Below, one piece after another: positions 1 through 64,000 of a stretch of 64,000 bases of DNA. Numbering within the stretch: the stretch's first letter is position 1; every line of letters begins with the position of its first letter. Made by a program: the position numbers and the translations under genes. The DNA is from Calcarisporiella thermophila CBS 279.70 (lineage: Eukaryota; Fungi; Calcarisporiellomycota), in assembly GCF_041956535.1 (NCBI RefSeq), contig NW_027192202.1:391895-455894 (forward strand). Reading direction: 5' to 3'. The notes under the pieces are model-generated. The model made no database searches. It saw only the letters and a list, made by a program, of their open reading frames with translations, and had not been told where the DNA came from.

Positions 1-1059
1 TTTAAGGGCATTCTCCGTGTCGTATTGGTTCCTCTGGGAATACGTAAATCATGCCACAGCTGAGATCTCGCACATACTCGAGCATGTTAGGTGTCGGTAG
101 GTGAAATAGTACAACAATATCGTATGATTTTCTGTGGTTTGAATCTAATCTTGATAATCGTATATCCGCCCATTCTCATTGAGGCCAATCTGATATCATC
201 AAAGCATTCCAAATTGGAAAGCCTGTAACCACGGCGTGTACACTCGCCGAAAACTACTATTTTGTAATTATGAAGCCTGAAAATTCTCTCCTGGAATAAT
301 GGTTTCTCCTGTTTTTTGGATAGCTATTATAGTACAATACTATAACTCCATCTCCTTTGAAAAAGGTATCTCATTGCGATGGATTAAATCCTAGATTCGA
401 AAAAATGTTTGCTGTTCTTCGCTCGAGATTATGGTACTAGGTTGCTATTGTCAGAGATAAACGGCAGAGAGTACTTTATTAATGAAATGGATGCTTGACA
501 TAATTCAACTTTGATCTAACTCAATTCTGGTGTGCCCAACTCACATTTTTCCAAATTGTCATTAATTGTGCTTTTATTACTTATATTTCTTAAAGTTAGA
601 GAACATCTGCTCCAGTTAAAATGCGGTGCTCTTGTTACGATACATAAAGCCTCCAGGTATTTCTGACCATTGATATAACTAGCCTGTTATATCGTGCCAA
701 TACTATAGACGTTGAATCATATTGATTTTATCCGTTTTTCACGTCGCCAAATACGCAAGTTTCTTCAGATGCTTTACTTCTTTAAACCTTGCAAATAAAA
801 TTCTAAGCACGTTAAAAATGTTAATGCGGGTTCCTATCTATCCATGATATAAGCACTTTTATCATAGGATTGAAGCTCTTCTATCGTAGCTCTGCTATTA
901 CTTTTGAAGCAGTGATAGCATGTTGAGCCTCGGTGTTCAATAAACGGTTCCTAAATAAACCTAACTGACTAATTCCAAGCCTCAATCGCACAAGTTCCGA
1001 TCGCGGACTTTTTTGCCGTGAACTCAGCTTTACCTCTGTCATCCTAGAACAAGGAAAAC

Positions 1060-2330
1060 ATGACTTCCGAATCGAAACCAATTCAGGTTGGCGCTGCCAA
1101 TACGCTAGAGTATCGTGTCTATCATGGTATGGAAGTTTTTGTCGCGATGTGGACATGAATTTGCCTTAGTACATGACGATATTATAATAGAAAAGCATGG
1201 TCATTCATCTTCATTCTTCCACGATATTCCACTCTATGCCGATAAAGAGAGAGGAATATATAATATGATTGTCGAAATACCACGTTGGACGAACGCTAAA
1301 CTTGAAGTATAAAATATCCGCTATTTTTGGTTTTGGATAAATACTTACAGTTGAGAACATAGATCTCAAAGGAAGAGCCGTTCAATCCTATTAAACAAGA
1401 TATCAAAAAAGGTAAGCTCCGCTACGTGCGCAACTGTTTTCCTCATCACGGGTACATTTGGAACTACGGAGCCTTCCCGCAGGTAAGGCGATTGTTACGC
1501 GTCAGATACTAGGTAGTATTCCAAAATAGAAGCTTTTATAGACATGGGAAGATCCAAATTTGATCCACCCTGAGACGAAGGCCCGTGGTGATAATGATCC
1601 TCTTGACGTGTGTGAAATCGGTGAGCAGGTTGGATATACTGGTCAGGTGAAACAGGTTAAAGTGCTTGGAGTGATGGCGTTGATTGATGAGGGGGAGACT
1701 GATTGGAAAGTGATTGTGATTGATGTTAACGATCCGCTTGCGAACAAACTCAATGGTGATTATTCGTAATATCCGTACGCTCGAGGTTTTTTTCGCTAAA
1801 AAAAACTATTTCATCGTTAGATATTGAGGATGTTGAAAGGCATCTCCCCGGACTTATCCGTGCGACCAACGAATGGTTCCGCATCTATAAAATTCCTGAC
1901 GGTAAGCCTGAGAATCAGTTTGCCTTCAGTGGCGAGGCGAAAAACAAGGTGACTTAAAACATTTCAACGACGATGTCAAATTAAGATTTGAGATTGTATT
2001 CTCCTATCCCTTTAGAAATATGCCCTGGATGTAATTAATGAGTGCCATGAAGCATGGAAACGTCTTATTACGGGCGTCATACCCCCTAAGACAGAGAAAC
2101 ACAATATTCAAGTGTAAGCTTTGCGATTACGACTGCTGAGCTATAAGATGGCTGATATTTAGTTTGTATACTTTCGATGTAGCCTAAATCTCACCGTTGA
2201 AAACAGTCCCTACAGGGTGGCACCTGATAACAACGTGGTCCCCAATATATCCAGAGAGCATGCGAAACCTGCAGCACCCATTGACCCTTCGATTGATAAG
2301 TGGTTTTTTCTTTCAGGGAATCAAATATAG
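1060..2330 (+). CDS. IPP1: Inorganic pyrophosphatase, family I (multi-exon)
   Basis: Spliced exons give [21 protein letters not shown]..., [63 protein letters not shown], and end [16 protein letters not shown]. Introns are GT-AG. Confidence 0.97.
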
Positions 2331-3019
2331 CGCCTCACTGTTGTCCCTCAAAGGCCATCTCTAAGCTATGAGTCGGGGTTAAGCGGAAAAATAAACCTAC
2401 TAATTGTGCTGATATAATGAATAAGTTTTTGGAAGTCTCCATTATATTATATTGTGATATAATTTGGTTTCAAAAAGATAGGCTCTTCTGCAATCACTGG
2501 ACAATATTGATCAAGCTTTAGTCCATGATAATATCAGGTCTCTTTCTATCATTAGGCTCCGGAAGCAAAATTAAAGTGGAACATCAGCTATTGAGCAGCT
2601 TGTGATGTCTGCGCAAGCTCCCAAGTTACTGGAACCACCAAGTTGGAAACCTTACTGTATATTTAGAGAAATCCCCCGAATTCAAACTTTCTTGGGAATA
2701 ATTTCCGGGTGCAAAATCAAGTGGCGATAACTAGGTCAAAGAACATCTGAAATGCAGTGGCTATAGCGGCCTTGTTAATGATGATATAGAATGGCGATGG
2801 AAGATTGGAAAGGGAGAATAAGCTTTCCCTATTTTTAGAACAAAGTACATTAGTGGCAGTATTTTTGAAACGATTTAATTTAAATCCTAATTTACACAGC
2901 GATTCTATTGAATTTTCTTTGGAATTTTATTTTGCTTACGCCGCCAGCCCACACGGACCGGCCCCCCAAAAAGTTTCTCCATCTTTGAGAATTGATCGGA
3001 TCATCCCTATGTCACGAAG

Positions 3020-4501
3020 ATGAACGGCATAGAGCAACTTCCATGCTATGAGCAAGCTATAAACAATACCCCTCATTCAGGACAATTGCATTCATCTACC
3101 GGATCAACCGCATTGTTAGATTTAGAGGGCGGGCATGCATCACTTGGCCACATACCCTCCGAACTCAACTTTGAAATGGAGTTGGTCGGCGAACCAACTT
3201 TACGCTCCCCTAGATATCTCTGCGGCACTATGCTCGCGGGGCGGTACCTTTTACTTGGCCATGCGCGAGGCTTGGATGTTGTCGATATCTCTCTTAGAAA
3301 TAACGCTAAAAGAAAGGTTATAATCGAAGGAACGCGATTTAAGCAATTGCGAGTGGTTGAAGAGTGTAACATTATGTTGGCGTTAGCAGGAAGAACAAAT
3401 CAGATCCGATGCTATAATTTAGATGCAATTTTGAATATGATTGAAGGAGCAACACCCAATTCACCAATTTCCGAGAATTCGAGATTTACATCGAATTCCA
3501 ACATTCAAAATGGAAGGGACCCCATCACCAGCGGTAATGAACAGAATGGAAACCATCACAGAGAGTTCGCGTTAGCTTCTTCATCTTCCAACAAGCGATT
3601 AAAGAATAAAGAGTCTGAATATTTCAAAATCCCTGAAACCGAAGAGTCTCGCCTATTTGACGTAAAAACCACACCCGCATTCGCATATCTTATTGTTCTC
3701 TCGGATGCAAAGACAATCAAACTCTTCCAGCGCTCAGATGGCCCTTCACTTCAGCCATTTGTAAAGTTGAAGTCGTTCTGGGTTCCCAGCGATCCTGTCT
3801 ATGTCGCATTGGCTCACGATCGTCTCAAGCAACCACAGAATATTATTGCAGTGTTCTCGGAAGGGGGAGCAAGTTTGATCGATTTACGAGAGAGTACTGT
3901 CAAGGAGGTAAAGGTTTCTAGTAGCGTATTTCATCCGCCCCCCTCAGTCTCTTCAATGCCGCGATATTTATCCCAATCGCCGCCAAAGAACGAAAAGCGC
4001 AAGGAAACCGTTGGTTCTTGGTGCTCGCTTGTTCAGACCCCTTTTGATATTTCAGTCATTGATCCCGGGCATATAGAACCCGACTCTTCGTTTCCACCGC
4101 CCTCTTACGATTCGGCCCTCCTCGAGGCAGAGCCTGACCTAACTGCTAGATCCCCTTTGCTCTACCTTGCTACCCGTGGGAGACGATCTCGTATCATCGA
4201 CCATCGTGGTCTGCCTTTTTCCACCCTCGTTTATGAGTGGTCCGACTCTCCTCGCCACTTCGAATTCTTCCAACCAAGCCCCTCCTCCGCTTATATCATC
4301 GCGTTCCTGAGTTCAAGCATTGAGATTATAGATGTGAACTCACACACCTCGTTGCAACTCGTGAGAGGAGTCCCCTTCCAATTCCTTACGAATTATCACC
4401 CATCCGAAGAGAAGCCCAGTGGTTTCCCCGGAGTGTATTGGTGCTGCTTTTTGAAAGATAAAACCCATCTCTATCGAATCAAACCACACATGAGCCAGTA
4501 G
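3020..4501 (+). CDS. Intronless standalone CNH (citron-homology) domain protein, 493 aa, with PY-type motifs
   Basis: YLLLGHARGL...RFKQLRVVEECNIMLALAGRTNQIRCYNL and the C-terminal WSDSP...YIIAFLSSSIEI resemble CNH beta-propeller motifs. No kinase or GEF domain in the ORF. Confidence 0.75.
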   Translation: MNGIEQLPCYEQAINNTPHSGQLHSSTGSTALLDLEGGHASLGHIPSELNFEMELVGEPTLRSPRYLCGTMLAGRYLLLGHARGLDVVDISLRNNAKRKVIIEGTRFKQLRVVEECNIMLALAGRTNQIRCYNLDAILNMIEGATPNSPISENSRFTSNSNIQNGRDPITSGNEQNGNHHREFALASSSSNKRLKNKESEYFKIPETEESRLFDVKTTPAFAYLIVLSDAKTIKLFQRSDGPSLQPFVKLKSFWVPSDPVYVALAHDRLKQPQNIIAVFSEGGASLIDLRESTVKEVKVSSSVFHPPPSVSSMPRYLSQSPPKNEKRKETVGSWCSLVQTPFDISVIDPGHIEPDSSFPPPSYDSALLEAEPDLTARSPLLYLATRGRRSRIIDHRGLPFSTLVYEWSDSPRHFEFFQPSPSSAYIIAFLSSSIEIIDVNSHTSLQLVRGVPFQFLTNYHPSEEKPSGFPGVYWCCFLKDKTHLYRIKPHMSQ

Positions 4502-4947
4502 CTCTCTTGTCTCAAACCCACCATGTTGTCAACTGGTTTGGTTAGAGTCGCTATAGAAAAAAAGGGTCTTGGAGTGGGTGGAGGGAGGAATTAACCGAGC
4601 TTATAAGGGGAGGGGGAATTTCACCAGGATGTTTTTTTGTATTGATATTTTATTTCACCTTGTTTATTTTGTCGTTTGTCAGTTATGAACCATCTCATGT
4701 AGTTGCATCTGGATGCAGTCTTCAGTCTTATCAAATTGCTATCTCAACACTCTAAATATACCAAGTATATATGATGTACAGAAATACAAGATCGAAATGG
4801 GGCAAAGGCAGGAGATATAAAATAAAATATACTCTCAACAAGTGTTAGTACATGGAAACGAGGGTTTGTCTTTTTTCAGTGCCAATATAAAAATAGCTGG
4901 AATTATCGCCGAAGATGGCCTCCCCCAAAATCAGGATGCTGTGACCA

Positions 4948-7556
4948 CTAACCGTCTCCACCATCCATGGCCCGTTCGTCGTTGAATCGGTCTCGGTTCC
5001 TATACCGCATTTGGAATCCTTGATTTTCTAGGGTGGAAGGTCTCATCTCTCTCCTCTCCGGCTCCGGGATCCATTGCACCGCGGGAGCCCCATGGCCGCC
5101 CACACTGTTGACGTGCACAGGTTGAGGAGGCAGAGTATATCCGATCCCAAGTTCAGTGAGCATGTCTTTGACAGCCAGCGCAAAACGTGTCTTGTTTGCA
5201 AATCGTTTACCCTGATCTTGCCAGTTGGATTTGTGCTCCACACAGAAACTCAGGTTTATCTTGTTCACATTCCACATGTCCATGAATCCAATATCGAATC
5301 CAGGGGAAAAGTCGCGGGCACCCTCCGTGAGAAGCCAATGGCGCACTCGATCTCGCAGCTCCATGATCAGCTCGCGAGGGGTGTTGAAGTTGACTTGGGC
5401 AAATATCGACTCGGCCATGTTACCCGACCGCCTGACATTCTCTATATTTTTGGTGCTAAGCACCTTGTTCGGCATGTATATGATCTGGCCATCCCAGCGA
5501 CTAAAAAAAAAAAAAAGCAAAGCCAAATGATTAAAATAGGAATGGGGTAACAGCTACCGTCGAGCAGTTTTATACATACACCATAACAGTTGTCATCAAA
5601 CCAATATTTTTAACTATATAGTGCGTGTAGGCGGTGTTTTCACCGAGATACACTCTGTCACCCACGTCAAACGGATGCTGTAATATAGAGAAGCAGATCA
5701 GCATATACCAGCGGAGGAAATAGAATAAAAAAGCCGATGGTGCTTTACCGTTACGAATAAGAAAATGATGTTATTGAATAGATCCTTTGCCGTTCCACCG
5801 AACAAAAAGTTCAGAGCCACAAAGGCAGAGGTATAGGGTACGAGGGAGCTCCATATATCGGTGTTGAAAATGGCAAGGAAAATAAACAGAATAATCAAAA
5901 ATGCAATGACCATGAAAATAATATCCAATTTTCCAACCGCTTGACTGACATCACGCAAAGAATTAGCCAGGTAGCGGCGCTCTTTGTAGATAAAATGCAC
6001 AATATCGAGCATTTCAGAGCGGGAAATATCGCCGTTGCCATCACGGTCGAAAATTGCAAACGCGCGTTTCGCCTCATCTTCATCGTGGTTGAAGTAAGGA
6101 AGGAAATCCTCTGCAACAAGATAGCTGCGATTGCCTTGAAGTCCAGTGAAGAGTTTGCGCGCAATCTTGGCAGCTTGACGAGACGAGTGAATCTCTCGAG
6201 TTTGTGCAAGATCCTTATTCTCTGCCATGGCTATATTCGTCAGCTTCTTATTGATTGCGGAGAGGAAAACAGGGGGGTTTTTGGTAATGAAAAAGGGTGA
6301 TTCTTGATTTCGTCCGGTAGAGTAGCCAACATTGGTTTGCGAACGATCTGCATTCGGATTCTCGGTGTCGGCGCGATAAATTTGGAGCGCAATATCATCA
6401 CGATATTCACCGGTATTTTCGCTGCTATTTCGCCTCGTGCTGTTTCCAGTGCTAGTGCCATCAGCAGTATTAAAGCGAGAGGCTTTAGGTCTGCGCTTTC
6501 GAAGGAGCCCATCTGTTCTGAATTTGTTGTTGGATTTCATAAGCTTATCAAGCACTAATAATAGAAGATTAGCTAATTAGTCTAGGAGATTCTCAGGGAG
6601 AGGACTCACCTCGCAAAGCGTATTTGTTTTCCTTGATACGGTCTTTATATGCAGATTGGTGAAAACGTATGGCTAATACATAGATTAAAACAATCAGTTT
6701 CCAGGAAATCAGCGCATTTCCTAAAAAAAACCTACCGATAAGTTGGACCAGAAACTTCTCGGCCAAAAGGATGATTGAACTTCCAAAGAGTGCTCGGAAT
6801 ATGTCATATATGCGTATATAATCGCTAAGTTGGCTCATCTCAACGAATATGATATTTGTCAAGAACGCAAAGCTACCCCACATCCATGCAACAACAATAG
6901 CAACGATAATCCAGGTACGAACCCCAATAAAGTACTGAAAAAAATAAAAAAAAAAGAGTGAGAAGATATGAGATAGTGTAGAAAAGCAAAGCAAGTACCT
7001 CAAGCCGTAATTTCAACCACTCTGGACACTGACCCCAGAATCGTTTAGTTACAGTTACTACGATTTTAGGTAGGACTTGTACCCAGAAGTATGTAATCCA
7101 AGTTATGCCCTAAAAGTAGCTTTGGTCTTAATAAAAAAAAAAGCAACTGTGACCAAGAAAAGATGAATATACCCAAATCCAAGCTGCCCAAAAACTCCAT
7201 AATTCTATTGACCGCTTGGTGAATTCCTGCGATGGATCTAACATTACGAAGTGCGCAACTATTCCTGGCGCCACTAGAATCGAAGCACCTATTGTACCGC
7301 CGACCAACGAGCGCATGAATGGCGAGAGCCGAGCAAACCCACGAGCAGTCTGACGCTTCTTTTTGCGGTAATCAGGATCATCGATTTCGGTCTCAATCCG
7401 AGCTTCCCAATCGAAAGTCTCATCCTCGGAATTCTCATTCGAATCCGTTTGCGGGATTAGGCCGTTGCGATCGGAAACAGCCTGCGGGTCAGGCGAAGGC
7501 TGAGGTAGAGGATTCGAAGAGGGATGTAGCTGAGGTTGCGAAGGGGCGCTCGCCAT
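4948..7556 (-). CDS. MscS-family mechanosensitive channel with EF-hand (Msy1/Msy2-like), multi-exon
   Basis: TM helices, AIRFHQSAYKDRIKENK, EF-hand DRDGNGDISRSE, IIFLFVTHPFDVGDRV, RWDGQIIYMPNKVLSTKNIENVRRSG, HKSNWQD. Confidence 0.93.
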
Positions 7557-8471
7557 AGCGAGGGAAATCAGATTTGGTAAGGATGGAGGAGAGATAGGGG
7601 GAAAGAGTGTGGTACAGAGTTAGGAGACGACTAGTCAAGGAATGAAGAGTCTGTGTGAAAGGCGAGCGAGAAGGAATTTAATTGAATTCCTTTGATCGAT
7701 TAGTTCCGACGCAAAATTAGTAACACAGAGCCGGGCCCCGGAGCTTACTTCTAGTCCATCAATTAATTAAATAGCTTCACCCATCTCTGTACCTATCTTT
7801 CTGATTCTTCTATTAATATCCAGTATGCTCTGAGCCTCGACTTGGCGCTCTGTCTGAGATTGAGCCTTCTCTCGTTGCGGCCACCCACACCTGTAGAAGC
7901 AAACAGCGAAGCCCTCCTATTAGCACTGTGCGGTATTGTCGATACCTTGTATCATGATTCTCCGCCGTTAGCTCCAAATGCCTTATGTCCAGCGCTGCAT
8001 CCCTAGATAACAACCCAGTTAGTAGAGCTAATCATGGTGCGACAATACATGTGTTTGACACACCGATGAGAATATTTCAGAACTGTGTCGTGCTCTCTCA
8101 AGCTGGCACGATTCTTTTCCCAACCGTTTCAAATTCTAAGCAAGATCAGCCTTATAAAATTGTACGCATTTTTCCTCACTAGTGACTCTGCCGAGCCTAA
8201 CCGTTTCGTCTTTGAATCGTGACAGATATGTAATGCTCGTGTTCCGCCACATTTGCAAACTGTGATCATCCCGAAGAAAGAGATATTCATTGCCTAATGC
8301 TTAACCAGTTGGGTTTCGAGAATGTCGCAGGGATTTGGTCGACTGAATAAAATTGTTTTTCAAAAGGACTGGTTATTCGTTCGCTCGAAATGCTCGAGTC
8401 CAATTGGCCTTTAAGCCATTATATCGGTCAAAATCGTTGATATTGTTCGCCACAGTGACTTTCATTTTCAA

Positions 8472-8492
8472 GTAAATATTAATTCAGTCACA
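8472..8492. promoter_or_regulatory. Homol-D-like box CAGTCACA (8485-8492) plus forkhead-like GTAAATA upstream of the PPR gene
   Basis: Exact CAGTCACA about 30 nt before ATG 8523; the motif recurs in other promoters in this window. Confidence 0.5.
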
Positions 8493-8522
8493 GCTACTGT
8501 TCAGTGCAACTTCGAGACCTCA

Positions 8523-10867
8523 ATGTTACGCTTTCCACGATTGCTCTCACGCAGGCAATCGCCGCTACCGGCAAGCTCTTTTCGAACTACTACAATATGT
8601 CCTAAATGCTCGCTTCTTGTTCGAAGAAATTATGCTACCAAAGAGAAAACGTAATTCTTTTCGTATGGAATGTATATATGAATTGATGGCTCATTTTTAT
8701 TTATTAGGACCTTGGAGGAAAAATCAAGGTTGTTGGAAGTAGAGATTCGAAAACTAGAAGCAAAACTAGAGCTCGCTGGAAAGCCGGGAACAAATGTAGG
8801 TCTTATTTTTTATGATGTCTTATTTTTGATGCTTACTGGTCCCAATTTAATCTTAGGTACAACATTCAAATCAGCCAGCTAGCGATCCTGCAGAAGTTTA
8901 TAAAGCATTGACACAACCAGAGCAAATCGTCACTGCTACCAACAAAAGGCGCATACCATCTGATTTCCTTGAAAATCTTCGAGTCTCTTTTCTTGACACT
9001 CACGCATTGCGTCCACCAGCTGATCTGACAGCTATGAGCGCAGATGCAGGTCTTGACGAGATTAAAACTGCACTAATTGAAGAATCCTCGAATGTATCTT
9101 CTTCGCCCTCTGCTAGTGTTGATATACAGCAATTTCACAAACTCATCTATGCTAATTCTCTTGCAAAACGGCCAAAAGAGGCAGAAGAGGCGCTGTCTCT
9201 AATGGTAGAGTTTGGGCTCCAGCCGGACGCACGAGCTTATTCACATCTTCTCGATGCCTATGCAAATGCTCACGATACAAAAGGCGCTTTCGATGTCTTT
9301 CGGCGTATGTGTGATGCTGGATTCGTGCCTGATACCCACACGTATGGGGGATTGATCAAGGTGCTTCTCAAGGACCAAAGACTGGATGATGCTTTCCGTA
9401 TATATGAAAGGATGAAGCGCGAGAAAGTTGAAGCCACCCAACCCATTTTTGATATGCTTGTCAGAGGATGCATTGCAAACGGAGATTTGCATCGAGCTTG
9501 GAAGACTTTTGATCATATGCGTTTAGAGGTATGCCAGCCAGACGTGGTGATGTATACGAACATGATTGTCGCATGCGCAGAGGTAAGCGGTTTCTAAACA
9601 ATTATTTTTAAAAAGGTTTTTTATACATATTTTAATTTAAAAAAAAATACTCTCATAGAATCAAGAAGTTGAGCGTGCCCTTAACCTATTCACTGAAATG
9701 ACGACTACTTATAATTTAACACCTACTGATGTGACCTTTAATGCCCTTATACACGCTTGTGCCAAACGTAAAGACTACTTTCAGGACGCATTCAACTTGC
9801 TACGCCAAATGGAATCCCATGGTTTTCGCCCTGATACATACACGTTTAACTCACTATTAAGTGCATGCACCAGATGTGGTGCATTGCATCTTGCTCGAAA
9901 AGTGTTTGCGGACATGGTAAAGAGAGTAAATGAGGGCGACGAAAGGGCAATGCCCAATGAAGTAACCTGGACCTCATTGCTTTACAACTACGCCTACTAT
10001 CGTCCCTCTAAAACACGCCCATCATCGCAGGAGGACACACCAAAGAAGTCGGGGGGTGAGGGAAAGTTGGGCCTCGCTCTGCAATCTGAAGCACATCCAC
10101 TTTTAAATTTGGTACCCCATACTCAAGCTGAAGTTCTCGCAGAAGCCCGTGCTATTTTCGCGCATATCGTTTCGTTAAGCTCGCTTCCTGAGAAGGATCT
10201 GAATCATCTCAAACTAACTACTTGGCTTTTGAATGCATATATCACCGTTTTTGCATCACATGATCGCCAGGAAGCATTTCGTATTTTCGAAGACCAGTTT
10301 GCGCAATTTGGTTTGGAGCCAGATGGCCATACATGTGTCAGGGTGCTGCAGGCGTGTTACGAAGAGCGGGACGTAGATATGGCTTGGAAAGTGTGGGGAA
10401 AATACCAAGATTGGTGGCAGGAGACACAAGAACAAACGCACGAGGATGGTGTTGAGGGTAGAGGGTCTGCTGTGCAGCTCAAGGGAGGAATTAGGGAGGA
10501 TCAAGCTCGCCGAATCCAGTATGATGCCTATCGTTGGATGATTAATACCCTTGCAGTTGGAAACGAATTGACTCGCGCAGTAAGGCTACTTTCTACTTTG
10601 TCCCACAGTATGGCTGACTGGCCCTCCCGCCGGGTCAAATCTCCCGTCAATCTCCCTAGCCATCCCTTACTCTCCGACTTCAAAACACTCTATGTCAAAA
10701 GCGTTCAATTGGAAGATAGAGCTTCACGTGCCGCAATACTCAAGCTATGTCCGCCGGTGAAAGATGAGGTGGCCAATACTCTCAGGAAAAAATGGACGGG
10801 TGGAAAGGGGAAGAAGTTTGCGGTGGGAGACAAAACTAGAAAGCGTGTGATAAAAGATGGGGCGTGA
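8523..10867 (+). CDS. Mitochondrial pentatricopeptide-repeat protein (CCM1-like), 4 exons
   Basis: Arg/Ser-rich presequence MLRFPRLLSRRQSP...RRNYAT. Tandem PPR motifs include PDARAYSHLLDAYA, PDTHTYGGLIK, PDVVMYTNMIVACA, PTDVTFNALIHACAKR and PDTYTFNSLLSAC. Confidence 0.9.
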
Positions 10868-10958
10868 GCCTATCCCTTTTGCATTTGTATATCTGTTTAT
10901 ATAATCCAGCAATGATTTTACAAATTGTAAAATTTATTGAAATACAACGGATTTTTTC

Positions 10959-12034
10959 CTATGATTTCAAGTCAAGCTGCACGTTCATGATTCCAGAGAC
11001 CGAATTGAAAATCTTGATTCCTCTTCCCTCCTATTTTTTGGAGAGTAAGTCACCAAAGATGGGATGAAGAAGGAATGTAAAAAAAAAAATATACCTTTGA
11101 AGCCTTGGCTAATTCTACTACTGTTACAATTCCACACTGGATTTCTCCCTTCTCCAACAATTCCGAGCGCATTGTTCCCGCCAAACAACCTTCATATAAA
11201 GCCATAAATTAACAGCCCTCCCCCCACCCCCCTTTACGAACATAGATTGTTTCCAACTTACCACACTCAACCGATGGAGTTATCCATGTCCCATCCTCCA
11301 TCTCTACTGCGATATTGCAAATGGATGTCTCGGTTATCTCTCCGCGTTCGTTATAAAGGACTACATCTTGATACGTTGCCGGAACATCTTACCCCCCCCC
11401 CAAAAAAAAAAAATTAAGTGTATTAAAGACATATGAAACGTGCCACCGAAGAGTAAATATTTACCAGCTCTTGCGCGTGCTCTTTCATAGTAGGGTCGAT
11501 GGGTTGTCTTGTGACGAAGGAAGATATCTTCGCTCGAGACAGGTTGTGTATCGAGAACTATAGTTGGATCTATGTGCACATTCTTAGGGGTTATCATTCA
11601 TTCGATCCAGCGGCATTGAGAGATGTGTACCTGTCCGTGCATTCGCTATTAATGGGTACGCTTCAACTATCAGGCCACCAGTTTTATCCACTAAGACTCT
11701 GACCTATAAAATTATAATCAATGATCTTGTAACGTGGCGAAATCCACACTGTTACATCTATTGCAGACCTTTTGGGGTATATCACCATGCTGTTTAACTC
11801 TCTCTTGCATCTCTTTCTCAATTTTGTTGGAAGAAGGTGCGTTTATCTCGAAAAATTGGGCAGAAGCCAGAAGTCGGTTAAAGTGGCGATCGAGAAGATA
11901 GAAGCCTAATGAGAAAACCAGTTAAATTTATAGAGAGACTTCTACTTTCCAAGAGCGATGGACACTCTACCTTTGCCTGGCTCGTAGAGTATTGTCTCTA
12001 GTAGTTTGAAATCGATTGTTTTGCTCGTTGGCAT
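10959..12034 (-). CDS. Aminotransferase class IV / 4-amino-4-deoxychorismate lyase-like protein (ABZ2/PabC-like), multi-exon
   Basis: Spliced: MPTSKTIDFKLLETILYEPGK-GFYLLDRHFNRL..., FLRHKTTHRPYYERAR, LYNERGEITETSICNIA, WITPSVEC-GCLAGTMRSELL, IFNSVSGIMNVQLDLKS*. These are fold-type IV PLP enzyme motifs. Confidence 0.85.
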
Positions 12035-12286
12035 TTCAAAATGTCAATATTTCTTCCTCACCTGGTCTCACTACTATATATTGTCCCAGAATGGTCCTAT
12101 TTCAGAAGCAATGTCCCAATGATTTGATTCAATATTCGATCCACAATAGTCCTCACTATAGTTTTCAAAAAGGGGCCATTTGAAAAACACATTATATATT
12201 TTATATTTTGTAAATTAAATATCATACAAGGATTATATTGAAATTTTAGAACAGAGTGGGGTAGTATAGTTTATAGAGTTTAGAGA

Positions 12287-13988
12287 TCATTTGCCTTCGT
12301 TTTCTAGCAACCCCATTTCTAGCTCTTCTTCGAATTCACCGCCATTGAACGACTCAGAGGCGGATATTATGGTTGTTTCCTTGGTCTGATGCCTTGTGAT
12401 CCTTCCCATCTCTCGTTTCGCCAGCTCTTCAGCATTTTTTCCGCTATGTTGCCATAGGGAAATAAGCCCATGGGTATACAAGAAGGTAATAAACGCGAAC
12501 GAGATCAGCACATTCGCATAAGAGGACACATCCACCATCATATCCTCAAAGGTATGAACTTGCTCTTCATTGGCGCCCATGAACATATACCCAGCAAGTA
12601 TAAGCAACTGAGTGGCAGAAAAAATACAAAGGATGAGCGAGTGGATTCTAGAAAGTAATTGAAATATGAAAAGCTTACAAAGGGGGGTAGGTGCTGGAAT
12701 GGATGGATGCTATCCGAAGTATCTTCTCTTTTGACGACAAAGCATATCTCAACAATACGAGCCAGTGCTCCAAAACTGAGAACGTATCCGAACAAACTAT
12801 GAAGCTTCAGTGAGTATTCACTATGTTGTGCGTGGCCAACCATACTGTATCCAGTAAAGATAATGACAATCGCAGGTATGATACTGCGATTACCGCGGCG
12901 CGACAGGAATATTCCTGCTAGACCTCCAGCCCACCAAAGGATTCCAAGGGAAGTATCTAATTGTATCAAAGTCCGGAAGAGTCAAATTCAATCATCTCAA
13001 TAGGCTAGAAAAGTGAGCTTATATACGTTGCATGTCTCCATGGCTCCACGGCTCTTGGTTCCATCTATGCTCCGTGAAAGTATTCACTATTCCCCACTAA
13101 AGCAAATATAGACGAGGCATTCAATTACATTTAACAGGAGTTCTTAGGACTATTATAATCATACCAGCATGATAACCCAGCTATCATACCACTCAGGAGA
13201 TTTATTTTTCCGCCTCAACCACGGCCCTCCAACACGCAAAAGAAGGATCATGATAACACCGTAGGCTATAAAACTGCTTCCCATAATAAAATGTGCAAGA
13301 CATTGACCGAAGTGATCTATCCATTAAAAAGTTTAGAGCAACAAGAAAACTTCCATTATCTATCTGTGAAATGTCACCTTCGTAGCAAAAGCCAACACTC
13401 GTGATCACTCCAAGCACTATTTGGGTATATCCAACTATCGGAAACGCCTTTCCAAATAGACTATGCGCAAATTTGACGGTAGGTCTAAGTAGCTTGACAT
13501 GGATCCATTTTTCACCTCTTTCCAAGTGCAATTTCAAATAGATCCCAAAGATTACTTGGGCCCCTAGAATCCAAATAAGTATACCGCCAAAGGATGAATG
13601 AGCTCCCTCTCGGAATTGCCGGCCTCCATGCATATGGCCTAAGAAAATTCCAATTGCTGTCAAAGCGGTGCCGGCTATTTGGAGAGGGACGTGCCAACGC
13701 GAACGGGTCAATCCTAATATCATCCCTAGTGGAAACACAAAAGCCCAAGCAAGAATTTGTACTATGATGTGAGCTATCAAAATCCCGTCCACGGGGTCCG
13801 AGCTACAATACAGAATTCAAAAGGCAATTTAGAAGGATGGCCGAAGTCAGTTCGATCCGCTTATTAGTCATCTTCACCAACCTGACGTTAAGGTCGCCCA
13901 ACATATCATCATGATGCTCATGAGCTATAGTAACGGGCAAAATTATAAGTAATAGGAGGAGGTATAACATCGTCAGTTTTGGTATCAT
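12287..13988 (-). CDS. YTP1: YTP1-like polytopic membrane protein (cytochrome b561-like N-terminal domain)
   Basis: Signal peptide then HEHHDD; DPVDGILIAHI, FPLGMILGLTRSRWHVPLQ, DHFGQCLAHFIMGSSF, VNTFTEHRW, HPFQHLPPF, FMGANEEQV. Start codon could be 13970. Confidence 0.88.
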
Positions 13989-14288
13989 AATGTGGATCAA
14001 TAGGCTTATAAAACACCATAGAGGACGCTTATGACAAATCTGGTTAAATGTAGTTTCAGATTTTAAAGTGACTGTGAATGGCTTGGAGACTTCTCCTGAA
14101 TCGTATATTATGCTACCCATACTACAAGTGTTCCTGGAAAAAATGGAGAAATGAAACACACGCTATTAAAAAAAAATGAAAATTATATATTCATATGCAT
14201 ACAATGAGAAGAGATAAATCCAGTCTAACTCTTAATAAATAAAATGGTTGGTATTTCTAGATTCTATTGAAGAAGTGAGGAGGGTTTT

Positions 14289-15592
14289 CTACCATGATAG
14301 CATTTGGCTCTTTGGAGAGTGCCAAACACTGTTTTGCATATGTCCACGGTAAAGCTCACGAATCACTTTGCCATGGAGAATGGTCTGTTCCACAATCGAC
14401 TCTACGTGACAAGGGGTGACGCGACCATACCAGATCCCACGTTTGCCTCCTTGTGTATACACAATAACATTACCTGCAAATTTATGCCCTATGATCAGAT
14501 AAGCAAGAGAGTTAAATTACAAGATGTTTGAACAAGTATTTAAAGATTGATCAGATTACCTCCAATATGGCTAACCATGTATACGACTGCTCCCTTTTGC
14601 TCTTCATGCATATCATCCAACAGAAGTATGTCTCCAGCCTCAATTTTGTTTTTGGATTTTAAATAACGACTATTGTCAAAACCAACGCAAAATTTCCCGT
14701 AGGAGCTGAGAACTTTCTCGAACTCATCTCGCAGAGGGGGTGCCGTAACTCCACAGCGCTTGTCTCGTCTACGGTGCGAACATATGAGAGTGACGGCATC
14801 ATAGGGGATCCGACGTATTTCAAACAATGTACCATCTATCCTTTTAACATCTCCAATATCATCCAGCATATCATAGCCATTCCCATTCACAAAACCGTCC
14901 CCTCTATCCAGCTGGATTCTTCCTTTTTCAGGATTTGAGACTGTTGGTAATGGACGGGTCAAGAAAGTTTCGTAGAAAACCTGGGCATCCGATGGTCTAA
15001 CGTTTGATACTAGAATATTATCCGGCATTAAAAGGACATCGCATCCGTCTTCAATCGTAGAATACACGTTGCGGCGACTAATGTTCGTTATTAATATACA
15101 CATATTCTCCGGTCTCTCTATATATCCTTTCTCCTGCTTAAGTTTGGCTAACTTTTCCTTGGTCTCTTTGTCAACTTTTGTGAGCTTCGATGCTAGGGAC
15201 TGAGTGTCGTCCTCCAGAATCTCAACCCAATCTGTCTGACCAGTTGAAATCATGACTTGTCTAACATAGGGTTTCACTGACCCAGCCAATTGTGATTCTA
15301 TGTCGATTTTTAGATAAGACGGATAATTCGAATGAACATAACAATGTTCCAGCTCTGGACAGGTCCAGCACGGATCCTCAAATAATTCTTCGGGTACCTG
15401 AGAAATGGAAGGATTATCAGGCTTTTCGTTTAGTTGTACGGGGGGAGGAGAGGGAGAGGGAGTAAGCATTAGATCGGCGGCAGAGAAATAATTATCGTTG
15501 CCGCTGTCTGAAGAGGGGGGAGTGGGAGGATTGCTCCTTGTAGGAGTGAGAGATCCAAGATTAGAAAAAATAGATTTAATGAATTCACTCAT
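14289..15592 (-). CDS. APD1: APD1/AIM32-like thioredoxin-like [2Fe-2S] ferredoxin (sucrase/ferredoxin family)
   Basis: ISTGQTDW, CSHRRRDKRCG (C-X8-C) and, after an intron, SHIGG-HKFAGNVIVY...GIWYGRVTP (HxGGH); ends MLSW*. Confidence 0.85.
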
Positions 15593-16099
15593 TGTTTATA
15601 GTAAAAAGGGCATCTGAAGAAGAATGTGGAGAATGAGAAGGGTCCGAATTATAGGGGAAATTGGATGAATTACAAATGTCAAAGAAAGATGAAGTGGTTG
15701 CAGATATTAAAGAAAAGGTGGTGGGAAATTTCCGAAAACATCGGATTTTTGAATGAAAGAGTAAATAATCAGATCATAATTTTGTTTTCCATTTGGAAAG
15801 CTTTAAGTTTTGCCGTGTATGACAGCGCATTAAGGTTGCTGGATTTAAACGAATTATCGAAGGCGTCATATTCGATATATTCCTATTCATTTGGCGGTTT
15901 ATCGTGTTTAGCTTCTTACGTATTCGGCGCTAACCTAGCGCGGGGTAAAGCTCAGAGTGCGGAGAACAAGAACAGTATATTAAACAACATAGGACCGCAA
16001 ATATCTTAATCAATCTAATTAGCGGGATGGCCTAAAATTACAATTACTCCTGCCGCGTGATTTACATTAACTATAACGCTAAAGAAATGCTATAAGTTG

Positions 16100-16390
16100 T
16101 TAAAGACAAATTTTCCAGCAACATATCATGGAGATTCCGATAAGGACCACCACCACCACTAGGATCGCAATAAGCGCATTCTTGCTTATTCCTCCAACCC
16201 GGTCAGAGCCATCTCCTCCTTGGTTTGGTTTTACTGGATTAGTGGATGTTCCGCCCGGTGATAGACCCGTTGAGGTAGAGATGATGGATACATCGGTTAT
16301 AGCATTCTGGCGGGGATAAAAACGTGCAGATGCAATGTGAACAATGAGAAGAAATATTAAAAGAGAAAGAAAAATATATTGGGGCTTCAT
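16100..16390 (-). CDS. Small single-pass membrane protein, 96 aa (signal peptide, Ser/Thr/Gly linker, TM helix, Cys-rich tail)
   Basis: MKPQYIFLSLLIFLLIVHIASA signal; GISKNALIAILVVVVVLIGISMICCW TM segment. Confidence 0.7.
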   Translation of the reverse strand: MKPQYIFLSLLIFLLIVHIASARFYPRQNAITDVSIISTSTGLSPGGTSTNPVKPNQGGDGSDRVGGISKNALIAILVVVVVLIGISMICCWKICL

Positions 16391-16740
16391 GGAATAACAG
16401 ATGATATAGAACGGGAATTGAGCTGATTTATAAAATGCAATTGAGTGCTATTCAGTTAGGTTACAAGAGTTGGTTATACGTTCGTAATGATTGTAATTAG
16501 AATGCAATTGTCTGAAAATTGGTGAATTTGATGACACGATCCAGTTGTGGAGTTGAGCAAGTCACCGCAGCTCAATTTGTGTAAAATAAGAGACAAATCG
16601 AAACAGATTGCTCCATGCTACAGAATAGGGTGCTCTCTCCAACACATCTCACAAGTACGTCAAATTTTCAATCAGTTCACGAGTACATTAAAATGGATAT
16701 ATTTCTCATATAAACAGTTTAATAAGCAAAAGTCTCCATA

Positions 16741-19566
16741 CTATTCTCGCTGATATTCCAAGAGTGCTTGGGCCATTTTCCGTACTTTTGGATTGTAATG
16801 TGTCTACGGTTAGAGGGTTAGAAAAGCTTAGTGTCCAGCCAAGTTTTTATAGAGAAAAGCGTAAAAATAGTACCTGCAATAGCATCAGCTCCCACAGACT
16901 CGTTGCAAAAGGGTTGCATAGCTCTGGGTCATCCACATAAGGGAGATATGTGCCTCCACTCGCAACTTCCTCCGAGCACAGCAACACATCCAATTTTGGG
17001 TGTTTCTAAAGAAGTAGTGGGTTAGATCTTCTCTTAGTAATACACAACATAAGCATAAGCTAGATATCGAACCATCACAAGCCGTTTTATCAATCCCAAA
17101 CAGCTCACCACAGTTTTTCCAGGCATTTGCAAGCAAGCAGTGGCCATTCTCTTAGTGAAAGCTGCCGTTCTTTCTACAGGCACTCGGTATTTTTGGAAAA
17201 ACATCATTTCTATCTCCTTGGCCAAAAGTTCTCGCTCACTCGCTACTCGGTGTTCATGGCGACTCTCTAGCCCAGCTTCTACCATGTTGGCTGCGGGAGG
17301 TGTTTCTATATGGGGGTTGAGGCATAGAGGGAGTAGCGTTGCATAGAGCTGGCGATAAAAATCTTGGAGATCTAGATCTAGAGAACGAGCCTGGCCGGAT
17401 AGTAGCTGGAAAGCAGTTAGAATGCAGAGCAGACTTCGCCGAGTATCAACCCCGTTTGTATCATTATCCTCGTCTTCATTCATCGAGGCGCTCTCGCCCT
17501 TTTCAGTATGCTTGGTGTTCGCTCCGATCATGATTTTCTTCAGTATTTCAAGGAGGTCTCCGAAAAAGTCCACACTGATCAGGTGAGCAAATCTAAATAA
17601 ACCGTGGGACATTATTGATCAGTCAAAAACTCCAATAAAAATGTTGGTTTATACTAACGTTGCTAGGCCTTCTAACACGGTGGGTAAAAGCGGCGACATG
17701 CTCTTTGTATTTTTTAAAACACGGAAATAGGTGATGAACACAAGCTTGAGTGTCTCAGAATGCTATAGTAGATTGAGCGTAAATATAAAAGAACATGCAC
17801 TAAAGCAATAGAATCGTTCTGCCTACTCTTTTTTCTCTCTCCTCCTTATCCACTACGGCTTCGGCTTCGCGCATCTCCTTCTGAATCTCCATTCTTTCTT
17901 TCTCGAGCTTCTTCTGTTTTCGTGTCATATGTGGACGTTTGCGCTTCTTTCCACGCTTTTCACTCTCATCATTTTCTCCATCTTGCACATGCTTGGGGTT
18001 CAATTCGTCACGCAGACGTAGATGCAAAAATGTGTTCAGAACTTGCTCATGTATTCCATAATTTTTTGCTTTGGCCATTTTCGAAATGAGTTTGACAGCA
18101 TCAAGTGATGCCTCACCAGACTCATCTGACTTAAAAACATCGATAATGGCATCACAGCACCTTGCAGCAACCTAAACGATTTGCGTCATTAGTATTAATA
18201 ATCAAAATTAAAAACAATATTATTTATCCCTAATCATAAACTTACTTTGTTCCACCGTCGCACACTCATCCGAGCGATTACCGCCGACATCAAGTTAAGG
18301 CGAAAGTTGAAATGCGGCTTTTCCGTAAGTAGCGTGCACATGCACTCAATCGCCACAGACGCATCATCCGATTTGATAGGTTCATTCAATGTTTTCTCGA
18401 CTCCATTCTCTTTATCTTTAAGCTTGGATTTTGCATTTTTAAGTTCATTTTCTAATTGTTGCAGATAGGTCTGATAATTTGATAGGAGAGTCTGCTCAAA
18501 CGCTCGAAGTTTCTTTACTTCTTTCGAAACCTACACAAGATGAATAAAAGATTAAGCACAATCAAAGAATAAAAATAGGTCTGTTTATACCTTTTCAGCC
18601 TTCTCTTTTTCTGTAAGCTGTCGTATCCGATATCCGGGTATAATGTCCTTGTAAACCGCTAACTGCGTCAATAATGCGAGCTTCTTGATTTTTGGATTCA
18701 TATCCTGGGATATCTCTCGCAAGTTCTTCAATTGACCGATCTATCCAAAATAAAGAACCTTACTATCAATACCAAGAGTGGAATTCGGTTGAATAAACTT
18801 ATCGATTACATTATTTTCCGGATCTTCCATTATTGCTTGAGCAATAGCTGCTAGTTCCTCCTTCTTCTTCACTATATACTCTTTCATTGACATTGGTTTC
18901 TCGTGTTCTTCAGAAGCTTCGTGCTCCTGCAGCTCACTTTCAAACTCCATTTCGTCATCTTCATCCACCTCCTCTTCATCCGTAGCATCGCTCACATCTC
19001 TATCAACGACCTCTGCTTCATTTTCTTCTTCATCTCCTTCAGGCACTACGATTCGTCCACTCGCTAATTTGATAGGTAATCGCTTTGAGTCCTTTTTTGG
19101 CTCCCAATCTCCCACCCTTCGAGGCTGTATTTCGTATTCCTGCTCTTCATCAGAATCACTATCAAAGTATCCTGTATCTCTATCATTCTCCCTCTCTTCC
19201 TCCTCTTCCTCATCCTCAGATGAATCGCTTAAAGCTACCGCGGAAAGATCGGTGCTACTCTTTGCTTTCGCCACTGAGGGTTTTTTAGCCCTTGTAATTT
19301 CGTTTTTGTGCAAAGAGACAGGGTCCAGCCGATTGAGAAATCCTGTAAAGTCACCATGCTCACGAAAGAACTCTAGATCCTCTTCATTTAGCTCGACATC
19401 TTCCTCAGGATTATTCTGAGGATGCTCTATCAACTTGGGAACTTTGACATCCTAGTAAATAGTAATCTTAAGTTTATCAAAACTAAAATAAGAAATGAAA
19501 AATATCAACCTTTTGTTGCTTCTTAGCCTTGTTCTTTTTTGGGTTGAATTTGGTCTTGGGAGGCAT
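16741..19566 (-). CDS. NOC3: Nucleolar complex protein 3 (CBF/Mak21 domain), multi-exon
   Basis: EQEYEIQPR...[74 protein letters not shown]. Confidence 0.95.
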
Positions 19567-19633
19567 GACGATCTAGGTATTGGTACCCAAAATGCTAAGA
19601 AGGGACATATTTTGTGATTAAGTGGCTCAGCGA

Positions 19634-19672
19634 GTAAACAAATATAAATGACTGTCGAATTTAACAGTCACA
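19634..19672. promoter_or_regulatory. NOC3/PET8 bidirectional promoter: GTAAACA plus inverted TGACTGT...ACAGTCACA
   Basis: GTAAACA 19634-19640, TGACTG 19649-19654 and CAGTCACA 19665-19672 lie in a 160-bp divergent spacer. Confidence 0.55.
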
Positions 19673-19726
19673 CTAATATCGAACGACAATTTCGATACTT
19701 GTTGTTTTGCTCGAAAAGGTGGAAAA

Positions 19727-21029
19727 ATGGCTTCCGTAGACGTCAAAGTCTCGAGAAGCCCCCTAGCACGAAACGAGCATAAGACGGGATATGTTGGGAG
19801 CTGGAAGCAAGCGTTTGTGGTAACTATATTTTATTTCAATTTATATAATCTTACTCCAGTTGCATGTCACCATAAATTATTTAAACATTTTAATAATCGC
19901 ATAGGCTGGAGCTATCTCGGGCACAGCAGTAGATACCGTACTATTTCCATTGGATACCATTAAGACACGCTTACAATCACAGGCAGGCTTCGCTGCTGCG
20001 GGTGGATTCAGAGGAATTTATTCAGGTTTATTATCTGCCGTAATTGGGAGCGCGCCAAACGGTAAAAATTCGTTTTGCATCCCTTGCTTTAGTTAAATTA
20101 GAGGTTCTAAATCGTCTTGTTTTTGGATGAAGCGGCCGCATTTTTTGTGACGTATGAAAGTATTAAACGACTGCTAGGTGATAATGTTAGCGGGAATTAT
20201 GCTCCTGCCGTTCATATGGCCGCCGCCTCTTGTGGTGAAATTGTAAGCTTTTGGCAATTATTGCTCTTCATTTCTTTATCCAATATAATGGATATTGGTT
20301 GGGAATAATTAGGCTGCATGTTTGATCAGAGTTCCAACTGAAGTTATTAAACAGCGGATGCAAGCGAAACAATTCCGAACGACCAGTGACGCTGTCAATG
20401 CGGTCTTTCGAAATGAAGGTGTATTAGGATTTTACCGTGGGTATTTAAGCACAGTTTTTCGAGAAGTATGATTGCATACAAATAGCTACAAGAAGAGTTC
20501 TTCAATTTATTATGTGTATTCACCTATTGCATTATTTTAAGATCCCGTTCACTTGCGTGCAATTTCCGCTCTATGAATATCTCAAGGTCCTTCATTTGAT
20601 TTGAACTATACGATCTTACACTCACCCACATGCCTTTACAGCTATCTTATGCCGAGCTAAGGCAGCGTCGGATTGAACCTGCTGAAGCAGCCGTTTGCGG
20701 TTCTATTGCTGGAGGATTTGCCGCAGCAGTCACAACCCCGCTAGATGTAGTGAAAACAAGAGTGATGCTCTCCCACAAAGTAAGACAACTCTAAAACGTG
20801 GATAATCTTTGGCTAATATTTTTTTTCTCCCCCTTTGCAGGATGCAACGTACAAGAAATATAATGGTATTGGAAATACTTTCCGCCGCATTATTGCAGAA
20901 GAGGGCTTCCTTGTGTTGTTCTCTGGAATTGGGCCACGTGTGTTATGGATATCAATTGGAGGAAGTATATTCTTGGGCGTTTATGAACAAGTGAAAAAGG
21001 TGTTAGTATCCGAGGAAATACTTGTATAA
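19727..21029 (+). CDS. PET8: Mitochondrial S-adenosylmethionine carrier (SLC25A26-like), multi-exon
   Basis: Three carrier repeats: FPLDTIKTRLQSQAGFAAAGGFRGIYSGL, VPTEVIKQRMQ, TPLDVVKTRVML; C-terminal LFSGIGPRVLWISIGGSIFLGVYE. Confidence 0.95.
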
Positions 21030-21145
21030 AAATAATAGAATATCGAGCTGAATAAACGAAAATAAGCCACCATTTTGGAAATAGCTCGAAATTTACTTCA
21101 TTGCACTTTTTTTTTTTTGCTTCAAGTTAATATTTTTGTGAAATT

Positions 21146-22508
21146 ATGGCGGCCATCAATCGGCAACTCGAAAAACTCAAGAAATCAGTGGAAAATGGGA
21201 ATTATTATGAAGCCCATCAGATGTATCGGACTGTTTGCAATCGGTTAGCATTCATCATAAATCGCTATATAATTAACTTAAGAAATCGATGAATATGATC
21301 TTTATTTAACATCATATTCTTTCCATCTTTATTAGGTATGTCAAACAGTCCAAATATGCTGACGCCATTGAACTTCTTTTTTCTGGCTCAGTAACACTTT
21401 TGAAGCATGGTCAAAGTGGTAGCGGCGCAGACTTGGCACGTTACCTTGTTGAAGCTTATACAGGTGGTCAGATTGAAGTAAACAATGAATCGAGGAGTAA
21501 GAGTCCAGTTAAAGAAAAAGGAATTGCATATACTAATAATGTGATAAATTAGAACGCATTTTTGAGATTTTGGAGATAATGCCATCTGAAGAACCAGGCC
21601 GTAAAATATTTATACAAGAAGCCATCGCGTAACTTTTCAGCATCAACTTTATATTACTTTACATTTTTTCTGACATATGTATTTCTCTATCTAATTTTGT
21701 TATTACTAGCTGGTCCGCAAAATTTGGGGAGAATCCTAACGGAGACTCAGAGTTCCATCATTTCCTTGGGAACCTATTATGGAAAGGTGAGAAAATACAT
21801 CAGAATACTTGAAAGAAGGATATATCAAATTTATTCTACTTGCTCCCAAAACTTAGAAAAGAATTTCCAAGAAGCGGAGAGGCACTTCCTGCTTGGCACA
21901 GACGAGAGTGGCAGATTGTTGGGTAGTCTATTATTCGAGTGGGCCGAATTCGATAACAATATAGTACATGCCGCAAATTATCTTGCACCAGCAGTTTTGC
22001 AGTAAGTCAATACAATACAATAATTGCCTAATAATTTCCATGATTGTATATGTTTACCATTTACAGGCAACTTTCCATTAAGAATATTCGCGATGCAATT
22101 ATCACCTTTGATACCTTCATTGCCTCGTGGAAAACGAAAGACCCCAATGTAATGCAAGCTAAATCCGTTGATTATAAACCTGCACCCGTTGATCCTGCAA
22201 CTAAAGTTCCACTCTACCGAGAACCTTTGCTCAATTTCCTGCAACTACTTCTCTTTACCGTTCAACGTGACGCTGCCGATATGTTCAAAACATTACGAAA
22301 TGCATACCAACAAGTATTAAGTCAAGAGCAACTTTATTCACAACTTCTGGATCGAATTGGTGAAACGTTCTTTGGAATTCAACCTCCCAGAAATCAGAAT
22401 TTGTTCCAGGATTTATTTAGCAGTTTACTAGGTGGAGGAGGAAATATAGGCTCAGGTGCAAGTGCAGCAAGGCCTAGTGGAGGAAGACCTGCAATGGAAC
22501 TGGATTGA
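21146..22508 (+). CDS. GET4: Golgi-to-ER traffic protein 4, multi-exon
   Basis: GNYYEAHQMYRTVCNR-Y, HGQSGSGADLA, GDSEFHHFLG, AERHFLLGT, PLLNFLQLLL, LDRIGETFFGI. Confidence 0.93.
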
Positions 22509-23002
22509 TTTTAGTAGACTGTAATGGGATCGCATTTAACTTTATTAATATTATAAAAATAAACACGAATTTCGACTTGAACATGATCACCTAAATGCTC
22601 TATTAAGCCTGACTTATTTCTAGGCACTGAACTTTTCTATCCAGTATCTTTCTCTTCTTTTACGTATATCCTTTATCGGGAAACTTGTTCGGCTAATTAC
22701 GGGTGGAAAAGATTATATACACTACTTCGTCCAGTTCAGTATGGAGTATGGAGAGATGTACAATAAGTATAAAATGAAATGCTTAGCAAAATATCTGATA
22801 TCTACAGATTCCTAAACACTCCACTTTGCAAGTCTTAGTCACTGTGAAAATATTCTTGAGCTATGGAGCAGGCTGTAGCTACAATAACTAAATGTTAGGG
22901 TGGCCAATCAAATAGATAAGAACTAATATTGGCCTGTTACTATATAATTTAAAATTTTATAGGACACGTAAATTTATTTTGTAACAGAATTAATAGTACC
23001 TA

Positions 23003-24460
23003 ATGGTATGCTAAGTACTCGTCTAACTCTCGATGGTACACAACATTAATGTATGTAGTTTAGCACGGTAGAGCTCGCATAAAAAGAACACCAGAGCAAG
23101 AACAGGCTAGGCGCGAGGAGGATGCGATTAAGATCAAATCTTATCGCAATCTTGTCGATCAAGCCCTCCAACGTGTATGTCCATATTTGAATAACATTAC
23201 TCTTTGATGATAAGATGGTATTGACTTTATCCTGAAATATAGTACCGATCCGAAGAGTATGGTGATGATTCTTTGGCCCTCACCACCAAGATCCTTGGTC
23301 AGAATCCAGATTTTTATACGATATGGAATTTTAGGAGAATGATCCTTTGTGCAATTCTTGAGCAAGCGTGAGTTGAGATTATATCTATTCATTTCGATTA
23401 GATACGATTTAAGAGCGAATCTCCCTACTCTGTAACTGCAGAATACAAGAGGAGAAGCAAAAGACATTCGAGAGGGAGCTCACTTTCTTAGCTCAAATAA
23501 TCCGACTTAACCCAAAATCATACTGGATATTTAACCATCGTCGATGGTGTCTTCAGAATATGCCAACTCCAGACTGGGATCGTGAACTTATCCTGGTTGG
23601 AAAAATGCTTGATCTGGATGCAAGAAATTGTAAGATGATGCCTATATAACGAAAGATTAATGCAACTCACCCTTGTGAAATATATTTTAGTCCATGGTTG
23701 GGATTACAGACGATACATCATTCGGAATATGGAGTCTACTTCAACCTCTCAACCTGAACTTTTACGCTCCGAGTTTGATTACACGACGCAGAAGTTGGGG
23801 CAAAATTTTTCGAATTATTCTGCCTGGCATAATCGCAGTCGCCTATTACCGCGTATTGTCGAAGGAAAGTCAGAGAAAGAGAGAAGGGAAGTTGCTGACA
23901 AAGAATTTCAAATGGTGGAAAATGCTTTTTGGACTGACCCTGCAGATCAGAGCGCATGGTTTTATCACCTTTGGCTGATTTGGAGCAACAAAGAGTCGGG
24001 TAATATAGTAAATTGATCTCTATATATGGCGCTTATTCTTAATATTTCTACTAGTAATTGCGCCTGACACAATGGATCAAAAGGATATTGAAAAATTCAA
24101 TGTGCGCACCTCGACACTCAGTCCTTGGTATTCCATGGATCATCTCACGCTTATTGATCGTGAGATTGGTATGATACGTAGGTTACTCGAAGAACTCGAT
24201 ACGGATAACGATACGGATAGTCGATGTATAATTTTTTTTTATTATTTAATATATTGCTATCATTAACTAATGGCATTTTCCTGACTTACCTAGGGCCATT
24301 GAAGGTTCTCGTAAATCTATTAGCACAACAGAAAATGCTGGATCACCAAGTAAACTCAGCAAGAGCTGAGGAAGCGCGAAAGATTTTAACCAAGTTGATG
24401 AAGCTAGATCAATATCGAAGACAATTGTATGAAGATATGACCAAAGAATGGCAAGAATAA
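23003..24460 (+). CDS. BET4: Rab geranylgeranyltransferase alpha subunit, multi-exon
   Basis: ATG-only first exon, then HGRARIK. PPTA repeats NPDFYTIWNFRR, NPKSYWIFNHRRW, DARNFHGWDYRR, NFSNYSAWHNRS, TDPADQSAWFYH. Confidence 0.92.
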
Positions 24461-25032
24461 ATTCTTTACAAATCATATCAATCAAGTAACCGTATTCTGA
24501 ATAATTATTATAATCTATACTCTGTTTGTAAACTGGAGTGCAAATTGGAGGAGAGGTATTTACGCCTACATTAGCTTAGAGCATTTCTTAAGTGATATAA
24601 ACGTGTCCGAATTTATTTTAACAGATAAACTGGAATAATAAAACGGAGATTATTCAAATAAACCCGAGGTAAACAGCAAGAAATTTTAACTTATAAGCTT
24701 TCTTCATATTACTGATACATTTATCAACTCTAATTTATAATATTGATGCTAGTACTTCTAGAGCTACCTGACACAAGTTAATATCTGTGAGTGGTATCTT
24801 TAGGCAAACAAAGAAAAAATGAATCTCCTTGTTTAGTAATAGTCTTTGAGTTTTAACTCAACATACTTTTCATGGTGATTTAGCATCGAAATAGTCGTAG
24901 CCTTTCCACTTTTATTATTCATTAATATACAATTGGCAAGAGGCAATAATGCATTGTACCGGCTTGCTCAAACGATAAGCGTATTGGTATAGTAAAAGCT
25001 ATTTACACAATAAATTATATTAGTAAAGCCGT

Positions 25033-25562
25033 TTATTTTTCGCTTGCACCAGGTTCGCCAGTTGAAACAGAGTTCTCTCTTGGGTAGAATCCAGAAAAAG
25101 TCGTGGCATACTCCGAAGGATTAGTTTCGTGAAGTCGGTTCTTCATCCGTAAACGACGATTAGAAATCACTTCTTCAGTTGCTAAATAAATAATTGGCAC
25201 TAAGTTAATAAGTAAGTGAGGTTGAATAAGGATTTATACATTTCCCAGCGCGTTCCACTTTAACTTCCTTATTCAATTCTGCTATGTGATGAAATTTGTC
25301 TTCGAGTAATTTTCCCGCATCTTTGGCGCTTTTATACGACAAGAAACCATAACCCAAATAACGTTTCGTTTCTGGACACTATATAATTATCAAGAAAGTA
25401 TTAGCGGAAAATAAATCTAAATAATAAGAAATATCTGCATACCCGTGTAAATTTATATTCAATTAAAGGCCCAAACTTTTCAAAATATGAAATAACAGAA
25501 TGAGCATCGGATATTCTGTTAATACCATCCCAAACGCGAAAAAATATGCGAGGCGTTGTCAT
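25033..25562 (-). CDS. Small RRM-domain protein, about 136 aa, 3 exons (not in ORF track)
   Basis: GT-AG splicing joins MTTPRIFFRVWDGINRISDAHSVISYFEKFGPLIEYKFTR | CPETKRYLGYGFLSYKSAKDA...EVKVERAGK | STEEVIS...GASEK* in frame. RNP1-like LGYGFLSY. Confidence 0.8.
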
Positions 25563-25628
25563 TCTATTGATGTTGAATGCACTTGATTTTATAAATACAA
25601 AAAGAGCGTGGTTATTATTCTGATTTTT

Positions 25629-25664
25629 TGACTGCTAATGTGACATTTGTTTACAAAATTTTCA
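25629..25664. promoter_or_regulatory. RRM/DIP2 bidirectional promoter: TGACTG, TGTTTAC (forkhead) and RRPE-like AAAATTTTCA
   Basis: Motifs clustered within 36 nt in a roughly 165-bp divergent spacer upstream of a ribosome-biogenesis gene. Confidence 0.5.
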
Positions 25665-25726
25665 TACTCAGCTAGACTTCATTTTAAATTTTGAACATTG
25701 AAAGATTAAATGATTAACTGGGCAAA

Positions 25727-28700
25727 ATGGTGAAAGCTTATCTACGCTATGAGCAGCGAGCATCTTTTGGTGTCGTCACGAGTGGAAGATCCAATGTTGT
25801 GCATGATGCTAACGGAAGACTTGCGGTGGCACCTGCACTTGAAGATGTTGTTTTGTGGGATTTAAAAAAGGGAACATTGGTAAGCTCTAAATACTCGAGA
25901 GCCAAAATAATTTTTTCTATTTGCTCAAAAGTTTTCTATTATAGATTGGCCGTTGGCATGATGCCGATAATAAAGCAGAGGTTACATGTATTGCACGAAG
26001 TCCAAACAACAAAGATTATGCTGTTGGGTAAGCTCCAAAAATCATAAATTTAAATTTCGGTAGAATGCTGATCTAAAGTATTTGATATTTAGTTATTCAG
26101 ATGGTGCAATTCGGCTATGGAATATAGATTCGGGAATATCCACAGTACTATTCAATGGTCATCGTGGAGCTGTGACCGCACTTGCATTTGATAAGCTGGG
26201 TGCGCGTTTGGCATCCGGTGCAACTGATACGGATTTGATTGTATGGGATGTTGTAGGGGAAGTTGGATTATACAGGTATAATTTATTTCGAAATGGAGTA
26301 TATGTTGTATGGATAACCAATTTTTCGTAAAAAGGATGCGTGGTCATAAGGACCAAGTAACCTGTATTCGTTTCCTCAATAATCCCCTCTCAATTGAAGA
26401 ATTGAATGCCTCATCGTCCGAATATATACTTACTGCTTCCAAGGACACACTGCTTAAGTTATGGGATCTCTCCACCCAGCACTGTGTTGAGACTATTGTT
26501 GGTCATCGGAGTGAAGTATGGGCGTTTGATATTTCCCAAGATGGACGCAATATAGTAAGCGGTGGCGGTGACCATGAACTCTTTGTATGGCATTTGGATT
26601 GGGAGAGGGTGGAGAAAGTTAGCTCGAATGAAGAAACAAATGAGAAAGTTAGTACATTCGCCCTTTTTGTGGATAATTGTTTATAAAATTCACTGTCTTT
26701 TATTTTTTTAGTTGGAAAGATCATTCACGCTATATGGCCGGATCGAACGCCATAGTAAGGAGAGAGTCTCCGAAATACGCTTCCACTCTTCCCAGAAATT
26801 CCTAGGGGTGCAGGTTGCTGATAGATCAGTTGAAATTTTCCGGATACGCACTGAAGAGGAAATAAGGAAAAAGATGGCAAGGCGTAAAAAACGTCAACGT
26901 GAGAAGGCTCAGAAAAAAGGAAAATCTGACAAAGAAAAAGAAGAGGAGAATATGCAAGTGGATGGGGAAGAGGGCGATGAGAATATCGCAGCCTCGGATG
27001 AAATTGCACCATATCAAATTATAAGAACGCCCGCAAAGGTGCGGTCATTTGATTTTGCACCCGTCCAGGAGGGAGAGAGGAGTGGATTTATTAAAGTTCT
27101 AGTTGCGCTTATGAACAACTCCTTAGAAGTTTATAATGTTGCTCTCCCACCCAAGAGTAAATCCGAAGAAATCCCAGACCCAAGCAAGATTTACTCTGTA
27201 GATTTACAGGGTCATCGTTCGGATATTCGAACAGTATCACTGAGTTCAGATGATGAGCTTCTTTGCACCGCTTCTAATGGTAATACTTTTACTTTTTCGA
27301 TTTCTGATTTCCCAGGACATAGTGACTGATGTCTTCTCACCATTGGTTATCAAGGGCTGCTAAAAGTTTGGAATGTCAAAGCAAATACGTGTATTCGTAC
27401 AATCGAATGTGGTTATGCTTTATGTAGTACATTTTTGCCAGGCAATCGACACGTATGTTAATACAGTATTAGTACATAGAGATAGCTTCTCATAGTATTT
27501 TTAATATTCTAACAGATCCTCATTGGCACCAAAAGCGGAGACCTCGAGCTATTTGATATCGCCTCTTCGTCTCTAGTTGAGTCTATCCATGCACACGAAG
27601 GGGCTATTTGGTCAATGCAAGTTCGCCCCGACAAGCGTGGTTTGGTAACAGGAAGTGCAGATAAAGATGTAAAATTTTGGGACTTCAATATGATTGAGGA
27701 GAATGTCGAAAAAAACGCGGTAAGTAGCACACATTCGTTTAGTAGTCGAACAGAATGATTAAATATTACCATAGGCTTCTAAGAAACGATTAACTCTGGT
27801 GCATATAAGAACGCTTAAAATGTCGGATGATGTGTTGTGCGTGCGCTATAGCCCAAATCAAGATTTAATCGCCGTCTCGTTGCTAGATTCGACTGTCAAG
27901 GTGTTTTACCATGACACATTGAAATTTTATTTGTCTCTCTATGGTCATAAGGTATAGCCTAAATATATTAAGTAACTGTGGTTTTTTGTATCGTATGCGC
28001 TAAGCTCATAATTCAATTTATTAGCTTCCCGTGCTCTCAATGGATATATCTTCTGATAACGGTCTTCTTGTAACGTGCTCAGCAGATAAAAATGTCAAAA
28101 TATGGGGGCTTGACTTCGGAGACTGCCATAAATCTATCTTTGCCCACCAGGAAAGCATAATGTGTGTACAATTTGTATGGGGAACTCATTATTTCTTCAC
28201 AGTCAGTAAAGATAGGACGATTAAGTATTGGGATGGAGACAAGGTAACTACATATAGTATTAAGTCAATTCGGATGCCCTGTTTAACCCTTCCGCTGTGA
28301 ATAAGTTTGAAAATATCATGAAGTTGGAAGGCCACCATGGTGAAATATGGGCATTAGCCGTTGGCAAACATGGAAATTTCATAGTATCGGCTTCACATGA
28401 TCGATCAATTCGGATATGGGAGAGGACGGAAGAGCAGGTAATAGGAGTGATTCAAATAATATTGAAAAGTACTCTTTTATACTAAACAATCCTTATAGCT
28501 TTTCCTCGAGGAAGAACGTGAAAAGGAGCTCGAAGAACTTTATGAATCTTCACTCGCTAACACTTTGGAAAAGACTGGAATTGATGATACGGGTGAAGTT
28601 GGTGCAGCTGGAAAACGTACTATGGAAACTCTTAAAGCCGGTGAGCGGATCATTGAGTCGATCGAAGTTGCCGATGAAGAGCGAAATGAGTGGGAGGTCT

Positions 28701-29257
28701 ATAATGAGCTTCGCGCAAAAGGCCAAAATCCTCCTCCGCCCCAAAGAAATCCAATCCTCTTGGCCATGGGTGATCTTACACCTGAACAGTATGTCTTACG
28801 TACTATCGAAAAAGTGCGATCAAGCGAATTGGAAGAGGCACTGCTGGTTCTGCCGTTTGATAAAGTGATTTCGCTACTGGGCTATCTAAATGAATGGATA
28901 CGTAGAGAGTGGAGTATACCACTTGCATGTAGAATTTTATTTTATTTATTACGAGTACACCATCACCAAATTGTGGCAAATCGCGTGATGCGTCCTAGGT
29001 TGGATGCAATTCGGGGCCATCTACGCAGTGCATTACAGCGACAAAAGGTATACATTTTGCATCCACCATTATGGGCTGATTATTATTTTATTAACATCTT
29101 TTTATGATAAAAGGATGTAATTGGTTATAATTTAGCAGCGCTGAAATATATACGTGGGGAACTGGAAGCGCAAGGGACAGCAGAGTTCTTTGATGACAAA
29201 ATGGTCGAGGAAACGATGACGAAAAAACGAAAATTCGTTACAATTACCGCTTCTTAA
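25727..29257 (+). CDS. DIP2: U3 snoRNP / SSU processome WD40 protein Utp12/Dip2, multi-exon
   Basis: MVKAYLRYE, many WD repeats ([44 protein letters not shown]), [11 protein letters not shown] and a Utp12 C-terminal domain ending [10 protein letters not shown]. Confidence 0.96.
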
Positions 29258-29669
29258 TTGTTTATTAAATACTATTAAAATATATAGACTATCATGAATA
29301 TGAGTCCAATTTTGTTCTCTTCTCTTCATTTTATTTCGCAAGGTTAAAAAATAAAAACTTTTTATTTCTCAATAATACTCTACTCAGTCTAAATATCGAA
29401 ACCGGTGTTTATTGTTAAGATTTCCCGTTCACAAGAGGGTTTATGGAAGGGGTTATCTTTTTTAAACATGCGATTTCGATTGTTTAGCCTCAATTATCGG
29501 GAGCGCTCGGGGGAATATTCGGACGGACCAATAATTAGAAATGTAAACAAAAGAAAATCAGCTCAGGCAGAGCAATATAAAGGGATCTGACCCATTTTCA
29601 CCTTTTTCACTCCTTTACACCTCCTCCTCTTCTCTATCCTCTTACTAATATCATCCCCACTCCTACATT

Positions 29670-30669
29670 ATGTCTGGACAAAAAGACGCTAAGTCATTCG
29701 CCGTCGACTTCTTGATGGGTGGTGTTTCCGCCGCTGTCTCCAAGACCGCCGCTGCCCCCATTGAGCGTGTTAAGCTCCTTATCCAGAACCAGGATGAGAT
29801 GATTAAGCAGGGCCGTCTCTCGACCCCCTACAAAGGTATTGGTGAGTGCTTCTCCCGCACCATCAAGGAGGAGGGTGTCTACTCGTTGTGGCGTGGAAAT
29901 CTTGCCAACGTTATCCGTTACTTCCCTACCCAGGCCCTTAACTTCGCTTTCAAGGTAAAGTATTGATAATGTAAACAAACTCGTTTTATTATTCTCTGAT
30001 GTTTATATGAACGCATACTAGGATCACTTCAAGCGCATGTTCGGTTACAAGAAGGATAAGGATGGTTACTGGAAGTGGTTCGCCGGTAACTTGGCCTCTG
30101 GTGGTGCTGCCGGTGCTGCCTCCCTCACCTTCGTCTACTCCCTCGACTACGCCCGTACCCGTCTTGCCAACGACGCCAAGTCTGCTAAGAAGGGTGGTGA
30201 GCGCCAGTTCAATGGTCTCATTGATGTCTACCGCAAGACCCTCAAGACCGATGGTATCCTTGGTCTCTACCGTGGATTCAACATCTCTTGCGTTGGTATC
30301 ATCGTGTACCGCGGTCTCTACTTCGGTATGTACGACTCGCTCAAGCCTGTTTTGCTTGTCGGTGCTCTCCAGGACAACTTCCTTGCCTCCTTCCTCCTCG
30401 GCTGGGGTATCACTATTGGTGCTGGTCTTGCTTCTTACCCCATCGATACCGTCCGTCGTCGCATGATGATGACTTCCGGCGAGGCTGTCAAGTACAAGTC
30501 CTCCCTCCAGGCCTTCCAGCAAATTGTTGCTCAGGAGGGTACCAAGTCCCTCTTCAAGGGTGCCGGTGCCAACATTCTCCGCGCTATTGCTGGTGCTGGT
30601 GTGCTCGCTGGTTACGATCAGCTACAGATGATCTTCTTCGGCAAGAAGTTCTCTGGCGGCTCTGGTTAA
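29670..30669 (+). CDS. AAC2: Mitochondrial ADP/ATP carrier, one intron
   Basis: [28 protein letters not shown] and the RRRMMM signature. Strong C/T-ending codon bias typical of highly expressed genes. Confidence 0.98.
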
Positions 30670-30923
30670 ATGATCTTTACAAAATGATAACACATTGCTT
30701 TTTATCTTCAAGTTTTGTTAGACCTTTTTTTAGATTTATTTCCATGTATTTAAACGATTTTTTTAGACTTTCTCAAGGGTGCTTACTTTTGTGCAAAAAT
30801 AATATTTATTGATCTAAAATTTAGAGAGTCTAAATCACTCTATTTCCAGAAATCGCTTCGATGTCAGAGCTGATAAAAGATTTGGATTATTTGGTGTTAC
30901 CCTGTTGTTTGGCCGAGGTGTGC

Positions 30924-30931
30924 CAGTCACA
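30924..30931. promoter_or_regulatory. Homol-D-like CAGTCACA upstream of RPP40
   Basis: Exact 8-mer about 55 nt before ATG 30986; a second TGACTG at 30964. Confidence 0.45.
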
Positions 30932-30985
30932 TATTTGAACCAGCTCCTTAAATCATTGTATTATGACTGTATTTATTAATATTAA

Positions 30986-32508
30986 ATGAGAAGAGACATG
31001 GAGCGTTATCCATCAGTTGATAAACCAAAATCCAAACTCTTTCTTCATCGCTCCAAGTTTGATTCTACAAATTCAACTTGTAATCATATTATAAAGGAAC
31101 ATCCTTTCAATTATGAGGTAACCTTTTTCTTTAACAATGTTGGCATGTGTATTTTAATGGTAATTTTGATAGCTTGAGGTTATTCTTCCAGCAGAACAGG
31201 AGCTACCTGTATGGGTAGCAGAAATTTTGGAACCTGTATTCTACTACAAAGTTAAAATGCCGCTTTCTCATTTGATTACAATGTCATTTAAAAATGATTA
31301 TTTGCGAAGAGGTATATTTGCGTTTATTTGATAATTTATATCTGTTTACAAAGCCATATACATATACATCTTAGGTCATGTGTTTGCGCATAGTATTGGC
31401 GGTCGGATAGATATAGATGATATTGTTGTTTTGGATGGAGATGGTAAGATTATCTTGCTTCAAATGTTTTCAAATATTATACTAAGTCATTTGGAACTAT
31501 TATTTTAGGTAAATTAACTCTTTCGTTGTCAAAGGACACGTACGAATCTCTTGGTTTAACCGGAAAACCTTCGAAATTTGGACGTCAGAAGTTTGGTAAA
31601 TTACTTGTATTAATGCTTTGATGCATTAACCATATGTTAATGTTTTTTATTTAATGAAGTTGTTATTATTGATTTACTTGAAAAATCCATGATTCCCGGG
31701 AAAAACGGGTATGAGAGGGTTCAGTGGTGTTTTGAGAACACGTTTACTCAAGAGCTAGAATTTTACATAGCATTTGTCAACCCAGGTACTCTCTACTTCT
31801 TATTCATTAAGTTACAGACTAATTGAATTTATATCAAAACTATCTAGCTACCAGCAAAACAGAAGAAATGCAATTTCCCTCTAACTTCAAATCGGAAAAA
31901 GTACAGCTAAATACAACGTATAGGACTCTAAATGACATATTTGTACCGGATATGAACTCATTGCTTTTGACTTCGGAAGACGACAAAAGCTGGCGGCGAA
32001 ATGCCATGGAAGCTTATGAATGGATGGCAATGGCGAGTCTTGGTTCTCCAAGGTGAATATTACTTTATATACACTTCCAATTTTTACTGGATACTAATGC
32101 GAGCTTTATGCGTATATTAATAGGATTTGCCTAATTGATAAGGTCGATCCATTTGTATCCGTGTACCAACCCCCTTCTAATTCTACGCATCAAAATGTGA
32201 CAAGCGTGCGGTGGAAAGGACTAATTCCTCCGCAAATTGTAGTTCAACTTTTAGACTCGTGTCGGTATGAATCTTTTCATCATTCTAGGTTAGAATACTT
32301 AATAATGGATTTTCCCCTTAGTCAATATATCCACACTCGACCATGGATTAGTATAAATATTTGGGGTTTTAAAGATTCTCCTTTTTCATGGCGAGGGAGT
32401 GAGCATGGTTACCTAGTTAACGGTGAAAATAACTACAGTATTATGCTCCTTCCTCGAGAAGACTACGTTATATTTCAGCAATTAGGTGCATACGACACGT
32501 TTTCTTAA
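30986..32508 (+). CDS. RPP40: RNase P/MRP subunit p40-like protein, multi-exon
   Basis: HPFNYE, GKLTLSLSKDTYESLGLTG, EWMAMASLGSPR...DKVDPFVSVY, WKGLIPP, PWISINIWGFKDSPFSW...EHG match Rpp40 family motifs. Confidence 0.85.
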
Positions 32509-32650
32509 AACTCAGAATTGAACTATATCAAATTTTGCATTTAATAAACAAATTCCGTTGTGGCACAGCGCTAATCAACTCGAAAACAAAATTTCATTTG
32601 TCTCTTATCATATACCGCTCCTTGTTCTTTACCGGAATATTTTAAGGCAG

Positions 32651-35692
<3,042 letters not shown>

Positions 35693-35784
35693 AAAATACA
35701 AAATATTTTTTGTTATAGTATGAATATGAATAGGCTGTGAAATAGAAAGTTAATAAATATATTGGTCACGGTTAAGTGACTATT

Positions 35785-35809
35785 TGTGACTGCACATTTC
35801 CCGTAAACA
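35785..35809. promoter_or_regulatory. Homol-D-like TGTGACTG plus GTAAACA upstream of RET1/RPC2
   Basis: TGTGACTG 35785-35792 and GTAAACA 35803-35809, about 80-100 nt before ATG 35887. Confidence 0.5.
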
Positions 35810-35886
35810 TTTAGATCGAAAAACATCGCGTATTATTTTAAACTACTTCTCTAAATATTCCTTTCACGTCCGAACATAGTTTAGAT

Positions 35887-38800
35887 ATGGTACGAAAGGG
35901 AAAAGGAAAACTGAAACCTCACGAAGATGAGGATGCTGGTATGGAGGTGGAAAATGATTTCGGATCCCTGAAAGCACAGAATTTCGGCGGCAAAGGAATC
36001 ACTGATCCAATTCCAACTGTTGAGGTATAATTGTCATCCAAATCTGTTGAATTCACTCGTTAGATCTTGTCTTCTAACTCCTATATAATTAGGATAAATG
36101 GAAGCTGCTTCCTTCTTTTTTGAAAGTCAAGGGATTGGTTAAACAGCATATCGATTCCTTTAATTATTTTGTCAATACCGATCTTACCAAGATTATAAAA
36201 GCCAATGAAAAGGTCACTTCAGATATCGATCCTCACTTTTATCTTAAGTATGTCTTCAAACTTTGAGTAATTCTATGTAAATCTGCATTAAATTAACTGA
36301 CTATCTGCCCTCTCAGATATACTGCCATTCGTGTCGGACAGCCAGAGCGTCCTGAAACGGATATGCCACATAGTATAATTACACCCCAAGAATGTCGCCT
36401 GCGTGACCTAACTTATTCAGCAACAATTTATGTCGATGTTGAATATGTTCGCGGAAGGCAGATTGTACGAAGAAAGGGTGTACCTATTGGCCGCCTTCCT
36501 ATCATGTTACGCAGCTCGCACTGTGTGCTCACTAACAAAAGTGAAGCAGAGTTGGCAAGGATGTGTGAATGTCCTTTGGATCCAGGTAAACTTGTTTTTT
36601 ATAATATTCATAATTTTATCTAACTTGGAGATTTTTTTAGGTGGCTATTTTGTTGTTAAAGGAACAGAAAAAGTTATTTTGATTCAAGAACAGTTATCCA
36701 AGAATCGTATTATTGTTGAACCTAGTAAAAAGAGCCAAATGGTGGCAATGGTTACAAGGTGATTTTATGTTTTTTTTAACTCAACATAGTAACTGCTAAC
36801 CATCCCTATTTTATCATCGATTAGTTCCACACACGAACGAAAAAGTAACACTTATGTGATAACGAAAAACGGCAAACTGTACTTGAAACACAACTCAATT
36901 TCTGAGGACATTCCTGTATCAATTGTAATGAAGGTATTTATGGTTTTAATTAACTAACTAATCGCATATTTAATAAAGCATATCATTATTTTTTAGGCTA
37001 TGGGTATAATATCTGATAAGGAAATTGCTCAGCTTGTAGCTGGTAACGACCCAGATATTTTGGATTCATTTTCGGCCAGTATCGAAGAGGGTTCGCAACT
37101 TCGCATTTTTACACAACAGCAAGCATTAGATTATATTGGTAGTAAAGTCAAGGTTACTCGAAAAATTGCTTCGGTTAGGAGGCCAATGGTAAATATTTAC
37201 TTAACGTCTCTACTCTTTTCATTGCTAACTATTTTATTATATTCGCATAGGCGGAAGAAGCACTAGAAATCCTTGCTACAGTTATTCTAGCTCATGTCCC
37301 AGTTAAGGATCTCAATTTCAGGCCAAAATGTGTTTATATTGCCATTATGACACGTCGAGTCTTGCTTGCATTGAAAAATGAGAAGCATGTGGATGATCGC
37401 GATTATGTTGGCAACAAGCGCTTGGAATTGTATGCATCTTCCGCTTTCTTTTATTCTAGTTCGTGTGTCTAATTTCTTCCTACTTATCTTAGGGCTGGCC
37501 AAATGTTATCGCTACTTTTTGAGGATTTGTTCAAAAAATTCAATTCCGATCTTAAGCTTAATATTGATAAAGTGCTGAAGAAGCCGAATCGAACTCAAGA
37601 ATTTGACGTTTATAATCAATTAATTCTGCATGGTGATCATATCACTGGCGGTTTCGTGCGTGCCATTTCGACAGGCAAATGGTCATTAAAGCGATTCAAG
37701 ATGGAGCGTGCTGGTGTCACCCATGTCCTTAGCCGATTGTGCTATATTAGCGCACTCGGTATGATGACCCGTATTTCTAGTCAGTTTGAAAAAACTCGAA
37801 AAGTGTCGGGTCCTCGTGCTTTGCAGGTATTTGTTCTTAAAACACTTTCATTCAATGCACCATTTACAATGCTGGACATATTCTATAGCCATCACAATGG
37901 GGTGTCTTATGCCCTTCAGACACTCCTGAAGGTGAAGCATGTGGTCTCGTTAAAAATTTAGCTCTTATGACCCATATCACTACAGACGATGAAGAGGAGC
38001 CTATTACCCGTTTGGTATATACCTTGGGTGTTGAAGGTAGACTTCTCCTCTATCAACTGCTTTTTCACTCCTATATTTTACATTTTTTTTGGTTCAATTA
38101 GACGTAAACTTGCTATCAGGCTCGGAACTTTATAGTAACAATGCCTATGTTGTGTTTCTTAATGGACTTGTACTTGGTGTTTCACGAAAACCGTCCAAAT
38201 TTGTGAAAGAATTCAGACGTCTTCGCCGCACAGGAAAAATATCATCGTTTGTCAGTATTTATGTCAACCACCATTTGAGAGCAGTTCAGATTGCATCCGA
38301 CGGTGGACGAATTTGTCGCCCGCTTATTATTGTAGATAACATGCAACCTAGGGTAAAAATCGAGCATATCAAGGCAAGTTTCATTATTATTGCAGGAAAT
38401 TCACTAAATTATAGAAGCTTATTGAGAGGGTTGTTTTAGCAACTTAATGCCGGGAAGCTATCTTTTGATGACTTTTTACGTTTGGGTCTTGTCGAATATC
38501 TCGACGTGAACGAGGAAAATGATTCCAACATTGCTATGTATGAGCGCGAAATTATCCCAGAGACGACTCATTTAGAAATCGAGCCTTTCACTGTTCTCGG
38601 TGCTGTTGCAGGTCTGATCCCGTATCCGCATCACAATCAGAGTCCTCGTAATACCTACCAATGCGCTATGGGTAAACAAGCTATTGGTGCTGTCGCGTAC
38701 AATCAACTCAACAGAATCGACACCCTCCTTTATTTGATGGTATACCCGCAAAAACCTATGGTGAAAACAAAGACAATCGAACTCATTGGCTATGACGAGG

Positions 38801-40149
38801 TAAGCACTAATTCTTTACAACATACAAACTTGGGTTTAATGTGATTAATGTGTTCCAAATGTATCTTCAGCTCCCTGCCGGTCAAAATGCAACTGTTGCT
38901 GTGATGAGTTATTCCGGTTATGACATTGAGGATGCACTTGTTCTTAACAAGTCCTCTCTTGATCGCGGCTTCGGGCGCTGCCAAGTGATGAGAAAATATG
39001 CTACGGTGATTCGCAAGTATGCCAATGGTACATATGATCGATTAGTCGACCCGCCTCCGGAAGATTCAGACATGTTCACCGAGAGGCACAAAATTCTAGA
39101 GCCTGACGGTCTTGCTGGGGCAGGAGAACGAGTAGAGCCCCACATGATTTACATCAATAAGCAATCACCTACTAATACAAGCATGGATATCGGCGTCGGC
39201 ACACAGCAGGCGCAGACGATTCAATTCAAAAACACGCCCATGTCGTACAAGAGTCCTATTTCTGGTTACATCGACAAGGTACTGTTGACCACCGCAGACA
39301 ACGATCAAACGTTGATCAAGGTCCTTATTCGACAAACGCGTCGTCCTGAACTTGGCGACAAGTTCTCATCCCGTCACGGACAGAAAGGTGTTTGCGGCAT
39401 CATCGTACAACAAGAAGACATGCCTTTCACCGATCTTGGCATCTGCCCTGACATTATCATGAATCCTCACGGTTTTCCTTCTCGAATGACAGTCGGAAAG
39501 ATGATTGAGCTACTGGCTGGAAAAGCTGGAGTGCTTGCCGGGCAGCGACAATACGGAACAGCGTTTGGTGGGAGTAAGGTTGAGGATATGAGCAGAATTT
39601 TAATTGAACATGGATTCAGTTACTCTGGAAAAGATTATGTGACTTCTGGTAATATCCCCTGGTTCCCCTCTCTCCCCCGTTGACGTTCTGATTCTCTAAA
39701 CACTCCCCGTTTATTGTATCAATGTAGGTATTACTGGTGAACCGCTATCTGCATATATCTTCTTTGGCCCGGTGTTCTACCAGAAATTAAAGCACATGGT
39801 AGTCGATAAAATGCACGCTCGTTCTCGTGGACCACGCGCTGTCCTCACTCGTCAACCAACTGAAGGTCGTTCGCGAGATGGTGGTCTTCGTCTCGGTGAG
39901 ATGGAGCGTGATTGTTTGATCGGTCACGGAACTAGTATGTTGCTTCTAGAGCGTCTGATGATTTCGTCTGATCAGTTCGAGGTGAATGTGTGCGAGCAGT
40001 GTGGTTTAATCGGTTATACGGGCTGGTGCCAGTACTGCCGTAGCAGCAAATCTATGGTCAACATGCAGATCCCATATGCAGCAAAACTTCTGTTCCAAGA
40101 ACTACAGAGTATGAATATTCTTCCTAGATTGATCTTGGAAGAGTTCTGA
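35887..40149 (+). CDS. RET1: RNA polymerase III second-largest subunit (RPC2), multi-exon
   Basis: [93 protein letters not shown] and a C-terminal Zn finger. Confidence 0.97.
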
Positions 40150-40399
40150 TTTCGAAAACTTAGAAAATCATTTCGCATATCTTTCTTCTAACTATATTCT
40201 TGTATGTAATTACAAAATAAAATTTTATAATCACCCAATCTCTATATATGAATTAGTAGCCTGAATGAGATCAACGCGTTATCATTTCGATTCGGGATCA
40301 GGTTAGGTTAGAATTTTGCAAGGCTCGAGGCCATAGCCCCTCGTTTTTCCAGCTCTCACCTTTTAATCATTTTCGCTCTAACTAGTTCCGTTGTAAAAC

Positions 40400-43061
40400 A
40401 TGGTAAGAGATTCTGCTTACTTGTTTGGCGTATACCTCTCAATGTATTTTTGAGAACCGTAAGTTATAAACAATCGTACTACTTGCTTCTTGTTTATTTA
40501 GGCTGGGGCACTTGAGAACGCAAAAAACCTGCCAAAGATCCGTGATGCTGAGAAGGAAAGCGAATTTGGTTATATTTTTGGTGTTTCAGGTCCAGGTGCG
40601 TAAAAGATTTCGACTTTAGAGGAAGTCATAACGGAAAGGAAAATCAATAGGCGGGAATGTCGCGATATTTATCATTCATCTAATTCAATAATTGTCGTTA
40701 TTTTTTATAGTCGTCGTTGCAGAACAAATGACTGGATCTGCAATGTATGAACTGGTAAGTTTATGGTTAGCCAACTTTTGAGTTGTTCATCCCGCTTGTA
40801 AAATACAATGCAGTGTCCAAGCTCCACCCGGGCCAATATTGATATCTGCAATCAATTTTTATTCGCGTACTACTTCAGATGATTGACTAGATTTATTTGT
40901 TCTATAGGTACGCGTTGGACATTTTGAACTAGTTGGTGAAATCATTCGCATTGAGGGCGATAAAGCGACGATCCAGGTTTATGAGGACACAGGTAATGTT
41001 AAAATTGATTTTTATCCAGATGAAGATTGCAGAATATTTAATCGCCGGCTCCTTTCCCTAGCCGGTCTCACGGTCGGCGATCCAGTGCTTCGTACCGGAA
41101 AACCACTCTCGGTTGAGCTAGGGCCTGGATTAATGAGCAATATTTTTGATGGTATCCAGCGCCCTCTTGAGGTTATCCAGAAGCAATCTAATAGCATTTA
41201 CATTCCTCGTGGCATTGCTGTTCCGGCTCTTGAAAAGAAAACGTTATGGGACTTTGAACCAGCCAATTTCAAGGTATGATGTCTCTGAATAATTGAATGT
41301 AAGAGTAACTTACCGATCCTTCCTTAGGTTGGTGACCATATAACGGGTGGCGATGTTTATGGACATGTTTTTGAAAACAGCCTTGTTAGAGATCATGCGA
41401 TTTTACTTCCACCCCGTGCTCTAGGCACTGTCACGTATATTGCTGAGAAAGGACAGTACTCTCTTGAAGATGTTGTGCTTGAGACGGAGTTTGATGGTCA
41501 AAAACAAAAATTCACGATGATGCATATGTGGCCAGTACGTTCACCGCGCCCCGTTGCCGAAAAATTGTCAGCAGACTTCCCACTGCTTACCGGCCAGCGT
41601 GTGCTTGATGCCCTTTTCCCGTACTTATTTACCAGCTCAGATTCGATTCATTGCAGTATACTATAATGCTTTTTTGTTTTCATAGATCGGTTCAGGGTGG
41701 AACCACTGCCATTCCTGGCGCTTTCGGTTGTGGCAAGACCGTGATTTCTCAGGCCGTATCCAAGTATTCTAACTCGGATATTATCATCTATGTGGGTTGT
41801 GGTGAGCGTGGAAATGAGATGGCTGAAGTACTTATGGACTTCCCTGAATTATCGATTGAGGTCGGCGGCAGACAGGAGTCAATCATGAAACGTACCACCC
41901 TCGTCGCCAACACATCGAACATGCCTGTGGCCGCACGTGAAGCTTCTATTTACACTGGTAAATTTGATATCTTTTTAAATATCGATGTTTATTCCTTTCG
42001 AATATTGTTTTTACAATTTTTTATTACTTCTTCCCCTAACTCTTTATAGGCATTACTCTCTCTGAATACTTCCGTGATCAAGGCAAGGACGTTACCATGA
42101 TGGCCGATTCTACCTCCCGATGGGCTGAAGCGCTCCGTGAAATCTCGGGACGTCTTGCAGAGATGCCTGCAGATAGCGGTTACCCCGCTTACCTGGGTGC
42201 TCGTCTCGCTTCATTCTATGAACGCGCAGGAAAAGTCCACTGTCTTGGCAACCCAAGACGTACCGGCAGTGTAACTGTGGTCGGCGCTGTCTCCCCACCG
42301 GGCGGTGATTTCTCTGATCCCGTTACCGCCTCTACGCTTGGTATTGTTCAAGTGTTCTGGGGCTTGGACAAGAAGCTCGCCCAGCGAAAGCATTTCCCAT
42401 CTGTCAATTGGTCGCTCTCCTACTCCAAGTATATGAAGGTGCTCGAGCCTTACTATGAAAAGGCAGACCCAGAATTCGTTTCTCTTCGCAACAAGTGCAA
42501 GGAGATTCTGCAGATGGAAGAAGATTTGGCTGAAATTGTCCAGCTTGTCGGCAAGGTAAGGCTCCAAAGACAAATTCAAATCATTCCAAGATCTATATAA
42601 ACATATCCCTTACCTTGCCCAAACCAACTAATGCGTTTTATTGTAGAGTGCGCTTGGCGAAACCGACAAAATTACGCTAGAAATTGCCAGAGTCATCAAG
42701 GATGATTTCCTGCAACAAAACGGCTACTCGAATTACGACCGATACTGCCCGTTCTACAAGACAGTATGGATGCTGCGCAATATGATCACCTTCTATAACC
42801 TCGCGGTGCATGCCGTTGAGGCGACCAACAACCAGGTCACTTGGGCCCGCATTCGCGAGACAATGAGTGATATTCTCTACAAGTTGAGCTCGATGAAATT
42901 TGAGGTAATGAAGACAGGTCATATATTCTTGGTGAGCTGACTTATTAACCATTTTTTATTGATTTAACTAGGACCCCGCTGATGGCGAGAATGTGCTGCG
43001 GGAACGCTACCAGAGTCTGTACAAGGAGATGGAACAACGCTTCCGTGATCTTGAAGTGTAG
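40400..43061 (+). CDS. VMA1: V-ATPase catalytic subunit A, intein-free, multi-exon
   Basis: ATG-only first exon; VSGPVVVA, P-loop GAFGCGKT, continuous [43 protein letters not shown]. Confidence 0.98.
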
Positions 43062-43168
43062 AACCCTCCTCGCATTACTTAACCTTATTCTATTTCTTTC
43101 ACTTTTTTTTTTACAGAAAATAAAATACAAGCTTTTATTATATAGACACAGAACTTAATCGGTTAGTT

Positions 43169-44083
43169 TCATGTTGAGGTTGATTCTGTAGGGGATGGAT
43201 TTCCAACAAGATCCTGTAGCACCGTCTTGGCTCGGTCAATTCGTGACAGATTACCAGGCAACGACTATAGGACATAGTGAAAAAGAGAGATACCAAGAAA
43301 TTGAGCCACACAAACTAGGGTCACTGCAGAGGCAGAGAAGAGGCCTACCTGGCGTAATTCTGCGAGCATTTTGACGCTCTGCTCATAATCTTGCTTGATG
43401 GAATCTTCTCGTGGAATATCTGGGGAATAAAATATTATAGAACCATAGCCTATTGACATTGTAAATGATACAATAACTCACCATACTCCATCGACATGTC
43501 GTATTCATTCTCTAGCTCTTCCAAGCCCTCAAACACGACACGATCGGACAACATTGACTGCCGCAGAACCACATCTTGCATTAGCTTTTCTATCTGGTCA
43601 GGAATATTTTTGCGACGCTCAGCAACTTTAAGGGTCAGCTCCTCGGCTCTATTGTGAAGTTCGATAAGCTTGGAATTAAGTTCCTCATCGAATGGTTCGA
43701 TTTCTGATGAAATGGTGAGGTAAAGCGGGTTACAATTAATAGAAAAGGCTCGGGTGTACGTGCAGCAACTTGCCTTCCACTTCTTCAAAGGCTTGGTCAT
43801 AATCCTGACCATTGACTAACATGCTTTTTCCCGCCATACTAAAAATAGCTTCTATCCACTAGATAATAAAGAATTATTGTCATTGACGCGAGAACTAAAA
43901 TAATGCCGATGCTATCTTTACATTGTTCATGAGGTCTTCCACATCTTTCTTTGTTTTCGAATTTTCTGTTGCGCATTTTTCTGCTAGTGCTGCAAAAGCA
44001 GCCTCTTGCAATTGTTGTTTCAAGTAGATAACATCATCTTTTGTATCTACGGCTATCTTTGGGATGTCACCATTCCGCTCCAT
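43169..44083 (-). CDS. NSL1: Kinetochore Mis12-complex subunit Nsl1/Mis14-like, multi-exon
   Basis: PKIAVDTKDDVIYL, WIEAIFSMAGKSMLVNG, EIEPFDEELNSKL...LTLKVAERRKNIP, LPGNLSRIDRAK match the Mis14 family pattern. Confidence 0.78.
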
Positions 44084-44433
44084 CGCGTTAATGAAATATT
44101 AAATTTTGATGCATTTCCAGGAGTCGTGGATTCAAATAGAGCATTCCAAGCCACAGTGAGGTCACAAGGAGGAGCATGCAACTTAAAAAGAGTCTCCATA
44201 TTTCATAGCATCTGTAGGAGGATGATACTGCCTTGCTTCCTCAAGACGTACTGAAACTAGTGTCACAGTAGAATACCCTTTCACTCCATTCACAAGGCAA
44301 ATCCATTGCCCGAACCATTTCGTTGTCTAGCCCGCAGTCGTTCGATTTTCCGTGGAATATTCATTTCATTACCTCCTTCCAGCTCTATATTAGGTCAACT
44401 CTCGAGTAATTGAACAAGCAGGATAAATCTCCA

Positions 44434-47404
44434 ATGTCAACGCCAGCTGATATCGCATCTCTCTCGAAAATCTTGCAACCATCTCAAGAGGGAGAGCTCG
44501 ACCAATTCATCCGGGACTCTTTTGCAAAGGTAAAAATGCCTTCGAATTCATTTGGCACCGTAGAAGTAGCTATACCATTTGCATTTTAGGGCATCGACTT
44601 GAGAGAATATGCTCAACAAATTGAACGGGATCTGAGCACGATAGAAAAAGAACACGAAGATGACTGTATGAATAGGAAACAATATTTTTGCAACTCTTTG
44701 ACTAACGTGGATTGAAATTTGAATGCAGATGTAAGACAGACTGAGAATTTTGTCCTGTTGCATCAACAAATTGAGTCTTGCGATAGCATTCTGGAAACCA
44801 TGGAGAATATGCTCAGCACATTTCAATCAGATCTGGGCAAGATTAGTGCGGAGATTCAAACTCTCCAGGATAGATCCTCTTCGATGGCTATCAAGCTGAA
44901 GAATAGAAAGGCAAGTTCAGATGGTGTGTAAAATGGTCAAGAAATGATTTTTTTAACGGCAAGAAAAAATATTAGGGAGTAGAGGATAAGCTTAGCGAAG
45001 TGCTTGATGGCCTCGTTGTCCCCCCCTATATGATTAAGTATGAAGCGGTGGTAGTAATCTTCTATAATTGATCATTTATATGAAGTGCTGCTTTTTACTA
45101 GGAAAATATTCGAAAGCGACATTGATGATGTTTGGATAGCCTACCTGACGGAAATTGACAAAAAGATGGGCTATGTTAAATCGAATCGCGACAAGAGCAT
45201 ACGGGCGCTTAGAGATGTTGGTCCGAAATTGGAGAAACTTCGATTAAAGGTAATTCGTTCAGTATAAAGGATAGGGTACCTGGCGACAGTGATCATTCAA
45301 CTTTTTTGAATTTTTCTTCTCAACCGTCTAGGCCGCTGACAAAATCCGGGAGTTCTTACTTAACAAAATTCGTTCCCTTCGCATACCCAACACCAATGTT
45401 CAGATCATCCAGCAATCTATATTACATAAACACAAACCTCTTTTTGGATTCCTAATGGAGAGGCACAGAGAAGCAGCCGCTGAAGTGCGTCAAACATACG
45501 TGAACACAATGCGTTGGTATTATTTTAATCATTTCGAGCGCTATCTTCGAGGACTGCAGAAACTTCAGGTATGCAAACGGTCAGCCCCAAACATTCAAAA
45601 TGGCTGATAACATCCTTGTCTCTAAACATTATATAGCTTACCATTGCCGATAAAAACCATTTGATTGGTCAAGAGGAAGGAGGAATGCTAGGTAAATCTA
45701 TCGATTGTTGGTTAAACCACCTGTTGCAGAGGTTAGGTTATTAACCATTGGTGTATATTGTATTAGCGGGTCCATTTGTGTCTAAACTCGCACTGAAAGA
45801 TAAAAGCAATGTATTTGCGTTGGGTGACCGTTCAGAAATCTTAAAAAATCCGGAAAATAACATTGTTTTGATTCATATTGCAGAACAGAATAACCAGGTG
45901 ACTCTATTAAATGTCAATAACAGTCGATCTCTAATTAACATTTTTTTCATATGCTTAGAAATATCCCTATGAAGCCCTCTTTCGTAGCTTCAATTTGACA
46001 ATGATAGACAACGCAAGTACGGAGTATCTCTTCTTGGTTGAATTTTTCTCTCGTGACGAAAAATCGGCCACTGAGATAGCAAAGAGCGCGTTTATCGATA
46101 TATTTGAACCGACACAGAAGATGGGCTTGGTAGAAAATATAATCTCTGTTCTTTTTTTTTACTAGGTGATTGATTTGACTATTTTTTTTTTAAAACAGAA
46201 TGCAACCAAGCAGTTTGTGGAGACCAGCCACGATGCGGTTGGTATACTCCTTTGCATCCGCATCAATATGCAATTATCACTTGAGCTTCAGAGGCGTCGC
46301 GTTCCAGCTCTCGAAAGCTATACCAACGCGACCAATATGCTCTTATGGCCACGGTTTCAATTAATCATGAACAAGCATATTGAGAGCGTGAAGAAGGCCG
46401 TATCCAAGATTAGTGCTAAAGATACTCATCCACATTATGTGAGTCGAAGCCTTTTAAAATTCACCGCCAAACTTCAACTCATCCTCTCCATACTGAACAC
46501 AGATTACAAGACGCTTTGCTGAATTTGCTGCGTCGCTTCTCGTGCTCAATGATGATTACAACGATGCCATATTAATTCAAAGGTAGAGTTTTTGACACGA
46601 GCTGCCACTCTTTGGTGCAACTGAATTTTTCTCCCGCTCTTCTCTAGTTTGCAGAGATTGAGGAACGAGGTGGATGCCCTCCTCAATAAGATTTCGGCCG
46701 AGTTTTCGGATCGGAAAAATAGCCTCATATTCTTGATTAATAACTACGACTTGGTTATCACCGTCTTAACGGTACTGTCTAAATTCAGATGCTGATTTGT
46801 TGCCATTCTCTTTTCTCACCTCATTCCCCCTCTTTGTTTTTTCAATGGTATAGGGTGCCGGTGGGAAATCGGTTGAACCCGAAATAGATCACTTCCGCAC
46901 GCTTCTAACCGGCCGTATTAATGCCTACACGGAGGAGGAACTTGCACCGCATTTTGGAGACTTGATCAAACTTGTCAAGCAGGCTGAACAGGACAAAGAA
47001 AAAGAATACTCTGCACGTAAGTATTCTCCTCGCACTCCAACATTCACGCGCAAGCAGCCCTGCTAAAAATTTTTTTTTCTATCCCTTTTACGTTAATTTA
47101 TCCTTGCCAAATAACAGAGAGTCTTGAACAGGTTGCCCTTAGTTTCAACAACAACTGGCGTCAAGCGCTAAGCATCATTAATTCTTCGGTCATACGCAAT
47201 TTCTCAAATTTTAAAAATGGAACCACCGTGCTTCACGCAGTTCTTGGGCAATTGATTGTGTACTACACGCGATTCCATGTCATTTTGGAGGAAAGGGCTG
47301 CTCGCCGAGGAAAAGATGGGCCCCCTGGGTATGGCTTCAGGCGGCAGCCCGTGGGAGTGCAGACGGTGATGGTGGAGATCAAAAAGTTTAGGTCCAATTT
47401 TTGA
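44434..47404 (+). CDS. VPS52: GARP complex subunit Vps52, multi-exon
   Basis: GIDLREYAQQIE, FQSDLGKISAEIQTLQ, RDVGPKLEKLRLKA, YPYEALFRS, MLLWPRF, PHYITRRFAEF, FLINNYD, MVEIKKFRSNF*. Confidence 0.95.
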
Positions 47405-47691
47405 GCTATCTAGACATTTTTTTTCCTCGAAAAACATCTATACCCTATGATACTTTATTTCTTTTTTCTCTTCTAAGTGCTATACTGCACTCATGGTTTC
47501 TCCTCTCCTTTTATTTTATTTCTCTTTCCCCAATTTCACGTTTCCTCCTGTACCTATAATAAATCTAGAGCGCAAGAAATTTGGAATAACCCCTTAATTC
47601 TAAGCCACACTGCAAAGTCCTTTTTCGAGAGGCAAGATTACTTTTTCTAGCTTCTCCTCTTTCACACTACATCCACTAGTCGACAATCGCC

Positions 47692-48446
47692 ATGGGTAAG
47701 TAAATACTCGCAGAGAGCACTTGGGGGTTATAAGGGGAACCTTGGATGGATGGATGGATGGTTGGATGCTGGAATGTATCCATCTTGCTGAGTGGCATGA
47801 TTGAAGCACGGCGTTCATCCGGACCATGACAGCATGGCCACCTCCATCCATGGACGATTTTTTCTGAGAGAGACCATGCACTAATTGATTGTGATCTTCT
47901 GCAGGTAAAGGAAAGCCGAGAGGTATGAATGCGGCCCGCAAGCTGCGCAACCACCGCCGCGAGGAGCGCTGGGCTGACAAGCAGTACAAGAAGCGTGCTC
48001 TCGGCACTATGTGGAAATCGTCTCCTTTCCAGGGTGCCTCTCACGCCAAGGGTATTGTGTTGGAAAAGATGTAGGTGTTTTGATTGCTTGGTCATATTGA
48101 TGAGAGTGACAGAACTGGACCGACAAAAATATGGAATGAATGGACTAACCCATGGATTCCTTTGACTTGCTCCTGTAGTGGTGTTGAAGCCAAACAGCCC
48201 AACTCTGCCATTCGTAAGTGTGTGCGTGTCCAGCTCGTCAAGAACGGCAAGAAGGTCACTGCTTTCGTTCCCAACGATGGTTGTCTCAACTTCCTTGAGG
48301 AGAACGACGAAGTTTTGATTGCCGGTTTCGGTCGCAAGGGTCGCGCCATTGGTGATATTCCTGGTGTGCGTTTCAAGGTCGTCAAGGTTGCTGGTGTGTC
48401 GCTCTTGGCCTTGTACAAGGAAAAGAAGGAGAAGCCGCGTTCTTAA
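47692..48446 (+). CDS. RPS23: 40S ribosomal protein S23 (uS12), two introns
   Basis: [16 protein letters not shown]...[29 protein letters not shown]...KEKKEKPRS*. Confidence 0.98.
47744..47769. repeat. (GGAT)n microsatellite in RPS23 intron 1
   Basis: ggatggatggatggatggttggatg seen directly. Confidence 0.85.
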
Positions 48447-48787
48447 GCGTGCTTGGTATTGGCCTGTTTTCTTCTTTGTCAATAAAATCCTGTAGCAAAC
48501 TGATGTGTTCATAATGCACTCGGAGAGGGGAGAAAACAGTTTATATTGTCGACTTCTTTTTCAAAAGAAAAAAATATATATAAATAGCAAGCATTTGACT
48601 AGAAACACACGTTAAAGAATAATACGATAGGAAATAAAGGAAAGATATTAAACAAAAACTTGACGCCCTTTCAGGACGTATAAGGAACTAAGGAACAGGG
48701 CATTTTGGGAAAGGTTGGAGAGCTCCAATGACAGGATAGAATAGATATATCCAAGATAGGGAGGGAGCCGAAACAGGGCTCCTGGTT

Positions 48788-50213
48788 TTACAAAATAGTG
48801 CAGCACATTGTAATCTTTTTCTCCATGGCATCTTTCTCACCATGGCGAATATCGTGACGATGTTGGAAATGTGCATTGTGGTGGAGAGGAGCTGGGGGAG
48901 GAGGGCGTGGAGCAAACAGGTGAGTAGGCTGGTTGAAAGCGCCAAGATGCTGCTACACAAATCCCCATATACGTACACACATACGCGTATGAAATAGGTC
49001 AGGGCTAATTTGCTCACAGAGCTTAGATATACACTATCTTACCTGACGATAGTACAGATCATACTCGCTATCGCTATAAAGATGGGCGTTTCGTCTAGAG
49101 CGATATATTTCATGGTTCTTAAATTGAAAAAAAAAAGCGTTAGTGCTCCTGTAATTCCCCCGGCCGACTTGCACTCTACCTGAGAATTAGAGCTTTGCAT
49201 CGGGTAAGTAGTATTATCCAATGGCGCCTGCTCGACTCCGTTTACTTTTGCAGCCTCATCCTCCTCGGCCGCTTCGTCTGCGCTCACCTCCTCCTTCGTG
49301 TCGATCACCGCTTTGACGACGTTTGGAGGAGGCAAGGAGCTTGCTCGACGACGGTTGCGAATGTCGGCCTTCTCGGCATCGACCACCATCTCCGCCGTCG
49401 ATTTGGCTTCGTCCGTAGTCACGGGCATGCTCCACATTGCGGCGTACGAAGGAGACAGCGCCTGCCATCGTTGAAGCAGCCGTTTGGCATCATAGACGCC
49501 ATAGGGCGTGAAGAAGTAGTCGTCGATGTTGGATTCGTCTAGCTGGATCCGTCGGGCGATTGCCGAAGGGATCAGGCAGTCGTGGAAGAGAAGCTCGCGC
49601 GGGGGCGTTTCATAATGAACGGAAAAGGGGATATGCTTCACTATCTGCTCTTCGCCGCTCTCTTGCGCACTGACGGGAGAATTTTCAGGCTTAATCCCGA
49701 TGTCCTTTCTAACTCCGACGGTTTCACCGCCGTCCCTGACGGACTCCGGGGAGGTGAGGTTCTCGGAGGAGCCCTTGTTCAGGTTGCGGACAGATTGGAT
49801 GGAGATACGCTTGCTGGAGCGGCGCGATGGCGACGGCGATGGGACATCCAGAAAGAACTGGGCCCCGTTCACAGCATACCGTGAGAGGCGATATGCGTTA
49901 CTTCTCGGGATCCTATTCGAAAAATAAATTAACATCGGGAGTGGCAAACGGCGAAGCACTTTCGCGCCATCACAAGGATTACTTGTCGCGACGGTGAAAA
50001 GCGGAGGGTAAGTGTCGCTCCGCGGGAGATATTCGGTCAGGAGATATATCAATGATCTCAACGCTCTATCCGCAAACAAAGCAAGTGGTGAAGCGACTCA
50101 TTAGACTCCCAATAGTGACCACCAGGATAAGCAAAAACACAGGACAATACCAGGTCGTCATTCTTGTTGAAACGCAGTTCGTAAGCAGCTCCTTTTCTTG
50201 CGGTGGCTGTCAT
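48788..50213 (-). CDS. Uncharacterised protein ending in a CaaX box (MCCTIL*), about 5 exons
   Basis: GT-AG splicing links MTATARKGAAYELRFNKNDDL | SVEIID...RRDK | IPRSNAYRLSRY...SNSQ | NHEIY...YYRQ | QHLG...EKKITMCCTIL* in one frame. It uses most of ORF 49039-50079. Confidence 0.7.
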
Positions 50214-51026
50214 TTGCCTGAGTGGTTAAATATGTGCAACAACAAAAGAAAAAAATGTATATATGAAATGTTGAAGAATGAACTAGAGCGAGTGTGTGAT
50301 AAAGAGTGTTTAAATAAATGTCAAAGAAAGCTGAATGAACACTTGGGATGAATGAGAGACTGGAAACTGTCAGGCTCAAGCAAGGGAAACGGCCATGAAA
50401 AGGTTAAAAAAAAAACAAAAATAAAAATGTTGGAGAGGGGAGAGAATATGGCTGTTTTGCCCGCAATCCTGTTGAGAGCTGCAGACTGCAGAAGAGGATG
50501 GAAGAGAGAATGCGCTATGAATATATGACAATGAGGCGGCAGATGCTGGATGAAAAGGCCAAGGATAAAGGGGAAAATGACCGTGTAATTGACCTGTGGA
50601 TGAAAGGGGAACACTAATAGGGAGAAAATGCACGGGAATTTATTTGCAAATCAATTTTTATTAGTGCGTTTTCTTAGGAAAATCTTGCTGGTCAACGCAC
50701 ACCAAACAAACTTTCCCTTATATCCCTCGAGTGGCTAGGTTTTATTATAACGAGGAGGCTCGCCCTGTTGCCTCCAAAAACCCTTATGGTCATGACGCAG
50801 GGCCTGACGCGCCCTCTTGCTCCGCTTGCACCGTAATACACCTTAATTACTGAGTGTAGCATTTCTAATTATCTCGAAACATCCTCATATATCATCTTTA
50901 TTTCATTACCCTTATTAATGAACGCCCACTCGGCCCAATACCCCGTCTCCCCTCGTGGTTTTCCGCCGGCTGCGCTTCTGAGCCCTACCGCAATCAGAAA
51001 AGGCATGTCTCAGGCATAGATGAGTG

Positions 51027-51049
51027 TATATATATAAATATATATATAT
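51027..51049. repeat. Imperfect (TA)n microsatellite
   Basis: tatatatataaatatatatatat seen directly. Confidence 0.85.
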
Positions 51050-51112
51050 TAAACCTGGAGGATGTGCTGTCAATCTGCCGTCCTCCATTAGCTCAGCTCA
51101 GCAGGCTCGATC

Positions 51113-52351
51113 ATGCTCGTTTATTGCTCGCCTCCTAGGGTTGGAGTCCCTGAAAAGGATGGAAGCAATTGCATGCAAATAATTTGTAGGCAATAATCAT
51201 TACAGGGATTTGCAGGGGAAGGATGCTCGGGTCAACTGAAGGCAGTTGTCGCACGAACCAGAGTTTGATTTTCCCTTGGACTTTTTTGCTTTTCGCTCTA
51301 CTTTGTTTGTGGTTGCAATCTCCGCCTGATTCCTTTGATCGCGATTCCAGAGACAGTCCCCCCGATTGGAACAGAAGAAGAATCCTCCATCACGGCGTCC
51401 CACGAAGCCCCCATCGATCCCTCCCCACCGAGCCAAGCCGGCTCCCCTCCTCGTCTTGCTGGAGGCCCTTGGCCAGATCCGCCAACGGGTGCATCCTGGC
51501 ATTCGGCGCACACGGCTTCCACTGGTCGCGCCACCCCGGAACAGATTGCCTATCACGTTGCCGAAGCCCTTCTTCGTGATAGGCCTGGGTCGAGATCAGG
51601 ACGATCCCGCAGACACTCGCGACCTCCTCTCCCGCAATGGCAAAGCGATTGCCAAATCTCTTCCCTCCGTGACCAGGCAGACCCGACATTATATCGTGCC
51701 CGATCCTCACAACTACTCGTGAAATCGTCACCGTGGCGAGAGTCTGAGGCATCCTCCAAGCCTAGGTCGAGTAGCACTGGAAACCGAAGGAATATGCGCG
51801 CAACAAGGAGAAGAGAGTCCCTGCCCTCCCTCGCCGCTGCTCTTGCGTCTACTTCTCGCGCTGAAGAGCCGTGGCCGACCACAATATCCTCAGCATCGTC
51901 CCCCTCATCCAATACAGACATCACGCCCCTTTTCCCGGAAAAAGCATTGACACGCCCGGCAAAGCCCGGCGTAGCGTTAGCGGGAGCCCACCACTCTCCT
52001 GTTCCTGAACAAAGTTTGGATGGATCCTCACTTGCTGAGAAACGCGCTACCGCGTACGATACTAACGGGAATATTGGGAACGCCCCCATGAATAGCAAAC
52101 GAGTGCCATCCGCGCCTCCTCCATTGCCCCTGCCGCGCGACAACTTTTGTACACTTGGCGCATGGTTGTTTCTGTTCGGGTTCCTATTCCCTCCACTGTG
52201 GTGGATAGGCGCATTCTATCCACGAAAGAGCACCGCCAGGTCTGAGTCACGATGGAAGCGACACAACCAGCTCATGTCGGTTCTAGGACTACTGCTAATC
52301 CTAGGGATTATTGCATTGCTTATTTGGTATGCAGTGCAAAGGAAACGCTGA
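51113..52351 (+). CDS. Uncharacterised membrane protein with disordered Ser/Pro/Arg-rich N-terminus and two C-terminal hydrophobic segments
   Basis: Main exon from acceptor ttccag at 51350. C-terminus LFLFGFLFPPLWWIGAF...RWKRHNQLMSVLGLLLILGIIALLIWY. The 5' micro-exons from 51113 are tentative. Confidence 0.65.
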
Positions 52352-53042
52352 AATTTCGTCCCCATTATTTTTTTTTTTCACCTCTCCTGCATTAATGCTA
52401 ATCACGCTTCACCTCGGTACTTAATTTACCATTAGTATATCACCCGGATTCCCCATATTTTTATCCTATTTTATTTTATTTTATCTTATTTTCATTTCCT
52501 AATGAACACTTGCGACGAAATCCCTCCCCTCTGAACATTTATCCCACTTGCAACCATACTCAATATCGAGGCGCTGGATTTTGCCAGGCTTAATAAAACC
52601 TATTTGCGCGATCCAATTTGGGGACCCTGGCTGGAGGAGGTCATCGTATATCCCCTTCAATGGCCAAAGGATTCCGTAGAAAACGAGATGGATGGTTTGC
52701 GAGAAAGCAACGCTGAAAGACAAGATTTAATTAGAGCATTAACTAAGTTAAAATAGAAGAGAACATCAGAGTCATACATAGTGGCAAAATGAAGAGAGCG
52801 GCCAAGCCATACAAAAAAAAAAGATATGAAGTGAAAAGGGAATACTTCGATTCAAATAGTGAAGAGAGATTTGGATAGAAGAAAGAGGAGAGGCAGAGAT
52901 GGGCAACCAAAAAAACAAAATAAAGACATGGAAAAGTTTTGGAGGGGAGGTGGGAGGGGTATTCATGGAAACTGCTATTTTTTATGGCTCCAAAATATAT
53001 AGAGAGGGGGGTAATAGGTGAAAGTGCAAGTGTCCTACACAC

Positions 53043-54188
53043 TCATTCTTCAAACTGCAATGCACTACTGGGGGCGACCACGGGGGCGGTCATGAGTACT
53101 CTGCGATTGGTATGCCGGGTTTCAAGGAGGGAAACCGAGTTATTTTCCAGCTCTCTTCGGAGCAACTCTTCGCCTCTTCTTCTGCGCTCCTCCTCCGTCT
53201 CGCCTTCCTTCGAGGATATCGAAGCGGCATTCTCCGAGGGTGGCCACGATATGGGGGAGGGGGTATCTTTTGTGCTTGAGGAGGGGCTGCTTGCCGTGGT
53301 TACCCGAAGTGATGGGACGTATTGATTCTTCTCACTTCCTTCAGGGTCCGTTAGGGAGATGTCGGATTCACTGGTCAATCCTTGTTTGCGTGTCCGTCTT
53401 CGCCACAAGACTAAGCCGAGCCCCACCGCGAACATAACGCAAACGCATGCAGCTGATATGATGCCCACTATGAGCGGCTGCAGCTCATCGCCCCTGCTTC
53501 CCTCCTCGCCCGCACTGTTAGAGGTGCCCAGTACCTGCGGCGCTTGGATAATCATGGTCGACGCAATACTTTCCGTCACGATAGCCACCCTTGGAGCGGC
53601 TGCTGGTTGCACGATGGAGAACGCAGGCCCCCCACTTCCAAGCGAATCCCGTGGGTCACCTGCACGCACAATCTGCCACATATAGCTCAACGGTCGGTCT
53701 ACGGGGCCAGGCGGCTTTGAAGCGGGATACCAGGTAGAATCGACATCAAGCGGGAAAATGCCATTATTCATTACATTTTGGAAATGCTTGACGACAACCT
53801 CGACTCCATTTTCTAGGAAGATAAGATAAATATCCACGTAAAGCGAGGGCGCTATCTCCTGGTTACGGGTGTTCCAGATGAGATTGTGATGCGAGCCATT
53901 GGCCCAGATTTCGCCAGCTTGTGGAGAGCAGACTATCTGGGTGAGTTCGGTGCAAGCGGCTTCTAGAAGAAAAAAAAATGGGAGCGAAAATTAAAATTCA
54001 AACAATCACAGGATTAAAGAGAGAAAGAGAGAGAGAGAGCCAAATAAAACGATTATGTGTTAGTACCATCTCTGCGCAGAAACAATGATTCGGTGCGCGC
54101 TTCTCTTGAAAAGCACACGAAAGCGATCCACGAGATAAGAGTGAAGACCAGTAAAGGATGATGAGACGTTCTGCGGTGAATGAGCATC
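53043..54188 (-). CDS. Type I single-pass membrane protein (signal peptide, beta-rich luminal domain possibly Psg1/Kre9-like, TM helix, cytosolic tail)
   Basis: Exon 1 hydrophobic LLVFTLISWIAFVCFS; exon 2 VCSPQAGEIWANGSHHNLIWN...GPAFSIVQ, TM LIVGIISAACVCVMFAVGLGLVLW followed by RRRTRK, tail GEELLRRELE. Start position approximate. Confidence 0.7.
54018..54039. repeat. Imperfect (GA)n microsatellite in an intron
   Basis: agagagaaagagagagagagag seen directly. Confidence 0.85.
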
Positions 54189-55640
54189 TTCGCGTGAATG
54201 AGTAGAATGATAAAGGGAATGAAAAGTGGTGGCAAATCTTTTCTCGTCGTTAGTAAATTAGAAAAGGAACATGGTGGGGATGTGAAGGGGCGAGGCGAGC
54301 ACTAGATGGCTACAGGAAATATTACAATCTAATCAGCACAGGAGGAATAGAGCGAACAAGCTAGGTATCAAGAGAGAGGGGAAAATGCCCTGACTTGTTT
54401 TATTTTTGCTGCACGAGAGAATTGAGCTTTTTTTAGCGAGAGGAGGGAGGAGGGAAATCCAATGGGAATGCGTGAGCATGACTTCACAATAAAGCGCCAG
54501 AGCAGGAGTGCGCTGAGCTGCCAGAAATTGGAACTATTAAGAATCGGACCTGTTCTTTGAGTCCGATGGGCCGGCAGAATTTAAGAATAGCTCGCCTCGG
54601 GCTTCGAGTCGACAGCAAAATCCTCCAATGGGCCGGCGAACCTCTGCCAATGAAGAGCTCCGCGCCCTCCTCGCCTAGTGCTCGCGGTCGGTCGGCGTGC
54701 CGTGGGATGCTGACACCGGCGTCTTTTCAACGTTAATCTTTCAGGATGCATATTCCTAGCGCTCTCAGCTGCAGATATGTGCAGCCAGCCTCTCGAGGAA
54801 TTGCGGCCTGTTTTGAAAAAATATAAGATGCCCATCTTAAAACAAAGACTTCGCCCTGATTATCTAAGCTCATTATTTCGGTGGATCCATCCCTCTAGCG
54901 TGCTTCCAACGAATCTGCCCATCAAGCCATAGGGCGGTGGTTTGCATCACCACTGTTTTATTCCCGCATAGCTGACACGGATCCAGAGGTGCCGGGTAAT
55001 TGGAACTTTCGCGTTGCGAGTTGTCCGACTACTAGGAGCTCTAAGCAGCAAGATGCTCCTCGTTACGTAGATACTGCCCTCGTCTCCAAACCTCTTGCCG
55101 CTGCTGCAGCATGTAGAAGACGGTTTCCGAACCATTTTTGGTCTCTCGGCGATATCCACCATCGCACGGAGCTCTTTGCGCCAGTGAGGGTCTACTTTAT
55201 TTCGAGTGAATGGGGTGGCTGCTACCCCTTCCATTGTTCCAACAGAGAAGCATAGCCCTCCACAGAGGATGTCATCTTGCTAATTGATGGTAATAACAAA
55301 GATCGCCTCGTTCAAAATCGGACCTTCCGTAGCTCCAAAGAGTCGACTCCTCTTCATTCACTGCTGGTTTAGCAAATCTTTGCCAAAGCCATGGGCTTCA
55401 GTCTGCTGCTTGGTCCTCCATTTCAATCTATTTTCGCTGCATCTTCTCTTTTGGGTATCTAACGCGTAAGACAAGACTTGGTTCTATTCCTCTTAATTTT
55501 CGGACTTAGCGGTGGGAGAGAATTTGCCATTTTCCACCTCGTGACTATTGTGTAGCATGCAAGTGCTCCATCGCCACCACTTTTCCCCTCCTCCCCCCTT
55601 TCTCCTTGGCTTTTCCTTATTTCTAAATTCCAACTGAGGT

Positions 55641-55999
55641 ATGGCTCGCATGCGCTCTAACCCAATACAAAACACAGGCCCCCAAGGCAATGTGCTTGAT
55701 CTCTATCCTTCGCTCTCCCGCCACTGGCACAATGGGCGGCGTCAAGGACAGCCGAATGCGCCTTACCTCAATGGGCATGTGAATGGCGTGGAGATACGGG
55801 AAGTGGAACGCGATGTGTCATTATACTGGGATCTCTACCCCAATTTGAGTCGTGAGGTGACTTTGCTATATTACAAATAACAAAATGTATAGAATACGCA
55901 CTCATGTCTACTCTCCTTCAGATTGAGAATAGAGGATCAGAAGAGCAACGACGTGTATTGCATTCGCTTCGGGAGCAGCCCGCCATTCCCACTGTCTGA
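55641..55999 (+). CDS. Small uncharacterised protein, about 97 aa, 2 exons, with duplicated DLYP[SN]LSR motif
   Basis: ORF from 55641 with donor GAG|GTGACT and acceptor ccttcag at 55921, continuing IENRGSEEQRRVLHSLREQPAIPTV*. The internal peptide repeat supports coding. Confidence 0.55.
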
Positions 56000-56523
56000 T
56001 CCTGTCATATTTATACAAGCGCCCATCGTATATGCTTGAGCAAGTGAACTTTGAATTTTCCTTTTCTTTTAAAATCTGGACTATTTTATCAGCACATCCT
56101 CATGTGCAGTGGCTCGATTTTGTTTGATAAAATCTCGGTTTATGATATCTTAAAGCTCCTCTCTATATCCACCGGCTTTTGCAATAAAATGCTAAAAAGC
56201 AGTCATGGTGATGAGAAAGGATCAAGGTGATCTCTCTCTTGCTTGCCGAATCGTGTCGACCTTCAGAATAGAGTAGGTGAGGATTGGGCCCATGATAGCT
56301 TGGAAGAAACTCCAAGGAATCCCTAGGAGAGTATGGGTCGACAACCTAGGACTAAACCCTACCTGAACAGGCGAAAAAGCAGGTGGGCGCAGCTACTACC
56401 CATCCCAGGAAGAAGGAAGACATGTTTTATACTCGATACTAAAGAGTCGCAGAAAAGGAATGGAGAGCTTTTATCAAATGATAAAGAGGCGATCTAACGT
56501 TTTCCGATAAACTTTACATATCC

Positions 56524-56558
56524 TATATATATCCATGTATATATATATATATATATAT
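56524..56558. repeat. (TA)n microsatellite upstream of pyruvate kinase
   Basis: tatatatat...tatatatatatatatatatat seen directly. Confidence 0.9.
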
Positions 56559-56794
56559 GTCTAGCAGAGGGCGGACAAAGAATGATGACACGATAATGTC
56601 AAGAATCGCATTAAGAATACTCCGATAGTTCCAAATCCATTTAAAAAATTGCCCCATCATTTTTGGCAGGTGCTTATAGTTTTCGTTATCTTGTACTGAT
56701 CTCTTCCCAAAAAAAACACTTCGAAAATTTTGTTATCTTAACTCTCTTTGTTTTTTTTTCTCACCTATACATTTAATTAAGCATTATCAAAACA

Positions 56795-58711
56795 ATGTCT
56801 TTTTTCCCCGACGACACCATCAAGAGCAGCTTGGAGTGGGTGAGCGGTCTCGACCCGCTTAATGTTCAGGCAACTAACCTGCGCAAGACGTCCATTATTT
56901 GTACTATTGGTGGGTTGGATTATTTTGGAAGATAACGAGTTCGGTATTTTTATTTTACGTGTCTATGCCTTCTAGGGCCCAAGACTAACAGCGTGGAAAT
57001 GATGACAAAGCTGCGTGAGGCGGGAATGAATATCGTGCGCATGAACTTTTCTCATGGAAGCTACGAGTACCATGGGTCGGTCATTAGCAATATTCGTAAG
57101 AGCTGTGAAGGTAAAGAAATTTTTTCCGGCCGGGCTTACAAAGGTTGCTAATTTTATTGTGTTTGCAGAACACCCTGGGCGCCCCGTGGCCATTGCTCTT
57201 GATACCAAAGGCCCCGAAATCAGAACGGGCATTGTCCCTAACGATGGAGAGGTAAGCATCCTGGATTGGTTTATGGAAATGACCCATCTAATGTATGCTC
57301 ATGTCTATTTTCAGATCGAAATCAAAACTGGCATGGAGCTAACATTTACGGTCGACGATAAGTATCGTGAGCAGTGTAGCGCCTCCACGGTCTATATTGA
57401 TTACAAAAATCTCCCCAAGGTCATTCAAAAAGGAAAAAAGATATACGTCGATGATGGCGTCCTAACATTCGAGGCTATTGACGTTGCGAGTGACAGCGTT
57501 AGGGTGATTGCCCGCAACAACGGCAAGCTTAGTAGCCGCAAGGGCGTCAATCTTCCCGGCACCAATGTGGATTTGGCTGCACTTTCGGAGAAAGATAAGG
57601 CTGATCTACGGTTTGGTGTGGAGCAAGGCGTGGACATGATTTTTGCCTCATTCATTCGCTGTGCTCAGGATATCCGAGATATTCGCACGGTGCTTGGCGA
57701 AGAGGGCAAGCACATCATGGTGATTGCGAAGATCGAGAACCACCAGGGTGTTGATAACTTTGACGAGATCTTGGAGGAGACGGATGGCGTTATGGTTGCG
57801 CGTGGAGATTTGGGCATTGAAATCCCAAGGTGACTTGAAACACTAGAGCTTCTTTTTTTTTCTCTCTCTTTCTCTCTCTTGAAGTTTTCTAACCAAGCTG
57901 TTTTCTTTTACCCTACTAGCTCTCGAGTGTTCATTGCTCAAAAAATGATGATTGCCAAGTGCAACCTGGCTGGTAAACCCGTCATTTGCGCTACCCAAAT
58001 GTTGGAGAGTATGACATACAACCCACGCCCCACTCGTGCCGAGGTATCCGACGTTGGCAATGCGGTGCTTGACGGCGCAGACTGTGTTATGCTTTCAGGT
58101 GAGACGGCAAAGGGATCCTATCCGTTGGAAGCCGGTAATTATAGTTTCTCATCTACCGAGTCGCTTTTCTTTTTGGTTTTCATTCGATGTGTACTGACCT
58201 ATTGATGCATCCAGTTCGAATGATGCACGAAACTTGCGTCCTCGCCGAATCCGTTATCTGCTATCCCCCTCTTTTCAACGAGCTCCGAGCTCTCCAGCCA
58301 CGCCCCACCGAAACCACAGAAACGGTTGCTTCAAGTGCAGTCTCTGCAGCCCACGAGCAACGCGCCGGTGCTATTCTCGTCCTCACCACCAGCGGCAAAT
58401 CTGCTCGCCTTCTCGCCAAATATCGTCCCTGTGTGCCTATCATCCCCATCACACGCAATCCAGTGTGTTCGCGACAGGTGCACTTATATAGAGGCTGCTA
58501 TCCATTCCTATATACCCTCCCGAAGCCGACTGCCGACAGCAAAACGACATGGCAAGAAGACGTCGATGCTCGCTTGCGGTGGGGCATGAAGCGGGGTGTG
58601 GAGAACGGCCTGCTTAAGCCCGGAGACACCGTGATTGCAATCCAGGGGTGGCGCGGGGGTACAGGCACCACCAACACGATGCGAGTGTTGCAGGTGCCCG
58701 AGTCATTGTAA
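56795..58711 (+). CDS. PYK1: Pyruvate kinase, multi-exon
   Basis: [83 protein letters not shown]. Confidence 0.98.
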
Positions 58712-59039
58712 AAAAAAAAAAAACTTATATCGCGCTTGGGGATGCGTTCCCCTACTAGCTTCCAACCTGTTTCTAGACCACAATTACATGCAATAGTTAT
58801 AAAATATTTGTTCAATAAAGTTGAAGTTGATTTATTTTTCCAAAGGGTTTTTTTTTGTTTTTAACTATGAATTCCTCTCCTCTGTACCTGCTACACCACC
58901 TGTGTGTTTAAGTTGGGAAATCATCACTTTTGTGCGCATGAGCTTGATGTTTTGAAGCAACAGATAATTTCATTTTATGTCAATGGGGAGTAGGAGAAAA
59001 AAAAATTACAAAATTCATCTTTATATAGGTGTGCTAGCT

Positions 59040-60113
59040 TTATTTCTTCTCGGCAGTGGTCTCTCCTTTAGGAGCGGTGATAAATTCTGGCCTGTCGTCC
59101 CTGCCCTCACCTAAAAGCCAGCCCAAGAATAAAGGTTAGAAAGAGGTTGGATTGAGGACGGCTCGAATAAAAGCCAGCAAAAAGTCAAGGCTTACCGGTC
59201 TGTTCCCAAGGAGAGGCTGCCCCCTCGAAGTTTCTAAATGCCTGTGCTAACTCGAGCGGCTCCGACACAACCCGCTTCTTCTCCTCGTCATATCGCACCT
59301 CAACATAGCCCGTCAAGGGGAAGTCTTTCCTCATGGGGTGGCCCTCAAATCCATAATCCGTCAAAATTCTTCGGAGATCAGGATGACCGGTGAAATAGAT
59401 GCCATACATGTCCCAAGCCTCTCGTTCAAACCAGTTCGCCCCGCCATGGACCGAGGTCACGGATGGGACAGGGGAGACCTCGTCGGCGTAGGTCTTAACA
59501 CGAATGCGGGCATTCCACCGAATACTCAGGAGGTTATATACGACTTCAAATCGATTTGCACGGTGGGGATAGTCTACGCCGCACAGTTCTACAAGCTGCT
59601 TGAACTGCGCACCTGTGTGATCACGCAAGAATGTCATCACGGGGATCACTGCCGAGGGGGCCACAAATAGCGTGAGCTCATCTTTCCACACGGAAAACTG
59701 CTGGATGAATTTCGGGAGGCAAGTTGTGATGTATTGTCCATATTCATGCAACTTGTCATTACCCGATTTGAAGGAGGGATCGGCCATCTTGCGTTGAGTT
59801 TGCTCATCTAAACAGAAGCCGAGGAGATGGGTGAGAAAAAAGTGTCTTTCTTCACCGCTGCCAAGCTACTCTTACCTTTCTCGACCGCTGGATGAGTGTA
59901 GTATGCCTTCTGTACGCTTCTCAGTGGGGCGAGAGGGGCTGCAGCGCGAACTAATCAAAATAAATAATAACAATGAGTCCATGCATTCTAGGTCCTAAAA
60001 AACGGCCACGATTCCCGCCGATTTTGCAGCACTGAAAGCAAAGGTAAGCACATACCCGCAGAGGGTAGAATGTTGCGAGCGGCAACAGCCGAACGAAGCA
60101 ACAGATGTGACAT
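59040..60113 (-). CDS. NDUFS3: NADH:ubiquinone oxidoreductase 30 kDa subunit (NDUFS3/NUGM), multi-exon
   Basis: Presequence [14 protein letters not shown]; [50 protein letters not shown]. Confidence 0.96.
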
Positions 60114-60200
60114 TATGTATAAGATTCCAGATCAAACAAAAATATAGGTCGAGGCCAGGGGGTTTTCTCCTCTTGACGATCTAAGCCGCAATAAACTATC

Positions 60201-60242
60201 GTGACTGTATCATGACTATCCATTATTCTAGAATCGTAAACA
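60201..60242. promoter_or_regulatory. NDUFS3/RIX7 bidirectional promoter: GTGACTG plus GTAAACA
   Basis: GTGACTG 60201-60207 and GTAAACA 60236-60242 lie in a roughly 190-bp divergent spacer. Confidence 0.45.
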
Positions 60243-60302
60243 ACGAAATATTGCCACACCGCAAGGCGAGTTTCGACTTCTCGAGAGCTCACACGGCACA
60301 TC

Positions 60303-63447
<3,145 letters not shown>

Positions 63448-63657
63448 TACCGGCTCTATATTTGCGAATAAATCTTGTATTATTTTTCAAGTTTAAGTCT
63501 GTCTGCCACTCGATCATATGGTGGTCAACATCACGATTTGCTTTAGATTAGTGATCTAAAGGGTAGAATTGGATTAAATTCTATATTCTATGTATACATT
63601 ACACAAAAAACACATCTAGCCCTCTCGAGAATTAACAACATATTTTTCAAAGATTAA

Positions 63658-63906
63658 TTAGGACGTCTTTTTATAGATGTCTTTATACAATGTGCTGATG
63701 CGTGACGACACCCGGCGGATAATGAGGAGAATGGAATCCATTGCGACTGAGGCAAACATCTCTACTGCAAGCAGGCCAAGGCGAAAAACTACAACGCAAG
63801 TTGCAAGAATGGTTGTGCAATATGCAAGTAGGAAAAGGCCCGAGAGGAAAAAGGCAAAGAGCGGGGAGAAGCAGGCGTAGACCTGCCAACTTCGAATTGA
63901 CAGCAT
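63658..63906 (-). CDS. Small hydrophobic membrane protein, about 82 aa from the ATG at 63906 (may extend upstream beyond the window)
   Basis: Long hydrophobic stretch FSPLFAFFLSGLFLLAYCTTILATCVVVFRLGLLAVE followed by a basic tail. Confidence 0.5.
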   Translation of the reverse strand: MLSIRSWQVYACFSPLFAFFLSGLFLLAYCTTILATCVVVFRLGLLAVEMFASVAMDSILLIIRRVSSRISTLYKDIYKKTS

Positions 63907-64000
63907 TGTCAGCTGCGATAAAGAGGAGTTTCCAAGAGATTGGTTGAATGAGGGGTAACTGAAAATCACGGGGAAATAAGCCTCACGGCATTTATAAAAT

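Follow-up and report, generated by a model that had tools for sequence, protein, structure and literature searches.

The pyrophosphatase gene and its paralogue

The DNA analysed here (the window) is a 64,000-nucleotide stretch of the Calcarisporiella thermophila CBS 279.70 genome, which carries on its plus strand, at positions 1060-2330, an IPP1-type Family I inorganic pyrophosphatase (PPase) gene, VTP21DRAFT_1680. The gene has seven exons (1060-1126, 1191-1306, 1363-1482, 1542-1755, 1821-1948, 2016-2113, and 2183-2330), and their translation, 296 amino acids ending in GNQI, is identical to the NCBI entry. The PF00719 domain covers residues 48-230 (E 3.5e-53, 180 bits against a curated cut-off of 23.5), yeast Ipp1 matches over the full length (E 1e-138), and the catalytic and metal-binding residues, assigned from the yeast Ipp1 alignment (K59, E61, R81, Y96, D118, D120, D123, D150, D155, K157, Y195, and K196), are invariant across 60 sequences. 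The codon of V248 is split at the end of exon 6 (2016-2113, plus strand). This exon is followed by the annotated last intron (2114-2182, plus strand; 69 nt, phase 2, donor GTAAGC), which has a branch-like CTGAT 28 nt upstream of its end and a position shared with most orthologues and with the paralogue. The last exon (2183-2330, plus strand) encodes residues 249-296, a conserved C-terminal arm with the invariant residues N250, K287, and W288. On the same strand, an AATAAA at 2390-2395, a likely polyadenylation signal, lies 60 nt past the normal stop, and the corresponding distance in the paralogue is 63 nt. Upstream of the ATG at 1060 we found neither a PTS2 motif nor a leader, and an in-frame TAG lies four codons upstream. 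Our literature search returned no paper on VTP21DRAFT_1680.

Some further features of the locus deserve mention. In the 5' flank of the gene, CTAAC/CTAAT motifs (961-979) are followed by CAAG at 979, and a TCCTAG is present at 1047 (1045-1047); these are possible ends of a 5' UTR intron. The YTRAY branch motif is absent from five of the six introns of VTP21DRAFT_1680 (within 1127-2015); in the paralogue, one intron out of eight lacks it. Further along, positions 3020-4501 hold an intronless open reading frame of 493 codons with a stand-alone CNH domain (PF00780, residues 74-294).

The C. thermophila genome contains exactly two PPase genes. The second, VTP21DRAFT_8542, lies on the minus strand of contig C4 (4059 to about 2515 of locus L004) and encodes 327 amino acids ending in GNHL. 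Here an upstream in-frame ATG adds a 31-residue leader rich in Arg and Ser and devoid of acidic residues, which from its composition could be a mitochondrial presequence; VTP21DRAFT_1680 carries no leader of this type. Through its two start codons the paralogue probably serves both mitochondria and cytosol, and a search of the genome found no separate mitochondrial PPase. The two genes are sisters in the tree (support 100/96), with a branch about four times longer for VTP21DRAFT_1680 (0.17) than for the paralogue (0.041). Synonymous sites between them are saturated, and so the duplication is old. In the collections searched we found no true orthologue of the VTP21DRAFT_1680 duplicate; thus, with none to compare, missing conservation of any feature peculiar to this copy is weak evidence. 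The SNL-like C-terminus that is common in early-diverging fungi has been lost from both copies. VTP21DRAFT_1680 is also altered at the conserved N-terminal sites R8I, T27H, P28S, V29S, and P31F (window 1060-1220), and these changes, together with its roughly fourfold faster evolution, suggest a relaxed or changed function.

A candidate second acceptor in the last exon and the SKL frame

An earlier, sequence-only reading of this DNA had proposed that the last intron can close at a second acceptor inside the last exon, giving a peroxisomal isoform of the enzyme that ends in SKL. The elements on which this proposal was built are indeed in place. The donor at 2114 is in phase 2 and the normal acceptor AG is at 2182; a second AG occurs at 2315-2316, after the codons TTT TTT CTT TCA. 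It closes a pyrimidine tract (2304-2316, plus strand) made by the F-F-L-S-G codons, and depends on the Ser codon TCA. The joining of 2114 to 2316 is phase-compatible and would give 265 amino acids, residues 1-248 followed by a tail ending in KAISKL, with a stop at 2369-2371. Branch-like motifs precede this AG within 2281-2297 (plus strand), in conserved I-D codons: TTGAC (branch A 2284) at 33 nt and TTGAT (A 2296) at 21 nt upstream. The TTGAT is also found in the paralogue, without an AG behind it, since AG is absent from the S-G junction of that gene. The tail belongs to the -1 reading frame, which is open on the plus strand from 2300 to the TGA at 2369-2371, the tail itself being read from 2317. 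The AATAAA at 2390 lies downstream of this stop, which thus falls within the probable mRNA. As in cryptic-PTS1 isoforms, then, the alternative junction is in frame with a canonical PTS1 and a stop codon.

The 265-residue form could arise if minor transcripts used branch A 2296 and acceptor 2316; the resulting SKL PPase would be imported by Pex5 and would clear the PPi released by acyl-CoA ligases. We judge this unlikely, though not lightly dismissed. The paralogue would in that case supply mitochondria (from its upstream ATG) and cytosol, and VTP21DRAFT_1680 cytosol and peroxisome, and the restriction of the mitochondrial-type leader to the paralogue speaks for such a division. Also on its side are the junction in phase with SKL, the branch motif 21 nt upstream of what is the top-scoring acceptor of the region, and the position of the SKL stop ahead of AATAAA.

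The strength attributed to this acceptor was borne out in part. With a matrix built from 58 introns of homologous fungal PPase genes, a small set from mixed species, AG 2316 scores 1.31 and is the best AG in 2120-2420, ahead of the normal acceptor (0.94). Real acceptors span this value, although their median, 1.98, is higher. Over 528 kb of the C. thermophila genome, on both strands, acceptors scoring at least as high as AG 2316 occur 0.93 times per 250 nt. The geometry of the candidate intron tells against its use. At 203 nt (2114-2316) it is 2.5 times the longest of the 14 introns of both PPase genes, which measure 56-83 nt, and its splicing would skip the AGs at 2162, 2182 (the normal acceptor), 2206, 2215, 2254, 2274, and 2300, the last of which sits between the branch motifs and AG 2316. 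Among the top 120 homologues no transcript-derived short form is found, which counts against the spliced isoform only weakly, as the RNA-derived normal form is absent from them too.

In an alternative scenario the ribosome would slip back by one nucleotide on G-UUU-UUU (W288-F290), or a non-canonical splice near the stop would lead into the SKL frame, giving a nearly full-length PPase in which W288 and the dimer arm are retained; we consider this very improbable. The short 12-residue tryptic peptide expected by the sequence-only reading would come from such a product, whereas the spliced form would give a longer one of 17 residues. In favour of a slip, SKL lies in the -1 frame, which is open from 2300, and the TTT TTT of VTP21DRAFT_1680 contrasts with TTC TTC in the paralogue and in most homologues; moreover, the structural objection to an SKL form, set out below, would vanish. 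Nevertheless, the G-TTT-TTT run (2303-2309, plus strand; W288-F289-F290) is an imperfect slippery site, a heptamer that does not follow XXXYYYZ, and the folding of the downstream sequence is no better than that of shuffles (z -0.6 to +0.3). The U6 run also fits a general AT drift, no GT donor was found near the normal stop that would lead into the SKL frame without loss of the arm, and the literature searched offers no precedent for such a route to a PTS1.

Other ways of reaching a peroxisomal signal at this locus were tried and discarded. Read-through of the normal TAG gives a tail ending in LIVLI, which has no PTS1, and the product of intron retention terminates at V248. SKL can also be reached through an acceptor at 2353 with donors at 1949, 2112, 2217, or 2236, at the price of weak donors or of still larger deletions.

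How much of this would chance alone produce? The candidate acceptor itself appears to need little explaining: the conserved IDKWFF codons supply tract and branch motifs, in the paralogue as well, and TCA adds the AG. TCA is the commonest Ser codon of VTP21DRAFT_1680 (4 of 11), and GC3 is 0.45 in this gene against 0.63 in the paralogue. An I-to-L change at residue 291 (homologues have 49 Ile and 6 Leu) improves the pyrimidine tract. When the 3' UTR was shuffled behind a fixed acceptor and phase, 0.08% of the tails ended in SKL and 0.42% in [SAC][KRH][LM]; random genome frames gave 0.07% and 0.39%. The chance of an SKL or PTS1-like end is thus about 0.1-0.5% per gene, an approximate null that takes acceptor and phase as given. 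For some 10,000 genes (an assumed number), about 10 SKL and 40-50 PTS1-like cases are therefore expected per genome through such a route. The SKL coincidence is unusual for a single gene, yet expected genome-wide, and it is the cases in metabolic enzymes that get noticed.

The C-terminal arm and the homologous loci

The sequence-only reading was correct in that the candidate splice removes the last 48 or so residues (249-296) and keeps the catalytic domain (48-230), but the lost part is not a dispensable extension. N250, K287, and W288, invariant across 60 fungal PPases, all lie inside it. Across residues 276-293 only one position is changed between the two copies (pN 0.024, pS 0.90), and the last exon is under purifying selection. 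The arm with its KWFF motif, a dimer contact, is present in the 296-residue product and missing from the proposed 265-residue one. W288 aligns with W279 of yeast Ipp1, a residue that we take to act in this contact; a literature search for W279 mutants found none. In the predicted monomer residues 241-280 are ordered (pLDDT 84-94) and the last 16 residues are not, which would fit a segment that becomes ordered by the partner subunit. A single-sequence fold of residues 1-248 reached a pLDDT of 31, too low to inform on the structure of the short form. The C-terminal extensions hold the yeast PPase dimer together, while protist PPases without such an arm are active and dimerise by other means (PMC5507929). 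All catalytic residues (Pfam domain 48-230; invariant columns) lie within 1-248 and are kept in the 265-residue form. With the catalytic domain in place and armless protist enzymes as an analogy, the short form may have activity, and it would then work as a monomer or as the partner of a full-length subunit. Even so, where the enzyme of a cryptic-PTS1 isoform remains intact and folded, here the catalytic domain stays and the conserved dimer arm goes.

We compared the site with the corresponding region of other fungal PPase genes. Loci from Bifiguratus, Endogone, Umbelopsis, Mortierella, Actinomortierella (three), Gryganskiella, Paraglomus, Diversispora, Ambispora, and Basidiobolus, as well as the paralogue, were splice-aligned, while that of Entomophthora was read in three frames without splice alignment. 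AG is absent from the S-G junction in all 14 of these annotated loci, and none yields a strict PTS1 through an alternative acceptor or read-through; in Bifiguratus, Umbelopsis, Endogone, and the paralogue there is no hidden PTS1 at all. AG occurs at this junction in 2 of 67 distinct metagenome loci, and in both cases no PTS1 follows. The expectation that relatives would share a PTS1 in the same alternative frame therefore failed, acceptor and signal being combined in 0 of the 14 annotated and 0 of the 67 metagenome loci; the conservation of the hidden signal that marks cryptic-PTS1 isoforms is not seen in this sample, which does not include a true orthologue. As side observations, a group of fungal PPase genes among the soil metagenome loci L016-L032 is interrupted precisely at KWFFIS|G, at the same position as AG 2316 of VTP21DRAFT_1680, by very short introns of about 31-40 nt, with a last exon encoding GSAL or GSSL. 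The C. thermophila PGK (L116) and GAPDH (L119) show no read-through PTS1 of the kind known from other fungi: PGK ends in SKA followed by TGA GGG, and read-through of GAPDH ends in NSL.

Several homologues nevertheless approach a peroxisomal signal by other routes. Many PPases of Mortierellomycota, Glomeromycota, Zoopagomycota, and chytrids (among P0038-P0156) end in SNL, PNL, ANL, or SQL, and many basidiomycete PPases have PTS2-like leaders, so that an old weak PTS1 may possibly have been replaced later by PTS2. In Diversispora epigaea the PPase gene Glove_22g77 (L012:3095-3230) is annotated with a terminal intron, the donor of which overlaps the stop; according to the depositor's annotation, the spliced form ends in MFCSKI and the retained form in TSNM. 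As a possible source of a peroxisomal PPase made by splicing, this gene makes a stronger case than the VTP21DRAFT_1680 site. Two fungal-type metagenome PPases, L083 and L014 (short records with an intron-free 3' end), end in GTSQL, and stop read-through would extend them to tails ending in SRL (L083) and MRL (L014). A GRL end in Actinomortierella wolfii was treated as chance, being lost in A. ambigua. In all the other ways of acquiring a peroxisomal signal, whether met in the homologues or described in the papers, the C-terminal arm is retained.

These ends raise the possibility that a peroxisomal PPase of C. thermophila relies on a weak normal C-terminus (the NHL of the paralogue, derived from SNL, PNL, or SQL ends) or on piggy-back import of a dimer, with SKL irrelevant. 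The frequency of SNL, PNL, ANL, and SQL ends in early-diverging fungi and the GNHL of the paralogue are in its favour, but several relatives end in TTV, QTV, TTI, or STI with no peroxisomal signal found. NHL is not, to our knowledge, a canonical PTS1. We hold this scenario to be improbable; it is compatible with a coincidental origin of the SKL tail and not exclusive of it.

A probably coincidental SKL tail and the known peroxisomal isoforms

The explanation we consider fairly likely, and prefer, is that only the full-length cytosolic enzyme has a function, acceptor and SKL having arisen as by-products of conserved codons, of a drift towards AT, and of chance. The probabilities that we attach to this and to the other readings are judgements and were not computed. 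VTP21DRAFT_1680 would be an ordinary, fast-evolving duplicate cytosolic PPase gene, and the gene model together with the selection on its last exon points to the 296-residue protein as the selected product. The conserved IDKWFFxSG peptide imposes both a motif resembling a branch point and a run of pyrimidines on every fungal PPase gene; a codon drift toward AT may have turned the Ser codon into TCA, creating AG 2316; and the -1 frame behind it would stop at SKL in the 3' UTR by chance. AG 2316 would then be unused, or used as splicing noise that leads to an unstable, dimer-defective protein. The outlying intron length, the seven AGs skipped, and the invariant residues removed all favour this explanation, as do the absence of the site from the 14 annotated loci, the occurrence of chance acceptors about once per 250 nt, and the commonness of TCA. 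Against coincidence, an exact SKL has a probability of about 0.1% per gene and is met here in a family known to gather peroxisomal signals; AG 2316 outscores the normal acceptor, with I291L improving its tract; the SNL-like end has been lost in both copies; and armless PPases are active in protists. Overall, the indirect evidence leans against a peroxisomal isoform of VTP21DRAFT_1680, and chance appears likelier than a real isoform.

The strongest case that can be made for function is that after the duplication VTP21DRAFT_1680 gained a working acceptor in the codons of the dimer-contact motif, and that a minor transcript swaps the arm for SKL to give an active, monomeric peroxisomal PPase (or, less likely, that the same tail is made by a -1 slip); taken together, we regard this as doubtful while granting it some weight. 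If it were true, an early-diverging fungus would add one more route to the repeated re-invention of peroxisomal PPase in eukaryotes, and a fungal PPase would work without its dimer arm, a result of interest to specialists in peroxisomes and splicing rather than a new kind of system. If the tail is due to chance, the case is a caution: the conserved KWFFxSG codons are a ready-made acceptor, and tens of SKL-like frames are to be expected per genome.

Peroxisomal PPase isoforms as a concept are already published (Stiebler et al. 2014, PMC4207609; reviewed in PMC9549241), and their existence in fly, worm, mammals, and Ustilago speaks for the spliced isoform. The peroxisomal form is produced by PTS2 in U. 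maydis Ipp1 and by read-through in C. elegans pyp-1 and mammalian PPA1/PPA2, and PPase activity is present in rat liver peroxisomes (PMC4207609). In D. melanogaster Nurf-38 it arises by alternative splicing (PMC4207609), and the broad mechanism is like that of the VTP21DRAFT_1680 candidate. Enzyme family and proposed purpose, the removal of PPi from fatty-acid activation, are the same in all of them. However, the read-through and PTS2 enzymes remain whole, whereas the candidate isoform, as predicted from the sequence, would lose 48 conserved residues.

Alternative 3' splice sites give peroxisomally targeted isoforms of MDH in Y. lipolytica and A. fumigatus and of GND in C. albicans (PMC7491326), and cryptic signals of fungal GAPDH and PGK were described by Freitag 2012, as cited in PMC4207609. 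These cases resemble VTP21DRAFT_1680 in having one donor, two acceptors, and a minor product with a peroxisomal signal, and for C. albicans GND an isoform at 0.1% of the mRNA can suffice (PMC7491326), which leaves room for a rare transcript here. The MDH acceptors, though, lie 4 nt from each other and alter a single residue, with RNA-seq support and conservation over hundreds of millions of years, and GND likewise has RNA support and deep conservation; in these published fungal cases the splice site moves by a few bases and the enzyme stays whole (PMC7491326), which weighs against the spliced isoform. The two acceptors of VTP21DRAFT_1680 are separated by 134 nt, and the candidate one sits deep in a coding exon and is seen in a single gene. 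We do not class the site with the cryptic-PTS1 splice isoforms, as it lacks both their conservation and their intact enzyme.

The normal product of VTP21DRAFT_1680 shares its active-site residues and C-terminal arm with S. cerevisiae Ipp1 (PDB 1WGJ and related). Unlike the yeast case, C. thermophila has two lineage-specific copies, one with a long branch and changes such as R8I and P31F. The nearest parallel among fungal PPases is D. epigaea Glove_22g77, which likewise reaches a PTS1-like end through alternative 3' splicing; its intron is a different one, not homologous to the VTP21DRAFT_1680 site, and the whole enzyme is kept. The wider pattern in the family, SNL-like ends, a terminal-intron SKI, a read-through SRL, and the PTS2 of basidiomycetes, is better supported than the VTP21DRAFT_1680 site.
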